A stretch of DNA of 26,084 bases from Promethearchaeati archaeon (GCA_013166835.1 JABLTI010000053.1:1-26084), one strand, 5' to 3'. Positions 1 to 26,084 are shown, numbered from the stretch's first letter. Translations and numbers: made by a program. Notes: generated by a model from the letters alone, not told the origin.

Positions 1-810
1 ATCCCTGATCCTTCCTTTCTCACTTATCCTCGTCAAACAGTTCTTGCTGGTGGAGTTCCTGTTTGGATGAAGCCCACTAAGGAATTGAAGATTGATACTT
101 CTAATCTTCAAGAATACATTTCTAATCGTTCCAAAGTAATTATTTTGAATTTCCCCTCAAATCCCACAGGGGAAATTATGACTCCCTCAGAATTAAAACC
201 AATAATTGATTTAGCTGTCGACAATGATCTGATTATTTTAACAGATGAAGTTTACGAGAAATGTATTTTCACAGATGATAAACATATACGTGTTTCAAAC
301 TTAGATGGGGCATATGAGAGAACGATATTATTGAACAGCTTCTCAAAAACGCTTTGCGTACCAGGATGGCGTTTAGGATATGCAGCGGGTCCTAAAGAAA
401 TGATAGGACAAATAACCAAAATGCATAGCTTTGTTGTTGCTAACGCACCATCTGCTCAGCAAAATGCGATTGGAGATTTTATAAATACATCTGAATTTGA
501 TGAGTTTACTAAGAAATTAAGAGATACATTGAAGGAACGAATGATCAAGATTGTGAAAGGGTTCAATAGCATAAATGGCATTAGTTGTCGGAAACCAGAA
601 GGAAGTTTCTATGCTTTCCCAAGAGTCACTTTTCATAAAGACTATACAACCTCTAAAGAATTAAGTGAGGAAATCTTTGAGAAACAAAAAATAGTTTTTG
701 TTCCTGGAACAGAATTTGGTCCCTCAGGTGAGGGGCATCTTAGAGCTAGTTTTGGATCTAGTTCTCTTGAGCAAATCGATGAGGTAATGCAACGATTGGA
801 AGAGCTCTAA
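1..810 (+). CDS. PLP-dependent class I/II aminotransferase (aspartate aminotransferase-like), 5'-truncated by the window edge
   Basis: The frame is open from base 1 (IPDPSFLTYPRQ...). Motifs: NFPSNPTG, DEVYE, SFSKTLCVPGWRLGY (PLP lysine), PEGSFYAF, PGTEFG..GEGHLRASF. Confidence 0.93.
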   Translation: MPDPSFLTYPRQTVLAGGVPVWMKPTKELKIDTSNLQEYISNRSKVIILNFPSNPTGEIMTPSELKPIIDLAVDNDLIILTDEVYEKCIFTDDKHIRVSNLDGAYERTILLNSFSKTLCVPGWRLGYAAGPKEMIGQITKMHSFVVANAPSAQQNAIGDFINTSEFDEFTKKLRDTLKERMIKIVKGFNSINGISCRKPEGSFYAFPRVTFHKDYTTSKELSEEIFEKQKIVFVPGTEFGPSGEGHLRASFGSSSLEQIDEVMQRLEEL

Positions 811-842
811 TTTCAGCTGCTTGACTTAAAAAGATAAAAGAG

Positions 843-869
843 GAGAGATAGATTTCTCTCTATTTTTTT
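843..869 (+). terminator. Possible terminator between convergent genes
   Basis: Short hairpin gagaga-tagatt-tctctc (843-860) followed by a T-run. Confidence 0.3.
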
Positions 870-1053
870 ATGGTCCAACAAAACTGCATGCGGGACATGT
901 ATAATTAATTTCTTTTTGTCTACAAAAAGAACATCGTACATGAACTACATCACCACAACTTGGACATCTGAATTTTACTGACCCAACATCATCTGGTGTT
1001 ATCTTTCTAAAGCAGCAGGAACATGTTGGCATTTGGTAAGCTTTGTCACTCAT
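868..1053 (-). CDS. Small double Zn-ribbon protein (DUF1610 / HVO_2753-like, predicted RNA-binding)
   Basis: 61 aa with four CxxC pairs (CSCC, CPSC, CSFC, CPAC) and the C-terminal Y.CP.C.F.GP signature. Confidence 0.85.
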   Translation of the reverse strand: MSDKAYQMPTCSCCFRKITPDDVGSVKFRCPSCGDVVHVRCSFCRQKEINYTCPACSFVGP

Positions 1054-1073
1054 TCTTCAGTTCTCCGAAAGTT

Positions 1074-1490
1074 CTAGACCCGTCTTCCTCTTCTTCCACC
1101 GGCTCTTCTGGTGCCATCGTGTGCTACAGGTGTTACTTCTTCAATTCTACCTATTCTTAAACCAGAACGAGCTAATGCTCTGATTGCTGCTTGCGCACCG
1201 GGTCCAGGAGTTCTTGGGCCATTTCCACCAGGAGCTCGCACTGCTATGTCTATTTTTGTAATTCCTCGATCTTTTGCGGCTGTAGCAGCATCATAAGCTG
1301 CTCTCATTGCTGCATAAGGTGATGATTCAAATCTGTCACTCTTTACATACATTCCGCCTGATCGTTTGGCTATTGTTTCGCTACCAGTTGCATCAGTTAC
1401 AGTGATGATTGTGTCATTATATGAAGAGTATATGTGAACTATTCCTGTTCGGTGTAATCTTCTCTTTTTGGGATCTCTTGTTGCACTCAT
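1074..1490 (-). CDS. rps11: 30S ribosomal protein S11 (uS11)
   Basis: [62 protein letters not shown]. Start moved to ATG 1490 because a GGTGA Shine-Dalgarno (1496-1500) precedes it. Confidence 0.97.
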
Positions 1491-1500
1491 GTTTCTCACC

Positions 1501-2250
1501 TTATAATTCATCTTTCAATTTTTTAGGAACAACTTTCTCGGCTTTTTCAGCAATTTCTTTGATTTCTTCAGCCTTTTCGTCTACTTTAAGTAAAGGAGCT
1601 TCTTCCTCTTTTGGCTTGGGTTTTGGAGCTTCCTTCTTTACTGGAGGAGCTCCTCTCCTCTTTGGTCCTCCTCTGGATGGTGGACCACGTCTTCGGTCAC
1701 CTCTCCTTTCATCAGCAGACTTTTTGCCTTTGAAAACATTTGCTGGTAAAGCTTTATGACTTGATTTGCGATACGGAGAAGTTGGCATAAAGGTAAGTAA
1801 GCTTTCCTCTGTTGGAGAAACAAGATAACTTGGTGATTTTGCAATTCGATCACCAATTAAAATATGACCATGAACTATCATTTGTCGTGCATGATGGGGA
1901 GTTGTTGCCAAACCTTTTTTGAAGACCAAAGTTTGCAATCTTCTTTCAAGAAAGTTTTCTACTTGTAAACTTAAAACATCATCAAGGGTTGCTTTCTTCG
2001 AAACCAAACCCATGCGTTGCAATCTACCTAATAATTCCTGTTCCCCGACTTTTCGATCTTCATCATCAAGACTTAAGAGTTTTCGAGCATTCCCTCTAAA
2101 ATTTCTTAGCATTGTAGAATGCTTCCAGACTGCCTTCTTGTTTCTTAAACCATATTTTCCTACGATTTGAATATCGTGATCAATACGTAACCTATCAAAA
2201 GGTTGACGAGGGGTCTTGTATTTCTTTCTAATTTTCCTTGGATCGCCCAT
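1501..2250 (-). CDS. rps4: 30S ribosomal protein S4 (uS4) with a long low-complexity C-terminal extension
   Basis: [54 protein letters not shown] Shine-Dalgarno at 2258-2263. Confidence 0.97.
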
Positions 2251-2263
2251 TTATTTCTCACCT

Positions 2264-2722
2264 TTAGATTTTCTTCCTAGATACCCCAAGGGATCTTCCA
2301 CCTCTACCGGTGCTTTTTGTTCTTTGACCTCTAACTTTGTGACCGACAGCGTGTTTTACTCCTCGGTAGGTTCTTAATTTCTTTAAGCGATCAACATCAT
2401 TTCTTTCATATAAAGCTAAGTTAGAATGAACTAAATGAATATCTTTGCCAGAGACTCTATCTTTAACGTGATTAACAAACCATTTAGGAATACCATGTTT
2501 TATTGGATCTTTAATTACTTCATCTATGGCTTTTACCTGTTCATCAGAAAGTAAGCCTATAAAGAGGTCTTTTGGTATTCCAGCTTTTTTCAAGACAATA
2601 TCTGCCATTCTAGGACCAATTCCACGAATTTGAGTCAAGCCATTACCTACGTGCTTGTCTCCTCTAATATCTGTCCCAGTAATTCGGACTAAATGCTTGA
2701 AATCATCGAATTTTGTTGACAA
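2264..2722 (-). CDS. rps13: 30S ribosomal protein S13 (uS13)
   Basis: VRITGTDI.G, LTQIRGIGPR, YRG..H..G.KVRGQRTKSTGR. TTG start preceded by GAGGT. Confidence 0.97.
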   Translation of the reverse strand: MSTKFDDFKHLVRITGTDIRGDKHVGNGLTQIRGIGPRMADIVLKKAGIPKDLFIGLLSDEQVKAIDEVIKDPIKHGIPKWFVNHVKDRVSGKDIHLVHSNLALYERNDVDRLKKLRTYRGVKHAVGHKVRGQRTKSTGRGGRSLGVSRKKI

Positions 2723-2941
2723 TTACAAATACCTCTAGTTATATTATTTCAAACAAATTCTATTATTAGTAATCTGTAGGACTCGACGAGATTTTTCATT
2801 CTATAAATCTTTTGGATAGATTGTAAATCAAATTCCTTTTTGATTAATAGCGATTTCTCGGTAGTTCTTGCTTGAGGAATTATAATATATATCTTACTAC
2901 ATATTTAGTGAATTTCTTTGAAAAAAAGAATCAGATGAGAG

Positions 2942-4378
2942 TTAGAATGTCTCATCTTTATAATTTTCGTCTTCTTCAGTTTCTTCTAATGCTTCATCAA
3001 TATCTTCAATGATTTCCTCTACTGTGAGATTATCTTCTTCAGTTTTTTCTTCGACTGCTTCTTCCTCTGGATCTTCAATTGCTTCCTCAGGCTCAAGGTC
3101 AATGATTTCTTCAGCAATGTCTTCTGTGATTTCTTCGATTACCTCTTCATCAACTTCTTCTCTAAAGTCATCCTCAATTATTGCAACTTCATCTTCTTCT
3201 TCTTCTTCTTCTTGTTTTACAGCACCTGAAATCACAAAAGAGAAATCCTCTGTTATCAAAGCATAAGCATCTTTGAAAACATCAGTCATCCCTTTCCAAT
3301 CTTTGAGGGTTTCCTTAAACGCTTTTTCAAACTCTTTTCCAAAATCCTTTAATGCAGAACGAAGGACCATGGAGTCTGAATCAGTAATAAGTGCATAAAG
3401 TGCTGAATCTGTTTTTTCGATAAGCAAAATCCTATCATCCAAGTGAATAACTGTTGGAGTGGAATCACTATCTAAAGTCTCTTTTAGAATGCTGATGACT
3501 CCCGATAATGCACCGCTAATTAATGAAGAGTCCATGATGAGTGCTTTTTCACCAAATTCACAGAAATCATGAGTTAACAAAGGAATGCCATGATTGTTCA
3601 TAACTAATAATCTGTAAGCGGAAACAGGTGCAAAATAGATCTGAATTGGTGAACGCAAGTAGGCACTTGCTAAAATTGCAAACCCGATTACTACAAATAT
3701 TATATCTAAATCTCCTAGGGATTTGAACGCTTCAAATAAATTTAGAAGATAATTTAATGCTGTTCCTCCTAGAGCAGCGATTGCTAAACCAGTAATAATT
3801 AATCCTATTTGTCGTTTCTGTTTCTTTACGGTTGCTCTTCGAAGACCTCTGATAAATAATGCAAACATGAACAAATAGACAACAAGTAGAAAGAGAAGCA
3901 AAATTCCAAGAAATCCAAATGAGTAATCAGTATTCCATCCACTTATTGCATCATAATTAACAGTAACGAAAGGACCTAACCAATCTCCAAATATAGCATG
4001 TTGTGGTTTAACAAATGGACCCAACCATAATGCAGTAAGAGTAACTCCTGCAAGGAATGAAGTGAAAATTGATTGATGAGATAAAGAATCCTTGACCAGC
4101 AATTCTCTAAAATACGATATTATTAACAAAGATACAATTAAAATTGTTAATGAACTCATTTTATAGATCAGAACATAATTTTCATTCATTGTTTCAGGTA
4201 AGAATATACTACCTAATTTTGTTCCTGCCCATAGGAGCATTCCAGTAAAGAATAAAATTAAGTATATTGTAGGAACAAATCTATTGAGTAAATAATTCAA
4301 GCCTAGTAAAATTAAAATCACTAAACAAAAACTAATTGCTAAAATACTTGGTATCATTTGATATAATGGGACTGCCAT
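2942..4378 (-). CDS. Membrane protein: ~7 TM helices, a cytoplasmic longin/roadblock-like domain and an acidic tail
   Basis: Seven hydrophobic segments in aa ~10-242. Then RLLVMNNHGIPLL...LISGALSGVISILKE...IHLDDRILLIEK..ALYALIT..LRSALKDFGKEFEKAF, a longin-like pattern. The last ~90 aa are Glu/Asp-rich. Confidence 0.75.
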   Translation of the reverse strand: MAVPLYQMIPSILAISFCLVILILLGLNYLLNRFVPTIYLILFFTGMLLWAGTKLGSIFLPETMNENYVLIYKMSSLTILIVSLLIISYFRELLVKDSLSHQSIFTSFLAGVTLTALWLGPFVKPQHAIFGDWLGPFVTVNYDAISGWNTDYSFGFLGILLLFLLVVYLFMFALFIRGLRRATVKKQKRQIGLIITGLAIAALGGTALNYLLNLFEAFKSLGDLDIIFVVIGFAILASAYLRSPIQIYFAPVSAYRLLVMNNHGIPLLTHDFCEFGEKALIMDSSLISGALSGVISILKETLDSDSTPTVIHLDDRILLIEKTDSALYALITDSDSMVLRSALKDFGKEFEKAFKETLKDWKGMTDVFKDAYALITEDFSFVISGAVKQEEEEEEDEVAIIEDDFREEVDEEVIEEITEDIAEEIIDLEPEEAIEDPEEEAVEEKTEEDNLTVEEIIEDIDEALEETEEDENYKDETF

Positions 4379-4553
4379 TCTGAATCTCCTCTATTAGGAT
4401 CAATATAACAATTATTAACTACAGTTCTTTGTTTTCAAAAGATTTTTGGATGAGTACAACTTTGACTATTTAGCACAAAACTAAATGGTCACATTTTCCC
4501 AGTTTGATAATATATTGTGACCACCTAATAGTATAAGTAGATACACAATATAA

Positions 4554-4877
4554 TTGGGTGATCAAAAAATGGATAAAGAAATAAAAATCAAGAAAAAAAG
4601 CGACGAAATCCCAGTAGACGATTTAAGAGAACTCTTCGGAGTTATTAATCAACAAATTCCAGATTTGATTAGAAACTTGTTTGCTTCTCTTTACGATGCA
4701 GAGACAGCAGAACAATATGCCAAAGGCATTGCTACAATCTACAAAACTCTTACAGAACAAGGATTGCCTGAAGAGATGGTAGAGAAGCTAACAATGAAGT
4801 ACGCAAATTCTATGGACTTTATTGGGAAAGCAATGGAGAACATAGATTTTAAAGACATAAAAGGAGAAGAGGATTAA
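4554..4877 (+). CDS. Conserved helical hypothetical protein
   Basis: 107-aa ORF (alternative ATG at 4569) with an amphipathic helical pattern (YKTLTEQGLPEEMVEKLT). Confidence 0.75.
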   Translation: MGDQKMDKEIKIKKKSDEIPVDDLRELFGVINQQIPDLIRNLFASLYDAETAEQYAKGIATIYKTLTEQGLPEEMVEKLTMKYANSMDFIGKAMENIDFKDIKGEED

Positions 4878-4933
4878 TCCTCTTATTTCCTATTTTATTA
4901 ATACTAATCAAAGAAGTCTCAAATTAGGTTAGA

Positions 4934-5278
4934 ATGAAGGCAGTGTTAAACATAATGAGTATTTTCGGTCAAGTAGTTCGAATCGCTTTCTGGGGTTGTT
5001 TGGAATTCAACCTTCTACTCCTGTACTTAGTGTTTGTATTTTTCCCATATATGACTATAATAGCTATGAGAAGAATACACATTAAAAATAAAGTGAAGCG
5101 AAAGATGATTCGAACTGGCATGCCTAGAAAGAAGGCAAAAATTTATGCTAAAAGATATCAGTCATTTCTAGCAGGATACGGTAGTATCAAAGGAATTTTA
5201 AAATTTACAAGAAAAGCTAGACAAGCAGCTAAAAAAGAAAAAGTGAATAACATCGTTTCGTACTCGATTGTTTCCTGA
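4934..5278 (+). CDS. Hypothetical basic membrane-anchored protein
   Basis: N-terminal hydrophobic segment followed by a Lys/Arg-rich region; co-oriented with its neighbours. Confidence 0.65.
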   Translation: MKAVLNIMSIFGQVVRIAFWGCLEFNLLLLYLVFVFFPYMTIIAMRRIHIKNKVKRKMIRTGMPRKKAKIYAKRYQSFLAGYGSIKGILKFTRKARQAAKKEKVNNIVSYSIVS

Positions 5279-5420
5279 AACAAATATAGTCTATGTTGTT
5301 CTATTTTTCTTCAATATAGATTTAATAGAAGATTTAAATATAGGAATGTGTAAGTAAAGTATAGAAAAATGTAATAAGAATTAGTTAGCGACGATTAAGA
5401 AATCATCTTGAGGGTTTAGA

Positions 5421-5921
5421 ATGGCAGCTGAAAAAAAGAAGAAGAAGGCACCAGAGAAATCTAAGGATACCATTAATCCGAATTCCATGGATCTTCTTAA
5501 CAACAAACTAGATCAGACCATTCAAAGAATCGCAGATCTTGAGAATAAAATTGAAAAATTAAGTCCAGACATTAAAGATGCTACAGGATCCTTAAATATG
5601 ACTTTGGCCATCTTGAGAACCTTTCAAGAAGTAACTAATGTAGCAACGATTTTTTCTCCTTCTAAATGGTTGATGCGGCTTCGTCCTGATGTTAATTTAG
5701 ATGCCATTGAACGTCTTATTGTTGATGTTTTGACTCGAGAAGGACCTAAGAATATCTCACAACTTACAGCTTCTGTTAGAATGGAAAGGGGTACTGCTTC
5801 TCGAAGGATTATTCGAGACAAAGTAAATGATATGATTGTACGGGAAATTCTAGAGGAAGTGGATGAGGGGTATGGGAGAGTCATCAAAATGGCAATTGAC
5901 GTAAAAGAATTATCCAAGTAA
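5421..5921 (+). CDS. Coiled-coil plus winged-helix DNA-binding protein
   Basis: Heptad stretch LNNKLDQTIQRIADLENKIEKL. C-terminal wHTH IVDVLTREGPKNISQLT...SRRIIRDKVNDM..REIL. Confidence 0.7.
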   Translation: MAAEKKKKKAPEKSKDTINPNSMDLLNNKLDQTIQRIADLENKIEKLSPDIKDATGSLNMTLAILRTFQEVTNVATIFSPSKWLMRLRPDVNLDAIERLIVDVLTREGPKNISQLTASVRMERGTASRRIIRDKVNDMIVREILEEVDEGYGRVIKMAIDVKELSK

Positions 5922-5927
5922 TTTAGA

Positions 5928-7812
5928 TTAGGTTTCCAATCCTAATTCTTTTAATTTTGCATTGAATTTTTTATTTAGCGCCTCATTAACAAGCTTGCCA
6001 TCAATTTTTCCTCTAACTTGCTCCATCACAAGTCCCATTAGTTTTCCAAGAGCTCCTTGTCCATTATCTATTATGAAATCTAGATTCTCTTTGATAACTC
6101 CATCAATAATTTGGTCTAGTTGTTCTTCTGAAACAAGTTCTAATTTTAAAAACTCCAATGCTACATCCATTTTATCCCTTGGTTTTTCAGCAAAGTGTTT
6201 TAGTAAAGGATCTATAGCTTCTTTTGCTATTTTCTTAGTTTTCAGCAACTCAAAAATATCTTTTATTTTTTTGTCAGTGAGGTTCTCAATTGGCACATTA
6301 TCTCTTGCTAGAGCCTTCATAGTTTGCTCAAGAGTAACAGCCACAAGCATTGGATCAATACCATTTTTTACGAGATCATCAAACAAATCTGCTCTTGTTG
6401 AGATAGCCATTTCTTTAGCGATATCCTCAGGTAAGTTTAGAGTTTTAATATACCGCTCTTCTTTTTTATCAGGTAATTCTGGCAATTCTTCTTCTATTCG
6501 TCTTATTCTAGCATTTGTTATAACTATTGGATAAGAATCAGTATCGGGGTACATTCTTCCTGCACCACTGAGGTATCGTCTGAAGCTCGTTGTTCCATCC
6601 TCATTTGCATGTCTTGTTTCAAATTGTATCTTCTTTCTTTCCTATTACGAAAGCTACAGCATCATTACTTTTACATTTGAAGAATTTGCACAAACTCGCA
6701 ACTTCTTCCTCTTTAACTCCATAATTGAGGAGCTCATCAGTATGTAGAATTCCACCTAATCCTGTAATGACTTTAACTCTTTCAGCTAGTTCTTTACCAA
6801 ATGTTTTCTCAGCTTGGATTTTTTTACTCAGAATCCCTTTCATACCTGGTAATTTGACTCCCTTGATGTTTTGCTTTTCTTTTATTGCTTCTCTCAGTAA
6901 TTTTGATGTTGTTTTTGCGAAAACATCTTTACAGTCTTTAAACTCAGCAAGATAAGTCTCTGAAGTTAATTTCTTTTTTTCCAAAAGTTCCTTTATCTCT
7001 AATAAAGCAAGTTGTCTGTCAACTTCTTGCTTGACATATTCTGGCAACATATCTAAGACTTGTACACCCTTTATTTCGATCCTAGCACCCTTCTCAATGC
7101 TTATATTCAAATCCTGTCGAATTGTTCCTAATCCTCGTTTTACTTTTCCGGTAGCTCGAAGTATACGACCAATCCCCTCAGCAATTAATTTGATTTCATT
7201 TGGATCACTAATAGCAATTGTTTTAGTTACTATTTCAACGAGAGGAATTCCCAAACGATCTACTCTCCAAGTAATCGTACGTCCGATATTTGAGATCTCC
7301 CTGCATGAGTCTTCCTCTATTGCTAGCATATCCAAATTAACTACTCTTCCAGCAGCTTTTATCTTTCCACCAATACCAACAATCATAGATCTTTGAAAAC
7401 CTGTAGGAAGTGATCCATCCAAATATTGTTTTCTATTTACATGTAATTCATCAAGAATATCCATTTGCAATAAACGGGCAATAGCTATTGCTAAATCGAT
7501 AGCATTTGGATCCGGATCAAAAGGTGGTGTTTCATCTATTTCATAACTACATACTGAGTCATGTATTTCATAGACGATTTTCTTTTGTTTCTTGAATTCC
7601 ATAAGTGCAGCTTTGTCGTACTCTCCTAGTTCTGATAAGGTTGGACGCATATGTCTATTAATTGTTACTTGTGGTTCATCTAAACGCAGATCAGTTTTAC
7701 AGTGACAGAAAAGTTTTCGTCCTGTTTTTAGTTGTTGATGTAATTCAAGACCACATTTTAAACCTAAGACGGAATAATCTTTTTGTGGTTTTGTTTTAGC
7801 TGCTTGTGCCAT
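5928..7812 (-). pseudogene. gatE: Glu-tRNA(Gln) amidotransferase subunit E, split by a frameshift at ~6620 (probably an assembly or read error)
   Basis: The N-part has LKCGLELHQQL..KLFC.C, RKQYLDGSLPTGFQRS, DRLGIPLVEI, GLGTIRQDLNISI, GGILHTDEL. After ...KKEDTI-TGA, the +1 frame reads ETRHANEDGTTSFRRYLSGAGRMYPDTD and runs into the C-terminal YqeY-like domain (LMGLVMEQVRGKIDGK). Confidence 0.9.
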
Positions 7813-8028
7813 TATGAAACCCTCAATTTTGATTTAAAGCAATAATCGGTTTTCTAATATCTACTTTCTAAACCTATATATTATCCTAAACTTAAAATAA
7901 TTTAATTTTCTATTAATATAAGACTTTGTTATTATGTTAAAAGCACTGTGGAAACAAAAATTTAAAGAAAACAATAGGCAATCATGATTAATAGAAAAAA
8001 AAAAGTGTAATTTCAGAGAGGATGTATT

Positions 8029-9420
8029 GTGTCTGAGGATTCAAGTAACGATTATCATGGTATAGCAGCAATCTGGTTAGAAGCCCAAGAAATTAAAGTA
8101 TGGTCCAATGTCAATATAAAAACAAAAAAGGGAACCTTCAAAGGTGTACTTATTCCTCGTGGGGAGCAAGGAGATGATAAACACATTGTTTTAAAACTAA
8201 CCTCAGGTTACAATATTGGTCTTAGTTTAGATAGTATTATTGAGATTAAAGCTACAGGCGAGGTTCAAGCTGATTCTAAAATCCCAAATTTGAAGGTTAA
8301 AAAAGATCCAAAGAAACCCACTGTTGTCTTAATTGGAACCGGGGGAACTGTTGCTTCAAAATTGGATTACAGAACAGGAGCAGTTATTCCGGCATTTTCA
8401 CCACAGGAATTATACAACGCAGTCCCAGAATTGGAAAAGATTTGCAATCTTGAAACTATACAGCTTTTTCAGAAATTGAGTGAAAATATTGAACCCGCTG
8501 ATTGGATTATTTTAGCTAATGAAATTGCTAGTTGCTTAGAGAATGTTAATCCTGCTGGGGTAGTTATTGCTCACGGAACTGATACCTTACATTTAACAGC
8601 AGCTGCTTTATCCTTCATGCTTAAAAATATCGATAGACCAATTGTACTTGTAGGTTCTCAAAGAAGCAGTGATAGACCTTCAAGTGATGCGGCAATTAAT
8701 TTAATTAACAGTGTCTATGTTGCTGCGAAATCAGATATTGCTGAAATTTGTGTTTGTATGCACGGAACTTCAGGTGATGCCTATAACCTAATTCATAGGG
8801 GTACTCGCGTCAGAAAAATGCATTCCAGTAGAAGAGATGCATTTCGAACAGTAGGTGATATTCCAATAGCTAAGATTGAAAATAGTAAAATCAAAAATAC
8901 AGGAATAAGCTATCATAAGAGAAACCTTCGTAAAGGGAATCTAGAGGTTGATGCTAAATTAGATGAAAATGTTGGGTTGATTTTTAGCTATCCGGGAATG
9001 AAATTAGAGCAAATTGAGTATTTCCTTGAAAACAACTATAGTGGTTTAGTGATTGCTGGTTCCGGCTTAGGACATGTAAATCAAAAATTAATTAAAACAA
9101 TCTCACGAGCAAAAGAGAAGAATATACCCATATTTATGACCACTCAGTGTTTATGGGGATTTACTGGAATGAATGTATATGAGACTGGGAGAATGCTCTT
9201 AGAAGCAGGGGTCATTCCATTAGCTAATATGCTCCCAGAAGTTGCTTTAGTAAAAGCAATGTGGGTTCTAGGACACACAAAAGAAATTCCATTTGTTAAA
9301 GAATTAATGCAGAAAAATCTAGCAGGAGAGATTACTGAGCGAGAACCTTTTGATGGTTATTTAATTCTCCAAGGAAGAGTGGATAAAAGGATTGACAGAT
9401 TAATTCAGAAAGAAAAGTAA
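8029..9420 (+). CDS. gatD: Glu-tRNA(Gln) amidotransferase subunit D
   Basis: N-terminal GatD domain (VLKLTSGYNIG). Asparaginase-like motifs TGGTVASKLDYRTGAV, HGTDT, GSQRSSDRPSSD, RKMHSSRRDAF. Adjacent and divergent to gatE. Confidence 0.96.
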   Translation: MSEDSSNDYHGIAAIWLEAQEIKVWSNVNIKTKKGTFKGVLIPRGEQGDDKHIVLKLTSGYNIGLSLDSIIEIKATGEVQADSKIPNLKVKKDPKKPTVVLIGTGGTVASKLDYRTGAVIPAFSPQELYNAVPELEKICNLETIQLFQKLSENIEPADWIILANEIASCLENVNPAGVVIAHGTDTLHLTAAALSFMLKNIDRPIVLVGSQRSSDRPSSDAAINLINSVYVAAKSDIAEICVCMHGTSGDAYNLIHRGTRVRKMHSSRRDAFRTVGDIPIAKIENSKIKNTGISYHKRNLRKGNLEVDAKLDENVGLIFSYPGMKLEQIEYFLENNYSGLVIAGSGLGHVNQKLIKTISRAKEKNIPIFMTTQCLWGFTGMNVYETGRMLLEAGVIPLANMLPEVALVKAMWVLGHTKEIPFVKELMQKNLAGEITEREPFDGYLILQGRVDKRIDRLIQKEK

Positions 9421-9456
9421 AACAAGGTAGAGGTATTATAAAAGGAACAAATAGCG

Positions 9457-9879
9457 ATGGCTCTTAGTAACGATATTGTTCAAAGAATAGATGATTCAAG
9501 AGTTGTTCTTGAAAAAGTCTATGAGAAATTAGATCCTGAGAATTACACGAAAGGATACAAAGATATCTGGAAAGTAAGAGCAGAAATCGAATTTGTAGTA
9601 ATTTCGTTGAAACTTCTAAACAATCTTGAAGAAAACGAAATTGGAGTGAAATGGAAAGAAGAATTTTCTCAGACATTAAAGCAAGTAAGATCTGAAAGTA
9701 AGATTCGACAAGTTTTTTTGGAAACGTTTGTTTTGTATAACAAACTTGAGCAGATTGAGAATATTATTGAATTTTACCGAATTTGTTGGAAATTAAAAGA
9801 GAAACTAACTATTCTTCTCAATGTGGTTAAACCAAAACACAAACGAACAAATGAATCTGAATCAAAAGAAAAAAAATAA
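9457..9879 (+). CDS. Hypothetical helical protein
   Basis: 140-aa ORF 36 bp after gatD, followed by a T-run at ~9884-9894. Confidence 0.7.
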   Translation: MALSNDIVQRIDDSRVVLEKVYEKLDPENYTKGYKDIWKVRAEIEFVVISLKLLNNLEENEIGVKWKEEFSQTLKQVRSESKIRQVFLETFVLYNKLEQIENIIEFYRICWKLKEKLTILLNVVKPKHKRTNESESKEKK

Positions 9880-9889
9880 TAGGTTTTTT

Positions 9890-10030
9890 TGTTTCAGAAT
9901 TTTAATTAGGTATGAATTTAAATGAATAGTTTTATGTTAATTCGATGACATCTTTTGATTTACAAAGTAACTATCTTTGTTGGTTGTGCCACACAACCAC
10001 TATCCCCTATTCTTTCGAACTCGGGGAATG
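9890..10030 (-). ncRNA. Putative TnpB omega-RNA (reRNA) overlapping the tnpB 3' end; boundaries approximate
   Basis: Two adjacent hairpins lie in the last tnpB codons: tggttgtg-N3-cacaacca (9981-9999, perfect 8 bp) and acaaag-N7-ctttgt (9962-9980). Omega-RNAs are known to overlap tnpB 3' ends. Confidence 0.55.
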
Positions 10031-11153
10031 CTTTTTTAGCGATGTTTCTTGCAGCGTTAACATCAGCATTAATTACTAGAAAGCAGTTTTTACATACGAA
10101 TAAACCTCGATGTTTTCGATTGCTTCGTGAACAAGAAGTACAAATTGAACAAGTTTGAGAGGTGTACTCCTCAGAAATGAGGAGGACTTTGATTCCTTGT
10201 TCCTCCGCTTTGTACTGTATCATCCGAATAAGTTTGTAGAACGGCACTGAAGAGAATTTCTGGTTGTTTCTCCTATTCATTCGTATATTCTGCTTCCAGT
10301 TCTTGTTTCGTCCGATGACCAATGTTGTAATATTATTAGTTATGCAATGTCGAATAATCGTTCTAGATGCTTTGTGGAGCAGATCATGCAGTTGATTATA
10401 CCGCCATCGCATAAGCGCTTGTTTTCTATTACTATTCCTAAGTTCTTGTTTATTTAGCTGTGCTTGAAATTTTGCCATTCGTTTGTTGAAAAACTGGTTT
10501 ATACTTTTAACAACACCGCCCTTGATGAGTAATCCATCTGACGTGGCTACGAGGTTGTTAATACCTAAATCCAATCCAAGAACTTTTTCTACCTCTCTTT
10601 CCATTATTAGTTTTGCTTCCTTTTCATAGACTAATTCCAATAGGTACTTATCATAGAAGGATTTCAAACGAACAATGGCATGATTCGCTTCGGTGATAGG
10701 TAGTTTCTCAATTGGCACTGCTGGAAAACCTAACTTCATTAATCGTTCTGTTATTCTAACTGTTCCTGTTTTAATCCTCACTTGCTGAGATGCCCAGACA
10801 ACAACATACTTCCCGTTTTTTGGTTGGTACCCAGGAATCCTTGGACGGGCAAAATACTTGTCTGGGTTAATGAACCAGTCTTTTATTGCTGCAGTATATC
10901 CTTTCCATGCATTACTAACCATTAACAATAGTTGTTGTGGAGTTTGAGCTCCTGCTAGAGCTTTGAGTTTAAGGTATTCCTCTTTTCCTTTCATTTTGTT
11001 CCATAACGAGTAGTATCGTACTATCTTCCCTGTTTTAAAGAAAGTTTGGCGAACTAAGTAAGTAGCTGAATTATAGAGGTTTTTAGCTAGCACTGTAAGA
11101 TCCTCGAAAAGCTTCTTTGCTGGCAATTGTATTCGGACTACTCGTTTGACCAT
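9960..11153 (-). CDS. tnpB: RNA-guided endonuclease TnpB with a rearranged RuvC-II
   Basis: AKNLYN N-terminus. RuvC-I GLDLGINNL (D195). RuvC-II strand LVIG (G281) with a downstream ISEEYTS (E328). Zn finger CSIC...CKNC. RuvC-III INADVNAARNI (D364). Tail GDSGCVAQP. Confidence 0.93.
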   Translation of the reverse strand: MVKRVVRIQLPAKKLFEDLTVLAKNLYNSATYLVRQTFFKTGKIVRYYSLWNKMKGKEEYLKLKALAGAQTPQQLLLMVSNAWKGYTAAIKDWFINPDKYFARPRIPGYQPKNGKYVVVWASQQVRIKTGTVRITERLMKLGFPAVPIEKLPITEANHAIVRLKSFYDKYLLELVYEKEAKLIMEREVEKVLGLDLGINNLVATSDGLLIKGGVVKSINQFFNKRMAKFQAQLNKQELRNSNRKQALMRWRYNQLHDLLHKASRTIIRHCITNNITTLVIGRNKNWKQNIRMNRRNNQKFSSVPFYKLIRMIQYKAEEQGIKVLLISEEYTSQTCSICTSCSRSNRKHRGLFVCKNCFLVINADVNAARNIAKKAFPEFERIGDSGCVAQPTKIVTL

Positions 11154-11168
11154 TTTTCTTCAATAAAT

Positions 11169-11190
11169 TATATATACAGCTAGATATATA
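11169..11190. promoter_or_regulatory. Imperfect palindrome just upstream of tnpB (possible element left-end or promoter structure)
   Basis: tatatatacag|ctagatatata: 9 of 11 positions pair. The sequence is AT-rich, so this is only weak evidence. Confidence 0.3.
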
Positions 11191-11337
11191 GTATTTTTAT
11201 AAAGAGTATGCCGAAAGTAATAAACATTTAACTAAAAGAATAATTAATTAAATAGCTTAATGTACAGCTTTTCAAAGGTGTCTTTAAGAAAGAAAATACC
11301 AATACTATATCGATTAAATCGGTTAGAGAGATAAACC

Positions 11338-12897
11338 TTGTCAAATCCACTTACTTGGATAAATGATCCATTATTGTTTGATGAAGAACCATTACAAGTT
11401 AATCTATGGTTAAATGCTAATGAATTATTACAACAAAAACGCAGCAAGGATATCTTTCTCTCAGATGGTCAACACCTAAATCTCTATCCAATAATGGTTC
11501 GTAAAAATGATTTTATACGGAAAAAGACTTCTGATCGAGTCATGGCTAGGTTTCCGTTCCTGGTTATAAATGAAGAAACTCAAGAACAGATAATAAGCAA
11601 AATCCTCCTGATCTCCGAAGTTTCTAGAGACTACTTCTACAAGTCTATTAATAAATCAATCTTACAATGGAAAGGGGATATTCTGAAATATTTGAATAAG
11701 GGAACTCTCCCGTATCCAATAGCGAGATGTTGCTTCGAATTAGTACCAAATTTACACGCTCCAATTAATAATACCTCTTTTCGCTTTACTAGTGCTCGCG
11801 GCGAACCATTCAAGATGCCTACAAAACTCAACAAAGAGTTAGCTTATCTTGCTGGCATGGTCAACGGGGATGGTAATCTCCAAAAATACACTTTGCGAAT
11901 CGTCGATTACTCGATTAAAAATATCAAGCAACTACAAGTAATGTTCCAAAACTACTTTGATCAAACAGGAAATATTATCTTCAAAACACCAAATGCCCCG
12001 GAAGTGGTGATAACCAATCTCTGGGTAGTAAGATTATTCTCATTTTTAACTGGACATCCAATTGGTATGAGAAAATATGATCATTTAAGAGAGCCTTTCA
12101 TCTTCAAGCAAGAACCTTATCGTTCTTATTACTGGTCTGGAGTGATGGATGCAGATGGGAGTTATAAAAATGGGAAAGTATCTTTTGTTAGTGCTTCAAA
12201 GACATTTGCTAAAGATTTTCTACATTACTTGGAAAGTAATAAAATCAAAGGCACTTACACAGAAAGGGAAGATATCGCAGGTGTTGTTTATATTCCAAGT
12301 GTATATCATGATGAACTAAAAGAACTTCTAGTGTGTTTACATCCAGAAAAATCGTTAGATTTTCAAACAATATCCCACGGACACAAAAAGAAAATTGCTC
12401 ATTTCGTGGGATATAAAAATTCATCACAAATTAATGGATTCTTCGATTTTCGATTAATAAATAACTTGAGCATAAGTGGATTAGGTGATTTAATACGTAA
12501 ACTTAGAGGTAATTTAACAAGAAGAGAGTTTGCTAAAAAATGCCATTTAAATGAAAATATCTTACATGCAATTGAAAATGGAAAAATGAGCATAAATATT
12601 CAACATCTAGATGGTATCTTAACAACACACAACATACAACTAATGCCATATCTTTCCCAACAAGAATCAATTCGCTATCATATACGTGCATCTGAAAGAG
12701 TAAAAATAGATACTGAACCAAATGATTATCTAACCTCTCTTTTGAAGCCACTAACCTATCACAAACATAATGTTATCATACCAGAATTTGAAATACAACG
12801 AAAAATAGAAAATCACTTTGATGTTATTCTGAAAGACAATAGAATTAGAAACAAAGTTTTGCTTAAGTATCTGGACTTGTTTATAGAAATGCAATAG
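11338..12897 (+). CDS. Free-standing double-motif LAGLIDADG endonuclease with a C-terminal XRE-type HTH
   Basis: LAYLAGMVNGDGNL and YYWSGVMDADGSY motifs. HTH LGDLIRKLRGNLTRREFAKKCHLNENILHAIENGK. No intein N- or C-terminal splice motifs seen. Confidence 0.85.
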   Translation: MSNPLTWINDPLLFDEEPLQVNLWLNANELLQQKRSKDIFLSDGQHLNLYPIMVRKNDFIRKKTSDRVMARFPFLVINEETQEQIISKILLISEVSRDYFYKSINKSILQWKGDILKYLNKGTLPYPIARCCFELVPNLHAPINNTSFRFTSARGEPFKMPTKLNKELAYLAGMVNGDGNLQKYTLRIVDYSIKNIKQLQVMFQNYFDQTGNIIFKTPNAPEVVITNLWVVRLFSFLTGHPIGMRKYDHLREPFIFKQEPYRSYYWSGVMDADGSYKNGKVSFVSASKTFAKDFLHYLESNKIKGTYTEREDIAGVVYIPSVYHDELKELLVCLHPEKSLDFQTISHGHKKKIAHFVGYKNSSQINGFFDFRLINNLSISGLGDLIRKLRGNLTRREFAKKCHLNENILHAIENGKMSINIQHLDGILTTHNIQLMPYLSQQESIRYHIRASERVKIDTEPNDYLTSLLKPLTYHKHNVIIPEFEIQRKIENHFDVILKDNRIRNKVLLKYLDLFIEMQ

Positions 12898-12958
12898 TTC
12901 TTTTTCTAATTTAATAAAAAGCATTTTTGTAAAGCAATAATGTTCCTTAAATGTACAA

Positions 12959-13150
12959 GAGGGGTATTTCGAGGCATTTAGAGGGTTTAAAATCATATTT
13001 TTACTATTTTAAAGCAACTAGAATTCATCCTCGATTTTAGGTTTCAGACTTTTTTTCGAGTAAATCATATTTCTGGATTTGTGTTTTTTCCCTTGTAGTT
13101 TTTGGAATTTTTTTCGTGTAATTTTATCACTTTTTGGAGTTTTTTTCCAG
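12959..13150. repeat. Degenerate direct repeats upstream of the Cas1-like operon
   Basis: tttttggaatttttttc (13099-13115) matches tttttggagtttttttc (13131-13147) at 16/17. Related copies lie near 13041 and 13070, giving a period of ~29-32 bp. aaatcatattt occurs twice (12990-13000, 13062-13072). GAGG...TTT occurs three times (12959, 12971, 12981). Confidence 0.45.
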
Positions 13151-13193
13151 TTAGAAGTTTAAATAGTATTTCTGTCGAGATAGTGGGTAGGAG

Positions 13194-13952
13194 ATGTTTA
13201 CATTGACTGAGCATCCACTGATTCTTAATCCAGGAACGGAGTTTTCTCTACCAACATTTAACTCTAAAGTTAAATTCTCTGTCGTTTTGGAAGAGGTGCT
13301 GTATACCTTATTGACTTTCTTCTTCCTTAGCGGTAATCTGAAACTAACAAATGTGGTAAATGACCTAATCAATGTGCTCGATCGATCTGACAGAGCCATT
13401 GGTGATGCTTTGAAAACCTTGAAGCAACTGGATTTAATTTCTTATTACCAAGATGGCAGATATAAAACAGTTGAGCTACATTTAGAGAATAAGTTTCTTA
13501 AAAGCGCCATTGCAAGATTCTTTGGTGTATCTGGTTTTACGAAAACAAAATGCCAGAAATTGAAGCGAATGCTAATTGGTTTTTATCCCATTCTTGATCT
13601 TAAAAAAACAATGCCTATGTTTCGAGACGAAACAAAGCGTTTAGATGACTTAATACATGAGCACAAATACCTGTTTGATTGGATACAAAAAGTTGAGGAA
13701 TTAGAAGGATTAGCCAAAACCACTAATTCTATTGAGGATTTTCCGGATGGAAATCCGATTTTATCATTTATTGATCAATTAGTGAGTGCCATAAATTTTC
13801 AGCAATCAATTCAAACTGAAGATCTCTCTGGTTTAAAAGTAACAGAAATTGTATCTGAAATTCTTGAGAAGTTTAAAGAAATCCCTCCATGGTTAGATAC
13901 CGCTGTAATTGGTGGGTCTAATCCTTGGATTATCTTAGAGGATGACTTGTAA
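13194..13952 (+). CDS. Winged-helix protein A of the Cas1-like operon
   Basis: wHTH-like segment LTNVVNDLINVLDRSDRAIGDALKTLKQLDLISYYQDGRYKTVEL. Preceded by AGGAG. Its stop overlaps the next start (TAATG at 13950-13954). Confidence 0.7.
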   Translation: MFTLTEHPLILNPGTEFSLPTFNSKVKFSVVLEEVLYTLLTFFFLSGNLKLTNVVNDLINVLDRSDRAIGDALKTLKQLDLISYYQDGRYKTVELHLENKFLKSAIARFFGVSGFTKTKCQKLKRMLIGFYPILDLKKTMPMFRDETKRLDDLIHEHKYLFDWIQKVEELEGLAKTTNSIEDFPDGNPILSFIDQLVSAINFQQSIQTEDLSGLKVTEIVSEILEKFKEIPPWLDTAVIGGSNPWIILEDDL

Positions 13953-15958
13953 TGCGATTTGCGAAGAATGAGCTAAAAGAACGAGTGTATTCGCTTTTTA
14001 CTCAACAAGAAGAAGGTTTTGATGGTTTTACATGTAGTGAAGTAGCTGAAATCATTAAGAAAAAATCTAAAGATCTCAACCAAGTGCTGAAAGGTTTAAC
14101 TGATTCCGGCAAATTATCTCGAGAGAAAACTAAGAAAGGTGTTAAGCAAAAAATCTATAATTATAATTTACCAATCGCAGAAAAAATAGTCGAAAAGAAA
14201 AATAAGAAGAAAAACAAGAAGAAGATATGTAACAAGTGTCAAAGATATTCAGGATTAGAAAAATGTATTCTGCTGAAACTTGTCCATGAAGTAACTCCTT
14301 GGGCATTACGGGGAGAGCTAAAGGAACGATTTGAAGCAATAAGTTTAGATGGCGTAACTGGTTGCAACTACTTTGATCCAAGAAATTCCGGGCAGTGTAA
14401 GAGTAAAACCATGAAGGTGTTTATCGAGAAAAATACCGACAGCATTACTTTTGAGTTTCGGTGTCCCATTAAACGATGTAAGAAAATTATTGATGAACTT
14501 AGTATGTCGCTTCAAAGAAAGAATATCGGAGCAAATACCCTTTATTGCCCTCATTGTGGTTCCCCGATTAAATTTGGTTTTAATCAAGGTTTAAATCGCT
14601 ATCAAGTTCGATTTTGGGATAGTCGGTTTGATATTTTACAGAGAGATTATGAGAGACTCACAGGAATGAAGCTAAAAAGTAGATACGTTGAGGACCGTTC
14701 TCATGGGTTCTCAATTGTGAAAGAAGGAAGTTTTTACTTGGATTTTGACGAAGAAGCAATCTATGTAGGTAATGAACTATCTCCTGTTGACTTTAAAGAC
14801 TCAAAGGATCTTGCGTATTATTCTCTCAAACAATTGAATTATATTGCTGTGAAACACGAAGAGGATTATTTATACCTCAAACAGAAGCTCCATGATTTTG
14901 ATGGTACATCCGGGGGTGCTCTGTATCCCAAACTTAATCTCATACATTCTAAGAGTGTTATTGAAAGTGTTGATCCGACTCTGAAAGAGATAGGGGGGAA
15001 CGAGATTCTAATTGCTACTGGAGCAACTTTTTATCCTATGTTTTATTGCAACATACTTAATCGTAGAGCTGCTCTTGAGAAGAAATTAACTGACATGGTG
15101 GAAGGAGATCTTAAACAGGATTTCAACGTTGCATTAAAGCTCTTTGACAGGGATATCAAGAAATATTCTGCTCCTTGGCAATTGTCTTACTTAGAATGGC
15201 AGCGATTAGAAGGTGGGTTTGGAAGTGTAATGCATGTACCATTCAAAAAAGAAGCCGAGAAATATGGTTTCGATAACATCTCTCGCGAAAAAGCTCGAAA
15301 AGTCCGGGGAGAACATTATATGAAATATGGGTTATTCACAGCACGAACAAAAAAAGCGTGTTTAGAAAATGGTGTAAACAAGGTAACTGACAACTATATC
15401 AAGGAAGAAATTTATAATGTTCAATTTGTTCCTTGGGATGGCTTACGAGGATGGTGTCACAGAAGATATCCTTTTGGGCTCTTTCTGGATAATATTGAGA
15501 CACCAAGAACGGTTACACCAATTTGGGTAAATGAAGTAATAAGAAACGAAGAAATAACCCCTGCTGATTTTGAAACAGACCGTGGGAAACGATTTGAGGA
15601 TTTCTATCTTATAGAACAAAACTCTCATGCACATGAAGTTGTTAAACGCGTGAGTAAACAGATTTTGCAAACAAAAGTTACTCTGACAACTGGTGAGGAT
15701 ACAACCATTAAGAGAATGATAAACCGGGATGTCTCACAAATCAAGAGAATGCTCAATCGCCTACCAAATTTTACAGTTGATTTGTTTCTTGAGAAAAAGA
15801 AGAACAGTCAAGTTAAGACTATTTGGAAGAAATTAGAAGAAACAAATAATAGTGCTTTCTTAACAACTAAGGAATTTCGATTGCTTCAGAAGCATGTTCG
15901 AAAATTCTTCAAAGAAGAGTTTTCCTTTGCTCCAAGTACTATATCTAGGATAATGTAA
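13952..15958 (+). CDS. Highly diverged Cas1-like integrase fused to an N-terminal wHTH and two Cys4 metal-binding modules
   Basis: wHTH in aa 1-75. Cys sets C93/96/105/138 and C171/176/199/202. Beta-rich segment FSIVKEGSFYLDFDEEAIYVG..YSLKQLNYIAV resembles the Cas1 N-domain. Catalytic-like motifs in Cas1 order: RLEGG (E420), GF..SR, CLENG, GWCH (H503), LFLDNIETPR (D513/E516), ITPADF. Confidence 0.72.
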   Translation: MRFAKNELKERVYSLFTQQEEGFDGFTCSEVAEIIKKKSKDLNQVLKGLTDSGKLSREKTKKGVKQKIYNYNLPIAEKIVEKKNKKKNKKKICNKCQRYSGLEKCILLKLVHEVTPWALRGELKERFEAISLDGVTGCNYFDPRNSGQCKSKTMKVFIEKNTDSITFEFRCPIKRCKKIIDELSMSLQRKNIGANTLYCPHCGSPIKFGFNQGLNRYQVRFWDSRFDILQRDYERLTGMKLKSRYVEDRSHGFSIVKEGSFYLDFDEEAIYVGNELSPVDFKDSKDLAYYSLKQLNYIAVKHEEDYLYLKQKLHDFDGTSGGALYPKLNLIHSKSVIESVDPTLKEIGGNEILIATGATFYPMFYCNILNRRAALEKKLTDMVEGDLKQDFNVALKLFDRDIKKYSAPWQLSYLEWQRLEGGFGSVMHVPFKKEAEKYGFDNISREKARKVRGEHYMKYGLFTARTKKACLENGVNKVTDNYIKEEIYNVQFVPWDGLRGWCHRRYPFGLFLDNIETPRTVTPIWVNEVIRNEEITPADFETDRGKRFEDFYLIEQNSHAHEVVKRVSKQILQTKVTLTTGEDTTIKRMINRDVSQIKRMLNRLPNFTVDLFLEKKKNSQVKTIWKKLEETNNSAFLTTKEFRLLQKHVRKFFKEEFSFAPSTISRIM

Positions 15959-15965
15959 GGATGAT

Positions 15966-16661
15966 ATGAAAATGACAAAGAAGAAAAAGAAAACGAATAA
16001 TGGTATTGATCCATTAGTCAATCTAGTTATGGTTGTTTCCCATGTTTTAGTTGACAATGATTTTCGGATTCGAAAGAAGACGAATAGAAAACTGTACTAT
16101 TCAGCTCTAAAGGAAACAGTAGCTAAGGGATTTATTCGGACACATGGATTTGTTAACAATTGGTTGTTGGAGTTATTTGAACTTGGAGAGATTTCTCCGG
16201 TAACTTTTCATGATATTATGAAAAAACTACCTTGGTCTTGGGATAAGACTCGTGAGTATTTTGATTCATTAGAAGAAATTGATATTTTACAGTATTCAAG
16301 AGATTCTTGTGGAAGGAAAACATGCACACTTGTTACTGACGGTAAGAATAGAGCAAGACAAGTTGAAAATCTGATTTGTTTTTACAAAAAAAGTGAAGAA
16401 CACTCTCAAATACCTTTTACTGATGTACGAAGGGATTACTTGGATTATTATGGAAAATTGTATGAGTGGCTTAGTAAAAAGACTGAAACAGGAAAAATGT
16501 CTTCAAAGGTTACACAAGCAGCAAGCAACAAAACTGACAAATTCATCTGGGATTTAGTTAAGATCATAGGTAAAGCAAAGAAAAATGGGTTGGAATCTGA
16601 TCTATTGCAGTTCCTGAAGGAAAATCCATTGTTAATATATTCTTTAGAGAGGATTGGTTAA
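15966..16661 (+). CDS. Winged-helix protein B, apparent distant paralog of 13194-13952
   Basis: wHTH-like segment FHDIMKKLPWSWDKTREYFDSLEEIDILQYSRDSCGRKTCTL. Shares C-terminal motifs with protein A (LICFY/LIGFY, LYEWLSK/LFDWIQK). Confidence 0.65.
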   Translation: MKMTKKKKKTNNGIDPLVNLVMVVSHVLVDNDFRIRKKTNRKLYYSALKETVAKGFIRTHGFVNNWLLELFELGEISPVTFHDIMKKLPWSWDKTREYFDSLEEIDILQYSRDSCGRKTCTLVTDGKNRARQVENLICFYKKSEEHSQIPFTDVRRDYLDYYGKLYEWLSKKTETGKMSSKVTQAASNKTDKFIWDLVKIIGKAKKNGLESDLLQFLKENPLLIYSLERIG

Positions 16662-16663
16662 TT

Positions 16664-17422
16664 TTGGTAGTAATGGATTATGAACTAAATCTTAGTGCCA
16701 CAGAGTTTCTCTATTTTCTGGATTGCCCACAGAAATTCAGGCTTTACCGTATTCTCAATCCTTTACCAAACAAGGATGAATTCATGAATAGTAGAAGCAG
16801 AACTTTAGCTCATTACAAAAAGAGAGGATATAAAGGTAAGAAAAATAAGGGAATTGAATATCACCATTTCTTTGAAACTTTTCATAAGGAATATGCAAGG
16901 TTCATCATTAATCCAATTCCTCCATTAGAAATACAAGAGGATAATGTGATGTTGCTTTATTGGGTTATTCAGCAAGAAAAGTACTTTGAAACAAAAGAGG
17001 ACTGTTACTGGTATCCATTCGGAAGAGAAGTTCGATTAATGACTGAAAAACAACGAGGAAAAATTGATTGTATTGAGCTTTGTGAGGACAAAAATGGTTT
17101 AAGAATAATTGATTACAAACCAACTCCTGAACCTAATGATCAGCTAACATTGCTGTTCTATGCGAAATTGCTTAATGATTATCGCTTCGAGGATACTGAA
17201 GATGAGAGATTTGATTATGAAGTTTTAGAAATTGGTTGCTATTATTATGAAATGGGTGTAAAGAAAGTCTATGGTTTAACAGAAGAAAACAGACAATCAT
17301 TTGAAAGGATTCTAATGGATACACAAGGAAAAATATCGAATAATGAATTCTTCTTGAATAAAAGCTCTTGTTGTAATTGTAACTTTAAGACGATTTGTAA
17401 GATTGAAATAAGTCAAAGCTAA
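16664..17422 (+). CDS. Cas4-like / AddB-type PD-(D/E)XK nuclease with an Fe-S cluster
   Basis: LSATEF..FLDCPQK (first Cys), GIEYH, EVRL, GKID, IIDYK, Q....FY and C-terminal C.NCNFKTIC. A likely ATG start is at 16673. Confidence 0.85.
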   Translation: MVVMDYELNLSATEFLYFLDCPQKFRLYRILNPLPNKDEFMNSRSRTLAHYKKRGYKGKKNKGIEYHHFFETFHKEYARFIINPIPPLEIQEDNVMLLYWVIQQEKYFETKEDCYWYPFGREVRLMTEKQRGKIDCIELCEDKNGLRIIDYKPTPEPNDQLTLLFYAKLLNDYRFEDTEDERFDYEVLEIGCYYYEMGVKKVYGLTEENRQSFERILMDTQGKISNNEFFLNKSSCCNCNFKTICKIEISQS

Positions 17423-17457
17423 AAATTTCCTTGTGAGAATCATAAAATTAGAATAAC

Positions 17458-18240
17458 TTAAACCATTTTTCTGCAAATTAAAATACCTGTTATAATCCTT
17501 ATTAAATATAGCATTATTACTTTCTTTCCTAGCTCACTTATTTCTATAAATGAAGGATCAGGTCTGTTTCTTCTATCATAATAATATAAACAATCTTCTT
17601 CTTCATCAATATAATAATCTTGATGAACAATAGCATTCCTTAAATTAGCATCAAGAAAATCCATTATAGGATTTAGTGTTTTTAAAATCTTATCTTTTTC
17701 AAAATAATCTTTAAGTGACTTAATATAGAACCAATTTCCATAATTTTCTGTATTTTCACGAACTAGTTGTTTATTCAATAGATTTTTATAAACAGGCTTA
17801 ACAAAAAGAGAAAATTGAGTTTCCCATTCTCTCACATAAGCATTTAGTAAAGTAAAGTTTGGTATCTTAAAGAGTTCTAATTGTTCTTTTTCCTCTTTAG
17901 TTATTTTAATATTTGAGAAATCAAGAAACCTAATTTGAATTTGAATTAATGGTCCTAAGAATTGTATTGTCTCAATAGCGAAATATAAGAGTCTATTCTT
18001 TCGTACTTCATCTGAAAGGTTTTCTCCTAAAGCAAAAATAGGGATATTTTCAGCGATACTATCTAGTTTCTCAAAAGCTTCTAAAAGATCTTTTTTCTTT
18101 AGAGAATCAATAAAAGGTTCTGTTTTTTGATTTATATATTGACACAATTTCTTAGGATCATCAATAGAATCAGAACCAAAAAATGATTTCATCTCCTCTA
18201 ATAATGTATCTTCATATCCTTGATTTTTCATTTTGAACAA
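17458..18240 (-). CDS. Helical protein with a HEPN-like RxxxxH motif (possible RNase or toxin)
   Basis: NLRNAIVHQDY (R-N-A-I-V-H) near the C-terminus of an alpha-helical protein. The gene is very AT-rich. Confidence 0.55.
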   Translation of the reverse strand: MFKMKNQGYEDTLLEEMKSFFGSDSIDDPKKLCQYINQKTEPFIDSLKKKDLLEAFEKLDSIAENIPIFALGENLSDEVRKNRLLYFAIETIQFLGPLIQIQIRFLDFSNIKITKEEKEQLELFKIPNFTLLNAYVREWETQFSLFVKPVYKNLLNKQLVRENTENYGNWFYIKSLKDYFEKDKILKTLNPIMDFLDANLRNAIVHQDYYIDEEEDCLYYYDRRNRPDPSFIEISELGKKVIMLYLIRIITGILICRKMV

Positions 18241-18294
18241 GTACAGAAGAAGAAGGTAAGATTAATAAAGATATATAATTGATTCCTGGATCAC

Positions 18295-18960
18295 TCAGAC
18301 TTTCCCATAGCATTCTGCTGCTTTCTGCGGATTCTTGGTTTTCTCGTAACAATCTCCCAAGTTTTTCCAGGCTTCCTTGTGGTCAGGCTCAAGTGCGACT
18401 GTTTCCGAGTAGAAGAGGATGGCTTTCGGGTAAACCTCCAATGATTGGTAAATCAATCCTAAGTGGTACAAAGCAAAAGCGTTTTTCCCATCAAACTCCA
18501 GCACTTCGTAGAACCCTTTCTTCGCTTCCTCCAGTTTGTCCAAGGCATAGTAACTGTAGCTTAAGCGGTTGAGGGTTTCCTTCCGCTTATAATCTAGTCC
18601 CAGAGCTTTTTTGTAGTGATCAATGGCTTTCTGCACTCGTCCCTGATTGAAATAAGCGAATCCCAAATGATCCCAGTGAGTAGGGTTTCTTGGTTCTTGT
18701 TCCGTTGGTTTCTTGAGGAATTTCTCTGCTTTAAAGGGATTGCCTATGTGGAGATAAATCATCCCAATCATAGTCCAAGGAAGAGCTTTTTCCAAGTCTT
18801 TGTCTAGAAATTGCAACCAGAGATCTATTGCCTGGAGGAATTCTTTTTTATCCACTTGTTCGGTTGCAGTCAAATCGAACAATTCCTCTTCTGTAATCTG
18901 CGTTCCTTTCGCTAAACTGTCTGGAAACCACTTCTCGTCAAGCATAAGCCTTACTCTCAC
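18295..18960 (-). CDS. Tetratricopeptide repeat protein
   Basis: About five 34-aa TPR units (HWDHLGFAYFNQGRVQKAIDHYKKALGLD, ALYHLGLIYQSL, AWKNLGDCYEKT..PQKAAECY). GTG start. Confidence 0.88.
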   Translation of the reverse strand: MRVRLMLDEKWFPDSLAKGTQITEEELFDLTATEQVDKKEFLQAIDLWLQFLDKDLEKALPWTMIGMIYLHIGNPFKAEKFLKKPTEQEPRNPTHWDHLGFAYFNQGRVQKAIDHYKKALGLDYKRKETLNRLSYSYYALDKLEEAKKGFYEVLEFDGKNAFALYHLGLIYQSLEVYPKAILFYSETVALEPDHKEAWKNLGDCYEKTKNPQKAAECYGKV

Positions 18961-19087
18961 AGTATTTTGTCGCGATTATCTTTTTAAAGACCTAATTTTT
19001 AGCCAGAAAACAAAAAAACAAAGAAGACGCAATACTACTTGTTGAGAAAAGAATTTTTTTCTATTCCCAAGAGAAAACGGAAATATA

Positions 19088-19117
19088 GGACGGGGAGGAA
19101 GAAGAAAACCCCCGTCC
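19088..19117 (-). terminator. GC-rich hairpin downstream of the beta-propeller gene
   Basis: ggacgggg (19088-19095) and ccccgtcc (19110-19117) form a perfect 8-bp stem in AT-rich DNA, ~40 nt after the stop. Confidence 0.5.
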
Positions 19118-19155
19118 ACTAGTTTTTAATGTTCTTCTTTTAGAAATCGAAGTAA

Positions 19156-21093
19156 CTATTTTTTCCTTCTTCTTATGAGAACCACTGCTACAACGATTCC
19201 CAGTGTAGCTGTCAATATAGCTGAAGTGAAGATAATTCCTGATTCCACTGTGGTCGTAACCGTATTATTTTGAGTAATGGTTTCAGGCGGAGGAGTAATA
19301 GTGATAGTTTCTGGTGGAGGAGTATAACCTGGGTAGCTTGATGGATCAGTTGGATCTGTTCCAGTAATAATTTCAACGTAATCATTATACCCGTCCCCAT
19401 CAGTGTCATGTTTAGTGGGATCTGTTCCTATAATTACTTCTTCATTATCAAAGAGGAGATCATTATCTGTGTCTTGATCATTTGGATCGGTTAAATAAAT
19501 GAAAATCTCATCACTATCTATTAGAGAATCATCATCTGAGTCATTATCAATGGGACTTGTTCCATAAGTATAAACTTCCTCATCATCCAAAAGACCATCA
19601 TCATCGGAATCAATATCCAAAGGATCAGATCCATAAAGCATTATTTCTTCCCCGTCCAGCAAATTATCATTATCACAATCATCATCAAGAGGATCTGTGT
19701 AATAATAAGATATTTCCTCCCAATCATCCAATAAATCATTATCTGTATCTGATTTTAATGGATCGGTATTATAGAAGCTTTCAGTAAGATCATCCATATA
19801 ATCACTGTCACTATCCATTTGCCCGGTATGGAAAACGGAACCTCTGAAGCAATACCAAGGGGCAATCCCACTTGAGCTGACTCCAGTTAAACCTAAGCAA
19901 TAGAGATTATTGTCATATGATCCTATGAGAATTTCATAAATACCATCTGTATCTAAATCAGCAACACAAGGAGAAGAAGCAATCCAATCACCTATTATGT
20001 AGCTCCATTCTAAACCACCAGTGTGACTAATACAGTAAAGCTTGTCATCAGTTGACCCTACAAGTACTTCTAAGGTGCCATCATTATCGAGATCAGCTAC
20101 AGCGGGAGAAGAATGAATTGAGTCACCTGTTGTGTAGTTCCATTCTTCAGTCCCGAAATGACTAATACAGTAAAGCTTGTCATCAGTTGACCCTACAAGT
20201 ACTTCTAAGGTGCCATCATTATCGAGATCAGCTACAGCAGGAGATGACAGGATATAACTACCTGTTGTATAGCTCCATTCCACTCCACCTGTATGATTAA
20301 AACAGTAAAGCTTGTAATCAAATGACCCTACAAGTACTTCTAAGGTGCCATCATTATCGAGGTCAACTATAGTAGGAGAAGATTGAATCCAATCCCCTGT
20401 TGTGTAGCTCCACTCTAAACCACCAGTGTGATTAAAACAGTAAAGCTTGTTATCTTCTGATCCTACCAACACTTCTAAGGTACCATCATTATCGAGATCA
20501 GCTACAGCAGGAGAAGACCTTATCCTACCATTTGTCGTATAGTTCCATTCTTCAATCCCTAAATGACTGATACAATAAAGCTTGTAATCCCAAGACCCTA
20601 CAAGTACTTCTAAAGTACCATCATTATCAAGATCAGCTACAGCAGGAGAAGAATAAACATAACTACTTGTTGTGTAGTTCCATTCTTCAGTCCCAATATG
20701 ACTGATACAGTAAAGCTTGTGATCCTCTGACCCTACAAGTACTTCTAGAGTGCCATCAGCATCTAAGTCAGCTATTGTAGGAGAAGGATAGATATCATTA
20801 CTTGTTGTATAGTTCCATTCTTCAATTCCTAAATGACTGATACAGTAAAGCTTGTAATCCCTTGACCCCACAAGTACTTCTAGTGTGCCATCAGCATCGA
20901 GATCAGCTACAGTAGGAGAGGAATAAATGTATTTACCTGTTGTATAATTCCACTTCTGATACACTCCCATTGCCTGAGGGAGGAATTCATCATCAACACT
21001 CTCATTTGTTTTCGCGTCGATTTTTATTGGTTTAACGAAAACAACAACTATTAAAAAAATGATTACTACAAAACATTTTCTTGAGACTTTCAT
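19156..21093 (-). CDS. Cell-surface protein: signal peptide, 8-blade FG-GAP/PQQ-like beta-propeller, TSP3-like Ca-binding repeats, Pro/Thr linker and TM anchor
   Basis: Eight 45-aa repeats (WNYTT...SSPAVADLDNDGTLEVLVGS.D.KLYC). About seven DxDxDxLxDxxE...TDP repeats. TPPPETIT occurs twice. C-terminal TM ends in RRRKK. Confidence 0.9.
   Translation of the reverse strand: MKVSRKCFVVIIFLIVVVFVKPIKIDAKTNESVDDEFLPQAMGVYQKWNYTTGKYIYSSPTVADLDADGTLEVLVGSRDYKLYCISHLGIEEWNYTTSNDIYPSPTIADLDADGTLEVLVGSEDHKLYCISHIGTEEWNYTTSSYVYSSPAVADLDNDGTLEVLVGSWDYKLYCISHLGIEEWNYTTNGRIRSSPAVADLDNDGTLEVLVGSEDNKLYCFNHTGGLEWSYTTGDWIQSSPTIVDLDNDGTLEVLVGSFDYKLYCFNHTGGVEWSYTTGSYILSSPAVADLDNDGTLEVLVGSTDDKLYCISHFGTEEWNYTTGDSIHSSPAVADLDNDGTLEVLVGSTDDKLYCISHTGGLEWSYIIGDWIASSPCVADLDTDGIYEILIGSYDNNLYCLGLTGVSSSGIAPWYCFRGSVFHTGQMDSDSDYMDDLTESFYNTDPLKSDTDNDLLDDWEEISYYYTDPLDDDCDNDNLLDGEEIMLYGSDPLDIDSDDDGLLDDEEVYTYGTSPIDNDSDDDSLIDSDEIFIYLTDPNDQDTDNDLLFDNEEVIIGTDPTKHDTDGDGYNDYVEIITGTDPTDPSSYPGYTPPPETITITPPPETITQNNTVTTTVESGIIFTSAILTATLGIVVAVVLIRRRKK
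19330..19815 (-). repeat. ~7 thrombospondin type-3-like (DxDxDG) calcium-binding repeats
   Basis: Units of ~22-23 aa such as DTDNDLLDDWEE...TDP and DTDGDGYNDYVE...GTDP. Confidence 0.8.
19873..20952 (-). repeat. 8 x 135-bp tandem coding repeat
   Basis: Near-identical nucleotide blocks (e.g. cagtaaagcttgt, ccctacaagtacttctaaggtgccatcattatcgagatcagctac) recur every 135 bp. Confidence 0.92.
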
Positions 21094-21429
21094 TAAATAC
21101 CCACCCCGAAAAGGATACCATTATATTGTCTTGAGGATTCTTGTATGTTTCGCAAAAAAATGCGATTAGTGGGAGGGTATGGGTATCGTAATTTTCAACG
21201 GTATAATCAGAGAAGGAGAATGCTAAAAGAATAAAGATCATTAACCTACTGGCAAAGGAACCGTCTGGGACCTGTTTTCAATATACAAATATAAGAATGG
21301 GATATTTAAGGAAGTTTTTATACCAAAAAAGTTGTGTACATATTAATTCGATAGAATTATAATAATGAAGTATGTATTTAAAAACAAGGTTTAGACACAA
21401 CAAATCAATTAGTTGGAGAAAATAACAAA

Positions 21430-21657
21430 ATGCCACCAAAATGCCCAAATTGTAAAGGCAAGATGGAATATGAGCCACCAAACTATGTTTGCACTTCATG
21501 TGGATTAGTTGTTAACCGATTTGAGTTCGATAAAACAAAAAGAGAACACTTTGGCTCAAAAGCGGAAGAAAACGACGATTACTATGAAGAAAAGAAGAAG
21601 AAAAAAGACTATTTAGATTGGTATCTCTCTTCAGATAAAGAGAGTTATGATGAATAA
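21430..21657 (+). CDS. Small Zn-ribbon protein (TFIIB-type ribbon) with a charged tail
   Basis: CPNC...YVCTSCGLVV. GGAG upstream of the ATG. Confidence 0.75.
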   Translation: MPPKCPNCKGKMEYEPPNYVCTSCGLVVNRFEFDKTKREHFGSKAEENDDYYEEKKKKKDYLDWYLSSDKESYDE

Positions 21658-21826
21658 AGATTCCATCCTGAGTTAAATTGACATTATAATATTAAATGAT
21701 ACAAGTAGACTCGAGTGAATTCTCTTCTATTATCAATTTTTGTTATTTATCTTTTCAATACTGATTGTTTTACCTATATCAAAACAAAAAAAAGTCTTTA
21801 ACGGGAACCTATTACAAAAGAAGTGA

Positions 21827-22123
21827 TTGAGAGCCATGACAGTAAGAGGAAGACATTTACAATGTGACATGCGGAATGTATGTATTTCTTGTTCTGTTTA
21901 TACATGGCCTCCTAAAATGAATCAACCCAAGAAATACTATCATTGTGAACATTGCAATTTTGATATTATCTGTGATAAAGGATTATCAATCACCTATGAG
22001 TATTATGAAGACGGTTTTGTTGAGAAAAAAGCTAAATGCATTGAATGTAATAGAATTTTGCTTGAGAAAATTTGGCCTAAAATTCCCCCCAAACTTGAAA
22101 GAGAACTTCTTAGAATAGAATAA
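21827..22123 (+). CDS. Small Cys-rich (Zn-finger) hypothetical protein
   Basis: CISC, CEHC and CIEC pairs plus extra Cys/His residues. An alternative ATG start is at 21836. Confidence 0.65.
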   Translation: MRAMTVRGRHLQCDMRNVCISCSVYTWPPKMNQPKKYYHCEHCNFDIICDKGLSITYEYYEDGFVEKKAKCIECNRILLEKIWPKIPPKLERELLRIE

Positions 22124-22145
22124 TAAAACTTCTTTTGATAGGATA

Positions 22146-22517
22146 TCAGAATTTACCAATTAATGGACTGCTTTTCATAGTTCTAAAATCCGATTCAAAG
22201 ATTATTTCAATATTTATTTTTTCTTTACGAATGATCTCTTTCGCTCTAGGACTAATTTGACGGCAAATGAGGATTACTTTGTCAATGCCATATTTATTGA
22301 GATATTCTTCTAAATAGTATACCTTATCGTAAGGTACAGAACGATTCCACAGAAACAACATAACTGCTACCTTTGAATCAGTTGTAGTAACTGCGTAATC
22401 AATTGCTTTGAGCTTCTTTTGAACAACCAATTTTTCTGAATATTGGTAATTGTGTTCTGCTAAAAAATCCTTTATCTTTTCTTCAACTTCTTCATTTGTT
22501 AAGAATTTAGGATTCAA
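22146..22517 (-). CDS. Restriction-endonuclease-fold (Mrr-cat / RPB5-N-like) protein, probably catalytically degenerate
   Basis: E..IKDFL..HNY...IDYAV...VAVM....RSVPYDKV.......GIDKVILIC..ISPRAKE...NIEII matches the Mrr-like pattern. The (D/E/Q)xK motif is absent. Confidence 0.55.
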   Translation of the reverse strand: MNPKFLTNEEVEEKIKDFLAEHNYQYSEKLVVQKKLKAIDYAVTTTDSKVAVMLFLWNRSVPYDKVYYLEEYLNKYGIDKVILICRQISPRAKEIIRKEKINIEIIFESDFRTMKSSPLIGKF

Positions 22518-22690
22518 ATTTAGTTAAACTCCATATTTCATTTATAATCAGTATTATTCTATAATAACAATCTACCCTAAGAAACTTTGATTTGTATTAA
22601 TTAATGTTTTTCGGGAGAATTACAAATAGGCATAATCAGAAAAAACTAGTAAGAATACAAGAAAAAATGAACTTATATAAAAATAATTTT

Positions 22691-24432
22691 TTATGATTGC
22701 TTCTTCTTACTCCTCTTTCTAGTAGCAAATACTGTGATAACTGACAACATAACGATAGAAGCAAACACTTGTAATGGTGTAAAGCCCGGATTCAGTAGTG
22801 ATGAAGGATCAAACCCTGCTTTATTCATATAATATTTAGCTAAATCATGGTTTGCTGTATATACGGTAACATCAGATTTTACAAAAGTTCCAAATTTAAG
22901 CGATAATGGTGTTTCAATAATTTCAACTTCAACATCTAGTAAATCTAACATGATATTTTTGTCAATCATATGGGCAATTGCTTTGCGAACAGCTAGTCCT
23001 TTCGTCATAGTTTCATCTTCGGTAAGGGTTTGATCTATTAACGCTGGGCAATAATCTGATTTGAGATTAAACCCAAAATAAATCACATCATATTCATCTC
23101 TTGTTTGTTTCTGATAAGGAGCACTAGCATAATCAGTCATGTAATCTCTATAGTCTTTGAAGATATCTAGCTTCCCAGACTCAAATTCCAATCCTTTCAC
23201 GTTAAGATCAAAAAGAAAGCGGACTCTGTATTCTGCCATATCTAGATCTTCATTATAACCGAGTGGAGTGGAACCCCACCAATCCAGATTACTGTTGAAG
23301 ATACTTTCTACACCTTCACTAAAGCTATTAAGATAATACATACCAGTCCCTAAACAATTTTCTCCATAATTTAGCCAGTTTTCACTAGAAGTGTCAGGTA
23401 TTCCTTCAACATCAACATTTACATTAAGATAATGTTCTGGAAGGATAAGCTTTGTCAAATCATTTAGAGCTGGGGCATACGGTTGTAGACCAGCTTTGGT
23501 TAAATTACCATCAATATTGATTTGGACTGTGGAATTATCTATTTTTTCAACTTGGTCTATCCAATTGAAAAATGTCCCAATAGAAGATACTTCTTGATAC
23601 ATTTTTATCGAGAACAATACATCATCTGCATCAAATGGTTCATCAAGATAGATATGATCTATATCAGGTTGCCAAGTTACATTGTCTCTTAGATTTAATG
23701 TTAGAATTGTTTGATTAGAATTGAAAGTCCAACTTTCTGCTAAAACACCAACAGGAATTTGATTCTTATTGATTCTTATGAGTGGTTCAGAGATCAATGA
23801 AGCGAAGAATTCATCTTCTATATACAATGGATTTAAAATATCCCAATCACTCGGGTCAATATAATCTACAAACAGCCTAACAGATTATCATGGGAAACAT
23901 AAGTTGTGATTTTATTGAACATAGGAATAACAGGCAGCACATTAACCATTAAATTCTCTTGCCAATCGTGATAAATTCCTTCTCTTAATGTGGTATTTGT
24001 TTCAGCTAAACCTTCAAGCATTTTCTGCTCACTAAAATCTTGAAAAGCTATCTCATTATCTAAACCCCAATAATTTGCTGATCCTTCTTCTGAGAAGACA
24101 TATGTAGGATTAACATCAAATCCTGGCCAATCAACATCAATCAATACAATATCAAATTCTTTTGAGAGAACCGCAGCTTCAAAAACCCCGCTAGGATATG
24201 GATAAATGATACTATCAATACGGATTCTTTTGAGTTCTTGAGCTATTAATATCGCAAGATGATCTATCTCACTATCACTTCTACTTAATATCCGAACTCT
24301 GAAAAAGAAATCATCTTGTGAAGCTGCCTGGATTTTTACAGAAGCAATTGCTGAAAAAAGTATAATAGTTGAAATTAGTGCAACAAGTATAATTGATTTC
24401 TTTCTTTTAGTTAGGTTCAACTTAGAATTCAT
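22691..24432 (-). pseudogene. Family-5 (Opp/Dpp) ABC solute-binding protein, circularly permuted, split by a frameshift at ~23870; PGF-CTERM-like anchor
   Basis: ORF 23866-24432 has a signal peptide plus OppA C-terminal motifs. The alternative frame (FVDYIDPSDWDILNPLYIED) continues into OppA N-terminal motifs (LAESW, LRDNVTW, FDADDVLFS, GTGMY, VRKAIAHMIDK, AKYYMNKAGF). The C-terminus is PGF + TM + RKRSKKK. Confidence 0.8.
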
Positions 24433-24498
24433 CTCACATTAAGTTAATAATGAATTACAAGCTAATGCGATATGTAATAATTCTTTGTATGATTATAG

Positions 24499-24527
24499 AA
24501 AAAAAAAAGAGAACCAAGTTTGGTTCT
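24499..24527 (-). terminator. Hairpin plus poly-U terminator of the upstream surface-protein gene
   Basis: The minus strand reads agaacca-aact-tggttct followed shortly by 10 T, ~27 nt after the stop at 24555. Confidence 0.6.
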
Positions 24528-24554
24528 GATTGTATTGGAAACTTGATGAAAGCC

Positions 24555-26084
24555 CTAATCCATAAAGCCTTTGTCTAGTTTCTCTTCTCGTTCTCTTTCA
24601 AGTGTGATTCTCTTCTTTCTTGGTCTCCACCAGGCTAACCAGCCAAAGAGTGTAACAAAACCAATTAAGAAGATTTCAGGTAATATGTAGTATACAACTG
24701 GAAGTGGACGTGAGATTTGGAATAGGTCAGAAGCCAAACCTCTACTTACAACAGTTACATTAACATTCATATTTTTTATATCTGCAGCAGCGAAGTACAT
24801 ATTATCTGGTAACTCACTCACATCAATGTCATCATAGTACCACCATTGATTAGCCTCATCCCATGACAAATCAGTAAGACCTAATTGTGGAGCATTGGAA
24901 GCGATACCATCAAATAGATAGATTTTAACTGTAGCTTTACGATTATCTGTCATAAATGCAGGTATTTCTTTTTCATGGATTTCATAGTAGTCTATTACTC
25001 CATCATAAGTTGCATTTGAGTAATCAGTATGTGCAGTGATATTGTAAACATCTACTGTTAAAGTTTCAAGGTCAAAAGAAATCATCGGTGCTGAGGTAGT
25101 AATGTTGTGAAACCGTGTTGTGAAGTAATTAGTACCTGTAGCTTGAGCCCAATTCACTAAAGTTGATTGGTTTAACTCATTGTATCTCAAGTAACCAATT
25201 GGTAGGCTTGTGATTCTAAAACGAACTACGACATAATTATCAAATGTTACAGGTGTATGGAACCACCCAATATCTGTTTGATTATCATACCACGTTTGAG
25301 AGGCTACATCATAAGATAATGAACCATTAATTGGTTTATTTTCAGTATCAATACCAGCAACACCAATTGGTTCTGTTCCTGGTTGTACTGCACCTACACC
25401 TTTCTGATATAGGAACCAGTCAGCACTATCAACTTCGTGAGGTTCTAAGAAATCATATTCTGGTATGTTTTGTAATTGTGCTTTTATGTCCCAGATATCA
25501 AGCATCCATGTGCTTGGTGTATAATGATATTTGAAGGATGTAAAGTTAACGTATAGGAAATTAGAAATAAATGATTCATCTCCAGAACTCCAAGTTCTAG
25601 TTGTTCCAGGCATATTGAAAGTATAGTATATTCGGTGTTCTGTCATGGCTACGGTACCATTTATCAAAACATCATCAAAGTACCAAGTATTTGTTCCGCC
25701 ATCATAACTTAAATCATAGACATTAGTTCCAAGTGATGGTGATCCTTCATCTTCAAGTGGGAAGTAGGCAAAACGGAATGCTGCTTCAGTTGCAGTCGTA
25801 TCATTTAGTATATTCGTTCCTATTGAATCAGTATAATTGACTTGGAAGTTATCTATGGAAAGATGATTTGTTGTATTTTCATAATTAACAGTTGATACTG
25901 GAATGTCAATATATTTCCAATTTACCTCGAGTAAAGCATTTTGTAAGACTGAAAATATTGCTTCCACGGAGTATTCTAAGCAAGTCTGCACATCAGCCAA
26001 GTAAGCTGGTGTCCAATCAGTAATCAAGGGATGGGAGCTAAAATTATTTCCCAAGTCATAGGCTAAAGGATGTATATTCTTAGC
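24555..26084 (-). CDS. Large extracellular/surface glycoprotein with a C-terminal TM anchor, 5'-truncated by the window edge
   Basis: The frame is open to the window end. It is beta-rich with many Asn/Thr/Asp/aromatic residues and many N-x-S/T sequons. LSYD...TWY-type units recur. TM segment YYILPEIFLIGFVTLFGWLAWW is followed by RPRKKR. Confidence 0.8.
   Translation of the reverse strand, partial: AKNIHPLAYDLGNNFSSHPLITDWTPAYLADVQTCLEYSVEAIFSVLQNALLEVNWKYIDIPVSTVNYENTTNHLSIDNFQVNYTDSIGTNILNDTTATEAAFRFAYFPLEDEGSPSLGTNVYDLSYDGGTNTWYFDDVLINGTVAMTEHRIYYTFNMPGTTRTWSSGDESFISNFLYVNFTSFKYHYTPSTWMLDIWDIKAQLQNIPEYDFLEPHEVDSADWFLYQKGVGAVQPGTEPIGVAGIDTENKPINGSLSYDVASQTWYDNQTDIGWFHTPVTFDNYVVVRFRITSLPIGYLRYNELNQSTLVNWAQATGTNYFTTRFHNITTSAPMISFDLETLTVDVYNITAHTDYSNATYDGVIDYYEIHEKEIPAFMTDNRKATVKIYLFDGIASNAPQLGLTDLSWDEANQWWYYDDIDVSELPDNMYFAAADIKNMNVNVTVVSRGLASDLFQISRPLPVVYYILPEIFLIGFVTLFGWLAWWRPRKKRITLEREREEKLDKGFMD

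Follow-up and report, generated by a model that had tools for sequence, protein, structure and literature searches.

Casposons, self-synthesising transposons that combine Cas1 with PolB, duplicate 14-15 bp of their target. The described systems closest to the locus presented here are found in Asgard archaea. In its passages on diverged Asgard Cas1 homologs, PMC8730458, summarising Makarova et al. (2020, CRISPR J), links some of them to ARAMP, which carries 'a distinct form of Cas1', and proposes that others belong to new mobile elements. The account of aCas1-TnpB loci in PMC10691335 (Altae-Tran et al. 2023) distinguishes the groups Cas1H-Asgard-1/-2, proposes aCas1 as the transposase of these repeat-flanked loci, and places downstream of tnpB a variable region followed by the motif GTTCACTCA. 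The window that we analysed, 26,084 nucleotides of a Promethearchaeati archaeon, holds a locus that, compared by description, is of the published "aCas1"/ARAMP and aCas1-TnpB kind. An earlier note on this DNA had inferred a 'third type of Cas1 module'; since diverged Asgard Cas1 and aCas1-TnpB loci are already in print in these two papers, that concept is not new, and the interpretation given in the note is, overall, partly supported.

The core of the locus is an operon of four coupled genes on the plus strand (13194-17422), whose junctions, as the note had read them, are an overlap by 1 nt (TAATG) followed by gaps of 7 nt (GGATGAT) and 2 nt. It encodes partner A (13194-13952, 252 aa), in which profile comparison places a probable winged helix akin to ArsR/SmtB at residues 53-94; aCas1 (13952-15958, 668 aa), made of an N-terminal wHTH, a Cys-rich region and the Cas1 domains; partner B (15966-16661, 231 aa), with a possible winged helix in a low-confidence model; and a Cas4-family PD-(D/E)xK nuclease (16664-17422, 252 aa, TTG start), assigned by Pfam and alignment. 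The same order wHTH-A, Cas1-like, wHTH-B, Cas4-like recurs at 9/9 genome loci, where cas4 is missing solely at L033, at a contig end, and truncated in L034. Twelve metagenome loci, scored only on contigs extending far enough, have wHTH-A upstream (8/8), wHTH-B downstream (8/8) and cas4 (6/6). The co-occurrence of these genes elsewhere is thereby borne out, and since their order is kept across genome and metagenome loci, the arrangement is far from chance.

The conserved unit exceeds these four genes, because a LAGLIDADG-HTH gene and a conserved leader always lie 5' of the operon. The former (11338-12897, plus strand, 519 aa; Pfam, alignment and synteny) is a constant fifth member in genome and metagenome synteny, and its product retains the acidic residues of both motifs (GDG D178; DADG D271/D273). 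The non-coding leader (12944-13193, plus strand) contains an invariant 23-nt block (12952-12974), a palindrome TCGAGG...CCTCGA and three direct repeats of about 29 nt (13035-13153). The 12-nt core TGTACAAGAGGG is unchanged in 13/13 matching loci, including where the proteins share about 34% identity. One repeat unit fewer is present in L031, and the inter-repeat segment exists in two sequence types that track overall divergence, with no hypervariability among close copies. Extra genes separate the LAGLIDADG gene from wHTH-A in L035, L039, L108 and L113, and in the loci having the leader block (L039, L108, L113) these genes precede the block. A search for an inverted copy of the block 3' of cas4 found none (mean best match 6.46 vs null 6.79, P 0.94).

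The 668-aa protein comprises a wHTH (residues 5-75), a region with eight invariant Cys (93-202) and, at about 250-665, the N-domain of Cas1 followed by its catalytic helical domain. Its Cas1 fold, set beforehand as a test, emerged from two structural comparisons of the model. With Foldseek, the best match reached E 1.3e-7 (prob 1.0, about 370-390 aligned columns) and, among the matches listed, those at E<=1e-3 were exclusively Cas1 or casposase chains. With VIA, residues 334-665 superimposed on A. fulgidus Cas1 4n06 at Z 16.7 (rmsd 3.7 over 250 residues) and the model matched casposase 6opm at Z 14.9, to be read against a chance Z of about 13-14 for helical proteins; the best 30 rows were Cas1 or casposase throughout (Z 16.7/15.6/14.9), several spanning residues 206-664 and therewith both domains. 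Separately from the structure, the PADLOC Cas1 model matches residues 481-602 at E 3.6e-5. In all 19 sequences compared, E420, H503 and D513 are unchanged, and E516 is conserved to at least 90%; these residues align with the D/H/D/E of a paralog family (hhalign E 8e-58), whose H/D/E are in register with those of canonical Cas1 (hhalign E 0.0014) and whose members rise above the PF01867 cut-off, at 28.4 bits, once neighbouring segments are counted. The mapping of the catalytic-type residues onto canonical Cas1 is indirect, passing through this family, and catalysis is predicted. In E. coli Cas1, conserved residues stand at H+10/+13, and the invariant residues of aCas1 have the spacing expected for Cas1. 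According to the model, the protein has the two-domain Cas1 fold, an N-terminal beta domain followed by a C-terminal helical catalytic domain, and we regard aCas1 as a very divergent member of the Cas1 superfamily.

Both partners had been described as winged-helix proteins, which, in the hypothesis of the note, may stand in for Cas2/IHF in target or end recognition. For partner A, the match to an SmtB profile (E 0.0066) lends weak support to such a domain; for partner B, an H-H-H-strand-strand pattern at residues 60-122 (model pLDDT 50) and a weak match to the partner A profile (hhalign E 4.7e-4, prob 33%) make it possible. The product of the last gene scores 46 bits against PF12705 (cut-off 22), and all 11 sequences aligned have C21, D135, K152, C236, C239 and C245; with its PD-(D/E)xK motifs, one N-terminal and three C-terminal Cys, it is predicted to be a Cas4-type nuclease, and its gene is a constant neighbour of aCas1.

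The aCas1 family occurs in 8/10 sister genomes of one Heimdallarchaeial genus and in 0/72 genomes from the rest of the class. The family is multi-copy (up to 11 matches per genome), the gene is broken in 3/9 loci, and genomic contexts differ among loci. TnpB adjoins the module in only 2/9 family loci; in related copies it is replaced by divergently oriented Cas7/Csm3-like RAMP genes, which with a partner family lie upstream of the LAGLIDADG gene in 4/9 loci (PADLOC E 2e-8 to 2e-4) and of which Pfam and PADLOC detect none in the window island. The cargo near the copies is often defence-like (NERD-NACHT, HerA-like, HEPN-like motif).

As the note had stated, the window holds no Cas2, PolB or CRISPR array by Pfam, TRF and Rfam, and no part acting in trans came to light in the source genome (G000, 85% complete): canonical Cas1 was not found there, Cas2 PF09827 was not found in G000, G074 or G077 (only G075 and G072 were positive among the genomes searched), and crude scanning of the genome by k-mers found no array. 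Metagenome-assembled genomes often leave arrays unassembled. The island ORFs include neither a PolB domain nor a tyrosine integrase domain. The one PolB gene seen close to a copy, that of G074, is syntenic host DNA. Y1 TnpA (PF01797) is present in 0/5 genomes of the genus, the same search having found it in 6/14 reference genomes, and a serine recombinase in 1/5.

The operon lies within an inserted island of 11,393 bp (9947-21339), bounded by the direct repeats ATGTTAATTCGAT (9934-9946), present as a single copy at empty sites, and ATATTAATTCGAT (21340-21352), with 1 mismatch over 13 and 10 nt exact. At the left end, tnpB (9960-11153, minus strand, 397 aa; OrfB_IS605 5e-18, TNB 2.5e-22 in Pfam) faces outward and stops 13 nt from the border, with aCas1 2.8 kb off in the same island. 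TnpB is an RNA-guided nuclease. The terminus on this side (GACATC..., 9947-10120, minus strand) overlaps the tnpB 3' end, is preceded directly by 'AT' in 8/8 copies, and has a stable omega-RNA-like predicted fold (z -3.2; 0/200 shuffles as stable). The intergenic region shared by the divergent tnpB and LAGLIDADG genes (11154-11337) is conserved among copies; both of these genes had been overlooked in the earlier note. Downstream of cas4 follow, on the minus strand, a 260-aa orphan with an RNAIVH (Rx4H, HEPN-like) motif (17458-18240) and, at 18295-21093, a TPR protein (18295-18960) and an FG-GAP propeller protein (19156-21093), and finally the distal terminus (...AAAAAAGTTGTGTAC, 21169-21339).

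The sister genomes G078, G080 and G074 have no island and one repeat copy, with a flank identity of about 91%. The empty-allele joint, 9936 to 21343 with 10 letters fitting either side, occurs in 4/4 metagenome runs from 3 studies; flank contigs end precisely at 9946 and 21343, and the island depth is about half that of the flanks. Natural populations contain cells with the island and cells without it. In run X7, 8.4 kb of other DNA takes the place of the 260-aa orphan gene, the exchange point being exactly the cas4 stop. The downstream genes, which the note had suggested could be cargo, are inside the same island and swapped in another population, in line with that idea. The source genome has, on contig C107, a 2.6-kb hydrolase-only element that inserted elsewhere and has both termini in common with the island; it shows no duplication, its target being altered over 11-18 nt. 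In the case of the G075:C16 island, the flanks share only CCAT (4 nt). Of 3 resolved insertions, only that in the window therefore has a long duplication, which measures 10 nt without mismatch or 13 nt with a single one. The border varies as well: G074 and G075:C89 have it right at the cas4 stop, the window copy 3.9 kb beyond. The empty-site comparison that the note had called for yielded a flanking repeat (10-13 bp) and no terminal inverted repeats, the best inverted pair, of which one arm falls within a gene, reaching 76% over 33 nt; the ends are asymmetric, of the TnpB-IS type, and the variable DNA past the TnpB end is host flank. Short TnpB-only copies with an identical terminus exist, for example in G078, and the G075:C16-type TnpB element has copies in G078 and G080, genomes 83% and 69% complete in which aCas1 found no match.

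The window locus resembles the aCas1-TnpB loci, as described in print, in joining a diverged Asgard Cas1 and TnpB within one repeat-flanked locus, in the proximity of the TnpB 3' end to the element end, in the conserved T before variable DNA (the 'AT' above), and in having neither a Y1 nor a serine transposase alongside. It differs in that GTTCACTCA is absent near tnpB (with <=1 mismatch, 6 in the window vs 6.8 expected) and in that TnpB is beside the module in so few family loci, the groups being compared by text description. With ARAMP and the other Asgard Cas1 homologs as described in print, it shares the lack of an array, the restriction to Asgard archaea, a very diverged Cas1 and distinct Cas4 forms, and Cas7/Cas5-like RAMP genes adjoin 4/9 related loci; the window copy, unlike ARAMP, has TnpB in place of RAMP genes. 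Compared with Cas1-Cas2-Cas4 adaptation, the Cas1 fold, the acidic/His residues and a four-Cys Cas4 in the same operon are common to both, whereas the genome has no detected Cas2, array or canonical Cas1 and the aCas1 gene is flanked by two partners of about 230-250 aa each. Casposons, too, employ an enzyme of the Cas1 family that is not part of CRISPR and has additional DNA-binding domains; their element likewise includes a Cas4-like nuclease, and their duplication is of similar size (14-15 bp vs 10-13 bp for the island). In contrast to them, the island has no PolB and no terminal inverted repeats, its duplication is inconsistent between insertions, and the HTH of aCas1 is N-terminal, that of casposons C-terminal. 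The asymmetric ends, the TnpB by one end and the predicted structured 3' RNA region recall IS200/IS605, from which the island is set apart by the absence of Y1 TnpA in the five genomes, by its 11.4 kb with cargo, and by its 10-13 bp duplication; to our knowledge, peel-and-paste transposition makes no such duplication.

Several explanations can be weighed against these observations. That the large protein is no functional Cas1 relative, its fold match being a likeness that helical bundles show in general and its operon some unrelated DNA-binding system, is very improbable: window aCas1 does not match Pfam PF01867, its profile (A1) finds no Cas1 in PDB and has no hhalign match to the canonical Cas1 alignment, and the model is of pLDDT 73 (<50 in the H503 loop) with chance Z values not far below those obtained, but the uniformity of the best VIA rows, the coverage of both domains, the separate PADLOC, PF01867 and hhalign links, the residue spacing and the constant Cas4 neighbour all speak for Cas1. 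A more serious contender, though on balance an unlikely one, makes the operon passive cargo, in which Cas1 and Cas4 would be parts of a CRISPR-derived, array-less defence or regulatory module of an ARAMP-type locus; the carriers would be TnpB-type IS ends, recombination or a trans-acting enzyme, and aCas1 would target foreign DNA or its own locus, not the island ends. The RAMP genes at 4/9 loci, as in ARAMP as published (PMC8730458), the defence-like neighbours, the island termini bounding a hydrolase-only element, the TnpB copies in genomes without detected aCas1 and a cassette without conserved termini all suit it. Against it stand the several diverged and several broken copies per genome, unusual for defence and typical of selfish elements, the failure to find another transposase, and the 10-13 bp flanking duplication, which requires a staggered-cut integrase.

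Aspects of the leader invite yet another, rather improbable, explanation: aCas1-Cas4 would insert DNA at a fixed site beside the leader block or supply guides to TnpB/RAMP effectors, as a primitive array-less form of CRISPR adaptation. The alternation of the cassette between two RNA-guided effector kinds, TnpB or Cas7-like RAMPs, the invariant core, the genes inserted upstream of the block in three loci, the cargo swapped exactly at the cas4 stop and the variable repeat number agree with such an activity. It is contradicted by an inter-repeat segment that is not hypervariable between close copies, by the absence of arrays in our searches and of the GTTCACTCA motif of the described aCas1-TnpB loci near tnpB, and by the variable DNA outside the TnpB end, which is host flank.

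The model that we favour, while granting it slightly less than an even chance as a whole, places aCas1 as the integrase at the core of an array-less Asgard module carried by a mobile island. It is favoured because of the Cas1 fold and the conserved catalytic-type residues; because a multi-copy, patchy and partly broken family has the traits of mobile elements; because of the empty alleles, the repeat and the second element with the same termini; because a rival transposase was not found; and because aCas1 has already been proposed as a transposase in the aCas1-TnpB account of PMC10691335. It is weakened by the absence of terminal inverted repeats and the asymmetric TnpB-IS type of the ends, by the varying borders and the single long duplication, by the TnpB copies in G078/G080, where aCas1 is unmatched, by the RAMP genes that replace TnpB in 4/9 loci and fit a defence-type ARAMP too, and by the aCas1 profile searches, which alone miss Cas1.

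In this model of a mobile island, the core consists of partner A, the Cas1-fold integrase, partner B and the Cas4-type Fe-S nuclease, with the LAGLIDADG-HTH gene and the leader upstream, and a housekeeping region would recently have gained, or lost, the 11.4-kb island. We infer that aCas1 moves the island, which it would insert by attacking the target in the staggered manner of a casposase, resulting in the duplication. Cas4 would process the DNA ends, and recognition of element or target DNA, perhaps at the invariant leader block, would fall to the winged-helix parts. Empty or target sites would be cut by TnpB and the LAGLIDADG protein, which would favour the retention or the homing of the island.

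The array-less Cas1-Cas4 module is real and well conserved. Our ORF calls recovered the four open reading frames of the operon (13194-17422, plus strand) as the earlier note had described them, the TAATG overlap and the gaps of 7 and 2 nt were read directly from the sequence, and domain and tandem-repeat searches bore out the statement that Cas2, PolB and a tandem array are found nowhere in the window; an Rfam search of the window gave zero family matches. The gene order, whose conservation had been singled out for checking, is unchanged across nine genome loci and is matched by 12 metagenome contigs wherever the contig reaches far enough. In all nine loci the operon is preceded by a gene for a 519-aa LAGLIDADG-HTH protein (11338-12897 in the window), which retains the acidic residues of both LAGLIDADG motifs. 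The family of the diverged Asgard Cas1 (aCas1) occurs in eight of the ten other genomes of this Heimdallarchaeial genus and in none of the 72 other genomes of the class; matches number up to 11 per genome, and the aCas1 gene is broken in three of the nine loci. The non-coding leader (12944-13193) is more conserved than the genes: its 23-nt block (12952-12974) is identical in seven modules and was not found elsewhere in the 11 genomes, and all 13 matching loci, out of 17 family loci with enough upstream sequence, keep its first 12 nt unchanged. We claim no structured leader RNA, compensatory change being seen in just two of 46 predicted pairs. Next to the block lies a conserved palindrome (12975-13030, TCGAGG...TTTAAAAT / ATTTTAAA...CCTCGA), in which one-sided changes preserve G-U pairing on the plus strand; an RNA hairpin and an operator are both conceivable.

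We accept the 668-aa protein as a true, extremely diverged Cas1. With its AlphaFold model, computed from 19 sequences (pLDDT 73), Foldseek returned exclusively Cas1 or casposase chains among the matches listed at E<=1e-3, and VIA-align superposed the model on A. fulgidus Cas1 with Z 16.7 (rmsd 3.7 over 250 residues) and on the M. mazei casposase with Z 14.9, some of these alignments extending back to residue 206; the earlier claim of a Cas1-like large protein is upheld by these matches. The stretch 5-75 folds as a winged helix of its own (VIA-align Z ~10 to Z-alpha and ArsR proteins). Residues 93-202 include eight cysteines that, like E420, H503 and D513, are invariant in the family, and E516 is nearly invariant. 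A paralogous family of the same genus (578-703 aa) is homologous to aCas1 over the full length (hhalign E 8e-58), and its H/D/E residues are in register with the canonical Cas1 of the sister genomes (E 0.0014). Pfam and NCBIfam gave no match above cut-off, the profile of the aCas1 family found no Cas1 in the PDB and no hhalign match to four canonical Heimdall Cas1 sequences, and one PADLOC Cas1 model matched residues 481-602 (E 3.6e-5). Homologs are scarce: 21 were found in 5.8 billion clusters, named only 'hypothetical protein, Candidatus Heimdallarchaeota', and a second search gave 28 clusters among 1.84 billion representatives. A 618-aa protein beside a TnpB-LAGLIDADG pair (locus L092) was rejected as a Cas1, being an FkbH-like host gene. 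At another locus (L093, G074:C235, 9163-11208, minus strand), the C-terminus (residues 482-677) of a 681-aa protein shares homology with the N-terminal wHTH/Cys-rich part of the aCas1 paralogs (hhalign E 3e-12); this putative DNA-binding module is thus reused in another context. Downstream come a gene for a 500-aa protein and DEAD-box helicase genes that are split, and a TnpB-LAGLIDADG pair adjoins.

The fourth gene is Cas4-like, as had been proposed, since it passes PF12705 at 46 bits and retains D135, K152 and four cysteines across 11 sequences. The description of the first and third genes (partners A and B) as twin winged-helix proteins is plausible and no more: the ArsR/SmtB signals of gene 1 are weak, gene 3 has none, and the model of gene 3 (pLDDT 50) lacks the quality that fold searching requires, a profile comparison indicating a weak resemblance between the two. 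The predicted complex of aCas1 with partner A scored 0.00 in a run made without controls.

Of the candidate new system suggested earlier, the module itself is real, and it adds a new member to a kind that has been described before. The passage of PMC8730458 on Makarova et al. 2020 attributes 'a distinct form of Cas1' to ARAMP systems, the array-less Asgard systems with Cas7/Cas5-like RAMP genes, and describes Asgard Cas1 homologs as 'possibly associated with novel MGE'; passages of Altae-Tran et al. 2023 (PMC10691335) report aCas1-associated TnpBs and propose aCas1 as their transposase. The published aCas1-TnpB loci, as those passages present them, have a GTTCACTCA motif, whereas GTTCACTCA is not near tnpB in the window locus. 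None of the papers found on Asgard and Heimdallarchaeota Cas1 gives the borders or the empty site, or describes the five-gene core or the leader block; some of these may be in the text of Makarova 2020 or the figures of Altae-Tran 2023.

The operon lies on an island that is demonstrably polymorphic. Positions 9947-21339 are an insertion relative to three sister genomes (G078, G080 and G074, flanks ~91% identical), and G075 and G081, compared at the gene level only, also lack it, since the flanking genes are adjacent there. The proposed comparison with empty-site genomes showed that G078 and G080 have a single copy of the target ATGTTAATTCGAT at this site, which reads ATGCTAATTCGAT in G074, and that in the window the target stands on both sides of the island with one mismatch. 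The empty joint (9936->21343) is present in contigs of all four public metagenome runs (three studies), flank contigs, which carry 0-5 differences in X1, X3 and X4 and 81 in X7, end at 9946 or begin at 21343, and read depth over the island is about half that of the flanks; both alleles thus coexist in one population. Among the matches listed, no contig joins the island ends back to back, contigs being a form in which rare molecules are dropped, and no RNA run carrying the locus is among those matches. At the very end of the island lies tnpB (9960-11153, minus strand), with 13 nt between its stop codon and the border, in a region with a predicted stable RNA fold; besides the LAGLIDADG gene and the operon, the rest comprises three genes on the minus strand. 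In X7 one of these three gives way to 8.4 kb of other DNA, the breakpoint coinciding with the cas4 stop. An orphan 260-aa protein (17458-18240, minus strand) has the motif RNAIVH (Rx4H, HEPN-like) and a weak Csm6 match (E 0.005); neither the genome nor the other loci yielded a homolog. Within the FG-GAP gene of the island, a 135-nt unit is repeated in tandem 7.5 times (19943-20957, 78% matches), and FG-GAP relatives lie close to two other copies of the module. The remaining window genes are housekeeping (Pfam: ribosomal proteins S11/S4/S13, GatD/GatE). GatE (5928-7812) and a solute-binding protein (22691-24432) are each in two ORFs, 208 + 397 aa against one 646-aa ORF in G078, G080 and G074, and 378 + 188 aa against 603 aa, which could be frameshifts or assembly errors.

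In the mechanism we consider, aCas1 would be the integrase that inserts the island; the main rival makes the module defence cargo of the island. The target duplication is compatible with an integrase that makes staggered cuts, as Cas1 does; the island gave no match to a tyrosine integrase domain, a Y1 transposase was found in none of five genomes and a serine recombinase in one of them. Against this, the ends are asymmetric, with no convincing pair of terminal inverted repeats; the borders vary among copies, and TnpB copies are present in genomes without any aCas1 match. Downstream of cas4, the leader block does not recur in inverted orientation in any of 13 loci. Of two further insertions that were resolved, one has a duplication of 4 nt and the other has none, and the duplications around six other TnpB-end copies were dismissed as chance matches inside genes. 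We therefore hold the integrase role to be about as probable as not.

The same termini are found on other elements. A 2.6-kb element on contig C107 of the window's genome, G000 (14156-16741; L074:2166-4763), is bounded by both island termini, and its only gene encodes a 591-aa alpha/beta-hydrolase. G074, G078 and G080 lack the element at that site; their hydrolase gene lies elsewhere, with no such termini around it. This has the look of a non-autonomous element that has captured cargo. Copies of the TnpB-side terminus are also seen in TnpB-only, TnpB-LAGLIDADG and TnpB-LAGLIDADG-paralog-aCas1-Cas4 units, and Cas7-like RAMP genes occupy the TnpB position in four of the nine loci. A second island of the family (L034, G075:C16, 2908-16918; 14 kb) has its own 498-aa TnpB type, whose 1.65-kb unit occurs in dozens of copies across the genus; this island is absent from G075:C61 of the same assembly, the joint having only CCAT in common. 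A 1747-aa NERD-NACHT protein is encoded directly downstream of cas4 in one copy (L036, G077:C9, 11529-16772), and YokU-like genes lie upstream in two (L036, L037). PolB beside the G074 copy was set aside as belonging to the host; G000:C147 has the gene in a syntenic position at 95% identity.

It is also conceivable, and in our estimation improbable, that the aCas1-Cas4 cassette acquires DNA without an array on behalf of the adjacent RNA-guided effector, which would be TnpB in the window locus and Cas7-like RAMPs in the sister loci, by inserting DNA at the invariant leader block or by renewing guide segments. If so, the cassette would represent an intermediate, still extant, on the path that links Cas1 transposons with CRISPR adaptation. 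Non-CRISPR Cas1 enzymes are central to ideas on the transposon origin of adaptive immunity and, to our knowledge, casposases alone among them have been tested. For testing an Asgard aCas1 at the bench, the locus provides the necessary components: exact island ends and an empty target sequence, a natural non-autonomous element of the C107 type with the same ends, an invariant candidate binding site of 12-23 nt and a defined set of five proteins. The association of one cassette with either of two RNA-guided effector lineages bears on how adaptation and effector modules were first linked.
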